Positions 1 to 64,000 of a DNA stretch of 64,000 nucleotides are shown piece after piece. The first letter of the stretch is position 1; every line of letters begins with the position of its first letter. Below the pieces are notes generated by a model. That model worked only from the letters and a program-made list of their open reading frames with translations. It was not told the DNA's origin and ran no database searches. Origin of the DNA: Lama guanicoe (taxonomy: Eukaryota); the NCBI GenBank assembly GCA_013239625.1, contig MU053652.1, forward strand, positions 7,773,027-7,837,026, in the 5' to 3' direction. Both the position numbers and the translations under genes were made by a program.

Positions 1-1
1 G

Positions 2-328
<327 letters not shown>

Positions 329-1282
329 ATGCGTATTTCTACACATTTAAAACGGAGTAGTTTATGGGTTTTTTTTAAGTCTTTAAAGTTTTATATCTTT
401 TACTAAACTTTTCCAACCTATTTTATTTGACATTTTAGTTTTGAAAACATTTGGAACTTATGCATACTACTACAATACTTTGAAATATCTCTAGATAACT
501 CGAAGTACTTAACTCGTCAATATTTTAAAACCCTCAGTAGCCCAAATAGCAAAACCATCACCCCTTAACATCGGGAAACTGTAGTATTCACGTATTCACT
601 TATTTGGACATAGTGGCGGTGATAATCATTAACTTTTGTTTTTAAGTGAGAAAGTTCAACTCAGAGACCAATGATTTTTACAAGATCTGGCAAAATTTTC
701 CGATTTAATGATTTGTTTACTTTCTTTTTAATCCAATGTCATTTTAATTCCTTGCCATTTTTACCAATGCCTGCTGAAACTCAGTGTCTTGTTCTCCTAA
801 AACTACAGTTAATATATAGCTCTTAAAGTGCCTCTGTCTAGCACACAAATGAAAAGAAACTGAAAAATTTGAAAACACATCATATGAGTCAATTTTTAGA
901 TAAGAAATCTTTTCTAGCAACTCAGACAGGTAACACTGTGTTAAGATATTTGCTCTTCATCCTGGAAATGACTTTCCAATGTGGGTTAGCCTTAACTGCC
1001 AAGTGTGTTCACTTTAATCAGATCCTGTGTTATCTTCGACTGTAAATTTTTGTTCCTGTGCAATAATATAAAATGTTTACCTTACATGTACAAGGGCCAA
1101 GCAAAATTAGACCACCCTCATAGCGTTCTAACTGTAAGGAGTCTTTTCTACAGTTCAAAAGTAGAAACAGTTTCATGGAATAAAATGAACTGGAATGTTC
1201 ACCCCAATTGCATTAGCCCTAAATTGTTTTCTGGGAATACAGATAAATGTTTTCAGGCAATTTCTGCCATGGTTCACTTGTA

Positions 1283-1288
1283 AATAAA
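1283..1288 (+). terminator. TMEM229A: Probable poly(A) signal of TMEM229A (AATAAA), giving a ~1 kb 3' UTR
   Basis: AATAAA followed by T-rich sequence. A second AATAAA lies at 1179-1184. Confidence 0.55.
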
Positions 1289-2819
1289 CATTTTTCTGTT
1301 TCCTTTGGGACCACACAGAGTTCATGGGCCAAGCCCAATGTGTCAATGTGCATTATAAATCAAAGATAGCTTTTTGGTGACTCCTTATTAATGTCTGGAA
1401 GCTCCGAAGTTAAATGAGATCATGTAAACCATTTTAAGAAATCTTATGTCAAATCAATTAATAATGTGCTTTAAATTTGTTTGCTGTTTTTATTCTATTT
1501 AGAAAAAAACAAGTAGAACTGAGCATGGCTCATCCAAGGATGACTAATAACTTCTCAGTTTTCATTACAAAGATAATTAGGAAAATTTAGAGTGTATACA
1601 AATGAATACATATTCTTATTCAAATTATTAGCTGGTCTATGCTGTAAAAAGGGACTTATTTCTGTTTTCAAAAAATGTTTGCTATGGCAGTAAAAACGAA
1701 CATGGATTTAGATTTAAGTCTAACATATGCCTAAGAGTGTTATATTATTTTAATCAGCTATCTGAGGTCATCAGCTAAATTATGCCATGCTGTATGATCA
1801 ACTCCACCTGTGAAATAGAGCCTGTCAAACTGATGTTTTAGCCAGTCAAAGCTGAGTAGAAACTAAACGTTTGCAGAGAATACAAGAGTCACTTCATGAC
1901 ACTTGGTCACAGGTTTAAAAGACTTCTGAAAACCTGTGGAGAAAAAAGTGTCAGTATAGACACTAAAGTTAGTCAGATGCTGAACAAAATACTTGTAATT
2001 CAAATGTGTTATTGTCACACGTGCATGAATCTGAGTTAAGTGTGGCACTACTCCACGCCACACATTTCCGTCAAGACTTAACCAAATCCCTGGCTTCTGG
2101 AATACTCACTCGCTGGATGTACACCCATCCTTCACATGCTGCTCCCCAGCCCTGCCTACCTACTTCCCAGCTTTCTCAGGGTCAGAAATCTGTCAGGAAG
2201 TAGGAACTCCTGCTATTTTGTTTGTGTTGCTTTTAATGTTAATCTTACTTAAAAGAGAGGTCAAGATTTTTCATTCGTTCAGTGCATTCAGGAAATAGTT
2301 ATTGTGAACCCACTGTTTGTCAGGCACTTGCCTGGACCCTGCAGATACAGCAGTGACCCAACGCAGACAAAATATCCGTCCCCCATTCCAGTGCTTTAGT
2401 TTATATGAGATGATACTTATTTGCAGGGCTCCTGTAATAGGCTGTGAGACTGGTCATTGTGAGGGCTCTCATCAGAACTCTCCCCAGAATGTCAATCCAT
2501 CATCTCTAAAACAAAAGCCCAACTCTAAAACGAAAGTCCCTCTGCTAGTTCTATAAAGAGCTCGTTCATACGTATTCAGGAAATCATTATCCCATCTATT
2601 AACTCAGCACCTTTCTTTAGAGCTTCTCATCTGTGTTTACTCAGCTTCTTAAAAGTAACATTTTGCTGCAACTTTGAACCCTTAAGGAAGAAGCAGGGAT
2701 AGGAAAGAACCAGCAGATCAATCTTGTTACTCATTAACTGTTCAGATATAGAAATTATAACTATAAAAATAGTTAATATTTAAGCAGCGCTTACTACCTA
2801 CCAAGAACTGCTCTCGTAT

Positions 2820-3058
2820 CATATATATATAGTTTTAAGTAAGTGTATGTACATATTCGCATATACCTTAAATGACTATATATTATATATATCTTAAGTA
2901 TATCTGTATATAGTTTTAAATAATATATATATCTTAAGATTCATATATGACATATATAAAGATACATATCATATATGATATATATACCTCATGTGTGTAT
3001 GTGTGTGTGTACATTTATATATACATATGTGCATACACACACACACATACACACACAC
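2820..3058. repeat. (TA)n-rich low-complexity tract followed by (TG)n and (CA)n microsatellites
   Basis: Directly visible dinucleotide repeats. Confidence 0.9.
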
Positions 3059-3074
3059 AATTTACTTAAACCTC

Positions 3075-3210
3075 TGGCAACTCTCCTTTTTACATCAGGA
3101 CAATGAAACTGAAGCCCAAAGAGGTTAAGTAACTGCCCAAGTCATACAGCTATTTAGACTAGAATCCAAGTACACTGGACTCCCGGGTCTGTTCTTAAGA
3201 GCAAGACTGT
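3075..3210 (-). mobile_element. MIR SINE fragment
   Basis: MIR core-like 'gaaactgaagcccaaagaggttaagtaactgcccaagtcatacagcta'. Confidence 0.7.
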
Positions 3211-6200
3211 CATACCTCTATTTACTGACCATAGCGATTTTGAATCTTCTAGGGAGTTCACCTCATAACCTGTATTTCTCTTCCTTTGTACTATCCCAGA
3301 TGCGAGGGCAGCTTTATTAAAGCTAGACACTTTAAGCAAAGCCATTCTTTCATGTTGCCTTTTTATTCTCTGGAAAATAACAAAGGCGCTGATACAAGAT
3401 GCAAAACTGACAATCAGCCCGCCTCTAATCCCCAGATGATAATCTTTGTATTCAAGCAGTGCTGTAAAATAGAGTTTCTCATTTGAAGTCCAATAATCTT
3501 GAGTATAAGAAGAATATATTGTAATGCAGGATACCTCCTATCACACGCTAGGAGAAACACCTGTAATTATTGCTACACATTTAATACAGCACTCAGAATG
3601 AGCTTCACCATAAGAGCTAAACAGCCAAAAAATTAAAAGGAAATTTTTTGCAGAGACATTTATTCTGAGTTTGATTAAACTCCTTGCAGTCTAAAAACAC
3701 CATGAGAGAAAAAGATAAGTATGGTTTTCATTCCATGTTTAACTTATACAATACTGAAATTTCTTACTAGAAGTGCTTTAAATTTTAAACCAATTCTATT
3801 TGGGCTCTGAATCTAAACAGAAATACTACTTTTTAAGGTTTTCATGTTGACAATGAATATAGATGTTCCTGTGTTATATAAAGACTCCAATAAGATTGAT
3901 AATCCATTTCAATATTTCACACATTTAACTGTATTTAACTTTGAATATTTTATTATGAATATTTGACATTTCATGTCAAACACAGCTTAGAAAAATATGA
4001 CCTGTTCTTTGTTGCTTAAGAAGTATCTAATCCCTTTAAAAATAATAATAGTTTCTACTGTTTTGAATTAGTCTATGTTGGCATGATGGATCTGGCTCTA
4101 TTTAAGAAGGATGGAGAAGAAGAAGAATTTTGGTTGACTGCTTTGGTTCTCTCTCCACTTCCAAAGCACATAAAAAATCAATATACTTGTATTGGAAGTT
4201 ATACTCATGATACAGACTTGGAGTGATAAGTCATCATATTGTAATAGCTGAAAGCATTTTAATAAAATCAATGTTTGCTTATATTAAAAGGCATTAAAAA
4301 CCCTTTACCTTTTAAATTAATTTTAAATATACTATCTCCAATACATTTTCCAACAGTGCTTAATGGAACTAAGATCCTTTACAGAGGAAGAGTAAGAAGA
4401 AACACCCTTCCCTCGCCTCCATCAAACACCTGCCTCAGTTTATGTGGAAGGGAAAGATGGCGGTAAAAGATGGTTCTGTTGTGTTTCCAATTTTCTTTCT
4501 CTTTCTGCTCTTAGACTTGGTACCAGAGGAACCAACAGAAACAGCAGTTGTCTGTGTGGACCTCTATTCATTAGAATTGGCCTCATTCTAATTTTTAACA
4601 TGCAGACATGAAGCTGTCACACAGGCAATGACTAAAAGTCACTAGCAACCCAAATTGTAAATTAACCTATGATGTGTCTAGAGAAATTTTTCCTTAAGGA
4701 TTTTTTCCCTAATATAAAGAGAATATAAATATTGAGAATTTCCCCTTAATATTTAAATTCTCTTTGCAGAAATAGTCAAACAAATTATCAGACAGCTGCT
4801 AAAAAGAGTGAGAGAGAAAAAAAGAGGCCAGTCTTTGACATACAAAAAGGTTTAATTTTCATCGTAACTTCTTAACAATTCTGTTAGAATCCAAAAATCA
4901 TATGGACCAATTTTCCCATTTAGAAGAAAATATATCTTTATCATAATTAAGAGTAATTAAGAATTGAAAGAAACCATCAAGATTAATAACATCCAGCCTT
5001 CCACCCAAGGCTAGATAGAATCTCTTACATCTCTGACAGATGGTTTCTCAGCTCAGCTTGGACTATTCAAGACAGTATTAATTGTGTTTTTCATGCAAAG
5101 ACTACATGGGTGGAAAGCTGTCCAAGCTGAGCTGATGAACCCTACTGTCTATTTGTGAAGGAAGAAGGCTTCTCAGAGCCTCTAGGAGCTAATACATACC
5201 GTTCAGCCTGCTTGTGTGTTGCAATGAAACATCTTTAAGACATTCTTTTTTCTTTATTTAAAAGACAAAAAATTCAGCATTTTATTATTTTACCATGATA
5301 CTTATGGTCTACTTATCTTATCTTTTCAAGTGATGCTTCATTCACTGAGCCTAAGCAACAAGGCTTTGAGAGCTTTGAGGATAAGTAAAATTAATTCAGA
5401 AAAAAAAATTAGCTGCAAGCATAGGAGTAAAAGATTAAATAGTAGGAACCCTACTTGGGTCATTGGAATCTCAACCTGGTTCAACCTAGGAAAGTCTTTT
5501 GGCTGATACTCAGATATACCTACGGGATACAGCTGGGGGAGTTTCCTGGTAGCTTCCCTGGCAGACCTAAACAGCTTCATCAAGGAGGGGATTGAAAAGA
5601 CACAAGTGTCACAGAAACTTAGGCAGAAAGGACAAAAGATGCCATAGATCAACTCTCCCATCCAAAAAACATTTATAATATTAAGCAGAGTTCTAGCCCC
5701 ACTTTTGATGGGTTTCCAGCAAATATTTATATTACATACAAGATATTTTATTAACATATTATTTATATCCATGTTGAAAATAAAAGTAGTCTCAAAGGAT
5801 CTCAGATTAGGAACTTTAAATATTTGAAAATAATATTGAGAGGAACATGCAGGAAGTTTATATCATATTTTGATTACCCACTAACTTTTAGGAACAAAAA
5901 CTAAATTAAACATGCTCTTGTACATTTCTGAAGAACTATTTTAGTCTTAACTTTTTATTAGAAACAATGAATGGACAGGAAGAAAAAATAAATAAAAAAG
6001 TTCCCCGGAGTACATCAGAACAAGCACTCAGATTCCAAGTACTTAAAAGCAAGTTTAACAAAATGTATCATTGTACTTACTTGTAATGATGATGTTTTCA
6101 GCAAACAAAACAAACAGAAACAAAGGAGTAATAAAGGCAGAAACAGAAACAGTGAACGAGATAGTGTTCAATAGACTCAGAAAGCCCTTGCCTTATTTTT

Positions 6201-7526
6201 CTTTTCTTTGGCTACAATAATTCATTTATAAATATTATTCTAGGATTTTGTACCATGTAAGATTTGAATTACAAAGAAATTTTATGTTCAGAAATACTGC
6301 ATACCCTAAGTTTGGTTGAATACGAAAATGTCCACTTGATTGTACTAATATTTATTCAATGAAATTTCTGAGTTTATTGTTTGTGAAATGATGTTATTGG
6401 ACATGTTCTAAAGTTTTAATAATGTATCACTGATGTGCCTACCCAATGCACAGGTAGAGTCAACGATTTATTAAAATCTAAAATCATGGAACCTGAGAGC
6501 TTGAGGAGATATAATGTCATCTAATTCAACTCCCAGCAGAAAGAACAAGACCTAGATCATTTTTGACAGGTGTCCATTCACCCTTGTCTTGCTCACTTCT
6601 GGTGACAGAAATTTTTGTACTTATTCAGATCCCCCAGGGCCAACTCGTTTCTTTGTTCTATACCTCGGTTGCTAGAAAGTTCTTAACAGTTAAGACCACA
6701 TCTGTAACTTCCACTTATTTTTCCAAGTGTTTCATTCATAGACAAACAGAAGATCAAAGGTTTGAAGAAAGTTTTCAAGTGTATCTTAATTGTCTTACTC
6801 CAGGCTAAACAGCCAGGATCTTTCAGCAGCATATCATAAAGTATACAGCAGTAAAACGATTACGTACTTGATCTAGACACTTTATTTCTGCAAATGCAGG
6901 GCAACATTAAGGTGCTCAAAAAAAATTTTTTTTTTTCGGTGAACTTACATGACATAATTCAATAGTGAAAACAGGAATTAGAAATGCTGCCAGGTGGCAA
7001 CATGTGATTTCAACAAGACATTTATTGATGGAATGTAAATAAGACCTACCATGTACCTAGAAAAAAGGTAGAAATTGCTTAATTTTCTCATATTCGTCCC
7101 TCCTCTGCTCAGCAATTTCTTTTGCTACGTACGGAACTCAGGTAATCCTCTAAGAGTTCAGCCAATATAGGATTTTTTTTAAATTTGTAGGCTATTTAGA
7201 GAACTTAATTACCCTTTAAAACATTATTTCTGAAATACCCATTTTTAAAAAACTGACATGCGCATGAACTGGCTGGCAGTGCAAGTTTTACGATATGACG
7301 CTCTTCGGTTCACAGCTCACTGGTGCCTGTTGATTTTTATCACTGTTTTTGCTGATGACCTTCTGGGACTGGGAAACTTTTGAACAGAAAAATGAAAATA
7401 AAATTCAAACTTAGCCAGACTTAGAAAATCGCCGCTCCTGGCAGACGGTAAATATTTATGTTTTATTATCAATGAATCTGATTCACTTCTTGCTATATTT
7501 TCAACCCCAAATATTACTGGCAGGTA

Positions 7527-8013
7527 GTATTAGTCGGGGTTCTCCGGAGAAACAGAACCAATAGGATGTAAACAGATAATTAGATTTACTGTCAGAATTT
7601 GGCTCACACAATTACAGAAGCTGGTAAGTCCTACGATCTACAGGGTGAGTCTGCAAGCTGGCGGCCCAGGGGAGCCAATGGTGTAGTTACAATCCGAAGA
7701 CCAGCAGGCGCAAGACCCAGGAAGAGCCCATGTTTCAGTTCAAATCTCAGGACAGGTGAAAACCAATGTCCCAGCTTGAACAGAAGGAATTTCCTCCTAT
7801 TCAGAGGTCAGTCTTTTCATTCTATTCAGGCCTTCCAACTGACTGGATGAGGCCCAGCCACATTAGGAAAGACAATCTACTTTACTCCATCTATTGATTA
7901 AAAGATTAAATTCATCCAAAAAACACCTTCACCAAAGTACTCAGAGTAATGACTGACCAAATATCTGGGCACCCTGTGGCCCAGACAAGTTGATACATAA
8001 AATTAATCATCAT
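7527..8013. mobile_element. MLT2-like (ERVL) solo LTR
   Basis: Characteristic ends 'tattagtcggggttctccggagaaacagaaccaatagg' and 'caagttgatacataaaattaatcatca'. Confidence 0.8.
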
Positions 8014-8134
8014 GTAGATCAAAGCATTTGAACCAAAGGAGTAAAAATGAATGTAAGGAAAGTTGAGAAGAGTTCATTTATTCCTCTATTCAATAAATAC
8101 GTAAATGTGTACTGTGTGTTAAAAGTAAATAAGA

Positions 8135-8218
8135 GGAGGGAGGGTAAATCTCGGTGGTAGAGTGTATGTTTAGTGTGCACGAGGTCCTGGGTTCAATCCC
8201 CAGTACCTCCATTTTGAA
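8135..8218 (+). mobile_element. tRNA-Ala-derived SINE (camelid Vic-1-like) with 14-bp TSD
   Basis: tRNA-like body with B box 'ggttcaatccc'. TSD aaaagtaaataaga at 8121-8134 and 8219-8232. Confidence 0.88.
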
Positions 8219-9024
8219 AAAAGTAAATAAGACATATACAATTATTTTTGCATAGAGCAGAGGATACAGATTTTAAAACAAAAGCATGTTACAGAAAGAT
8301 GCTTTTGGAGGAAATAATGATTCAGCCTCTTATACTGGAGAGCGTGTTGGGGAGGTTCTGATGCAAGGTCCAGCAGGCTCAAAGTCCTGGCAAGAGTACA
8401 TAGCAGACCACTGAGTAACTCAGAACCCATTGTGCCTGGTTTAAGAGGGTGGTGGAGGGATGACTGAGACCTGAGTGAGAAGTGACAACTTAAAAACAGA
8501 ATTAATGACCAACAGGCAAGGGGCAGGTCTTGAAATTTTATGGGCACATTAGAGTTTGAGGGGCCATTTCCTAAGGATGTTGACAAGTTACCTAGGGGAC
8601 TTAAGCAGGGAAAGAATTTGCATTTAAAAACAAAAACAAAAACAAAAACATAAACAAAACAAAAAACTGGGATCAGAGAGGATAAGATTAGAGGTAGAGA
8701 AAGGCCAGTTATGAGGCTGTTATACTAAAGGTGAAAGGTGATGGAGAGCTGGACCGGGACTATGACAGTGGAAATGGACTAAAATACAGATTGAGAGAAA
8801 TTTAAAAGTCAGAATAGACAGTGTGTAGCGATAGGATGGTTGTGCATGTTGAGAGAGAGAAGTAGATGCAATTGGCCAAGTGCATATAGACTTAGAGCCT
8901 TGAGAACCTCCTAAAGTAAGTAAAAAGAGGAAGCCTGCAAGAGATCTGGGAATAAATGGTCAGATAGGCAGGAGATCCTGAGAATGCCATATCACCAATA
9001 ACAGTAGAAAGGAGGAGGAGGAGA

Positions 9025-9377
9025 TGTTCAGTATCAACTGCAAAATTAATAAACAGAAACCTCAACTAAATAGAGGTGCGAGACCAGAAGGAGGAGCTCC
9101 CATGCCTAGCAACAAAAGCAGAGCTCAACTGGAAGAAGAAACAGCCCTCTTCCTTCCTGGCAAGAACTCAGCCAATGAAAAGCCATGGACTCTTTGTTTA
9201 CTGTTTCCCTCCCAACTTCCTTTTCCCCTTTGTGAAAGTACTTTCCTTCTCTTGACAGGTGGGGACTTGGATGTGGCTTGCCATGGTTGCAGACCCTGAA
9301 TTGTGCTCCTCTGCTGATCCTGAAAATTCCATCTTTGCTGGGGAAATACCTGGCAGTCTTTTTGTGTTAGGTTGACG
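9025..9377 (+). mobile_element. ERV solo LTR, same family as 16847-17253
   Basis: TG start. Blocks 'gagaccagaagg..gagctc', 'ctcctggcaaga..ctcagccaatga' and 'catggttgcagacc' recur with small differences in the copy at 16847-17253. Confidence 0.75.
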
Positions 9378-9519
9378 CTTCAAACTCAGCTAAAAGTAAA
9401 GTATATTTAAGAACAGAAATTAATGACCACTGTATTTCAGGAGATTCAGGAAGGGGGAGTATTGGCACAGGCGAGAGGATGCTAGATTAAGGTTGCTGTT
9501 TACTTTCCAAGCATGACAT

Positions 9520-9690
9520 GTGTCTGTTCATTTAATTCTCACAGCAACCTGAAGAGGTAGACACTATTATTGTCTCTGTTTTTACATATGCTATGACTGC
9601 CACATGGGAGAGTTAACCATCTGGCCCAAGGCTGTAAGTGACAGAGTCAAGATTTGGACTCAGGCAGTCTGGATCCCAACCTGCATTCTC
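9520..9690 (-). mobile_element. MIR SINE fragment
   Basis: 'catttaattctcacagcaacctgaagaggtag...ggcccaagg' MIR-like motifs. Confidence 0.65.
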
Positions 9691-9860
9691 TAAACACCTA
9701 CACAGAAAGGTGGAAGAAAAGGGAAAGGGTAGGGAGGGGGAAAATCCCTGGGATTGGCATTGCACTGGGTTTGCATGCTGCCCAATATATGCAATCCAAT
9801 AAAGAACCCAGAGTTTGAAGTCAGCTCTACTCAAAGAGAATTTAAATCCATATGTAATGA

Positions 9861-9897
9861 GCACTGGTAGTATAGCGGTGAGCATAGCTGCCTTTCA
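9861..9897 (+). pseudogene. Tailless 5'-half tRNA-Gly(TCC) retropseudogene
   Basis: gcactggtagtatagcggtgagcatagctgcctttca matches tRNA-Gly-TCC nt 1-37 with a few substitutions. Flanked by atgtaatga at 9852-9860 and 9899-9907. Confidence 0.75.
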
Positions 9898-10049
9898 GAT
9901 GTAATGACTAACTTTTATATTTTTGAATCAATCATTCATTCATTCAAGAAAGATTTCTAGAGCACCTGCTAGTTAATAGGCACTGAGAATGCTGTGGGAT
10001 TAAAGATGAGCAAGTCTGACACGAGCTCTACCCTTGATCCCCTACTAAT

Positions 10050-10417
10050 TGTATCCATCAGCTCAGGGGGGCTGCTGATAACACAGGCTGGGTGTCTGAA
10101 GCAACAGAAATTTACTTTCTCACTTCTGGAGGCTAGAAGTCTGAGACCAAAGTTTGGCGGGATTCTTTTTTGTTGAGAGCTCTCTTCCTGGCTTGCAGAT
10201 GGCTGCCTTCTCGCTGTGTCCTCACATGGTATACAGAGAGAAAACTGGTGTTTCTTCTTATAAGGACGCTAATGCTACCAGTTGGGGCCCTTCCCTTATG
10301 ACCTCATTTAACCTTAATTACCTCTGTGATGGGTGTATCCCCAAATACAATCATATTGTGGGGGTTAGAGTTTCAACATATGAATCTGATGGGGGGGGAC
10401 ACAATTCAGTGCATAGC
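10050..10417. mobile_element. MLT1A-like MaLR LTR
   Basis: 'aacagaaatttactttctcacttctggaggctagaagtc' and 'atgacctcatttaaccttaattacctc' MaLR motifs. Confidence 0.8.
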
Positions 10418-10456
10418 ACTTATTCCCTTTTAATTCCCACAATGACCCTGCATGGT

Positions 10457-10512
10457 TATTATTATTACTATTATTATTGTTGTCATTATTATTATTACTA
10501 CTATTATCATCT
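10457..10512. repeat. Imperfect (TAT)n trinucleotide repeat
   Basis: Visible repeat. It explains the poly-Tyr run in ORF 10154-10516. Confidence 0.9.
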
Positions 10513-11809
10513 ATAGCTTATAGATGAAGTTATTGAAACTTATCTGCCACACAGCCAATAAGGCACAGGAATGAGACTCTATTTCAGCATTCTTTTTAGG
10601 CCACATTATCTGTCTCTCGGAAAGTTCAGGGCTGTATCATTTAGACAGGGGAGAAGAACCCAAAGAAAGAGAAAAGGAACATCCTCTTAGTTTTCTCTTT
10701 CTAATGTTATATGATAGAGTTATTTTTCTTATTCTCTCTAGGGTCAAGTTCTATTTTGTCCATCCCTAATTTTAACCTTTCTTAGTCTTTGTACACTGAT
10801 TTCTAAGTGAGCCCATCTTCATTTTCATTTTTTTCTTCAAAGTTAATTTGTTCCTCAGAAAATCAGCTCTCTGGAAACCTCTGGTCGCAGACACTGTGTC
10901 TCCAGGACTTTCTAAGAGCTGAGACAGAGGCCTTAGAGGGCAGCTACACTCAGTGCCAGTTCACTTAATTTCATATAACAGAGTTCTGAGACTAGCATTT
11001 AAAATATTTGACCGGGATATTCAAGAGGACAAAATCAATTTTCCATGTATCATATCTATCATTAGGTAACCACATTTCCATTAAGTGTATAGGGTGTTTA
11101 TTTCTGTTTCAGAAACATGATTCCTGATATTATGTCTGGATGGTCTATAAATAACTACAAATACGCTTATCGATGTGATGTTCTGCTTTTGGTGGTGTAA
11201 AATAGAAAACATAGATAACAAGGTACTGAGTTTTCTTTGCCAAAGGAAAAAAAAATTTTTTAATCCAGAAGATTGCATATTACTTTGGAAGCTGCATGCA
11301 AATCAAGTAAATTAGACAATATCAAAAGGAAACGGTGGCCTCCTAAGAACTCCTCTTGTGGGTTAAATATGCAGTGTATTCCTTCTTCAACTGAAAGCAC
11401 AGCACAGTATTTATCCTCCGGTCTCCCCTGGTGTCAGAAATCATCAGGCTTCCAAAAGCACTAAAAATAGTCTGAGTGAAAATCTCTTGCTGAAGCAGCT
11501 AGATGAACTATTTGAGGTTTAATAAATTCCACATTTCTAAAGTTAACCACACAAATTCTATCACTGGGGTGATATAGTTATTTTCATGGTAAGAAATTCT
11601 GCTGGGGTCACTTGCTGCCCCCAAATAGTTGAAGGAGGTTGATGAAAAGCTTCTCAGAACGGAAAAGGTCAGTGACTGGAGTTAGCTATTCAAAATGGCC
11701 TGTCTATAAAACCACTTTCTTTTCCAGTACCAAACTTTCTTGAAGAGGCCCATTCACCAAAGTAGTTAAATTGTTGATAAATATTTTAATAATCAACTTT
11801 ACTCTATAC

Positions 11810-12006
11810 CAGTGCTGTCCCCTAGAACATTCTGTAGTGAGAAGTGTTCTATATCTGCACTGACCAACAGGATAGTCACTACTGAACAGCTTGACTTTAG
11901 CTAATTCACCCAGAGAGTGAAATTTTAAATTATATTTAAATTTAACTAATTTAGATTAAATAGACACATGGGGCTAGTGGCTACTCTATTGAGTGACAGA
12001 GCTCTA
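11810..12006. mobile_element. MER3-like hAT-Charlie non-autonomous DNA transposon
   Basis: 'cagtgctgtcc...tgttctatatctgcactg...acatggggctagtggctac' resembles MER3. Confidence 0.65.
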
Positions 12007-12012
12007 ACCACA

Positions 12013-12455
12013 TATATTAGTTTTCTAGTGCTTTCATTAGAAAGTACCATAAATTGGGTGGCTTGAAACAACAGAAGTGTATGTCTCACAGTTCTGGAGG
12101 CTAGATGTCTGACATCAAGGTGTCTGCAGTGCTCCCTCGGAAACCTGTGGGAGGCAGTGGTAAATTCTTTCTTGCCTCTTCTAGCTTCTGGTGTTTGCCA
12201 GCAATCTTTGGCATTCCTAGGTTTGTAGAGGCACCACTCCAATCTCTGCCTCTGTCATCATCTGGTTATCCTTTTCTGCCTCTGTGTCCAAAGTTCCTTC
12301 TTCTCATAAGCAACATCAATCATACTGGATTAGAAGACCCCCCAAACTCCAGCAGGACTTCAAACTATTTACATCTGAAAAGTCACATTCTGAAATACTT
12401 GGTGTTGGGACTTCCACGTATTTGGGGTTAGGGAGCATAAGTCAACCCATAAAAC
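12013..12455. mobile_element. MLT1C/D-like MaLR LTR
   Basis: 'aaattgggtggcttgaaacaacagaa...tctggaggctagatgtc...cttgcctcttctagcttctggtg'. Confidence 0.8.
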
Positions 12456-13257
12456 CGTATTTTTAAAAAAATTAACAACTGAGAAAAATATTTTCTTAAG
12501 CTATTATCATAATTAAGGTTACTGGAGGGCTGTCATTTTCAATTGGGTCTATGATCTCCCTATTGGCTCTATTTTAATTTATGTTCAGAATATTTCAGTT
12601 GAGTTCAACTGCTTTCAATTGAAACAAAACTAAATTTTAATTCAGGAAAAAAAGTCCCAGAACAAATGATGCTTTAAATATACCAGAATAGCTCAAATTA
12701 TTAGAGAAATTGTTTTGATACATAAGATTGCTTTTAACTTTCTAAATTTTTAAGTTGAGAACTAATTTATGTAATTATTCTTCTTTTGAGTCCCCTGAAC
12801 CTGTTGCTCTTTTTTCCCCTAAATCAGCACTTGAGAATAAAAAATTTCAAGAACAAATAAGTTTGAGAAAATTTGATTTAAACATCAAGAATTTTTTCTT
12901 TACTGTAGAACTTGTCAGAGATTTTATTAGCTGATATTGGTCATGAGCATCTAAGAACTTGATATAGAATGCAGTGTTTCCCAAATTTTTTGAGTACAGA
13001 ACAGATTTCTTGAGTTGTGTTTGTGCTGCCTTGTGTTTGGGGCTCTCACAAAATGCACTTGGGAAAAACATTACCTTAAATGTATTAACCAACATTCAGC
13101 TCATCCTATTATTCACCCTAATCTTACTGCTGGTAACTCTACAACAAAAGCATTCCTTCTGCCCAGGATTTACATTTATTCAAAGAGTCAAAATTTAAGA
13201 GTAATTTGGGTTCTTCCTTCTTGCATACCTTATAGGCAGTCAATAATCAAGTCTTGA

Positions 13258-13935
13258 AGATTTCTCAAAAAACTAAAAACAGATTTACCATGGGATCCAG
13301 CAATCCCAATCCTCAGTATATATCCAGAGGGAACTCTAATTCAAAAAGGTACACACACCCTAGTGTTCATGGCAGCACTATTTACAACAGCCAAGACATG
13401 GAAACAACCCAAATGTCCATTGACAGATGAGTGGATAAAGAAGTTGTGGTATATTTATACAATGGAATGCTACTCAGCCATAAAAAAGGATAAAATAATG
13501 CCATTTGCAACAACATGCATAGACCTAGAGGTCATCACTCTAAGTGAAGTAAGCCAGAAAGAGAAAGAAAAATACCATATGATAGCACTTATATGTGGAA
13601 TCTAAAAAAAAAAGACACAAATGAACTTATTCACAAAACAGAACGGACTCACAGACATAGAGAAAAAAACTTACGGTTACTAGGGGAGAAAGAGGGTGGG
13701 ATGGGATAAGTTGGGAGTTCGAGATTTGCAGATACTAACTACTCTATATAAAAAAGATAAACAACAGATTTCTCCTGTTAGCACAGGGAACTATATTCAA
13801 TATCTTATAGTAACATATAATAAAAAGCACATGAAAACAAATATACATATATGTATATTTATGACTGAAACTTTATGCTATACACCAAAAATTGACATGA
13901 CATTGTAAACTGACTATACTTCAATAGAAAAAAGT
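13258..13935 (+). mobile_element. 5'-truncated LINE-1 (ORF2 C-terminus, 3' UTR, A tail)
   Basis: Translation [41 protein letters not shown] is the L1 ORF2 C-terminus. 3' end 'gactatacttcaatagaaaaaag'. Confidence 0.93.
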
Positions 13936-14141
13936 ATAGCTAATACTCCCAAAAAATAATAATCAAGTCTTATCACATCTCCTTTAAAATTATAATTTAT
14001 TTTCTTCTCTTTCTGTTTCCTTGGCCTCCAGAGGAAATAGAACTCTAATGTGACAGTCTCATATTTTTTCCCCCTAACTGGAATTTCTATAGAATTCAAT
14101 CTATCTGAACTAACCTTCCTTAAATACAAATGTCATTACAT

Positions 14142-14598
14142 TGAAGGAGAAATTAAAACAGTATTTTTGAGAAGGAAAAGCCGGGCTGGGCCTACTTGTA
14201 AATCTAAGGTTAACAAGTGTCAGTTTACTGATCTGAGTCCTGCTGGCCCTACTCGTAAATCTAAGTTTAACAAGTGGTTTACTGATCTGAGTTCTGTTGG
14301 GCAGGGCTAACCTGTAAATCTGAGTTTAATTAGTGTCAATAACTGATCTGTTTTTATTAGGTAAGTTCTGGTTTACTGATTCCCTGCTTCCCTTTTGTGA
14401 TACTGCTGAACTGTTCGCGCCTTATTGGCCAATATACCCCAAGCTTGTAATCTACCCTATAAAACCTCACGCACACATCTTAGAGGTGCTCAGAGCCCAG
14501 GAGCGATAGCCCCTCTGAGCCCGTCGGCGTCAAAAATCTGAGTACTCCAACCCTCCAAGTGGTGCTTGTTTCTTGGCTGGCCTGTCGTTTCTGTAACA
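14142..14598 (+). mobile_element. Young ERV solo LTR with internal ~55-bp tandem repeats, CCAAT and TATA
   Basis: TGAAGG...TAACA ends. Three copies of 'gtaaatctaag..taacaagtg..tttactgatctg' at 14188-14350. ccaat ~14429, tataaaa ~14458. CpGs retained. Confidence 0.75.
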
Positions 14599-14929
14599 CT
14601 TTATTAAACTTTATCTCATGGGAAAACAGTTAGCTACTATTAACCAACTGTTCTTTGAATGCCTAAGATTATCAGTTGTTGCTCCATCAGCGCTTGGTTC
14701 ATCCCGGAGCTAGAGTAGAAGAAAGGCAGCCTAATGCCTTGGCTTGGAATCAGGCACTTCCCAGGAAAGCCCTGAGAGGTCCAAATCGATTTCTTTCTCT
14801 GCTTTTGACTTTTCTTTCCCAGGACAATCAGTGGTCACCATCTAAAACTATGGATACACCATTTCTTCTCATGTCCCTTTCCTCTTTTAAATACCAGGCC
14901 TCCTTTGAAGCTGGCATTATGTGGCAACC

Positions 14930-15001
14930 AACGGAATCACTGTGCTGTATATCTGAAACGAACACACTATTGTAAACCAACTATACTTCAACAACAAAAA
15001 A
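14930..15001 (+). mobile_element. Short L1 3'-end fragment
   Basis: 'gaatcactgtgctgtatatctgaaac...tgtaaaccaactatacttca' plus A-rich tail. Confidence 0.75.
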
Positions 15002-15006
15002 GAGAG

Positions 15007-15531
15007 AAATCTCCACCTGTAAGGGTGTCTCCCTACCAGTACCAGGAAGAATATGTAACACTATCTTTAGGAACTTGAAACAATGCAGAAGGAAATGACT
15101 TAAATTTGCATAACAATCTTACCCTTCTTTATGGTACTTTTCCTGGTAACCTCCCATAACAGACTTCCCCCACCAACCTCTTCTGTCTTTAGCTGAAGAT
15201 GGTATTTAAGGTGGTGGGTGGCTTCCACATTTTTGGTGAGGTATTCAGTCTTTCTGGGTCTCCCCAATGTATACAGGAGGTAGATGTGTTTGTTTTCTGT
15301 TTTGTTTTGTTTTGTTTTGTTTTGCTTTGCTTGTTTTATGGAGCTACTGGGGATTGAACCCATGACCTTGTGCATGCTAAGCATGTCCACCACTGAGCTA
15401 TACCCACTGCCAACGTATACTTGTTATTAAGCTTTCTTTTTCTCCTTTTGCTCTGTCTTTTGTCAATTTGATTATTAGATCAGCCATAGAACCTAATAGA
15501 CAAGAAGAAAGAAAATTTTTCTTCCCTAACA
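15007..15531 (+). mobile_element. MER34-like ERV1 LTR (3' part) interrupted by a SINE
   Basis: 'aaatctccacctgtaagggtgtctccct' and 3' 'ttttctcc...ctgtcttttgtcaattt...ttttcttccctaaca' resemble the LTRs at 54702 and 58987. Confidence 0.65.
15288..15410 (-). mobile_element. Vic-1-like tRNA-Ala SINE with (CAAAA)n tail
   Basis: Reverse-complement SINE body 'ggggattgaacccatgaccttgtgcatgctaagcatg...ctgagctatac' with a (GTTTT)n tail on the + strand. Confidence 0.85.
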
Positions 15532-15604
15532 CAAAAATTGCGCTACACCTAAAGTAAAAGGAAGGAGTGAGGGGAACCTCATGGCCCTATATTTACATTT
15601 ACCC

Positions 15605-15752
15605 TCAGGTTTCTCATCTTTTTCACTTTTGATATTTGGGGCCACATAAGTCTGTTGTGGGAGGTTCCCCTGTGCATTGTAGGAGGTTTACCATCACTAG
15701 TCGCTACCTATTGGAAGACAGCAGGACCCTCCCCAGTTGAAAATCACTGATC
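15605..15752. mobile_element. MER20-like hAT fragment
   Basis: 'gatatttggggcc...ctgtgcattgtaggaggttta...ccccagttgaaaatcactg'. Confidence 0.6.
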
Positions 15753-16143
15753 TGCACTAAGTGATGTCTAAAACTGCTGAGGTTTTTAGAATGTAAAAGT
15801 GTGTTTCAATTGCTGATTTTGCACCATCTGTCCCTCATTTGGAAAGTCCGTTCTCTCTAAATAATGCACTGTCCTGAAGCCTGCAGCACAAGAGATGTTC
15901 ATGTTCAAGCACTCTCTGTAAAACTTAGACTCACTAATCATTCATTCAGGCTAACAACTGTCACATTAATAATAATACAATGACATCTGTTTCCTAGGGC
16001 CGCTGTAATAAATTACCATAAACTCGGTGGCTTAAAACAGCAGAAATGTGTTCTTGTAAAGAAGTGACCAGAGCAGAAAGCTTTTATACCTTTAAGATAA
16101 AGAAATCATAAATTTGTGAAGAACTGACAAGACAAAGAGGTTT

Positions 16144-16197
16144 GGACCTCGTGCATGCTAAGCATATGCTCTTCCACTTGAGCTATACTCTCCCCCA
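16144..16197 (-). mobile_element. Partial Vic-1-like SINE within an LTR/MaLR mosaic (15985-16259)
   Basis: 'ggacctcgtgcatgctaagcatatgctcttccacttgagctatactctccccc'. Confidence 0.75.
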
Positions 16198-16846
16198 CTC
16201 TTAAGTAACTAATTCAAAATAATACGCCATTTTGGGGTGGCCTGTCCTGAGCCCCAACAACCTGCAGTCTCTACTTTCTCCCTGCTCATTCTCTCTTGGA
16301 CCCACTCTAACTAGGTTTTGTCTCCATCACTCATGGAAATTGCTCTTGTCAAGGTCACCAATAACCTCCAAGTTGCCAAGTTGGTGGCCATCAGCCTCAT
16401 CTCCCCTGACCTCCTGCAGCAGGGGTGGTGGCACCCGCCCTGTGCCCTCCCCATTCCTCCTCTGTGCAGGTTTGCAAAAGCACATACTTCACTCTAAGAG
16501 TGAATCCTACATCTTTCTCCAACATATCTTTAGCAAAGCTCCTGAGGTATTTTTCATTTATAGCACACATATAACTCCTTCATTTAAAAATTTCCAATGT
16601 CTCCCGATTTCCTTTGGTTCACCTAAAAATTCCTTGTTCAAGAGCTTTTCCACATGGAGGGACAGACCATGGAGCTAGTGTCTAAACATTTGCTTCCTTA
16701 AAAGTCTAGTCTGAAGAGAAAAAGACCAGGTGTGGGCACAGGAATTCCTTCTTCAGCCTTTCCAAGGCCAGTGTTCCTAATTCCAGCTTCCTGTCTAAAC
16801 TCCCAGTCTCTTCCTCAGAGACTGACACTGAGAATATTCACTGCTA

Positions 16847-17253
16847 TGTAAGAAATTAATAAAAACCTCAATTTAGTACAGTCATGAGACCAGAAGGGGG
16901 AGCTCTCACACCCTGTGACATGGTGGAGCCCAACAGAAAGAAAGACTCCTCTCCTGGCAAGAGCTCAGCCAATGAGACCATCACAACTCAGGCAATGAGC
17001 GTTGGTGGTATAGCAGTGAGCATAGCTGCCTACCACAACTCAGCCAATGAAAAGCCACAGACTCATCATTTACTAGAGCCCTCCTAACTTCCTTTTCCCC
17101 CCTATTAAAGAGTTCTTTCCATTTATGCTGGGGACTTACACATGGCTCACCATGGCTGCAGACCTCAAACTGCAATTACAATTCTCTGCGGATTCCGATT
17201 AAACCCATTTTTGCTGGATAAATAACTGGCAGTCAATTTATTTTACATCAACA
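16847..17253 (+). mobile_element. ERV solo LTR (same family as 9025-9377) carrying a tRNA-half insertion
   Basis: TGTAAG...CAACA ends and shared internal blocks with the 9025 copy. Confidence 0.75.
16999..17035 (+). pseudogene. Tailless 5'-half tRNA-Gly(TCC) retropseudogene
   Basis: gcgttggtggtatagcagtgagcatagctgcctacca matches tRNA-Gly-TCC nt 1-37 with about 3 differences. TSD caactcag(g/c)caatga at 16984-16998 and 17036-17050. Confidence 0.85.
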
Positions 17254-17369
17254 CCTTCATTGGGAGACTGTCTCCTAAGCATGGGCGTGTGACTTTCCAC
17301 CATGCCTTCAGCAGGGCGTCCAGGTCAGAACAGAGACAGACTAGGGCAGCTATTGAAAAACAAGCACTG

Positions 17370-17560
17370 TAATCAAATCCTGGGTTCAAATCCTCACTCT
17401 GACAATTACCAGCGAGGTGATTTTAAGCAGGTTAGTAAACCACTCTGTGCTTCCATGTTCTCCTTTGTAAGACAGGGACAATAACAGTACTTATCTCATG
17501 AGGTCAATGTAAGGATGAAGTGAGACAATAGATGTCAAACCCTGGAAACAGTGCTCAGGA
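17370..17560 (+). mobile_element. MIR SINE
   Basis: 'cctgggttcaaatcctcactct...ctctgtgcttccatgttctcctttgtaag...ataacagtacttatctcat'. Confidence 0.75.
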
Positions 17561-20034
17561 CATACACAGGTAATCAGGAGAAATGTCCTCTTGCAAGAAA
17601 CTCATTATCGAAGACCCACTCAGAATATTACTTGTTAAGCCGAAAAGGAAGATGGAATCAGAGCATGGTAGAACCTTGGTGAAGCAATCCCTACATTGCT
17701 CTGCCAATGCTCATTTAAGAGTGATGGTTTCCAGTCCCTTCATGGCAAGTCCCCTTGCCTTATCCCCATTTAGAATTCAAAGCTATTGACCTTCCCTCCT
17801 TTACCAGGATCCTTTGAAGTGCAAGTTTTACTCTAATCTTTAGTGGAGCCTCAGGGCCTCAGTAATTCATCAGATCTTTTTGTTGTTTCTGATCAAACAG
17901 AATTTTTGGAGAAGGCAAAATCCCTCCTGTCAAACAGTAAACAAAGAAACTCTCATAATAGCCCAGTGTTCTCACATGGCCTCCAGCCTTAGGTGTCCTG
18001 GAATGCTCCTGATCTGTAGAAAGGCACTACACTGTCTTGAATGTGGAAAGGGGGCAATATAGTGAAAGGACAGGTTTGGTTGCTAAATATATCTGTGCCT
18101 TATAAAGTCATGATTATACCGATTATGTATTTAAAAGTGCTTTAACAGTATAGGTTGGTAGAGAGGTCAGCAATTTTTTTTTTTCTGCCCAAGGCTAGAT
18201 AGTAAGCATTTTAGGTCTTTTGGATGCAGTAAGTTTATAGTCTTTGTCTCAACTACTCAGCTCTGCCAGCGTAGGGGAAAGCAGCCACAGGCAATAAAAT
18301 TAAATCATCTGACTTAAGTAAACTATTATCAAAACTAATAGGAAGTGGAAATCTAACATATGAATAATGTCTTTACATGGTTTCAAGATATGTCTAGAAA
18401 CTAGAAAATTATAATACATATAACTTTTCTTAGTGCACATATACATTATTTTTTTTAAAAAAGAGTCGTGTTTTCTTCCATATGTGAATACTTAACTTCA
18501 TTTCAAAAATTTGACATAAGCAATTATCCTTGTTTTATAAAATAGATTGTTCCAGGCACTACCTGTTTAAATTGATTTATATGCAATCCTACCACACTTT
18601 AAATGCTCCAGAAACTCATTATTCAAAGACACCCTGGAGTGGAAAAAGAACTGACTTGAACGGGTTTTCTTCTGTTTAGTTTAACCCTATTGGGAATATG
18701 GTATACTAATTTTGCTTCCTTCCTGTCCTCAGAGCACTAGAAAAATCCTTTCATGACAGGATTTAAGCAGACAGTAGGAAAGGCAGCTCAAATTATGAGT
18801 GTGAATGAAAAATGGGCAATGCTCTCAACTGATGACAACTTTCACTTTATTTACACTTGAGAAACTTTTCCTTCGCTCCATACATATAGGTATGTTTTCT
18901 CCTTCATTACGTGGTCCTTGTTGTTGATATTCCAAATCAGTGCCTCTCCAGTCTTATTAAAAAAGGCAGGGCATCCTGGTTGCTTAACACCAAGCAGCCA
19001 ACACCCCCAACTGGGAGCAGTGTTCAGGGTTTGAAGGGCTGGTCTTCTGAGATCTTCCTTTTGTGTCTGTAGAGTCCCACCTTCCATGACGACTGGGAGA
19101 AAATGAGGGATTTCAGAAGGACCATAGAACTGTGTAACCCTCTTAAACATATTCTTCTTAGGAACTCTATTAAAAAGATAGTGTGTGTGTATGTAGTACA
19201 AAAAAGAACTCAGTGAACCAGTCACTTGCTTAACAAATGTTTCAAGTTTCCACATTCATTAGGTTGAAAAATTGCTTATTATAATTGGTTATTAAACATC
19301 TGTTGAAATAATATTAATGTACTGTGTTTAATTTGGTCATCAAAAATTTCAGCTACCATTTTTTATAATAGAAAGGGCACTGGGTTGAGAGAGAAAAAAA
19401 TTACAACTGGGGCTTCCTTCCAGCTCAACTACACATTTGATGTGCCATCGTGGACATGTCATTTGGCATCTTTGAATCTCAGTTTCTTCATCTACAAAAC
19501 AAAGGAACTGTCCTAGATTATATCTTACTTATCCTTCTCACTGTTTATGCCTTCCAAATATTAGTTATTTAAACTCATCTTTAAATTCCTGGAGATGTGT
19601 TATTAACACTAGAAAGACTATGGATAACATTATTTTATAGAAAAAAGGTGGAATTGATTTGTGATTTGTAGGCAGTTTTGTGTCAGAGTTTTGCAAACAG
19701 AAAGGGTGTTTGTGATAGGAAAATAACTGGATTGGTGCTGTGGGTGCCCAAGAGTAAAACTCCCAGATTCATGCTCCTCAGTTCCTAAAGCTATCAGTCC
19801 CTACAACTTCAGATGACATGAGCAGATTCAGAATCTATATGAAATTAAAAAACAAAAACAAAGAACTATGTCCCCAAGATACCTTATTTTACCTATTGGA
19901 TGGCATTTGTTTACATTTGTGTTTTTAATTCTAAAGGCATAAAGTGTTCTATACGGAACCCTTCTTTTAAAATGTAATAGTACACACAAGGAAATTGCAC
20001 CCATAGAATATACATCAAAGGTGAACTGTAAAAG

Positions 20035-20675
20035 TGAAAACAGACTTACTGTATGATCCAACATCCTACTCCTGGGCATATATCCAGATGAAACTCTTAT
20101 TTGAAAAGATACATGCCCATCAGTGTTCATAGCAGCACTATTTACAACAGCCAAGACATGGAAGCAACCTAAATGTTCATCAACAGATGACTACATAAAG
20201 ATAATGGGATACTATTCAGCCATAAAAAAGAATGAAATAATGCCATTTGCAGCAACATGGATGGACCTGGAGATTGTCATACTAAGTGAAGTAAGTCAGA
20301 CAGGAAAAGAAAAATGCCATATGATGTCACTTATATGTGGAACTTTAAAAAATGACACAAATGAACTTATTTACAAAACAAAAATGGCATCAGAGACACA
20401 GAAGACAAACATAGTTACCAACGGGGAAAGTGGGGGGTAAAGGGATAAATTGGGAGTTTGGGATTTGCAGATACTAATTACTATATATAAAACAGATAAA
20501 CAACAAGGTCCTACTGTGTAGCAGAGAGGAAACTGTTTTTAATACCTTGTAATAGCCTATAATGAAAAAGAATATGAAAAGGAATACACATATATACAGC
20601 TGAATCCCCACTACTGGTTCTGTACAGCAGAAACCAATACAACACTGTTTACTGACTATAATTAAAAAAAAAAAA
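20035..20675 (+). mobile_element. 5'-truncated LINE-1
   Basis: ORF 20123-20440 reads [17 protein letters not shown]...[11 protein letters not shown] (L1 ORF2 C-terminus). Poly(A) at 20664-20675. Confidence 0.93.
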
Positions 20676-20712
20676 TCCTTGGTCCACTGAAAAATCAGTG
20701 ACACTGTTTCTT

Positions 20713-21003
20713 TCTTTTTTTTCAGTTTTATATTGATTTATAATCATTTTACAATTTTGTGTCAAATTCTAGTGTTCAGCACAATTTTTCAGTCATACAT
20801 GGACATATACACACTCATTATCACATTTTTTCCTCTGTGATTCCCTGTACTATACAGTATAATCTTGCCTATCTATTCTACAATTTTGAAATCCCAGTCT
20901 ATCCCTTCCCACCCTCCGCCCCTCTGGCAACCACAAGTCTGCATTCTATGTCTATGAGTCTATTTCTGTCCTGTATATACGGTTTGTTTTTCTTTGTTTG
21001 TTT
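20713..21003 (-). mobile_element. L1 3'-UTR fragment with 15-bp TSD
   Basis: T-rich tail at the left end. TSD gtgacactgtttctt at 20698-20712 and 21004-21018. Confidence 0.85.
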
Positions 21004-23069
21004 GTGACACTGTTTCTTAATTCAGGTAATAATAGGATTTGATGGAAAGGACATCCCTCCCCATATGTGTGTATCTCGTACTAATATCGGACTAGTGTGT
21101 TACAGCATGGTTGTCCTATTAAGGTCAAAATGTGCTGTCATGCCAATCACAAGAATAGAAACTGGGATCTCATTGTAATGAAATAGTCATTTCAGTGACT
21201 ATCAGTTATCCATCAGAAAGAAACATCCTGGAGATAGAATTATAACTTGGAAGAAAAATCTAAAATGGAAAAGAAATGGAGCATCTTCCTTGCTCCATGC
21301 TGGCTCTTTTGAAGTGTTTAGAGGGTCTTGGTTAATGAAGCAAATGGGTGGTTAGTAAGGAGAGACAACCCTATGGCTGGACATGCGGGTCACACCAGGG
21401 GACTCTGAAGAGAGCCAGGGTTCTGTTCTCTGAGAAGAGCCAATCCTAGATGCTGATTGTTTATAGTAGTCTTTGGGTGGAAGTTCCCTCCAGTTTCCTG
21501 GAGCCTTAAGTTAATCATGACTTGTGCCAGAATAAGGATACATGCTGTACAGCTTAGTGATGCCAGTGGACTCTTACAGGATAAGAGAAGAGCTGGGAAG
21601 CCCAGCAGCCCCTCCCATCTGGAGACGGTCCACTGCCAAGCCTGGAGAATTAGAAAGTGATTCTGTTAAGGGAGCTGGGGAGTTTCCCTGAAGCACACTA
21701 ACGCTTTCAGCTTTTCAACAGTTATGTTACACTTTATAATTATGATAAACTTCAGATCAACTAAAATGCTCAGGGCTTTTTCAGACAGCTCAATGATACA
21801 TATACCCTAGCTGTTCAAATTATATTTCTTAACCAAAATATGAGTGCTCTCAGTTTTTCAATTAATTTTTTCCCTGAATGTTCCAGCCTGTTCCTTACAG
21901 CCACTCTTAGTTTGATTGGTTAAAGTGTTATGACCTCTCCCAGCTCTGGTCACATGCAAATTGGACAAATACGTGTTATTATATGTCTTCGATCACATCA
22001 TTTATAAAACAGATTAGTAAAACAGGGTCAAGGACAGAAACTTTCTTCATTTATTTGGCCAGCCTTGAAATGAACTCACTTAATATTACGGTGCATATTT
22101 CGTCATCATGTCCTCAAGGATCTTATAGAAGGCTTGTCAAATGCCTTTAGGTACTTAAAATACACTATGTTTAACCTCATAAACTTACTTGAAAAAGAAA
22201 AAATAGGTCAATTTGGGTTTCAAACCTATTCTGTAAAATTTTATGATTCTAAGGAATTAGTAGCTCATTGCTCATAGCTAAAGCAGAAGACATATATAAA
22301 CTAAATGAGGAATGATCCTGGTAATAATTATAAATCAGCTAATTAATTATTTTTTATCATTATTGTCAATTTCACGAAGCACTCTTTCTACGCCAGGCAC
22401 TGCACTAAGTTCTTTTATGCTTTTTCTCTTTTAATCTTCATCACAATTTCCTGATTTTATCACTTAAGGAGGCTTAGAAATGAGTGAACACTTATCCAAG
22501 GCCCACTTATTCAAGTGTGCATCTGGTCTTAAACCGACGTTTGCCTGATAGCACAATCCATGCTAGTTAGTGATGAGGGCAGAATAAGATTAACAATTTA
22601 GAATTAGACGTATGTTTGAATCTCTTCTTTACATTTTCTCCACTTTGATATCTTCCTTTGATGAACTGGAGAGCTGCCATATTATAGCCATATCTTAAAA
22701 TGGACAGTATTAATCCGGGCTTGAGTGTAATAGGGCTGCTTTGTCTTAGACACAGCCTCTGGGTGACAGTGTGGAGTGGAGAGGGGGACCCTATGGGAGA
22801 TTTTAAAGAATGAAAAAAATGTCACTTTTGGCATAGGACATCAGTTTTCTCATCTACTATTCATTGTTTTATTTTGTCCTCATAATAATCAGGTGCATTA
22901 GAAAAGATGTATTTACTAGCATCCTCATGGTAGAGAAGGAATTGGTGCTATTAATACTAAGTAATTTGGTTAAAGTCAGAGAGCATGTTGGTTGTAACTC
23001 TGGGACTAGAAATATTTGATTTCTTTTTTCTTTTTAAAGTGAGCTGTGTGTTATTTTCCTCCTTAAAAT

Positions 23070-23785
23070 CATATTTATTGAGCTATACTTTATATACAAT
23101 AAAATTCCATTTTTAAATGTACAATTCAGTGAGTCTTGTTAAATGTATACAACTGTGTAGTCATCAGTACAATCAAGAAACAGAACTGCTCCTTCTTGTC
23201 CTCTGCAGTCAGTCCCCTCTCCCGGCCCCCAACCCCTGACAACCACTTATCTGCTTTCTGTCACTATAGTTATACCTTTTCTAGAATTCCATAGAGAGTC
23301 ATACATTCTGTAGCCTTTTGTGTCTGCCTTCCTTTGATCAGCATGATACTTTCAATATTTATCCATGTTATCACACGTATCAGTACTTAGTTCTTTTTTA
23401 TCACTAAAGAGTAGTCCATTGTATACATGTACAATTTGTTCACCCATTCATCAGTCAAAGGGCATTTGGGTTTCCAGTTTCAGGCTATTATGCATAAAAC
23501 TGCTATGAACATTCCCAAAAAGTCTTTGTGGGGACATACACTTTTTCAACTTTTTCTTGAGTAAATACCTAGGAGTGGAATGGCTGAATTGTTTGGTAGA
23601 TGTGTTTGACTTTACAAGAAAGTGCCAGTTTTCCAAAATGGTGGCACCATCTTAAACTCCCACCAGCAGCGTGCGAGTATTTCAAGTGTCCTATACCCTC
23701 ACCACCACTTGATATTTTAGCCATTTTAGTGAGCATGTAGTGGTATTTCACAGTGGCTTTAATTTCCATTTCCTAGTGACTAAAC
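23070..23785 (-). mobile_element. Old LINE-1 (L1M) 3' fragment
   Basis: Degenerate ORF2-like translation MEIKATVKYHYMLTKMAKI... and L1M 3' UTR motifs. Confidence 0.8.
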
Positions 23786-24183
23786 TACTGTTTTTTTCTC
23801 ACAAGAAAGTATGGTGAGGAATAGAGATGGGAAGTTGCACCTATGTTCTCCAGCATTATGGACAAGTTACTTCAGCTCTCTACGCCTGGTTTCCTCATGT
23901 TCAAATGATGGCTGATAATAGTACCAACCTCACAGGGTGGTTGTTAAGGATTAAATGTGTTAAATACGTGAAATACAACAATATCTGGGGCTTGGTAAAT
24001 GTTTGATGAATACTAGCTGGTTGTTTTGTTGTTGTTATTGTTATCATTCTTTTTGCTCAAAAAGGAGTTGAATACTTTTGCTATGAGGTCACCAAGATTA
24101 TACAGAATCTTTCTGGAGCTGTGAGAGCTGTTATAGCTGTTTTCTAGCACTAGGGGAGAAACTGTAACAAAGAATGGTTTGGG

Positions 24184-24441
24184 AAAAACAAATAAATGAA
24201 CAAATCAAACAAAACAAAAACAAACACATGGATACAGAGAACAGAGCAGTGGTTGCCAGAGAGGACTAGGTATGGGGGAGAAGGTAAAATGGGTAAGGGG
24301 CATCAACCATATGACTGATGGATGGACACTAAATTTTTGTCTGTGAACACGCCATAGTGTATAAAGAAGTCAAAATGTAATGTACATATGAAACATATAA
24401 AGTTATAAACCAATGTTACCTCAATAAAAAATAAAAATAAA
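24184..24441 (+). mobile_element. L1 3'-end fragment with TSD aaagaatggtttgg(g)
   Basis: 'atggatacagagaacagagcagtggttgccagag...taaaccaatgttacctcaataaaaaat'. Target repeats at 24169-24183 and 24442-24456. Confidence 0.85.
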
Positions 24442-24454
24442 AAAGAATGGTTTG

Positions 24455-24581
24455 GGGTAGGGAGGGTATAGCTCAGTGGTGGAGCGCATGCTTAGCATAC
24501 ACAAGGTCCTGGGTTCAATCCCCAGTACCTCCACTAAAATAAATAAATACAACCTAATTACTGTCCCCTCTCCCCCTCCAG
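24455..24581 (+). mobile_element. Vic-1-like tRNA-Ala SINE
   Basis: 'gggagggtatagctcagtggtggagcgcatgcttagcatacacaaggtcctgggttcaatccccagtacctcc'. TSD aaagaatggtttg at 24442-24454 and 24582-24594. Confidence 0.9.
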
Positions 24582-24594
24582 AAAGAATGGTTTG

Positions 24595-25075
24595 TGTTGG
24601 GCCAACTGACGTCCTTTAAAGTCCAACGACCCCCATTTCTGTCCTCTCAGATGTCTGCCTGTGATCCCTCAACAGATAAAGCACATTCTTTACTGGGTGT
24701 GTTTGCCCTAACAAACTAATAACCCTCGGTAATGCCTAGTCTCACAACAGCTCAGGTAGGCTTGTTTCAGCCCACCTTATCACAGTCATAAACCCCATCA
24801 CCCTTCACGGACCCTAAAGCGCTTATCTCACCTACAGTCAATCAGAGACCTGTGCACAAGCCAATCAGGCACCTTGGACTCCACCTTATAAAACACCCCA
24901 ACAACTGGCCCTCACTGCTCACACAGGCGTCCCTCTCCTGTGCGGCCCGCTGTTGCCTATAGCAACATACCCTAATAAGCTCCTTTTCTATTCTCATACT
25001 TTATCCCTGGTAAATTCTTTTACCAACCCGCGTGTCACTAGCTCACCAACCAGCTGCCGTGTTGTGTCCACAACA
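24595..25075 (+). mobile_element. ERV solo LTR with 5-bp TSD GTTTG
   Basis: TGTTG...CAACA inverted termini. GTTTG at 24590-24594 and 25076-25080. Contains ccaat, tataaaa and an aataag poly(A)-like motif. Confidence 0.85.
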
Positions 25076-25835
25076 GTTTGGAATCATGTCCACGTCTCCC
25101 ATCTCCATATACCCCAGATACCAAATCCACTGGCAAGAAGCATGAGGGTGGTTATTAAGCTGATTTCCATACAGAGAATGGGGGAACTCATTTAGTGAAC
25201 CACAGGCAATGGCAATACTGGAGTTGGAAGAAAGGTAAAAGAGACAGAGGAGCAAGAGAAAAGCACGTCCTGATAGGTTTCCCAGAGACAGGGAGGGGAA
25301 GGGAAACTTAGCATGTAGAAGCTGGTTAGCCTGTGCAGACCAGTATCTAACGTCAAGTCTGGGGCAGGCGAGAGAGGCTCTGTGGACAGCCTTGGAAGGA
25401 TGGTTTGGATGAATCAGGGAAAGGAGAGAAGGATGGGGAAGAATAGAAGAAGCCAATCTACATTCAACTAAAGAGAAGATCAAGTGGGGACTGGAGAATT
25501 AAACCAGGTTTGGGAAAGGGGAAGTTGGTCATTTCTGTAGGCTGAAGATAGAATCTTTTCCCATATATTCCATTCTTCCAAATTGAGAACGAGAAGTCCC
25601 ATTATAAATGTAAGAAAGCCAGTAAATACTTCTACAGACAACACAGCAGAGGAAATCTACACACAGAGGAAACCCACATCAGTGACAGAGTGGGGCTCCA
25701 AATCTTAGGCAATTTCCCACCACCACCCTTTCCTTTGTAGCCACCAAGTTTCACAGTCTGGGTGACCTTGAGCCCCATTCCTATCCACTCTGACCTCCTG
25801 ACTTGGCCCCCAAAGCCAACCAGAACTTACATTAG

Positions 25836-26357
25836 TCATATTTTTCTAATTTTCTGTATATCATGATGTTTGACATCTGACTGAGGAGAGACTGCCCTTC
25901 CCAGGACTAGCCAATTCTTAGAGACAGCAAAGGGCTTGCTCTTTGATACACAAACCAACCAGTGCAGAGCCCTACCTCCTCTTGCCTGTACATCCAGGGG
26001 GCAACATTCTGCCTTCATCTTTCCAGGGCCAGGTACGGGCCACTAGAAAGCATCCCTATAGCCCCAAGTCTGCCGAAACTATTCAAACTAGCCAATCCTA
26101 AACTATTTACCCTGCCCTGCTTTGTGTTTCCCAGGAAAACCCCAATAAAGGCCATAGCCTACACACTCCCCAACCCACACCTATTCCTGCTTCTGCTTCT
26201 GCTTCCTGACTGACACCTGGTGTTCCTCATGTGTCTATGTGTGGCGAGCCATGCCTCTTGTTTCTAGAGAAACTGTTAACACTGAATTTTTTTTTCCAAT
26301 GGTATTGACCTCTTCATGTCGCCATTCATAAGTTAAGACCTAGACACAGAACAAACA
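25836..26357. mobile_element. Old ERV LTR (MER21/MER77-like)
   Basis: 'gatgtttgacatc...gagagactgcccttcccaggactagccaattcttagagacagcaaagg...ccccaataaagg'. Confidence 0.6.
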
Positions 26358-26664
26358 TTTCCCTACCACTCCTAGACCCATTTCGAACTTTTTCTGACTC
26401 CACTGCCCCGTCCCCACCACTTGACGTTCGGCCCCATTATCCTTCTACCTGCCCCCTCAACCTGACGCTTGGCCTTTGAGCTCTGCTTTCTTCCGCTTTC
26501 CCCAGACGGCCCCTTCCTCATCCGGCGCCTGCTCGGACGCCTTTTCAGTCTGAGGAAAAACACACGGCCTCCGTTGGGCATCCCTGTCTTCCGAACTGCA
26601 ATATCACTGCTGTGAAAAACACCTCCGGCCCGGCCCCATCCACCTGTGCTCATCACCTCGACTT

Positions 26665-27238
26665 TGTTGAGCTAACAGGGTTTGTTCTGTCACCCCAAAA
26701 GGGGAAGGGAAAAGAGTCCGGTTCATGTCTTACCTGAAAGACGAGAATTCAGATGGGAGACGGAAGTGCTGTGTAGCTAAAGATTTCAAAGGTTTTTTTA
26801 AGCAAAGAGAAAGTCCAGCTCCAAGGACAGGAGGCAGGCTGATCTGAGGATGGCTAGCAATGGTCTTCGCCCCTGCTCTCATACCCTCGCCGACAGGCGC
26901 TCTCTAGATTGATTGGCGGCTCTTGCCGGAGGAGCGCTTAGTCATGCTCCTCCCCTTTTGCGCATGTTCTTACCCATGATGCACACAGAAAAACCCATGG
27001 GGCGGGGCTAAACCACAATGCTAATTATATTACAATGAGCATTGGATCATTTCCGGTTAGGTCCTTCTCGCTGCCACACAGTTGCGGCCTTCGGTTTCTA
27101 ACTGCTTTTTTGCTGTCACTCATTTAGAGGAAGTGAAGCCCCTTTACGCTGAAAGCGGGCGTACCGCCATCTTCCGGTCCATCCGCCCTCCCCTCCACCT
27201 CATCTGCCCTGTGCCCCCACTTACCTAACTACGTAACA
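26665..27238 (-). mobile_element. CpG-rich ERV LTR
   Basis: TGTTG...TAACA ends. gattgg (CCAAT), tgcgcatg and ggggcggggc motifs. No clean TSD seen. Confidence 0.6.
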
Positions 27239-28236
27239 GTTCCCCTTCCAGCCCCGTTCCTGTGTCTGCCGGCTCTGGCTCCCTCGGGCTCTCTCTTTCT
27301 CTGTGACCTTAAGTAAGTCAGGTGGATGTTTCACCTCCTGCCTGGAGGCAGAGGAGCCATGTCCCACCTCACAGGGGATTTGCGAGGGCTCATTAAAAGT
27401 TCCTGAGGTGTCTTGAGAACCAGCCTGTCTCGGGCAGAGCAAGCAGCTTTGACGGCGGGGCTGCGCGTGGTCCTTGTAAACACGGCAGCTCATTACAAGC
27501 TCTTATGACGAGGCTTCAGAAACAACTTTCTCAAGGTAAGAACGGACTGACTGGAATGAAACTGGGGTGGTCAGCCATCACTTCAAATGCAACCAGCGTG
27601 CAAGTCGCCTTAGCGCTGCGCTGCTTCTTGTGACCAGGGTACTTCCAATACAGAGAGAGCATTTTCTTTATTCTCACTTCCTCCTTTAGAGACTTTCATG
27701 CAGGAGACCCAATGGTTTAACACCTGCCACGGTGCATATGAGTATATATATTTCTTATGATAAAGAAAACAATTTATGAGAGAGGTTTCTCTAATATTAT
27801 TAAAGTTCCTCTTACGTATTTGGCCGAAAGAAATCACTCACTAATTTATAGCTGTAAATGTGCCATTGAAGTGACAGCAAATCTAGCTCAAAATGTATTG
27901 TATCGTAAAAATGTGGGTAAGAGATGCTAAGAAAAGCAGATGAGGGACTGGAATGTCCCTCAGTATGACATTCTAGGCAATTATCTTAAGCAGGAGGAGG
28001 AAAGATTATATCTGCTTTGGCAGGGAGCACGAGACTGTTTTTGAATTAGGATATGAAAGGACTCCAGGGAGTTTACAGGGTCGTGATGACAGCACCTTTA
28101 GCCCAAATCTTCTTGAGAGTGGCTGGGTGAGCAGGAAGGTTAAGTCCAGAGTTTAATCTTCCTCTATTCCTTTTTACTCTTTCCCACGTTACTTCACAGA
28201 ATCAACCTGAATAAATTAGAATGGCCAAAATTAACA

Positions 28237-28586
28237 GCCATGGTCTGAATGTCTGTGTCCCTCTTAAATTCATATGTTGAAATTCTGATTCCCTCAGAGG
28301 ATGGCATTGGGAGGTGGGGCCTCTGGGGGGTGTTTAGATCTTGAGAGTGGAGCCCTTGTGAATGGAATTAGTGTTCTTATCAAAGAGGCTCCAGAGGGCT
28401 CCGAGGCTCCCTCCACCAGGTGAGGAGAAGGGGCCATCCAGGATCCTGAAGAAGACTCTCACCAAGACACATCCGGGCTGGTGCCTTGATCTTGGACTTC
28501 TCATCCTCCGGGACTGTGAGCAATTTCTGTTCTTTATAAGCGACCCAGTCGGCGGTATTTTGTTATAGCAGCCCAAATACAGTAAC
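28237..28586. mobile_element. MLT1A-like MaLR LTR
   Basis: 'atggtctgaatgtctgtgtccctc..aaattcatatgttgaaattct...ttttgttatagcagccc'. Confidence 0.82.
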
Positions 28587-31500
28587 ATCTACTAAGATAC
28601 TTTCCTCCTATAACCTTGAGCTAGAGAGATAAGATAATTTGACAGGGAAAGAGAAGAAGGAGGAAATTTGGAAATGTAAACAGTTTGAGCTAGATCCTGC
28701 TGGATTATTTTCCTCAGGCAGAACAGGCTCCTCTATTGATGGCAGACAAAGTGCCTCAGAAGGAATGAAAAGAAAGCCAGCATGTGTTTGTATAGACCCG
28801 GAGAAGCACCTTGTCTCCACTCCACAAGAACTTGAAAAAAAAAATCTGTTTTTGTTTTTGGTGATTTTCTTTTTTCTTTTTGCATTCCTTTTTCTTTCTC
28901 TCTTTCTCTGCCCTCCCATGCTCAGTTTTCTAAACATGCGAGTGAGACCCAGGGCAGTCACAGATTTGGCTGACATGATTTCATGTCACTCAGAGATAAC
29001 AGGGACACTGATTCCTAATATATTCTAGGAGAAAGGACTTTGCTCAGGCCTGATGATAGCTGACTAATGCACCGAATCTCATGTCCCAGACAGTGCAGCC
29101 TGGGGCCCTCGCTGAAGCACAGTGCCCTCAGATCCGGGCCAAGTGGGGGTAAGTGTCACTTGCACATAGACTGAGGTGCGTGCAGTCAGGAGGATGATTT
29201 GAGAAGCAGCCTCCCGGACAGATGTCAGTTTAATGTGAGAGGGCCACCAAAGGAGGGGGCCAGCCAGACAGGGTGAATCCAGGTGTGGAGCTCATTGAAT
29301 GCAAGTGAAGAAGACCAGCCACCAGAGGAAATTTAGAACAGAGTAGAAGCAAGAGCCTGATTTAAGTGCTGGCTCCATGGCTGCTCTCCGAGAAACGCTG
29401 GCTGTGTCTCTTAGTCTGCTTCATCTCCGTGTCCTCATCATGGACATAAACCACAGCCCCTCCCTTAGGTGTTCTGAGGGAAAACATGACAAGACATGCA
29501 CAAGGCAGTGTATACTTAGCACAGAGCAGAGGCTCATTGCTAGAATTATTACTATTATCATTGTTATTGCTGTCTGCCCTAAACCAAGGGAGGGTGGCTG
29601 TATCTACTTTTATAGGGTGTTCAGGTACTGGGCATGGTAAATAGGGATTAAAGAAATCCTGTTTGGATAAACAAAATATCCCAGCCCAAGCTGAGCCCAC
29701 AACTGCCTTCATCATACTGAAAATGAGAAAATTGAGGCAAAAAGAGATGAAGTGACTTGTCTAGGGTCACACAGAAAAGCAGAGTTAAGATTCAAGCCGA
29801 GGTCATTTGCACTGCCTTCACAGCTGCATACTTCCAACAGGAGTCTCACATTGCCTGGGTTAGGGCATCTCCCATTTCAGTTTGTGTCTGGAATGTCCTT
29901 CCTCCTCTTCTCAATTTAATAAGCTACTACTCAGTCTTCCAGTTACACCAAGGGTCCTTGGGAGGCCTTTTCTAAGGCCGCCAGGAAAGTGGATCTCTCC
30001 CACCATTGGGCTCGCATCCATCTTTGTCATCACATTGGGTTTTGGCTTTGGTTGAAGCTACTGCCCACTCCTTTACATCTGGGGAGGGCATCAGAGGGAG
30101 GTCTGTGACAGGCATGTGGATATGTGTGTGCACGCATACACACAGGGACAGGTATGCACACACACGTACACGGATGTAATTTTTATACGATTTTGCCAGA
30201 TTATCTTGGAACACACTATTTTTATGTCTAGTGTGGTTGCTTCTGCAGACACGTACTGTATATTCACCCTTGTTGTCATGTTGGAACAGCTTTCCACTGG
30301 TAGGAATTTTTAAATATGTGCCCCACCATTATGATGGTGAGCATCTGTCTTTGTTTACTCCAAGATTGGCTAAAGTTAGAAAATGTCAAAGATAAAGAAG
30401 AAATAGCGAATATCCTTTGGCTTTGCTCTCCATGGTGTGTGAGAGGACAGCAGAACCCCAGTGCTTTTTGCATAACAGCATTCTTGCTGATGGAAGGAGC
30501 CTGAAGCCCAAAATGCTAAAGTACCACCTCATACTTTCTGTTCCAAAAATATATTAGTGTAGATCTTTTTCAACAAAAAAGGCTGAAGTTGAAAAGGCAA
30601 GACTTGACTAAAAGCTGGTCTGTCCTGATGCCACAGCTTCATCTTAAAATAGCTACAAGATAACTGGGAAAGGCTGTATGCTCCAGAATCACAAGTTCCT
30701 GTGTGACTGGGAGCAGAGGAGGTGGATTAAAGCAGTGCCTCTGAAAAATGAAATCATTCCATGATGGTTGACTTTTCAAAAATAATATTTTGAGTCACGT
30801 GTGATAGAGGAATTAGAAACTTCTCTGTGTAGCCAGCTGATGTCTTCAAAAATGAATTCCTATTTAGCGAGTTCTTTTTGAAATCTCAAATCCATCAACC
30901 TCTTTGAAAGGCTGGAAAGTTTCTTCTGCAAATAAAACTCACTGGGCACTTTGTGAACAGACAGAACACCTGTGGTGCTTAGTAACACATCTTAGAGGAA
31001 GTATTTTTATGCAGTAAGCTCTACAACCCATTGCTTTGGATACTTCTGCTTAGCTACTAGCAAGTTAACTTTGTTAATGCCAGGGCCTTTTCAAAATGTT
31101 TTCTCATGAGATGAAAGCAGAATATGAACTTCTTCTCTTTTACGAATCTGTGATACAGAAATGTGCAGACAACTTGAAATTCCGCATGACTTTTTAAAAT
31201 ACTTCTGCTCAGACAACCAGAAAGTTGCAACATGGGTTCTTAATCCTCCCTTTGCTGACATCAGCAGCATCCCCTGGCTGAACATGAAAACTCAGTGATG
31301 TAAAGCCAACAGAAATGAAAGGACATAAATCCAATTCAGGTAGTCTTGGAATGTCTTGGTGTTCCCTGGTCACAGGCCCCTTGTGTCGTCTGGGAACATG
31401 AACTGATTGTGTTTGCTTCACTGTGCTGTTGTGAGCCCCACTCTCCAGTATGTGTTACTGTCAAAGCAGAAAGTCTGTCGGAAAGTGTGTGTGCTGCCAC

Positions 31501-32297
31501 ACCGAAGACCACGCAGTAATTTTAGCTTCTCATTCAAACCAAGGGAGAAGTGCTTTTTCATTGAAATTTATTTTTTTAAGCAAGAATAAAGTTTATTTTT
31601 TTACTTTTATTTGCACACTTTGGAGTTCTTTCTTTCCTTCTTCCTATTTTTTTTAAGACAATTGCCTGAAATTCATTTTGCATGCAAAAAAAATGATGGG
31701 AAAGGCATAATTCCTTATAAAAAGTATTTTGATCCAATGCAATGAAGTAAGTTACACACATAATTTTGCTTACACTCTTATGTAAATATCTCTGGGAAAA
31801 GAAGCTCTAGCTTTCACCAGATTCCCAAAGCCTCTATGATGCCAAAAGGCATATGAAAAATAGAATAAAATCATTAATATCTTGAGGTCAGGGCTATTTT
31901 CCCAACCTGGCTTTTCCCTGCAGAACCTGGGAAAGTGACTGTCTCTAAGACGCAGTGATGTTAGTCATCAGTAGTCAGTTTTCCCATTTCCTAAGTGATA
32001 TTGACCACAAGAGACAGAGTTGGCTGAGTGAACAGGTTTACCTATTGGTTTTAACTTTAAAACTGAGTACAAATCTTTATTTCTTATCAAGAGAAGGAGA
32101 AAAGTTTCTCTATTAAGTATCTTATTAATTAGAGAAAGCTGACTGGGAGGATGTAAAAAGAAAATGTATTTCCTTTGGTTGATACCACAAAGCGGTTGGG
32201 TAGAGTATGTTTCTTTATTTGTGCTGCACTTTTATACTAGATTCATCAAAGTCAAAATCTTTAGCCGTTAAAGTGAACATCATTAGGGTACTGACAT

Positions 32298-32700
32298 TGT
32301 TATGGGCTGAATTATGTCCTTTCAAAATCCATATGTTGAAGTCCCACTCCCAGACTTAACAGTGTGATCTTGTCTGGAGACAGGATCTTTACAGAGGTAC
32401 TTAAGTTAAAACGAGGCCATTAGAATGGGCCCTAATCCAATATGACTGGTGTCCTTATGAGAAGAGGAAATTTGGACACAGAGAGGGACAGAAGGTAGAC
32501 ACAGGCAGAAGAGAGCCATCTACGAGCCAAAGAGTGAGGTGTGGAACAGATCACTCCTTTCCTGCCCTCAGAAGAAATCAGCCCTGCTAACACCTTGATC
32601 TTGGACTTCTAGCCTTCAGAACTGTAAGAAAAGAAATTTCTGTTGGTTAAGCCACCCAGTCTGAGATACTTTGTTAAGGCAGCCTCAGCAAACTAATACA
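32298..32700. mobile_element. MLT1B/C-like MaLR LTR
   Basis: 'tgttatgggctgaattatgtcc...ggccctaatccaatatgactggtgtcctt...gcaaactaataca'. Confidence 0.85.
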
Positions 32701-34271
32701 GATATATAGAATAAATTCCAGGGGACCCCAGGCAAAGACAAAGAATCCAGGCTCGGGGACCCTGGAGGAACACTAGTCTGGGGCACAGAAGTAGATGTAA
32801 GTATTAGTCCCTAAGGCCCCTGCCTAGAGGAGGGAGAAATCTCCTAGGACCTAACCTTAGATGAGCATCTCTGAGGTTCCGAGTTTAAAATACCTTCCAT
32901 ATATATTAAATCTGCTAGATAATGTGATGCCTCTGGTGTAGAAATCAAGATTTGTGTGTCTGTTTCTTTCTTTCTTTCTTTCTTTTTTATTCACGCAGAG
33001 AAGTGTAAAATGTAAAATCTCAATATTAAAGAAAGGGGAGGGCCAGTCAGGGCAGACTGAAAAGGATGTCCTTGCCTTCCCGGACTTGGCCACCTGCTTC
33101 TCCCCAGTCTCTTGCACTGGGCATTTTCAGTTGCTTTGCTCTACCCTCATCCCACCATGGAGGGACATCGGTGTTCCCTGGCCTTTGTCCCTTTACACAC
33201 CCTCCCCCAAGAGAGGTTTCACCCACTCTGGTGGTTTCAAATACCTAACTGGGCTTCGACTTCTGTGGTCCTTCAGACTGGAGCTTGCATCCTGGCTCTG
33301 CCCTTTGTCTCCCAGCGGGGTGCTTTGGGAAAGTTGCTCAGCTCCCCAAAGGTCTGAGTTTCTTCAGATGATAACAGTTTTAGCATCACAGAGTGTTGTG
33401 GAGATTCAGTGAGAAATTGCCCATATGCTCTTAGCACAGGCTGGACCCATAGCAAGTATCCCAAAATGAGAGCTAAAATAAAAGCAACAGCACCATACAA
33501 AAAAGTACATGGCCTTTACTGTGTACTGAGTACTGCTCTAAAAGCTCCATATACATCAGCTCATTTAATTCTCACAACAGATGAAGAAACTGAGGCACAA
33601 GGATGTTAGGTAATTTGCCCAAGCTCACAAGTAAATGGTGGGCATAGAACTCAAACTCAGTTAGTCTGGCTCAGAGACCATCTTCTCAAACTGGGTTTGA
33701 CTATTATTGTTACTCATTGTTAATGATACTGTCCTATTCTCTCCCATGAGAATCAGCCTTAAAAAAAAAAAAAAGAAAGAAAAAAAACCTCTCTGGGTAC
33801 CCCACAGGCACCTCAGACACAACATACTCAAAAGAGTCCCCAAAGCCAGCTCTCCACCTGAGCCCCTTCCACTGCCCCAGGGAGACACCTGGCTTCACAT
33901 TAGGTTCTTCCTTGCCCTTGAACCTCCCACCTCCAAGCAATCAATGATTGATTTCTATTTCTATCCTCTTCTCTCCAACCCTAATTCTTCCCGCATTCAG
34001 GACTTCATCATCTCTGCTCTAGGTAACAGTGACAACCTTCTGTTTTTCCTGCCTCCAGTTTCCAAGACCCAGTTTTTCCTCAATTCATCTTCTCTACAGA
34101 TTTAGAATACCAGTCTGGCCATTTCAATCCTGCCTGAAAAGGATGAGTTATGTGTTCACTAGCGTAGCACAGAGGACCCTTCATATCTGACTGCTGTCTA
34201 CCTTTCCAGCCTCAACTCCCACCTCTCGCCAAGTTCCACTTCCCCGGCATATCACCACTCACCAGACTCAC

Positions 34272-34326
34272 TCTCTCTCTCTCTCTCTCTCTTTCTTTCT
34301 CTCTCTCTCTCTCACACACACACACA
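34272..34326. repeat. (TC)n(CA)n compound microsatellite
   Basis: Visible repeat. Confidence 0.9.
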
Positions 34327-36779
34327 TCATGCTGTTTTACAACTAGTATAGTAGAGTCTACATTTAAAAGAATTATTTAGCTTATCTACTAAGAATACAT
34401 ACAACAATCACTCGCAGGGAAGATATGACAACTCACTTTCCCACCCACCATTTTCCTCACCGCTAAAATACCCACAAAATTAAATTTGTTACTTGCAGGG
34501 GGAAAAAAGGAAAAGTCACTTTTAAGTCAGTTTTGTGAGTAAGTCAAAAATTTTAAAGTCATCTTTCGAAAACCTCGAGCTTACAAAGTGATCACAAACC
34601 AGCCATGTTATTTGTATATTCTGTTTTTATCATCTTAATCCAGTTTTTATCTGAATGAAAAGCTGACTGATTTTCTTCTGGTGACATAGAGGGCTAGCAT
34701 GTGACTAGTTATTTCTGTTTGCCGAAACCAAAAGGCTTCAAGGACACAGAGACATTATTGTTGAAGCAGCCCTGGGGAATGACACTGTTACCCTACTGCC
34801 CCCTGCTGCTGTGACTGTGAAGTTCTCCCTTGTGTTGTGACTGAGGCCCGGGACGTGTCAAGATGATGCAAGCTTCTAGGAGCCTACCTAAGCTTGCTTG
34901 CTTTCTTTGAATGTCAGTTTCTCCTTTGATCCATACACGCCACACTTTGAAAGTATATATAAAAAATTAAGTACCCCTTGATCACCTGTGCCCTACAGAA
35001 AAGTCAGAACAGTCTCTCTAGTTAGCAGACACCCCTGGTCAGATGCTGTTGTGGAGTGAAAAGAAGAAATTGGAAGTAGTTCTAAGTTCTATGTGCCGTG
35101 ATGTTATTTCATCTTGTAACTTCATGGGAGGGCAGTATTGTGTAAGGTGGAATACACAGGCTGGGAGTCAAAGTCACCCAGGGCTTCATTCCAGCCCTAG
35201 CCATGGGACCTATTCTAAGGCTTGGTTTTTTCATCTGGAAGGAAAAAAAATTAAATAGAGGTATATAAAGCACATAATTAGGTGTTGAATAATAATAATA
35301 ATTGGAAGCTCTTCTTATTCATGAAGGATTGTGAAGTAGTGACTGACAATTCCAGCCAGGCTAGTTCCTAGCATCCATGGGGATCAGACAGCACCAAAAT
35401 TATTAGTCACTGAAGTCAGCTCTCAACATTCAAGGATTAAAGGTTTCTATAATATACAAAAAGTATATTTTTGGCTGCACAATTTTTGAAAACTTTGGTA
35501 TCTACATCTTATAGTCACAAATTTTTCCCTACTTTTATAAAATGATAAACAGAAATTTCTTCTATCGCTGATCTTTAATTAAAACCTATTAGAGAACAGT
35601 AAAATTATTCAGCATGACTTATTCCTTAAAAATTATATAATTGTATTTTAACCCAAGCCCATACTTGTCCCTACAGCTGTAATTTAGGGTTAGCAAGTTG
35701 GTGTGGGGGAAGTAATATATTTTAATAAAAACTACACTTGCTACATGCTAAAGTTTGTTGTTAAACATGTGCTGTAATGAAATGATTGGAAACCAAATAA
35801 GTAAGTGAATGTGTATTAACAAAATGCGTTTAAATTTTTTATGGAGTCTTAACTACAAATGTGGCATAAGACTGAGACCCCTGATGGTATTAATTCTTTT
35901 CTGATAATATTCATTCATTCGTGTGATAGCACATTGTACCAGAGTTAGGTAATTTGTGGTTTTCAGTTAAATTAACCATACTTACCCTTTTAAGTAAAGA
36001 TCAATTATAAATACATTTTACTTGTCCTATTCATCAAACTAAACATATTAAAGCCCGTTTCAGATTTCAAACTGAAAGTCTTAGTCATTTGTCAGACAGA
36101 ACGCTCTGGAGAGTATATAAAGGTTTCAGATAAATCATAATCACTATCGGTCAAGTACCCACCATTTTTGTGACAAGCACTATGCTAGCTGACCTCTGTT
36201 TATTTTCTCTAATATTCTCAACAGCTGGCCTTCCACACTGAGGGAAGAAACTCAGAGAATGAAAATAACTAGCCCACGGTCAACAACTTGCAGGTAGCCA
36301 AGCTGAGATGGATTTATTCTTTACCTGTACCCTACTACCAAGGGTTAAGTGTCCCATGAAAAACTACTAGAAGTTTATTTAAAAGAGATCTCTTGTAAAG
36401 TAATTATTTACCAAAAGTTTAGGAGGCTCTGTGGCGGCATGGAAGCAATGAGACTCGGTGGTTAGGTGAATTTGTAGCTCCTGGTGTACTTTAAAAATAT
36501 AATAATGATAATCAAAACTGAATGTCACGTAAGAAATAATAGGCAGAAGAATTAGAATGTTCTTTTTAAACCTGGCCTTTCATTTCCTGTTTCATTGTAT
36601 AATTTGTTGACATCTAAAAAGGTATAATCTTAATTTTCAGAAATAGCAACAATCTCCTAAAAATAGAATTTGAACATACAGGAGAAACAATACAAGGTTT
36701 ACTTAAAAAAAAAAAGTCTTGACAAAAAAAAAAAAAAGAATGCCCTTAATAAACTATGAAAAATATCACCTTTATTGTG

Positions 36780-37230
36780 TAAGAACCAAGTTCTTAAAAT
36801 GAAATGCCATTTTCACCTAGGGATGAACACTAATTACAGAATTTGATAATGCTCAGTGTTGGTAAGGAAAATTGGCCCTCTCATTCGCTATTGGTGATAT
36901 CCTTAATAGGAACAAACTTTTAAAAGAATATTTTTCAGTATCTCTGAAAATTGAACTGTATATACCCTTTGCATTAGCAATTCCATTTCATCGTGGCAAA
37001 AGCAGGCCAAGATATGTATATACACAGGTGCTAATTACAACATTTTTGATAGAGGGGGGAAAAAATCTCCAGAAAATGAAATGTCAGTTAATTAAGAACT
37101 TCCAGAAAAAATGTCATATAGTGGTATAGTGGAGTGCAATGTGGTCACTACAAAATGCCCTGATGTGGACAAATACCCAAAATATGTTGTCGTGTAGGAA
37201 GAGCACGTTATAGACAGCCCTATTTGTGTT
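36780..37230 (+). mobile_element. Highly decayed L1M(E) fragment
   Basis: 'atgccattttcacc...gtgttggtaagga...ccctttgcattagcaattcca' L1 ORF2-end motifs. Confidence 0.55.
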
Positions 37231-37282
37231 AAATATTTTATTAATTAATTTTTTTAAAGAATTGATTGTTTAATGTGACTAA

Positions 37283-37945
37283 TTTTTTTTTTTTTAACGA
37301 TGGTACTGTTGCCGAAAGATCGGCCCCCATCTCTGATAAGCCAAATAACTCAGAGACCAGGTCTTGGAGTTTAGAAGAAAAGAGGCAATTTTATTGCTGT
37401 GCCAGGCAAAGGGGACTCACAAAACTGTGAACCCTCCTTGGACATAGGTTGGGGTGGTTGTATAGCCAGAGTTCAAACAATAAAGCATTGATAAGAAGCA
37501 ACAGAATCATTTTCTCACCAGAAGACTTAGAATGGTGACATGATGCCTCCAGACAACCAATTCTATAGATCCCAGAGGTCAGATCTCTTTATCTCGTGAG
37601 CACTCAAGCTGTGGTCTTCTTGGTAATTCAGGCTATTTTGTAAGGTTACAGTCCTGTGAAATTCTCCTTGGAGAAGGACTCAGAGACCAAGCTTGATTAT
37701 TACTTTCAATTACTGGAATAAAGTAGAATCAGTAAGATCAATAGCTTTAGTTTTAACAATACGCCAGGAACTGTGAGTAGCAAACGGTCAGTCAGGTCAG
37801 TTGACCCTTTTAAGGGCAAGCATAAGAATAAGCAATCTGTTAGCCTAAGTGCAGCCATTTTATTAATCCTCCTTCAGTACTAGGGACTGAACCTAGGACC
37901 TCATGCATGCTAGGCATGTCCTCTACCACTGAGCTACACCCTCCC
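37283..37945 (-). mobile_element. Vic-1-like SINE split by an LTR insertion
   Basis: Tail and 3' part at 37283-37306. 5' part 'gtactagggactgaacctaggacctcatgcatgctagg...ctgagctacaccctccc' at 37877-37945. Confidence 0.85.
37307..37876 (-). mobile_element. ERV1-type solo LTR with 4-bp TSD GTAC
   Basis: TG...CA termini. GTAC at 37303-37306 and 37877-37880. AATAAA on the - strand near 37391-37396. Confidence 0.85.
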
Positions 37946-39420
37946 TACTAAGAGCTTAGTGACTTTTTACCCATAACCTGCAAGTACCTAGCCGTCTGCG
38001 GATTTGGCACATTCCAACAGTGCCAGCACTTTGTGGCTTCATCATTTTTTCTTCTTAGAGGAAGTCTGAGGCAAAGGGAGAAGGAGGAGGCAGTGACATC
38101 TGTCAGGTCAGCCCAGTAGGGCATTCAAGTACAAACGCTCTTGGCTTTTTAAGAGGGAATTGAAGGCTAATTGTGTCTGTATTGAATGTTCTTTTCAATC
38201 CTGTGCAAATTAGCGTCCTCAATGGAGTTAGAGAAAACAAAGAATTCTAGTTCTTTTTTTGCTTATCTTTTCTCTCCCAGCATTCTCCCCCACCTCCTTC
38301 CTTCCCCCGCTCTCTGATTGCCAGCAGAGGAGAAACGAGAAATATCCAGGTTCTCAATTTTATTGATGGATTTTGTTGATGGGTTTTCACATACAAATTC
38401 TTAGCCACTCCTTATCAATTGTGTCATCAAAATGTCAGTACCTTGAGCAGAATGATTGTGTTGAAACCATCCTGGCAGCTTTGCATGTGAAACAGATAAT
38501 GTGAGTCTTAGTATTCTGAACTGGGGCCCCTGGTAGGCAAGCTACAGAGTCCTGCAATTTCAATCCTAGACCCAGGGTCGAGACTGCACTGTTTGTCAAG
38601 TTCAAAGGAAACTACCATTCACTAGATACTGTAATTCAAAAAGGTTTTTCCAAAAATGACTTTTCAATGAGAAATGCTCCTTTCAGAATTAGTCTGAGTT
38701 AGCATCTTCCTTGTAAAGTCCACTTTTCTTTGTATGCTTTACAAAAGCCTTCATCCTTTGGCCATCATTCACTGTATGCCACTCTAATAACCACACTCAG
38801 TGTTTTGTTCTACTGAGGGCCCTTGTGTCTTGTGTTTCCACATGACCTAACTGCTATTCAGCCTTCAAGGCAACGGACACATCATCTCTTTCATGACATC
38901 TTTGAAGCCCTTCTCTGACATGCTCAGGTTCTCGTTTATACAGCGGAGCATGCTGAACTTACATCACAGCCCTTCTCACACCCTAGTCAATGTCTGTCTT
39001 TCTCCAAATATACAACAAACTCACCGATGGTAAGAAGCACGCTATTTCACCTTGAACCTGTGACACTTAAAATTGAGCCTCGCAGAGAATAAACTCCCAA
39101 TAAATGCTAAATGAAGGATGTGAATGGAGGCTTAGATGAATTAAGGCACTTTAGGTGCACAAGATTGTCAAATTTGACAATCAAGAGTGAAAAGAACGTT
39201 AGAATACTTCATATACGAATTTTGAAGACATATTAAACCATGTGCAAAAGTTGACAGGATAATCACTTTTTAAAAGTTACCTTTTTACAAAACACAACTT
39301 GAACAAATTATCAAGGTGAAATAGCTAAAAACTATAATTCTGTGCTTGAGACAGACAAGTGCATTTAGGATATTACATTTTAAAAGATAAGATATTATGC
39401 TTTAATATTGTCCTGACATT

Positions 39421-39426
39421 TTTATT
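39421..39426 (-). terminator. SPAM1: Candidate SPAM1 poly(A) signal (AATAAA), with ATTAAA at 39401-39406
   Basis: tttatt on + strand about 1 kb downstream of the SPAM1 stop codon. Confidence 0.4.
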
Positions 39427-39684
39427 ACAAATTACAAGCTACTTATAGACATTCATTTGGAGTAAATTGGCATTTTTCAAATCATCACTTTCCTCAGAAG
39501 AACACTATGCCCCTAAGTATTAATAGGCCTTACAGTCACTCTTTGGTAGAACCAAGAATACAACAGGTAGCTCTTAGTTTTATATATACATTCACAGTAT
39601 GTGAAATATTTGCTATACTCTCATGGCAACTTAAAAATACAAACCTGGATATCATCTTACAAAGCAAATTTGATGCTCTCTTAA

Positions 39685-39818
39685 ATCCTATATTTTTTTT
39701 TATTTATTGGGGGTAATTAGGTTTATCCTTTTTTTTTTTTAATGGAGGTACTGGGGATTGAACCCAGGACCTTATGCATGCCAAGCACGTGCTCTACCAC
39801 AGAGCTATACCCTCCCCC
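39685..39818 (-). mobile_element. Vic-1-like SINE in or near the SPAM1 3' UTR, 14-bp TSD
   Basis: TSD tgatgctctcttaa at 39671-39684 and 39819-39832. Near-consensus tRNA-Ala-like body. Confidence 0.92.
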
Positions 39819-40107
39819 TGATGCTCTCTTAATAAGCGAGTCTACTTTAAGTTTCAAAAGAAAATGTGGTTTCAATGGATTTAGTAATAACACCACCCGG
39901 ACTATGATTTTGAAAATTAAAGATGCTAGCCACAATTCTTTGTTTCTCAATCAATGATCATTTCAAGTTCAATTTGATCATGGAAAAAGCAATCTCTGCT
40001 CAAAAAATTAAAATACTGTCTTGGCCATGAGTTTTGTTTCACATTTCAAATACGAAACTTTAAATATGCAGGTATCATCTCTTGCTTAAAAAAGTAATGT
40101 AAGTGAG

Positions 40108-40405
40108 CTAAACTATTAAATGGAAAAATGAAAAACATATCAAAACATAAAGCATGGATACAGGAAATCTAATAAGCGCTGAACTTGTACTTGAAAAGGT
40201 TTTTTGGTTTTTTTGTGTTGAATATATCACTGAGTGGAAGTGTTGTTCCAGTAACACTCTGACAGCCCTCTTGGGTGTTGTTGGACGTGGCTTCTGCTGA
40301 ACACCTGGCTGTGAGGCACCCACTGAGATCTTTCCCATAAACACATGGAGACACTGTGGCAGGTGGTGTGAAGGATGAGATATTGCTGAATGTGGCAGAG
40401 AATCT
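40108..40405 (-). pseudogene. SPAM1: Decayed former coding tail of SPAM1, now 3' UTR (Cys-containing extension plus GPI-like signal)
   Basis: In frame after the TAA: RFSATFSNISSFTPPATVSPCVYGKDLSGCLTARCSAEATSNNTQEGCQSV. Shifted frames then give WNNTSTQ*YIQHKK and NQKTFSSTSSALIRFPVSMLYVLICFSFFHLIV*. Confidence 0.75.
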
Positions 40406-40798
40406 TTATTTCCACATAGGAGAACAACCTGAGTTTAGAAGGGCATCTATACAAACATCTTTGGCAATACACACATGAATGGTATGAATGTTTGTTACAT
40501 TAGCTGTCTCCTTACAACGGGTGCTGGGATAACAACTGCAATAAAATTTTTCAGAGAATTGTTGCAGGTCTTCAATTGTGGGCTTCCCATGTACCATGTA
40601 TTTTCCATCTTTCCCAGTTTGAATAGCAAAATTCATTGGGTTCAGGTGAAGATAGTCACTTGAATTCCAGTGTTTCCTTGCACACACTCCTTGTTTCTGG
40701 CAAAGCACCTGGCTACACATTTTGGCTGCTAGGGTGACATTGACTATGTAAGGATTCAGTGTCTTCTTCATGTAATTGTTTAGGTCCATGCAAGATTG
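40406..40798 (-). CDS. SPAM1: Hyaluronidase PH-20, last coding exon (130 codons plus TAA)
   Basis: Acceptor ttttacag|CAA (exon starts 40798). QSCMDLNNYMKKTLNPYIVNVTLAAKMCSQVLC...FYCSCY...VCIDAL matches PH-20. Phase 0 join to the previous exon. Confidence 0.96.
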   Translation of the reverse strand, partial: QSCMDLNNYMKKTLNPYIVNVTLAAKMCSQVLCQKQGVCARKHWNSSDYLHLNPMNFAIQTGKDGKYMVHGKPTIEDLQQFSEKFYCSCYPSTRCKETANVTNIHTIHVCIAKDVCIDALLNSGCSPMWK

Positions 40799-41119
40799 CT
40801 GTAAAATTACAAGAAGATCAGATTATTAAGATCCAAGTTAGTTCATATGTGAATTAATTCACTACATTAAGCAATTTCTAAGGAAGCACAAAAAGACAAC
40901 AGACCCAGTAAGAAGTAGGAAATATTTTATCTTTTTTTACTTTAGCAAGCAAGATTCTTCCAAGTGTTTTTGGTAACAATTGTAAGTTTCACATGCCATT
41001 TCATGTCACTAAATAATTGACCAGTTGAGGTTTGATGTACTCTAGCTTTGGTCTTCCTCAATAATTCATAAACTAATGGGGGTGGAAGGGGCAGAAAGGT
41101 ACAATGAGGGTGGAGGATT

Positions 41120-41370
41120 TAGAGCATGGGCTCTGGGATCCATCTGCCCAGACTGGAGTCACAGTTCCATTGATGATCAACTGTGTGAACTTGGGAATCT
41201 CTTAAGTTTTCTAAGTCTTAGTTTCCTATCTGGGGGACCTTGGACAAATTAATAACTTGGATATGCATCACTGTAAAATAAGGATAATTACAGCACCTAC
41301 CTTACAGGGCTATCATGAAGATGAAAAGGTACAGTGTATATAAAAGTGCTAAGCACGAGGCCCAGCATAT
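41120..41370 (+). mobile_element. MIR SINE in SPAM1 intron
   Basis: 'agagcatgggctctgg...ctgtaaaataaggataattacagcacctaccttacaggg...aaagtgctaagcac'. Confidence 0.7.
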
Positions 41371-41837
41371 CATTGGTTGGCCCTCAATTTATAAATAATA
41401 TGAAATGTAAGTAAATGTATTAAGTATCACATTTGTCAGACAAGTTTAAAGTGCATTGGAAAGAGTGGTTTCTAAATTGCTAGCTCAAAACAACTGAATA
41501 GGTTCAGTCGAGTATACTTTCTGTTAAATGTTACGTATAACTCAAGTTTGGGTGAATTAATGACAGCTCTTTTACAGATATTTGGCAGAGTATGAGTTAT
41601 GAGCAACTAAAATGATTCATCTTGAAACTGATATTTCTAAAACTGGGACACCATCCTTTTAAAAACATAGAAGGCGGTTGCTTCTTTCATGATCAACAGT
41701 TCCATTGAGTGAGCTGTCTGTGCTACTCCTTCAGTAAGACCAAAGAAGTGGTAGTGGTGGGTCAGCAGGAAAGCTGAGGAATCTTGGCAGCTTCCACTCA
41801 AATCTATTTCTGTTGCCTCCCTTGAGATGATGCCATC

Positions 41838-42425
41838 AATGGTAGTCAGAATAAGTGCCTTCCAAGAAGGATGTTCATACCCCAGTCCCATGGAATCTGT
41901 GATTTTGTTACTTTACATGGCAAAAGGGACTTTCCAGATATGATTAAGGGTATAGACCTGAGGTGGAGAGATTATCCTGAACTATCTGGATGGGCTCAAT
42001 CTAATCACAAGAGTTCTTAATAATGTAGAAACACTTTAAGCTTGGATTTTAAAAAATGAGGTGGAAGAAGGAGGGCAAATTCAAAGGGAAGGGAGACTCA
42101 GCCAGCATTGCTGGCTTTGAAGACAGAGGAGAGGGCCAAAAGAGAAAGAGCGTGGTGACTTCCAGAAGCTGGAAATGACCCCTAGCCACCACCAGCCAGA
42201 AAATAGAGATCTTGTTGCTACAATCACAAGGAAATGAATTCTGCCAACAACTCAAATGAGCAAATGAGGGGCCTTCCATAGAAAGGAGTGCAACTCTGCT
42301 GACATCTTGATTTCAGTGCGTTGAAGTCCCTGTTGGACTTCTGAATTACAGAACTGAAAGATAACACTTTTCTGCTGTTTAAACCACTAAGTTTGTTGTA
42401 ATTTTTATGACAGCAATAGAAAACC
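41838..42425. mobile_element. MLT1D/E-like MaLR LTR in SPAM1 intron
   Basis: 'catggcaaaagggactttccagatatgattaagg...ggaaatgaattctgccaaca...gtttaaaccactaagttt...agcaatagaaaac'. Confidence 0.8.
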
Positions 42426-43004
42426 TCTTCTTAATCCTCCCATAGCTCTGTAGGGTGTTTAAAATACAATCCAGCTTCTCTCAACTTGTACGCACCTGAT
42501 GTGGTGTAATCTCTCCTTCCTCTTGTACAACCCTCTTGTCACCCACTCAGCCTTATGTACTAGTTGTCCCACAAACATGGCAGATTCATTTCAAACTGCA
42601 CTTACTGTTCCCTCTGCCCAGAATGCTCTTCTCTCTAATTTTTAATGTGGTTGATTCCATCTTGTCATTCAGATCACAGCTTTAATTAGACAATACCCTT
42701 CTCAGAACCCTTTCCTATCCACTTTGTCATATCTACTATTTTAATTCCCTGCATAGTGCTTATCAAATATTTTTCTTGTCTTGTGTTGTTTCTTCCCCTC
42801 CAACTTTACATAAGCTCCAAGAAGGCAGGGACTTTGTCAGTATTCAACACTGCATCATCAGTGCCATGGATATATGAGAATTTATACCAAGTTGAGATGA
42901 CATTGCAGTTGTCTACAGATACAAAAACTAGACAGGGAAAGGAGTAAAAGGATGAGAATGTTTTGAGAATCCTTAGACTACATAAGATGCTGTCTTTGAA
43001 AAGA

Positions 43005-43410
43005 TTTAAAACTGGTTCGCCAAGAGATAAAGCCTGGTTTATAGCATTTGTTAATATCCATGGTGTAAATACTCCTACCATGGCCAGTTTTAAGCTACCA
43101 ACCTGACATCACTGAGTGCAGAATTAGGAATCAAGTATTCCATTGTTACACAGCACGGTAGTATGGTGTGAAGTAGCACACTGTTACATAACACCATTTC
43201 TACTTACACAGATACAATAGATGTAAATAACCTCAAAAGTATGGATGATAGCACATTTGAGTATTATTTTTGTTTTTAACATACTTTATTTTCTTCTAAG
43301 CTTTTATAATTTAATATTTAATAATGGCTGTGAACAAACTGTTCACAAAATTTCTGAATAGTTAACAATCAGATCTCATGGGCTGGGACCAGTAGAAGCT
43401 GGCTCTGTCA
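43005..43410. mobile_element. MER63-like hAT DNA transposon
   Basis: 'gtgtaaatactcctaccatggccagttttaagctacc...atgtaaataacctcaaaag'. Confidence 0.55.
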
Positions 43411-45234
43411 CACAACTGGATCTAATAAGATGGAATGGAAGGAAATGATTTGCCTGTATCTGATAACAACTGTTTCACGTTGATTCCAGTCATTGTAAGT
43501 AAACCTGCAATTACTAGTTTCTCAAGTTGTCAATGAATCAGGAGAAACAGGACAAGCAATCTGTGACTCTGTTGATTTCAAATGACGTAGAAAAAAGAGG
43601 ACGTAATGACAGAATCAATAGTCAAAATGATCATCAATTGGCAAAGGTAAAAGACATATACAGAATAGAGTCCACAAGGGACCATTTCAAGGCAGTGTTA
43701 TTAAGTAGAAAATCATCATATTAAAGTTGAAGGACTGTCCCTGTATGAATAATACTGAAGGTGATTTGAGAGTCATGGCAGAAGAATGTGAATCTAAGAT
43801 TAAAGTGCAATTTTTAAAAAGTGTGATGATTGACTAGTATGCCATGTCATGCCCCTACTAACTGGGGAATGCCTGATTCATTCCTCATCAGAGTCAGGTG
43901 GAGCTCTCAATTATTAAAAAAAAAAAAGAGGAAGTAGTATGGGGAAATTATAAATGGCTCCATCATAGAAGTAACAGGATCCTTGAGAAAAGAATTTATA
44001 GATTTGAGAAAACAACTAATAAAAACTTGAAATATTCTTAGAATTTTTAAATAATTTTCTGACATATAAGAGTTTTGCAAAGGGGACATATACCTTTCCC
44101 TGAACTTATATTTTATATTATTTCTCTTTACTGGTGATCAAACCAGAGACAACAGAATCTACCAAAGAGGTAGAAGGGCTCAGATTACCTTGAAAGAATT
44201 TCTGAAAGGAGACTGCTGTTAAGTATCTTTATAAATAAAGGAAAAATCTGGCTAGTCTGTCTGAAGGACAAGATATCAAAAGATCTCTTCTGGTCTTAAG
44301 AGTATAAAGCTGTTCTCTGTAGGTCCCAGGAGAAGAGTTCTGGGCCATAAGCATCATTAGACATTCTCCATGGCACCTACATTACAAGTATCTCCACATC
44401 CATCAGAGAAGGAAAAGTTCAGCTCCAGCTCAGCAGCGTCCATGTGATAACTTTACTCATGTTTTGAATCAAGAAGACTGAAGAGGTGAGGATAAAGGCC
44501 TGATATGGAGAATGAAACAAGAATAAAAAATAAAGGAAGAGAGGAAAGGATTAGGTCATGATAGTTAAAGGCTTTTTGAACTAAAGAAAATGCGTCAGGA
44601 GAAAATGAATACAGTTAACACTATACAGAACAAAATAAACACATTTTCCTAATAAAACAAGTTTTACTTAAAATTTTACTTAAAATGGATGCTACTAAAT
44701 ATAATCCATGGGAAATAAAGAAGGGTTCCTTTTCCTCTCCCTTAGGGAAGCTTTGAACAACTTAGCAATATCTTCAAAAGGTAACTCCCAACTGCCCACA
44801 ACCCCCCCCCAGTAGCTGGCCCCCCGCAATAAACTGTCATTAAATAAATAAGTAATTACCAAACAGTAAATGGGCAAATGAAAGAATGAATGAATGCATA
44901 TCAACTAGTTGAGCTCTTCTGAGAAGAAAGACAACACAATTATGGTAGGAAAAACACCAAATATCAGAAAACCAAGATTGTGGCCCTGTTTTTGCTACTT
45001 ACTAACCACATAGCCTAGAGAATTTTGATTAATCTCACCAAATTTGTTTTTCTCACTGGAAAAGAGCCTTACAACCCAACCACACAAATGAAAGCTGGTT
45101 TGGTTTATCTGTTATTCATTGAGCACATACTATTATGTACCAAACATAGTCATTTTATTACTCAATTCCACAAAAATCCTCAAAAACATTAAAAGTAGAA
45201 ATGTTTTCACCTACTTCCTGTAATTTCAACTTAC

Positions 45235-45324
45235 CATACTTAGGCTTAAATTGGCGCTTCCCCACATTATAATTCCAGAGACGCCTAGAGCAACACTTTC
45301 ACCAACTGTATGCACAAGGTCATC
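45235..45324 (-). CDS. SPAM1: Hyaluronidase PH-20, 90-nt middle coding exon
   Basis: tttgccag|GATGAC...AGTATG|gtaagt. Encodes DDLVHTVGESVALGVSGIIMWGSANLSLSM. Confidence 0.96.
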
Positions 45325-45787
45325 CTGGCAAATGTGATGGAAAGAGTTAACAGAGAGGAATAAAATAGAAGTGTTACTCTTAGAACAGTTACACCAAAGC
45401 CAAGAATGCTGACCCAGCAATAATCATTTAAATATTTCCCCGCTACTTATGTCTATCTTTGATGCCACCTCTGTCCTACAATAACAAAAATACAGATTTT
45501 CTACTATTTCAATTTTATTGACAAGACCCTATAAAAGAAAAAGAATGAAAGGAACTGAGTTAATACATTGTCTATACTACCCAATTCTCCATGGTTGTGA
45601 AGATAACTATATGACTACATTAAAATAAAATATATCCTTGTTTTGCATTCATATAGTGATGCAGAAATACCTGTGTGCACATTCCAAATTAAAAGCTAAA
45701 TTTCACTCCCTTCAAAAGTGCTATTCAATTGCACTGAACACCATTTGTGGACCATATTCTATAGACTTCATACCTTGATTAACTTAC

Positions 45788-46741
45788 CTGAGAGAGGTAT
45801 TTCAGAGACACATCAGTAAAAACTGGACGGGCATATACAAACACTGGAAGTGGACTTCCGGCTTTGGCTGCTTTAGACATCCTAATTGCTTCCTGGATAC
45901 GATTACGAGCAAAGAGTGCACCCCGTAGAGAAGACTTTAACTTGTTGGTCAAATAAATAGATGGGAAAAGGGCAGTGCTTTCTTTCCACAACCAGTCAAG
46001 CGCAGCATTTCTTCTTTTTTCTATTTCAGGGCAACTTCCATCGTAAGTAGGTTGGTTATAATTATGATTGTAACAATCAGGAAAAAGATAATAACCCCAT
46101 AAGTAATTTGGCCGATGTAGTTTTCCCACCTTTAAAGTCTCTAGCATGAAACTCTTTCCTGCCTTTTCAAACTCTACTTTGGCTACTTTGGCAGCCTCTG
46201 AGTCAGAAAGTGTTGTATTTTGTTGCCGAACTAGCTCAATAGACTGATTCTTGTAAATATCTTTCGGTTTCCAGTTTCTCTCCCAGGTAGGCCTCCAGTT
46301 TTCCCAGTCAATGACAGCCAAGCCCACGTTATCGACTTGAATGTAATAGGAAATGTCCTTTATAGCTTTGTCCAAATGCCTTTCTAAGGATCCCTTCTGG
46401 GGGATTCCTCCATGCATATTTTCGCCTGTTACTTCATCTATGTGAGGATAGTAGCCAAGTCTATCAGCATAAAATAATGCAATAGGTTGTCCTCTGACAC
46501 CTTTCCGGGGGCTTCCCACCAAAGAGAAGAGTCTCAGATCTGGAGGCACCTTAAATCTATCACAAAGTTCAGTTGGGGCATTCCAGGCCCAGAGGAAAGG
46601 GGTATTTGGAATAAGAGGGGGTGATCTGAAGTCCCGAGTCAAACAACATGGAATCAGAAGGAATGTGAACACTGCCTGGGGTGCGCCATTGGACCCAACA
46701 AAACTCCTTAAGGAGATGGGCTGGAGCCTTAATTCCTCCAT
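45788..46741 (-). CDS. SPAM1: Hyaluronidase PH-20, first coding exon (318 codons, signal peptide plus GH56 catalytic domain)
   Basis: MEELRLQPISLRSFV...FLLIPCCL...WAWNAP...VIDWENWRP (catalytic D-x-E at 46301-46309)...WGYYLFPDCYN...KYLSQ|gtaagt. ATG at 46741 has strong Kozak context (A at -3, G at +4). An adjacent in-frame ATG at 46744 has weak context. Confidence 0.97.
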
Positions 46742-46942
46742 CATGAAGAGCAATGACTATGAAAAGCACTTGTTGCTCCTACACACTTTAGTTTATCCAA
46801 TATTTGATGCAGGATATAAGCACAGAAGAGAGACAGTAGAATGAAGCCACTTTGATGAAAAGATATAATGATGATTTATATTTAATATTATTCTTCTTGC
46901 TTTTGTGTTTTAGGAATGTTTTGCAAATTGCTTCTTCTATAA
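46742..46942 (-). other. SPAM1: 5' UTR part of the first coding exon of SPAM1
   Basis: Strong acceptor on - strand: long T run then cag|TTATAG, with AG at 46944-46943. No ATG upstream of 46744 in this segment. Confidence 0.75.
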
Positions 46943-48489
46943 CTGAAAAAAAAAAAACCACACATAGGATATCTTGTTAAACTACCTTTCCATATCAGAG
47001 ATCACAAGCTTTACCAAATTCCCAACTTTAAGTGCAAGGAATTTAATTCAACTTTTGAAGGTGGAGGACTCCTGTGCTTGAGTCAGTAAAATTATTTTCT
47101 CTTATGTAGGATACAAATCCTATAATAGCTAATATTTGTCTCATCTTCCCAAATCACTATTGAACCTGCAGAGAAGTAAATGCAGCCATTTTTCCTTGTG
47201 CCCTCCTAGTTGTGCAGAATGCCGTACTGAGCAATGCCTTAGCAAAAAACGATTGAATGAAAAGAAATTCCAAGTTGAACCTCTCAAGCTTGTTTGTTAT
47301 TTCTTGGAAGAGCACTCTGTAGTGGTCTACCCAAAAGTGAAAACAATCTCTCATCGAATTGTGAGATTTCATCATTTTGTTTTTCTTTTTTAAGGGAAGC
47401 TGGTAAAAGAGGAGGCAAAGTCACTTCTGTCAGAGGCAATAAGTCAAAAGTTCACTTGAAACTACTGAATCCAACAGACTCTCCTCTTGAGGGGTAAGTT
47501 GAAGTTTCTATTTAGAACAGGACTCTTAATGATATCTCAAAGTACTGTACACTCGTGTTTAAATTTAATAAAATATTTTACAATGTTATATCTTCTACTA
47601 AAAGAATTGGTTCTGACCTAGCTTAATAAAAGCAAAAATGAATTTTGGTCCTTTATAGTTTTTAATAATTGAGATTGTGTTGTGCTGACTGTCCCAATGT
47701 GAAGAGTTATGGCGCACTCTGGTACAATAATGTCTGAATCAAGGATAGGAAATTAAGCTAGGCATTACTTAACATTTGGTATTTGCAAAAATTACCTACA
47801 AGAAGATGTATTTAAATGTTCTGTGATTCTAGAAGGAAACTAGAACATTTATTTTAATTAGATTCCATTTAATTAGATGCATTTCATAATCCAATAGTAG
47901 TGTTCTGCTGTGTGAGGGTACAATGTGGATTGTACCATTCTTCCCACGAATGTGTGTCTTTACCATAGCAAATTGTTCATTCATTCCTGTTGCTGAAAAA
48001 GCAGTTGCTCTAAAGAGAACACCATAGATGGAACAAAATAAAATCTTAAGAACCATTGCAGTCTCATGCTTTGAAGATAATAGGTTTTTTCCCCTAATAG
48101 TTAGAACATGTAAAGGAGCTAAAGATTTTCACAGTTTAAGCCCTTACAAACTTTCTTACTTATGACCTAGAAGGTCTTCACCTAAAGTAATACTGGGGAG
48201 AAGACTAATTCAACTACCAACTACCAATAAAAATGTCTGAATGGCAGGGAGTGGGACAAGTAAATGGAATAAAGAAAGGATTAGATGTCCTTATACTTAA
48301 AGGATAAAGTAGATTAAGCTTATTAAAATAATTAACATTCAAACCTAATTTCGACATGATCACTTTATGTAAGAAAAACATGGGGCAGAATGAGACTATT
48401 GGAAAGCTCTCTACTCACAGAAACCTTCAGGAAAAAATGAACACTTCTATCCTTGAAAATTGTAAATGTGAATTTTAAAATTTAAAAAG

Positions 48490-48698
48490 TGGGACTGGGA
48501 TTTCAAAATGTAGAGTAGATAAACAAAATTGTACTGGAAATATATACAGGATCTTGTGGCTCTCAGCAAAAGAGAATGTTGACAATGAATGTGTGTATGT
48601 TCATGTATAACTGAAAAATTGTGCTCTACACTGGAACTTGACACAACATTGTAAAATGACAATAACTCAATAAAAAAAGTTTTTATAGTAAAAAAAAA
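48490..48698 (+). mobile_element. Short L1 3'-end fragment
   Basis: Same family as 20713-21003 ('gactgggatttcaaaat...gtataactgaaaaattgtgct'). A-rich end. Confidence 0.8.
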
Positions 48699-48735
48699 GT
48701 GATAAAGCTGTTGACATTTAAAGGAAGATAGTCAC

Positions 48736-49197
48736 TGTAATTGGTTGAACAGTGTCCCCCTACAAATCCATTTCTACCCCAAACCTCAGAATGTGACCTT
48801 ATTTGGAAATAGAGTCTTTGTAGGTACAAATAGTTAAGGATATTAAGATAATATCATAGATTTAGGGTGGCCCTAAATCCAATTACTGGTATCCATACAA
48901 GAAAAGGAGAGGATTCAGAGATACAGAGATATAGGGAAGAAGGCCATGTGACTATGGAGGCAGAGACTGAAGTGATGCAGTTACAGACCAAGGAAAGCCA
49001 AATACTGCCAGGAGCCAACAGAAGCTAGAAAAAACAAGGAGAGATTCTTTACTGGAGTCTTGAGAGGGAACATGGCCCTGCTGACACCTTGATTTAGAAC
49101 TTCTAGTCTTCAGAACTGTGAGATAATACATCTCTGTTGTTTTAAGCCACCAAGTTAATGACAATTTATTTCAGCAGCCCTAGGAAACTCATTATAA
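48736..49197. mobile_element. MLT1C-like MaLR LTR
   Basis: 'tgtaattggttgaacagtgtcccc...aacctcagaatgtgaccttatttggaaatag...gcagccctaggaaact'. Confidence 0.85.
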
Positions 49198-49445
49198 TCA
49201 TCAAAGGTTAAAAAAAAAAAAAAGGATTGTAGCTTCTACAAGTCTCTTTTCTCAAACCAGTTTCAGCTTCAAGAGAAAGACTGGTATATTTATATGTATC
49301 ATAATGTAACCGTTTTACCCAAACTGACCTAAAAATAAACCAGTGACACAGCCAGAGCCAGAACCTATGTCTTTGAGCCTCATTCTGTGGAATAAAACCT
49401 TCTTGAAGTCTTCATAGTTTAAGGAGAAAGGAAAACTCTTCCAAC

Positions 49446-49529
49446 CTTTGGGCTACCTGGTGTTTAGCAACATAACCTCCTCAGGTATCACTGTTTCATA
49501 CAAAGCAAGACAGATGGTGTCTGTGTGAG
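49446..49529 (-). other. Candidate non-coding 5' UTR exon of SPAM1 (84 nt)
   Basis: On - strand, ctcattgcctcag|CTCACA...CCCAAAG|gttgga in unique sequence 2.5 kb upstream. Splice-site pattern only, no transcript evidence. Confidence 0.3.
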
Positions 49530-51281
49530 CTGAGGCAATGAGCAGAGTCAAAGCATGTAAGGACAGCAAGCCTCACTTGAACTTGAAATTGGCTGCACGT
49601 ATGAGTCCCAGAGGCAAGATTTCTAGAGGAGTTTAATTTCTCTAGGCAAATAGACAAATAGTTGAGAGACTGGTAAGTGTTAACATATGTGAGAGAAAAA
49701 AAGGAAAAGAAAAATGGCAGAGAGAAACGTTGTCAGGTCTAAAGTACAAAGGCAAGATCCAGAGATCACAGATCATTGATTTGTGACTGTGGTCAAAGGA
49801 TAAGATGAATTCCATTTAGACTGTTAGCAGAACCTTAGGGATTGTCAACATCCACTTCTGAGATCCAATTAGAGGAACTAGCACAGGCCCAGAGCTTTAT
49901 GATTAGCAAAGAGTATATTTGGATTGGCTGTGATCTTAATTGCTCTAAGCACCTCTCAATCCACTTGGGGTCTTATTACCTAAAGATAATTAAACCAGCC
50001 AATCATTCATCCAACATTTATTGAACCCCTATAGGATAAGTACTGTGGCAAGCACCGGTATTTAGAGGAGGAGGCAGCACACTCTTCCTGATAAGTATTA
50101 GAAGTGCGGAAATTGACGGCCAGATGTGATAAGCACAGTGACAGGGTGTTAGGATATGCCTAACACACCATGAGAGTCAAATACCAAGGCACCTGGGTAG
50201 ATGAGATGTGGCTCCCAACAGAGAACAGTGCTCAAGCTGGACAAACCCAAGTAGGCGTAGGGACTGGGAATAGAGGCAAGGATTAGACACAGAGGACTAG
50301 TCTTTGCAGTGATGCATTCCATAATCCAATATGGGAGAACTTTGAGGACCTGAAAAGGAAAGAAAGTTAATGCTGGTAATGGGACATATTCCATCCCAAG
50401 GAATTCTGATTGCAGCCCTTAGGCAAGTAACAAAATAAGTGAAAAAGGCAAGAAGTGTGAAACGATGGGCCAAGGCCAAAGCTCATATCCTGTCCTAAAA
50501 GAACGTCTGCTATTTGGCTCAAGTTATTTCGAGTGGTGCCAAATCTTCCAATTTTTAATACATCCATTTTTATAGTGTGAAAATATCAATTTTAAATATG
50601 GACAAATCTCTGTACATGTAAGTGTTGGCAGTGTTCAGACATTGTGAGTGAGGTGGAAAATGTCAGCTAACAAAGCTTTGGGTTGTCAATCAGGGGTCCT
50701 TGGCCCAATATAGTATTTTGTTAGGGTAGTGAGATGATCAGATTCATTTCAGAATGATTATTATAAGCACTTTATACAAGATACAATGAGAGAGGGACAA
50801 GACAGAAGGAGTATAAATAAGTTGGAGAGTAGCAGGGTGATAGGTTCAGGAGGAGAATGAGATTGACAGCCATTGGTCACCAGATGCATTTGGAAGAATA
50901 AGGAAGCAAGTAACTTATGACTCCTTGGCTTCTTGGCTTGAACAGTTAGATGGAACCAGACTAAATAAAAAAGACAGTCCCTCAACCTCTTTTCTTTACC
51001 CCCATGATCCTTCATCTGTAACAAAGCTGATTAAGCTAATGGAAGTGAAATGTCTTATAAAAGTAAAATATCTTAGATAACCTGAAAAACTATTTTTTAA
51101 ATGTCATTTAATGTCCTACACAGATCTGCTTCAAAATAATTTGGGTTGGAGAAGGGTGACTAGGTGGCAAGGGGAGGATTTGAGTTTAGGTGGAAAAGAT
51201 TGGCTGTGAGTTAATAATGGTAGAAACTGGGTGATCAGGACATGGAGGTCATTGTTTTTCTACTTATGTGTTTATTTGGAT

Positions 51282-51545
51282 TGAAGGAGATCAGAACATG
51301 CCATCCCCAAAAATGCCATTTTGGCATATTGACTATTTTCAGCTAAAGGCATTTGAGAGACAGCAGGTGCAGGAAGGGCTTTCTAACCTCCCATTTTCTT
51401 CCTAAAAGCAGGACATAAAATTTTCTGTGAGAAAAACAGCCTCTTTGAACCAGAAAGAGAATAGTCTTATCACTGGAGACGAGGAAACGATGCCGAGATA
51501 ATATAACCCTTGTCTTCTATGAGTTTCCCTTCATGCTTCCTTTCC
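51282..51545 (+). mobile_element. MER34-like ERV1 LTR, 5' part
   Basis: 'tgaaggagatcagaacatgccatccccaaaaatgccattttggcatattgactattttcagctaaaggc'. Confidence 0.7.
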
Positions 51546-51656
51546 TTAGCTTCTTCTCGGTCTCCATGACTCTACAGTCCCCAGGACAACTGAATAGGAT
51601 AAAGGCATTGTCACAGTACTCAGCAAATAGCCCCTGGCCTCAGGATACTGAACGTA

Positions 51657-51895
51657 ATTTTTAAAATATATTTTTATTGAAGTATAATCAGTTTCCAACG
51701 TTGCGTCAATTTCTGGTATACAGTACAGCACAATACTTCAGCCATATAGGAACACACATATATTGGTTTTCATATGCTTTTTCACCATAAGTTACTACAA
51801 GATATTGAATATGGTCCCCTGTGCTATACAGTATAAACTTGTTTGTCTATTTTATATTTATTAGTTAGTGTCTGCAAATCTTGAACTTTCAATTT
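51657..51895 (-). mobile_element. L1 3'-end fragment
   Basis: 'tttttattgaagtataatcagttt...gtgctatacagtataaacttg...ctgcaaatcttgaact'. Confidence 0.88.
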
Positions 51896-53789
51896 AATGT
51901 ATCCCAGTTTTAATGTATCTAAATTATACCCACACCCTGGGAATCATGCTTTCATATGAAAAATAAAAAGCAAAATTCCAAGTGAGCAGCAGGCCCCTAA
52001 TTTATTGCTCTGTAGCCTTTATATACTAATCACATGTGATAGGGTGTATATCCTTTCTGAAATACTTAGTTTATCATTTTAACTCAGAGGCTGACTTCTC
52101 CCTCCACTTGCAAATTACAGTAAATCTAAGCTGAGTTCTGAGCAAACTTTTCAAATAAGAGACCAGCATAATATCCCCAAAGCAGAAAAATCCATGTGCA
52201 ACTTTCTTCTCCTATAGCAAAAATTTATGCATGTTTTCAGGAAAGAAAGGAGCTTTCAAGTGAGACATTTTTCCTAGAAAATTTCTTATTAAGCTATGAT
52301 ATTTTATAAGTAGTTTGGCCAGAAATGGACATGGTGATAAACCTGATTCAACAAGAGAAGTTAATACCATTTTGGGCGGCATTCCATCAACTCTTTTTTT
52401 CTTCCCCTTTCTCTTTAGTATTATTATTATCATTATTATTCCTCATTATTGGTTCTTTCTCCTACTCTGTCTTAACTTTGTCAGTATCTCCCCCTGGTAA
52501 ATTTTGCACAGGCTGGAGATTCTCAAGGCTAAAGAAATTGCTAATCCTTAATCTGTGTATCTCCTTCCAAGCACAATTAAATGCCAAATGACCTCCTCCC
52601 AAAGCCAAAGATGTAGTCTTAAAGACATGGCATGTTACAGAACTTCTCTCTCTTTTTTTTTTTCCCCACAGAGAGACATATCTCATTTTCCCTATCAGGC
52701 TATGCAGTAGAAATTTAAAAAGACAACTTACTTTTGAAACAAAATTTGAGTTTTCCTCTAAGAAGTCAGTAGGTTTGTCCCAGACCATCTAATAACTCTA
52801 CAGTATTTAACCTGTTGGGTGAGAGAAGACAGCTCTTTGCCCGGTCAATTAAAGATAGACTTAATTTTTTTGAAGCGTAATTGTGTGACTAGGGGAAAGG
52901 GAACTTTTGTGTGTGTGCCTGTGGGGGTATGTGTGTGTGTGTTTGAATATGTGTGTTTGAATCTCAGCAGATTGAAGTGCCTCCTAACAGAAAAGATTAA
53001 CAAGCTTGGTAAATTAACATAAGAATCTTATACATTGCTTATTAGCATTTGAAATGAGTTTAAGAACAATGATAAAACACATGCTCGTTGCAGTTGTTTT
53101 GATTGTTAAGCATTCTGTTAAATTAATGACAGATTTCTGTAGTGTAATGTATAGAAAGAACTTAAAGGCATCAATTTCAAGGAATTACGGCATTCACTGT
53201 AAAAGTAGTCTCTCCTTAAGAAATTAATGAAATGAATTAGAATTGATATTTAATATTTTCAAAAAGATATTTAAGGTGGGAAGAGAGAGAGGAGGGGAGG
53301 AAAAAAAGAGCCAAATAAATAACAAAGTTCCTCAAGAGAAGTTCCAAACATCTAATTTTATTTAATTGTGATAGTGGAACACAGATATAATTTATATATG
53401 CTCATTTTTGCAATAGAAGTTTGTCCTGTTGTGCCAAGACATAATTAAGAAGTAATACATCTAAGAAGCTAGAAAACCACAGGATGATTAAACATGAATT
53501 CTAAATATTGAAACCTTAAGTTATATTGATATATTGGAAAACATGTAGGATTAGGTTATTGTTCAATTTTCCAAGCCACTTAATTGAGACTCAATACACA
53601 CAAGAGTTAATAGTTAAGTAAAAGAATGAACTTGACATACTTTGAATTTCAGTAAACTCAAAATATGGCCAATGGTGACTTTTAAATAAAGATGTTCAAA
53701 CAAGAACCAAAACATATTGTCCAGAAGCCACAAAACCATCAAAGAAAAACTAGAACAGGACAGTAGTTAAAGCAGTAAAAACAAATTTT

Positions 53790-54223
53790 ATGAAGAAAAA
53801 CTGTTGCAGTAGGGAAGACTCCTCAGAACAGAAATGGACTCAATTCTGAATACAAGGAGGAAGAGTGGGGATTTATAGCCAAGGAGCAAAGGGACAGGGG
53901 TGGTCAGTGGGTAGAAAAATTACTAAGAAGAAACATCAGGGGTAAAGGGAGGGTCTGGCTAAACTCACCAGGCCAGATCCTTGCTGAATACAAGCCAGGT
54001 GATCAGACAGACATCACCTGGGGGAAGGTGGAGGATGAGGAACCTGGTTACATATGCCGGGGGATCAGGCATGTTGGATGGGGAACTCCTAGTAAAGTGA
54101 CTTTACAGGATTCTTGGTAGAATTGGACTCGGTAGGAAAGGCTACAGAAGTCCAGGGTTTGGGACCTAGGCAACAGGAGAGCTCAGTGGACCTAATGAGT
54201 ATGGTCCAGTAGAGAATCTGTCA
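53790..54223 (-). mobile_element. Old ERV1 LTR (MER31-like)
   Basis: 'ctcaattctgaataca...ggggatttatagccaaggagc...attactaaga...agagaatctgtca'. Confidence 0.55.
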
Positions 54224-54701
54224 GTCCCCAATCTTGTGCATGCTATTGAGTTAACCATTTAATGAAATAAATGACCTTGATCTTCTTTGAATTTCAGTAA
54301 ACTGAAAATTGTGGCTTATGGTAACACTTTAAAATGAAGATGGTCAAACAAAAAACCAAAGTGTAGCATCCAGAAGCCAGAGTTCAAACATTACTCAGAA
54401 GACAAATATGTCTTCTACAACCAAGCATGAAGCACTGACACACCCAGATACGACTGAAACAGAGTAATCGAAAAACTGCGTAAAGTCTTGAAGAGTCAAT
54501 TCTAGAGGCTAATTAAAAACACAATAGCTTTGCTAGGGATGCTTCCTGCAGTGCCACCTGTCAGACCCCAGGCTGAACTTGGCGATGCCTCACTTGCCAT
54601 CAACCCAGCATTCCACTGCCATAATTCTGGGACCAATCCTGGTTCTTCTGTGGTTACGGTGACTCAGCTGCCTGGCACAAAAAGGCAAAGGGGCTTAGTA
54701 C

Positions 54702-55232
54702 TGTTGGAGCTTAGGGCAGGCAGGCTGTCCCAAAATATGCCAAAGTGGCATTGGATTATTTCAAATTAAAGTTCCTTGAAAAGTAGCCCATACAAAAAGG
54801 ACACTTTGACTCTTCTTTGTCTCCCTGAATACAGGAAATAAATCTCCCCTGTGAAGGGTACACTTCCTGCACCAGGAGGCTAATAGAGACATCCTTATCA
54901 CCAGAGATAAATTGCTCAGGGCTGAGAAGCCCACATAAACAAACTTTGTTCCTGCTTTAATAATTTACTACCCAAGCCTAACTTTACTAATTAAGCTCTC
55001 AAACCCAAGCCTCTTTGTTCTCTCAAATGCTCACAAATTTATTGTTTATGTAATGAGATATAAAAGCTGCCTGCTTTTGATCACTCCCTGAGCATCCTTT
55101 TATGATCTCTCATGCACATGATATTAAATTAGTTGTCCTCCTGTTAATCTGTCTTGTGCTGATTTTATTGTTGGTCCAGCCACAAGAACTCAAGAAGGGA
55201 GGGTAGAGAGGGATATTTCCCCCTCCCTGACA
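54702..55232 (+). mobile_element. MER34-like ERV1 solo LTR with TSD GTAC
   Basis: TGTTGG...CTGACA ends. GTAC at 54698-54701 and 55233-55236. tataaaa and attaaa present. Confidence 0.85.
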
Positions 55233-56817
55233 GTACTATTCAAGTCAAAGTTTAAGAAGAATAACGAACACCTGCATTATTACTGGTGCCTTGCACCATG
55301 AAATTCACAAAAGTAGAGTAGCCATAACATGGGCTATGAATTGGTCTTCTATTAGCAGTATTAACTTTTGTTTCTCTTTGCTCGACCAGTCAGATGAGTT
55401 TTGGGTTTTTTCTCTGAATTGTCAAAGTCCTAGTTACTAAAGCTTCTACATATGGGATTATGTCAATGATCTAAATGGCCACTGTAGCCTAAAATAAACA
55501 AAACACCTATGTATTCATAAATTTCCTTTGTCCAAAGACAATAGGGACCCAATGTCATTAAACGCATCTGAGCACCTTCATTAAGACTGCACATCAATGC
55601 CACTGAAGACAAAGATGAGCTCAGCTTCAAAACACAGTACAGCAGGTATTTTCCTCTTATCTAAGAGATCTGAAGCCTATAGAGATAACCAGGCTTCTAA
55701 ATGGAGCACTTCGGAGGCAGACTGAATTTTTAACTTAGGACAGAGGACTGATTCAAAAATCTTGTCAGAGTTTTAAGTGATGTAATAGTTATCACCCTAA
55801 AATGCCATGTTCTGCAGTCTACCTTACGAATGCACATTTTGTGAACGCAAAACTGTGACTGAAGACTCCAGCAACCAAGTGTCTTCTTAGCGGGGATGTG
55901 TGGCAGTTCAGTCTAGGCCAGCTTTTCATCCAGGCTGTAAAGAAAAATAAAACTCAAATTTTTCATTATCCACAAAAGTTCCTTTGAGGGAGAAGGGCTT
56001 GGGGTTACAGATTCTTATGGACAAAATGAATTCCACCTGGGAACTGCATACATCTCAGTCCAGAGGGATCCTGCTTTGCACCTCTTGTGTTAATCTCTTT
56101 GCCTTAGATTTTTAAAATGTCTCTTCTGAGCCTAGAGGTATATCTCTCTCTGACTGTTTCCACTGCGGCCTTTCCAAATAGATCTGACTACTGAAGTGTT
56201 AATCTCTGATTGCCACCAAGGCTATTTCAAATGATTCAAAGGCTGTCATAAAAAGCGTACTTATTTCTTAGCCCCCGTCACAGTTTATGTTCAAATTTGA
56301 AATAAGTCTGTCTCCCTCACTAGACTGTAAACTCTCTCTTGAGTTCCAGTTTCCCACTGCTGGGCCTGGTACAGAGTAGAGGGTCCACATGTACTTCATT
56401 GAGTAGGTGAATGGGTGAATCTATTAATTAATCCTCTTATCAAAATACTTTTTTCCTTTTCCCCAGCTTCACTCAGTTTTAATCTCCTACCCTTCTCCCA
56501 AGTTACAAGTTATCTGCTGGATAAAACCCATTTATCACATCTTAAGCATTAACACGATAAAGAGTTGAAGGGGTGACAATTATCCTTAAGTAAGAAGAGC
56601 TTTGTTTTATCTTACTTTGTTATATGAAAGTAAAAGGTATCTTAGAGGTTACAATTAGCAGGGAGTTTAATCTTACTCTCTCAGAACTGCCCCCACTGCC
56701 ACCATTCTCTCTAGTTCATGATATGATACAGTCCAAGATGCAGGTATGGTATATATGCCACAGAGCAGCAGTGGAAATGTTTACTGGTGTTTCCCTTTAC
56801 AATGACTTTTTTCTTTC

Positions 56818-57270
56818 CTTTTTTTTTCTTTTGGTGTATATATTTTTATTGAAGTATAGTCAGTTTACAATGTTGTGTCAACTTCTGGTGCACAGCACAG
56901 TGCTTCAGTCATACATAAACATACATATATTCGTTTTCATACTCTCCTTCACCATAAGTTACTATAAGATATTGAATATAGTTCCTTGTGCTATACAGTA
57001 TTAATTTGTTGTTTGTCTATTTTATATATGGTAATTAGTATCTGCAAATCTCGAACTCCCAACTTATCCCTTCCCATTCCCTTCCCTCCCTGGTAACCAT
57101 AAGTTTGTTTTCTATGTCTGTGAGTCTGAATCAAGAAGAAATAGATCATTTGAACAGACCAATCCCTAGAAGTGAAATAGAATCAGCAATAAAAAACCTC
57201 CCTGCAAACAAAAGCCCAGGACCAGATGGCTTCACTGGGGAATTCTATCACACATGCAAAGAAGAGCTCT
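56818..57270. mobile_element. 5'-inverted LINE-1: 3' UTR on - strand joined to an ORF2 fragment on + strand
   Basis: ~56818-57125 is a reverse L1 3' end. ~57126-57268 encodes [48 protein letters not shown]. Confidence 0.85.
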
Positions 57271-58799
57271 CCTCTTCTTACATTTACTTTTAACTTTTTT
57301 CTTTCTGTTTTAACTGAGTCTTTCATTCACCAATGGGACCTTAAGGCTGGTAACTTTGGGGCTTAAGGAGATTCAGAAAAGGATTAAGGCTTTATTTCTG
57401 TTTTTAGCTTTTTTATGCAGTGATTTGATGATTCAAATTATTCAATTTTTAGGCATCACTCAACTCTTTGAAAATACATTGGTAATACCTAGATCAGTCT
57501 AACTCCCAGGGATGCTGGGATGATGTGTGAAAGGATATCTATGAAGTATTTTTCACAAGAAGCTCTGAAAATCCAAAGTGCAGTGTTATCTCCCCTGGAC
57601 TACCTGTATTACATCTTGCTTATATTTGTTCATTTGCATTTACCCCAAACTATAAGAAAGATGGTTGTCATAAGGTGTAAATAGAATTGGCTTTGACCTA
57701 TAGGAGGCCCAAAGAGCCAATATAGGTAATTAGATTAGGGGTATCTCTAGAAAAATTTAGGAATTCTGAATTCTTAGTCCAAGAAACCCAAAGAAATGTT
57801 TATCATGGATAGTGACATTCTTAGACAACACAGAGAACTTTGTGGGGAGGAGATGGGGATAACAGCGGTGATCAAAGTCTCCTCTAAAGATTGTGGCCAG
57901 TGAGAAAGGAAAGATGGACGGAGGAAGAGTCATCCTAGCAAAATTCACTTCAAGGTGTAGAAACTCAGTAAAGGTTGCATTTACAATTAAATAGTCCTTT
58001 TATCTCCACTTACGGATTGAGAAGCTGGGTGTTTTGCCTCAACAAAGACCACACGCTGCCAGTTGAAGGAAATGGAAGAGCTCAGTCAACCCTTCCACAA
58101 GAGACAGTGGCTAGTCCTTCAACACTGAGGTGGTCTCTGGCCAAGATCTAATCACAAAGAGCATTTCAGAGCAAAAACTAAATCACCTAAGTAGACCTAT
58201 GCATTTTAGGCACAAATTGAGGGTAGTTGTGAACACGATTATCCAAGAAAGTGATGTTGAGTTGGCTTAGTCCTAGCATTTTTTTTTCCAAATTGCAGGT
58301 CACAAACTGTTAGTGGGTCACAACACTGATTTAATTGGTTGTAATGCACATTAAAAAAAAATAAGTGAAATAGATTATAACAGAGTGAAATAGGATCAGA
58401 TTAAATAGAATAGGGTAGAATAGGAAACACAGACGGTCACCCCATGTAGTTAGGGTGAGTATCATTTTACGAACTTTTCCCATCAGTTATATGTTTACAC
58501 ATGTGTGCAATGGGTCACAATGTCAACTACATTTTTTACTGTGGAATGGATCAAACCACTTTGATACTCAAAAACTCTGAGTCTGACACACCTGGGTTTT
58601 GAATCCTAAGAGTAGCCACTTTCTAATTAAGTGGCCTTGGGTAAATTATTAAATCTCTTTCATCTCTTCAGCAACCACAACAGAATTCTGAGCTGTCTTG
58701 GGACTCCTTAAAGAAATGTCTGTAAATGTCTAAACTACTGGACTAAGCAACTCAGTTTTCTACGTGAGAACCAGCAGGCCTGGAATCTGCTTCTCAACT

Positions 58800-58986
58800 T
58801 GGTAGCAGTGTGTGGCCTTGCCCAAACTATTTAACTTCGTTGCACTTTAGTTTTGTTTTCCTTTTCTTTCCTTTTCTTTTTTTTTTTTCTCAGTTAAAAT
58901 ATGTGGATATTAAGAGCAACTATCTCATAGATCTGTTGTGAAATTTTAGTGAAATAATGTGCAAAAATCACTCAGCACGATGCCTG
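58800..58986 (+). mobile_element. MIR fragment split by the LTR at 58987
   Basis: 'ctatctcatagatctgttgtgaaa...ctcagcacgatgcctg' resumes as 'acacatggtaag' after 59842. Confidence 0.6.
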
Positions 58987-59838
58987 TGAAGAGGTTCAGA
59001 ACATTCCACCCCCAAATGTGCTACTTGAGCATAGTATTTGGATTATTTTGAGCTGAAGGTGATTGAGCTACATAAATGAGAAGGGCTCTCTGACCTCCTG
59101 CTTTCTGCCTGAAGCAGGACAGACCATTTCTCATGGGAAAGGTGTACTCCCGGTACCAGGAAGCAGGGAATGTCTTATCACCAGAGACTGGGAGTTGACA
59201 CCAAAGTGGATCTGCATGAATAAACCTATGAAAACGACCCTTTTCTTCCAGGAGCTTCCTTCATATACTTCCCAGTCACAATTTACTGCTCCTGAAGCTG
59301 AAACCCTGTTTCCTTGTCTTGTCATTCCTTCACATTTTATCATTATTTGTTAAAAAGATATATAAGCTTTTGGTCCTAACTACTTCTTTAGGTCTCCCTT
59401 TTCCCTGTGAAGGCTTGCATGCACATGTAAAAATACTAAATAATGCTTGAGACTCACAGACATAGAAAACAAACTGATGGTTACCAAAGGGGAAAGGGAG
59501 GGGAAGATGACTTAGGAGTTTGAGATTAGCAGATACAAACTACTGTATATAAAATAGGTAAATGACAAGGTCCTACTGTAGAGCACAGGGAACTAATGAC
59601 CTATAATGAAAAGGAATATGAAAAGGGTTTTTATAAATATGTATAACTGAATCACTCTGCTGTACACCAGAAATTAACACAGTATTGTAAATTAACTATA
59701 CTTCTATTAAAATTTTTTTTAAATTAAATAAAGTCGGTGTATTTTTCTCCTGTTAATCTGTCTTTTGCCATTTCAATTCACAGGCCCCCACTGCAGAATC
59801 TAAAAGGGTAAAGGAAAGTTTTTTTTCCTTCCTTTACA
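58987..59838 (+). mobile_element. MER34-like ERV1 solo LTR interrupted by an L1 fragment
   Basis: TGAAGAGG...TTTACA ends. TSD cctg/tctg with one mismatch. Confidence 0.78.
59445..59724 (+). mobile_element. L1 3'-end fragment inside LTR
   Basis: 'agactcacagacatagaaaacaaactgatggttaccaaaggggaaaggg...gtaaattaactatacttc'. Confidence 0.88.
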
Positions 59839-62466
59839 TCTGACACATGGTAAAGACCAAATAAACGTAAGTTGTTGCCACAGTTATTATTAATAATAGC
59901 ATCCCTTGCCTCTATCCTCTTCTGAATAAAAGGAAGGAGAAGCATGAGTAAAGGAGGCAAAACTCAAGACCATTTAATGAGCCATAGATCTGCTGGCATT
60001 AAAGCTTCCCTAGGAAACACCAAGAAAAAAAAAGATTTTTTAATCTAAATATGTGGTCCATGAAAGAATTGGTCTGGCAGAAATAAAATACCCAGCATAT
60101 TTATTCTGCAGTGGCGCCAGATCTGATGATGGTGCTGTGCCTTAGTCATGGCTCTTGTCCCCTCCCTGTGAGCCCCGAGAAGGAGCCTGCGTGGCACTCC
60201 ATGGATTATGACTCCATCAGGAGATTAGATGGACTCCAGCCTTAATGTGGGTTGCATTAATTTGGCTACCTCTTTGCATCCCGTGGAGAAGTCCACTAAG
60301 AAGACAACGTATTCAAGCTCAGACTTCAAACTGTCTTCCCTCATTCCGACTGAAATATTTTTTGACTCATCATGGGTGACTTCTTTTCAGTCTTTTAAAT
60401 TGGATTCATGGAATAAGCAAGTAGCATACGAGTAAGAGGCATTTAAAATAACTATTAACAAAACAAATTATTAATATAGAATCCAGATATTTTCACAGTG
60501 TTAGGGCATTATATATTATCTAGGCCAAACAGACTGATTCTGCTTCTATTTCACAAAAGAGAAGGAAGAACAATTACTAAAAATCAAAGAAGCAATAGTT
60601 AAGAATATTTCTCAGGATCAAACTTACTTTGGCTATTAGCAGGTTTATCAACATCTATAAGATAGGGGTAATCATTAATAACCATTATTATTGCTGTTAT
60701 CAAAATAAACAGTACACCTAGCATATCACATATGCACCAGAATGTATGACAGATGCTATCCAAGAGGAAAATGAACTCCCATGTCAACCTTCTGATGCCA
60801 TTATAAAGACGTGTGAACAGCCCTAGTTATTTCTGTCCCTCTACAGTGTTCCCTAAAAACCTGAGCATGTTTACCCTTGTGGATGAGCAGAACAGCAGTT
60901 CTGTGTCTCCTCACCAAGACCAGAGGGAAACAGGAGTGCCCTGTGATTCTCACCTGAGACAAGAGAACCAGGAACTGAGGGCCATTGTGACAGGTGCCTA
61001 ACAATCTGGCTAGTTTATGACAGGATGGGCGTGTCCTTGAGATTGACCAACAGGGAGAAGGCACAGGAAAGAAGGAACTCAGAGAGGACAGGGGAATCAG
61101 TAGTGGAAATATCCAGGAATATTCATTAGAATTGGGGGCTCTTCCGCTTCAGAAGTTTTGAAGAGTTTGAACCTGATGTGAGATCGGAGGAACTGACCAA
61201 ATCTGAATTTGGAGGATGGGGACAAGATCTTTATAAGACCTACTTTTTTTGCTAGAAAAACAAAAACAAAAAAGCCAGAACAGACAGATAACACGATAGC
61301 TTCAAAGCATTAAGGAGAAATTTCCAAGGCACATGCACACTTGTCAACATAATTATTAGGCAGTCTCCCAAGGTTGCATCTAATTAGTACTTTAGCTACT
61401 TAATGAATGTTTATGGCTTTGACAAAGAATATTGTTTTTGTTCAATTGTGTATGGCTTATTTGCTTCTAATTCTTAACATGCAATGGCTATAGTTTTAAA
61501 AATCCAAGATTTAAGTAATATTTATTGATGGCTTAACCTACTTTAACCAAATGCGCCATATTTATTATATTTTAAATGTTAACATGCATACAACAAGACT
61601 TTCATTAAAATGTCATTAAGAGACAGTGTTTACAGGAAAGCAAGTTCAGCCAAATCCCTAAAATCAGACAAGTAACAACTGATTATGAAGCCATCTAAGG
61701 ATTTTCAGTAAACAATTAATTATGGCATTTAAATGTCTCAGTAACACCCTGGGGTAAGAATTATCATTCTCATTTTGCACATGAAGAAATAAGCATTAGA
61801 GAAAACTAAATGACTTGTCCACCAACCCCAAGCTAGGAAACCCAGTTCTGGCTAATTCTGTGATGCTCTTGCTCTTCACAATGCCCTCTATGGGACAAGC
61901 CGCTGTCATAGCGATGAAAACAGGAAACAAATACAGGACATTTTCTTCAGAGGGAGACCGAATAGTTTAATTATCTAGTGTAGTATGTAGATGACGGGCA
62001 CTTTTCTGCTTGTGTAACTAACCATCAGACTTTGCTCTTAGAATCAACCTCACTTGAAAGAAAAGAATTAAAACTCAGTCTAAAGATCTTCAAAGGGGTG
62101 GATTTAGTTAGACCCGAGTGCAGTCCTCCTACCCCTAAGCCATCTGCCTGTTTTTGGTTTAGAAAACGTTCACAGAATGATCACCTCTTCTGTTCATTTT
62201 TTTGCACTCAACTGTTTTTGCGTATGCGCACTTACTCCAAATGATTAGAGGTGTTAGCATGGCAGTTCTGGTTTGTGTTTTGATTTGGTTTACTCCGTTT
62301 TGATCAGGAAAACAGCAATACTGTCTAGTTAGAATAAGATGTCCTTTAAGAAACTAACACTTTACCTAAGGTGGAGGTAAGTTTGAATTATTTGTAGAGT
62401 TCTTTCACTTCCTGGTTAATGTGTATGACCTTTCAACTTTGCCAACAGTGATTAATTGAAGAGATG

Positions 62467-62498
62467 ATATAGATATAGATATAGATATAGATATATAG
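62467..62498. repeat. (GATATA)n hexamer repeat
   Basis: Visible repeat. Confidence 0.9.
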
Positions 62499-63302
62499 TC
62501 TGAAGTTACGTATTGAAGCCTCACTATATAACTTTCTCAGAAAAATCCAGTGGAGAATGGATGAAGTCTGGGCCCATCAGTACTGAGCCTACACGTTTCT
62601 GTGCTCTACAGCACACCGAGGAAACAGGACAAAACGCGCTAGCCTGAGTCCAGCCTCAGCCACAAATCTGAGACGAGTTACATAGTCACTAACATTTTAA
62701 TTTTTCTTTCTTTCTTTCCCTCTCTCTCCCTTCCCTCTCTCTCTCTTTAACACTCTATACATAGTAACACATTTAATCCTGATAATAACCCCAAGAAGTA
62801 GGTAAAAGTATTGTCCCTATTTTACAGATACCGCACAATTCCTTTTTTACTTCAGGCCAAGCAAATTTCAGTTGAATCCCTCGGATTCAGATTTCAGAAC
62901 CATATGTACTTCATTGGCAAAGTCCAGGAGGGCCTTAGTGCAGTGGTTGAGGTGAGGAAAAGAAACCAGTTGCACTGAGGCCCATGGGTTCTTCAGCTCA
63001 AGAGATCCACTTCATTAAAAGTTTGTCTTGGGTGATGTGTGAGTTGTTTATGGTGATCTTCCAACACTTAGAACAAAAATCTTTAAACTGGAGGAAGAAA
63101 ACTCTAGAAACTGCCCAGAGAGGTGTTACTGGAACCGAAGTTCCAAACCAGAGCTTTGCCTAAAATGAGGCTGTGGGCAGGAGTGAGAATTTTATACATT
63201 GCAGGGGGATATCGAGATGTTCTGGAGTCACTGGGGCATCTCAGATTATACCATTGGGGCCGACTGCTTGATTTATTGATTAAACCATCTTAAATGGAGC
63301 AT

Positions 63303-63478
63303 TTAGATAAACAACAAGTTTATACTGCACAGCACAGGGAACTATATTCAATATCTTATAGCAACCTATAATAAAAAATATGAAAAGGAATATATGTATG
63401 TATATGTATGACTGACACATTATGCTGTACACCAGAAATTGACACAACACTGTAAACTGACTATACTTCAATAAAAAA
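63303..63478 (+). mobile_element. L1 3'-end fragment
   Basis: 'agataaacaacaagtttatactgcacagcacagggaactatattcaa...gactatacttcaataaaaaa'. Confidence 0.88.
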
Positions 63479-63624
63479 TTTTTTTTCTAATGGAGTACTT
63501 ATTACATACACCAGCATGAAAGATATCACACAGAACAGGTTCTGCTCCCATGGAGTTTGCATTGTAGTAGGAGGAAACAGATGATAAGAAAATCAATTTA
63601 AAAAAACTTCCAAGTGATAAATTT

Positions 63625-63935
63625 TGTCTTCATCCTTTTGGGCTGCTATAACAAAACATCACAGACTGGGTAGTTCATAAAGAACAGAAATTTATTTCTC
63701 ACAGCTCCGCAGGCTGGGAAGTCTAAGAGCAAGGTGCCAGTATGGTCAGGTGAGGGCGCTATTCCGGGTTGCAGACTTCTCTCTGTCCTCACGTGGTGAA
63801 AGGGGGTCTCTTCTATAAAGGCACCAGTCTCTCATGAACTAAACCCCTCCCAGAGGCCCCACATCCTAATACCATCACAACAGTCATTGGGATTTCAACA
63901 TACGAATTTTGAGGGTATACACAATGTTCAGAGTG
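63625..63935. mobile_element. MLT1A-like MaLR LTR
   Basis: 'tgtcttcatccttttgggctgctataacaaaac...aacagaaatttatttctcacag...atttcaacatacgaatttt'. Confidence 0.82.
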
Positions 63936-64000
63936 TAAACAAATGCTATTACAGAATTTTTAAAGAATGAGGAAGAGAGTAATCAGGGTTGAGAAAGCAA

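Follow-up and report, generated by a model that had tools for sequence, protein, structure and literature searches.

PH-20, the product of SPAM1, is routinely called a GPI-anchored sperm protein, a description that stems from work on guinea pig, primates and mouse, and bovine testicular hyaluronidase is a fragment of the same protein. Two forms of PH20 have been described, one GPI-anchored and the other soluble, without the GPI linkage, and rHuPH20 is a product without the GPI region (PMC13059328). In the human protein, this region has been placed at residues 484-511, with cleavage after Ser490; its deletion turns the cell-bound enzyme into a secreted and active one in Pichia, where a construct cut at residue 484 is reported to give 6.8-fold less extracellular activity than one cut at 491 (PMC9136067). 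In the bull, SPAM1 is reported among the most abundant membrane-associated sperm proteins, as judged by pooled mass spectrometry (PMC13052758). Positive selection on SPAM1 has been reported in all 16 mammals of a comparative study, none of them a camelid (PMC6267676).

In this work we describe the SPAM1 locus contained in a 64-kb window (the whole stretch of DNA that was analysed), whose PH-20 reading frame ends earlier than that of its nearest full-length relatives. We consider it probable (about 0.8) that a nonsense change in the last coding exon of SPAM1, on the stem of the camelids, gave rise to a fold-complete, tail-less PH-20 of 479 aa, and that the DNA of the former tail persists as a decaying relic.

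The identity of the gene is clear from several comparisons. The large-exon product is identical (100% identity over 100% of the length) to "hyaluronidase PH-20 [Vicugna pacos]", of 479 aa, which is the best of 1469 proteins found at E <= 0.001; among the matches listed (the best 120 of the 1469), the named top matches are all PH-20 and the closest non-camelid one is 74-76% identical. The Pfam family PF01630 (Glyco_hydro_56) is matched with E 2.1e-141 and 471 bits (against a cut-off of 23.2), over residues 43-374, with the whole profile (positions 1-335 of 335) covered. Among solved chains, PH-20 9jub is the best match (E 1e-193) and covers only alpaca residues 38-441, and HYAL1 2pe4 is found at E 4e-99. 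A tblastn search with five PH-20-type proteins found one hyaluronidase gene only in the window, and the SPAM1 locus count in the window's own assembly (2.05 Gb) is one, with no second SPAM1 copy carrying a full tail in that assembly. Two further GH56 loci are located on SPAM1's contig and three on another contig, forming the usual two hyaluronidase clusters, with SPAM1 in the second. The gene is the single-copy alpaca orthologue of SPAM1/PH-20, a member of glycoside hydrolase family 56. A full-tailed SPAM1 paralogue was considered and rejected, given the one locus in the genome and the one gene in the window.

The two GH56 genes on SPAM1's contig are found upstream of SPAM1 exon 1, at distances of 35 and 56 kb, in the same orientation (G000 contig C1339, with loci labelled L004, L006 and L008). 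Their large exons are both open, with products that are 45% and 40% identical to whale PH-20, and they are presumably the counterparts of HYAL4 and of HYALP1/HYAL6, going by the human gene order.

The gene is formed by three coding exons (Table 1), all with canonical AG/GT borders. The first one, which is 100% identical to residues 1-319 of P0001, holds the codons for a hydrophobic, signal-peptide-like N-terminus and for the greater part of the GH56 catalytic domain, with D146-W-E148 among them, and ends at the donor CAG/GTAAGT (45787/45786). The middle exon is bordered by the acceptor ...TTTGCCAG (ending in GCCAG) and the donor ATG/GTAAGT, and the last coding stretch, which is entered at ...TTTTACAG/CAA, accounts for the rest of the GH56 domain and for the EGF-like, Cys-rich domain at the C-terminus. 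Two adjacent ATGs start the frame, for a total of 479 or 478 codons, and the arrangement of 318+30+130 codons put forward in a sequence-only reading of this DNA fits these exons when counting is started at the second ATG. The stop itself appears as "tta" on the plus strand, that is, TAA on the minus strand, directly preceded by ...NSGCSPMWK. It is genuine and closes a three-exon frame identical letter for letter to the RefSeq Vicugna pacos PH-20. The exon mapping also agrees with the sequence-only reading in its placement of the stop within the last coding exon, and the DWE motif and the C-terminal cysteines through Cys464 that it had listed are found as D146-W147-E148 and C459/C465 in the 479-aa numbering (C458/C464 in the 478-aa numbering).

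Table 1. Features of the SPAM1 locus, in positions of the window.
Feature	Position	Strand	Description
SPAM1/PH-20 first coding exon	45788..46744	-	319 codons from first ATG, 318 from second
SPAM1 middle coding exon	45235..45324	-	30 codons, DDLVHTVGES...LSLSM
SPAM1 last coding stretch	40409..40798	-	130 codons, QSCMDLNN...NSGCSPMWK
TAA stop	40406..40408	-	next base A (TAA-A context); aligns with Glu of whale/ruminant PH-20
AATAAA hexamer overlapping stop (..TGG AAA TAA AGA..)	40405..40410	-	possible poly(A) signal
In-frame ancestral tail relic	40253..40405	-	51 codons, RFSATFSNISS...SPC..GC..RC..GCQSV; now probably 3' untranslated
Out-of-frame relic of the last ~20 ancestral codons	40194..40252	-	YWNNTSTQ*YIQHKKTKKPF, internal TGA
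TAG ending the 78-codon open frame after the TAA	40169..40171	-	from frame reading

Some additional elements were observed around the end of the gene. The nonsense change also completes the AATAAA hexamer of Table 1, a candidate poly(A) signal, and the next AATAAA/ATTAAA hexamers on the minus strand are located 665-704 nt downstream of the TAA. A tRNA-Ala-like element (anticodon GGC, 39743-39814, minus strand) is called by ARAGORN. In the direction of the gene, an A-rich run and three poly(A)-signal hexamers come after it, and the element has the appearance of a tRNA-derived SINE, inserted in the gene's orientation ~600-700 nt downstream of the stop. A (CT)23 microsatellite (34267-34313) and an A27 run (33761-33787) are both downstream of SPAM1. 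On the protein side, the camelid proteins all have an additional cysteine, C474 (40424-40426, minus strand), at five residues from their C-terminus (...NSGCSPMWK), and are without three residues that relatives have near this position; this cysteine sits in the low-confidence end of the predicted model, with no obvious partner cysteine.

The position of the stop can be compared with what other mammals encode there. In an alignment of the last exon with 15 relatives, the residue facing the camelid TAA is Glu in eight, Lys in four, Asp in two and Gln in one, the Glu being present in the three whales (E483), the three ruminant PH-20 proteins (E481/E484), the macaque (E476 of P0054) and the sloth. 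This is consistent with the GAA>TAA change proposed earlier, and the bovine tail quoted in the sequence-only reading is borne out in the alignment by the Bos protein (P0165). In the simplest reading, a GAA codon became TAA in the camelid stem, where the ancestral codon is one that we infer. The closest full-length relatives, the PH-20 of whales and ruminants (e.g., P0003 and P0165), are 74-76% identical overall, share the three coding exons (tblastn) and extend ~71 residues past that Glu, reaching 551-554 aa (lengths found in at least 14 whale species and in many ruminants). The ~71 residues absent from the camelid product comprise first a polar stretch rich in Ser/Thr and then a segment with four Cys, and the relatives have a polar end, ...NETTY or ...NQTTY, whose alpaca counterpart is, in contrast, frameshifted and interrupted. 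In the ruminant "PH-20-like" paralogue (P0005/P0022) a long tail is retained in frame with all four tail cysteines replaced, and cat, jackal and hyena PH-20 retain two of the four; because of these cases, the four-Cys motif would not be generally required.

The DNA behind the stop still bears the marks of the old tail. The residues encoded by its first 51 codons are identical to those of two whales at 33/51 and 35/51 positions (65-69%), figures to be seen next to those of the tails of whale and cattle (29/50, 58%) and of whale and cat (19/45), and all four tail Cys codons survive in it, with no Pfam match for the post-stop peptide. The likeness to PH-20 in frame 1 ceases after ...GCQSV. The final NWKNTSSQLHIQNKKNETTY of the whale protein has its counterpart in another frame, as the interrupted peptide of Table 1, and a tblastn search with the last 45 residues of two whales found this counterpart in frame 3 (E 8.7e-6 in a small search, 40% identity over 25 residues), with a stop inside. 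Because the end of the relic matches in another frame and contains a TGA, a frameshift just after ...GCQSV and a stop in the ancestral frame can be placed there. The sequence-only reading had described 78 further PH-20-like codons; the frame is indeed open for 78 codons, but the likeness is confined to the first 51. The use of this 78-codon open frame as a sign that the stop is recent or unreal was rejected, given that the homology quits the frame after 51 codons. In its present form, the tail DNA is decayed, with at least a frameshift and a TGA besides the TAA, as expected of untranslated sequence. The 51 codons are, somewhat oddly, in an unusually good state, which could be due to slow change, to a stop of younger age or to residual constraint.

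The structural predictions place the lost tail outside the folded enzyme. In the AlphaFold2 model of whale PH-20 (from a 92-sequence alignment), residues 35-471 are confident and residues 472-554, which correspond to the whole tail, have pLDDT <50. The alpaca model (93 sequences; mean pLDDT 89.3 and pTM 0.87) is confident over residues 35-472, with pLDDT <50 only at residues 1-34 and 473-479, and the camelid product is thus predicted to retain the entire fold, ending ~7 residues beyond it. The loss is that of a polar, predicted-disordered and fast-evolving tail, which makes it a modest quirk of the lineage and not the striking loss of a membrane anchor.

The body of the enzyme has a different record. 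In a set of 90 non-camelid sequences, 65 columns are invariant, of which alpaca PH-20 keeps 64 (the sole change being Leu to Val), and of the 99 columns conserved at >=90% it keeps 96. D146 and W147 (invariant) and E148 (>=90% conserved across the alignment) are all kept, as are the invariant cysteines C61, C224, C238, C377, C382, C388, C436, C459 and C465. Between alpaca and camel, 461/479 residues are identical, with zero indels, and the 1,437-nt body is without lesion in four species. The enzyme body looks maintained, and the tail not, a pattern that points to selection on the folded enzyme. We infer that camelid PH-20 still works as a neutral sperm hyaluronidase, with its activity probably retained.

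The stop is found throughout the camelid proteins available, every one of which is a genome-based prediction. Six members form the cluster at 90% identity around the alpaca protein (alpaca RefSeq entries of 479 and 478 aa, a Camelus dromedarius/ferus entry of 478 aa, C. bactrianus entries of 479 and 478 aa, and a MetaClust entry of 655 aa); five of them end at ...NSGCSPMWK, and the RefSeq models of three Camelus species share this end with alpaca. The divergence between Camelini and Lamini has been put at ~25 My with a mitochondrial clock, or at 11 My from fossils (PMC1939714). Since models from separate assemblies of both camelid tribes end alike, the stop is not an error of assembly but an old feature that is fixed in camelids. 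All 106 sampled 31-letter words of the segment 39900-40900 are present in 14 DNA runs (from five studies, under four organism labels), to which we give little weight, each having been flagged as a possible source of the sequence; six RNA or RNA-like runs contain fractions of 0.13-0.23 of these words, which make no statement on expression or isoform. In metagenome contigs, the exact 26-nt pattern around the stop had no matches, and a scan guided by the last-exon protein found its pattern in 70 stretches, none of them encoding a relative. The short camelid product is already known as a RefSeq annotation, and a discussion of this short SPAM1/PH-20 end was not found in the literature, as judged by titles and abstracts.

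The question of membrane attachment was addressed with a home-made hydropathy scan (12-residue mean Kyte-Doolittle values over the tails of 27 named orthologues), which is not a trained GPI predictor. A hydrophobic stretch (1.6-3.8), lying at or near the C-terminus, was found in guinea pig, rabbit, vole, two strepsirrhine primates, two bats and armadillo. In the same scan, such a stretch is absent from the long tails of whales, ruminants, cat, jackal and hyena (0.5-1.4, with the last 20 residues polar), and also from the short tails of pigs, peccary, pangolins and camelids. Camelid PH-20 carries no C-terminal GPI signal, as the structured part is followed by only eight residues, SGCSPMWK, with no hydrophobic run; at the other end of the protein, a hydrophobic stretch (...AVFTFLLIPCCL..., residues ~24-36) was seen by eye, and the model has low pLDDT at residues 1-34. 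The scan agrees with the earlier statement that the product has no hydrophobic C-terminus, but not with the idea of a loss relative to a GPI-anchored ancestor, since the long polar tails of the nearest full-length relatives are also without a hydrophobic end. The polar long tail appears to be the background state of the camelids' nearest relatives and, because these long tails have no GPI signal, camelids would not have lost one that their relatives have. The "anchorless" enzyme of the sequence-only reading stands in its fold-complete product without a hydrophobic end, but not in the implied loss, as no GPI signal was lost relative to the nearest relatives. Additionally, lacking a hydrophobic end does not prove solubility, because bull SPAM1, likewise without one, is membrane-associated (PMC13052758), and the odds are roughly even between a camelid PH-20 that is freely soluble in the acrosome and one that is held at the membrane by other means. 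A wider proposal, that camelids and, independently, pangolins and pigs have a PH-20 without covalent or tail-mediated membrane link, acting as a freely soluble acrosomal enzyme, and that the GPI signal was lost before hoofed mammals, carnivores and pangolins diverged, is one that we hold as tentative and rather doubtful.

Several other explanations have to be weighed against an old camelid nonsense change. That the stop is an error of sequencing or assembly, or a polymorphism carried by a single animal, has a practically negligible probability: one and the same last residue is found in the models of alpaca (in two RefSeq versions), C. dromedarius, C. ferus and C. bactrianus, the further lesions in the old tail frame are consistent with long disuse, and the 14 DNA runs, being possible sources themselves, add weak support. 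The stop could otherwise be the first step in the decay of camelid SPAM1 towards a pseudogene, a fate compatible with a fast-evolving reproductive gene whose nearest non-camelid match is 74-76% identical among the matches listed; nevertheless, the intact 1,437-nt frame and the canonical splice sites in four species, together with the retention of the catalytic D-W-E, of every framework cysteine and of 64 of the 65 invariant columns, the confinement of lesions to the DNA behind the stop and the complete predicted fold make this a very improbable course. A further explanation, very unlikely as well, is that the TAA is bypassed, by splicing to a downstream exon or by readthrough, with a C-terminal extension (possibly hydrophobic) being kept. 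Here the evidence comes mainly from the 655-aa legacy model (P0123, found in MetaClust only), which exits the exon after ...ALLNS and continues into ALILGYLLWVQPVL... at 33273-33472, and the good preservation of the post-stop frame over 51 codons would also fit. That segment (on the minus strand) is an open stretch, single-copy in the genome, that begins with the hydrophobic ALILGYLLWVQPVL and has a good acceptor, with a pyrimidine tract and then AG. However, the donor required, CAG/GTTGTT, is poor when compared with the GTRAGT consensus (both real donors are GTAAGT), alpaca has CAAGCT, with no GT, at the next junction of P0123, and the extension shows no C-terminal hydrophobicity over its length. 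The current RefSeq models of all four species have 478/479 aa, with no other camelid isoform in the cluster. Readthrough would not restore the ancestral tail, whose frame is broken by the frameshift and the TGA, and it is made unlikely by the A that follows the TAA, TAA then A being the strongest termination context in mammals. The 655-aa model was rejected as a real isoform on account of its weak donor, of the next alpaca junction without GT and of its being superseded by newer models, and we favour the view, with the gene model as its basis, that there is no splice around the TAA and that the 3' end of the transcript is as drawn.

The remaining alternative accepts the stop and gives it a purpose: an adaptive truncation that freed PH-20 from attachment through its tail and produced a soluble acrosomal enzyme, a natural analogue of rHuPH20. 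The product stops just after the folded body and near the cut of soluble human PH20; removal of human residues 484-511 makes the cell-bound enzyme secreted and active (PMC9136067), rHuPH20 is without the GPI region (PMC13059328), and tail loss is recurrent in pigs and pangolins. Against these points, the lost tail is not a GPI signal and nothing observed shows tethering by it, bull SPAM1, which bears the tail, is membrane-associated without a hydrophobic end (PMC13052758), and predicted-disordered, fast-evolving tails are the kind of region that is lost neutrally. We regard adaptation as unlikely, and the loss of the tail was probably tolerated rather than adaptive.

In the history favoured here, that of a tolerated nonsense change on the camelid stem, a one-base change would have turned a Glu codon into TAA before the split between Old World camels and South American camelids. 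With a stop located in the last coding exon, the mRNA is predicted to be spared by nonsense-mediated decay, and the product would be a 479-aa precursor in which a hydrophobic leader and the complete catalytic domain are followed by the Cys-rich C-terminal domain and ~7 floppy residues at the end. The DNA of the old tail would have become 3' UTR and then begun to decay, acquiring the frameshift and the TGA in the old frame.

The predicted C-terminus of PH-20 varies strongly between mammalian orders, and the camelid form is the shortest (479 aa, as in pangolins), one that would have arisen by a nonsense mutation with a still-readable relic downstream. If camelid PH-20 is active and soluble, it constitutes a natural experiment that tells how much C-terminus is needed by the enzyme, with a bearing on the retention and release of sperm hyaluronidase and on the design of soluble therapeutic hyaluronidases; if, on the other hand, the tail is dispensable everywhere, we would be looking at the ordinary trimming of a disordered tail in a fast-evolving reproductive gene. 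The wider proposal of a GPI signal lost early and of freely soluble enzymes, if true, would also mean that membrane anchoring of PH-20 is not a general requirement of mammalian fertilisation.

The short-tailed systems nearest to the camelid one are found in the same superorder, in the PH-20 of pig, warthog, peccary and pangolin. Beyond the last conserved Cys pair, the proteins of pig (NP_999176, listed together with accession CAC83973.2; 493 aa), warthog (493 aa) and peccary (491 aa) have another 26-29 residues (29 in the pig), and those of two Manis species (479 aa) have 14, the number also found in camelids. A short tail is not unique to camelids, but the end points and end sequences of these proteins are unlike the camelid's and, because of these differences in the protein comparison, the shortenings in the pig group, pangolins and camelids are best taken as separate events, which suggests that shortening has occurred at least three times in this superorder.

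The PH-20 of human and other primates shares with the camelid protein the PF01630 domain, the catalytic D-W-E and the cysteine framework, and the camelid stop aligns with Glu476 of the macaque protein (P0054), a few residues before the cut of soluble human PH20 and the GPI region. If macaque numbering is taken as human numbering, as we assume here, the camelid end corresponds to residue ~475, and by analogy with the human constructs it may carry a cost in activity or secretion. This end is shorter than that of the shortest active human construct considered here, 484 (PMC9136067). The camelid product ends after a complete predicted fold and before any hydrophobic region and, like rHuPH20, has no hydrophobic C-terminus; unlike the engineered rHuPH20, its truncation is natural and fixed, with no GPI signal removed. 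The soluble sperm and testicular hyaluronidases of guinea pig and bull are forms of PH-20 without a membrane link, as the camelid product may be, but they are made after translation from a full-length precursor, whereas the camelid short form is encoded in the genome.
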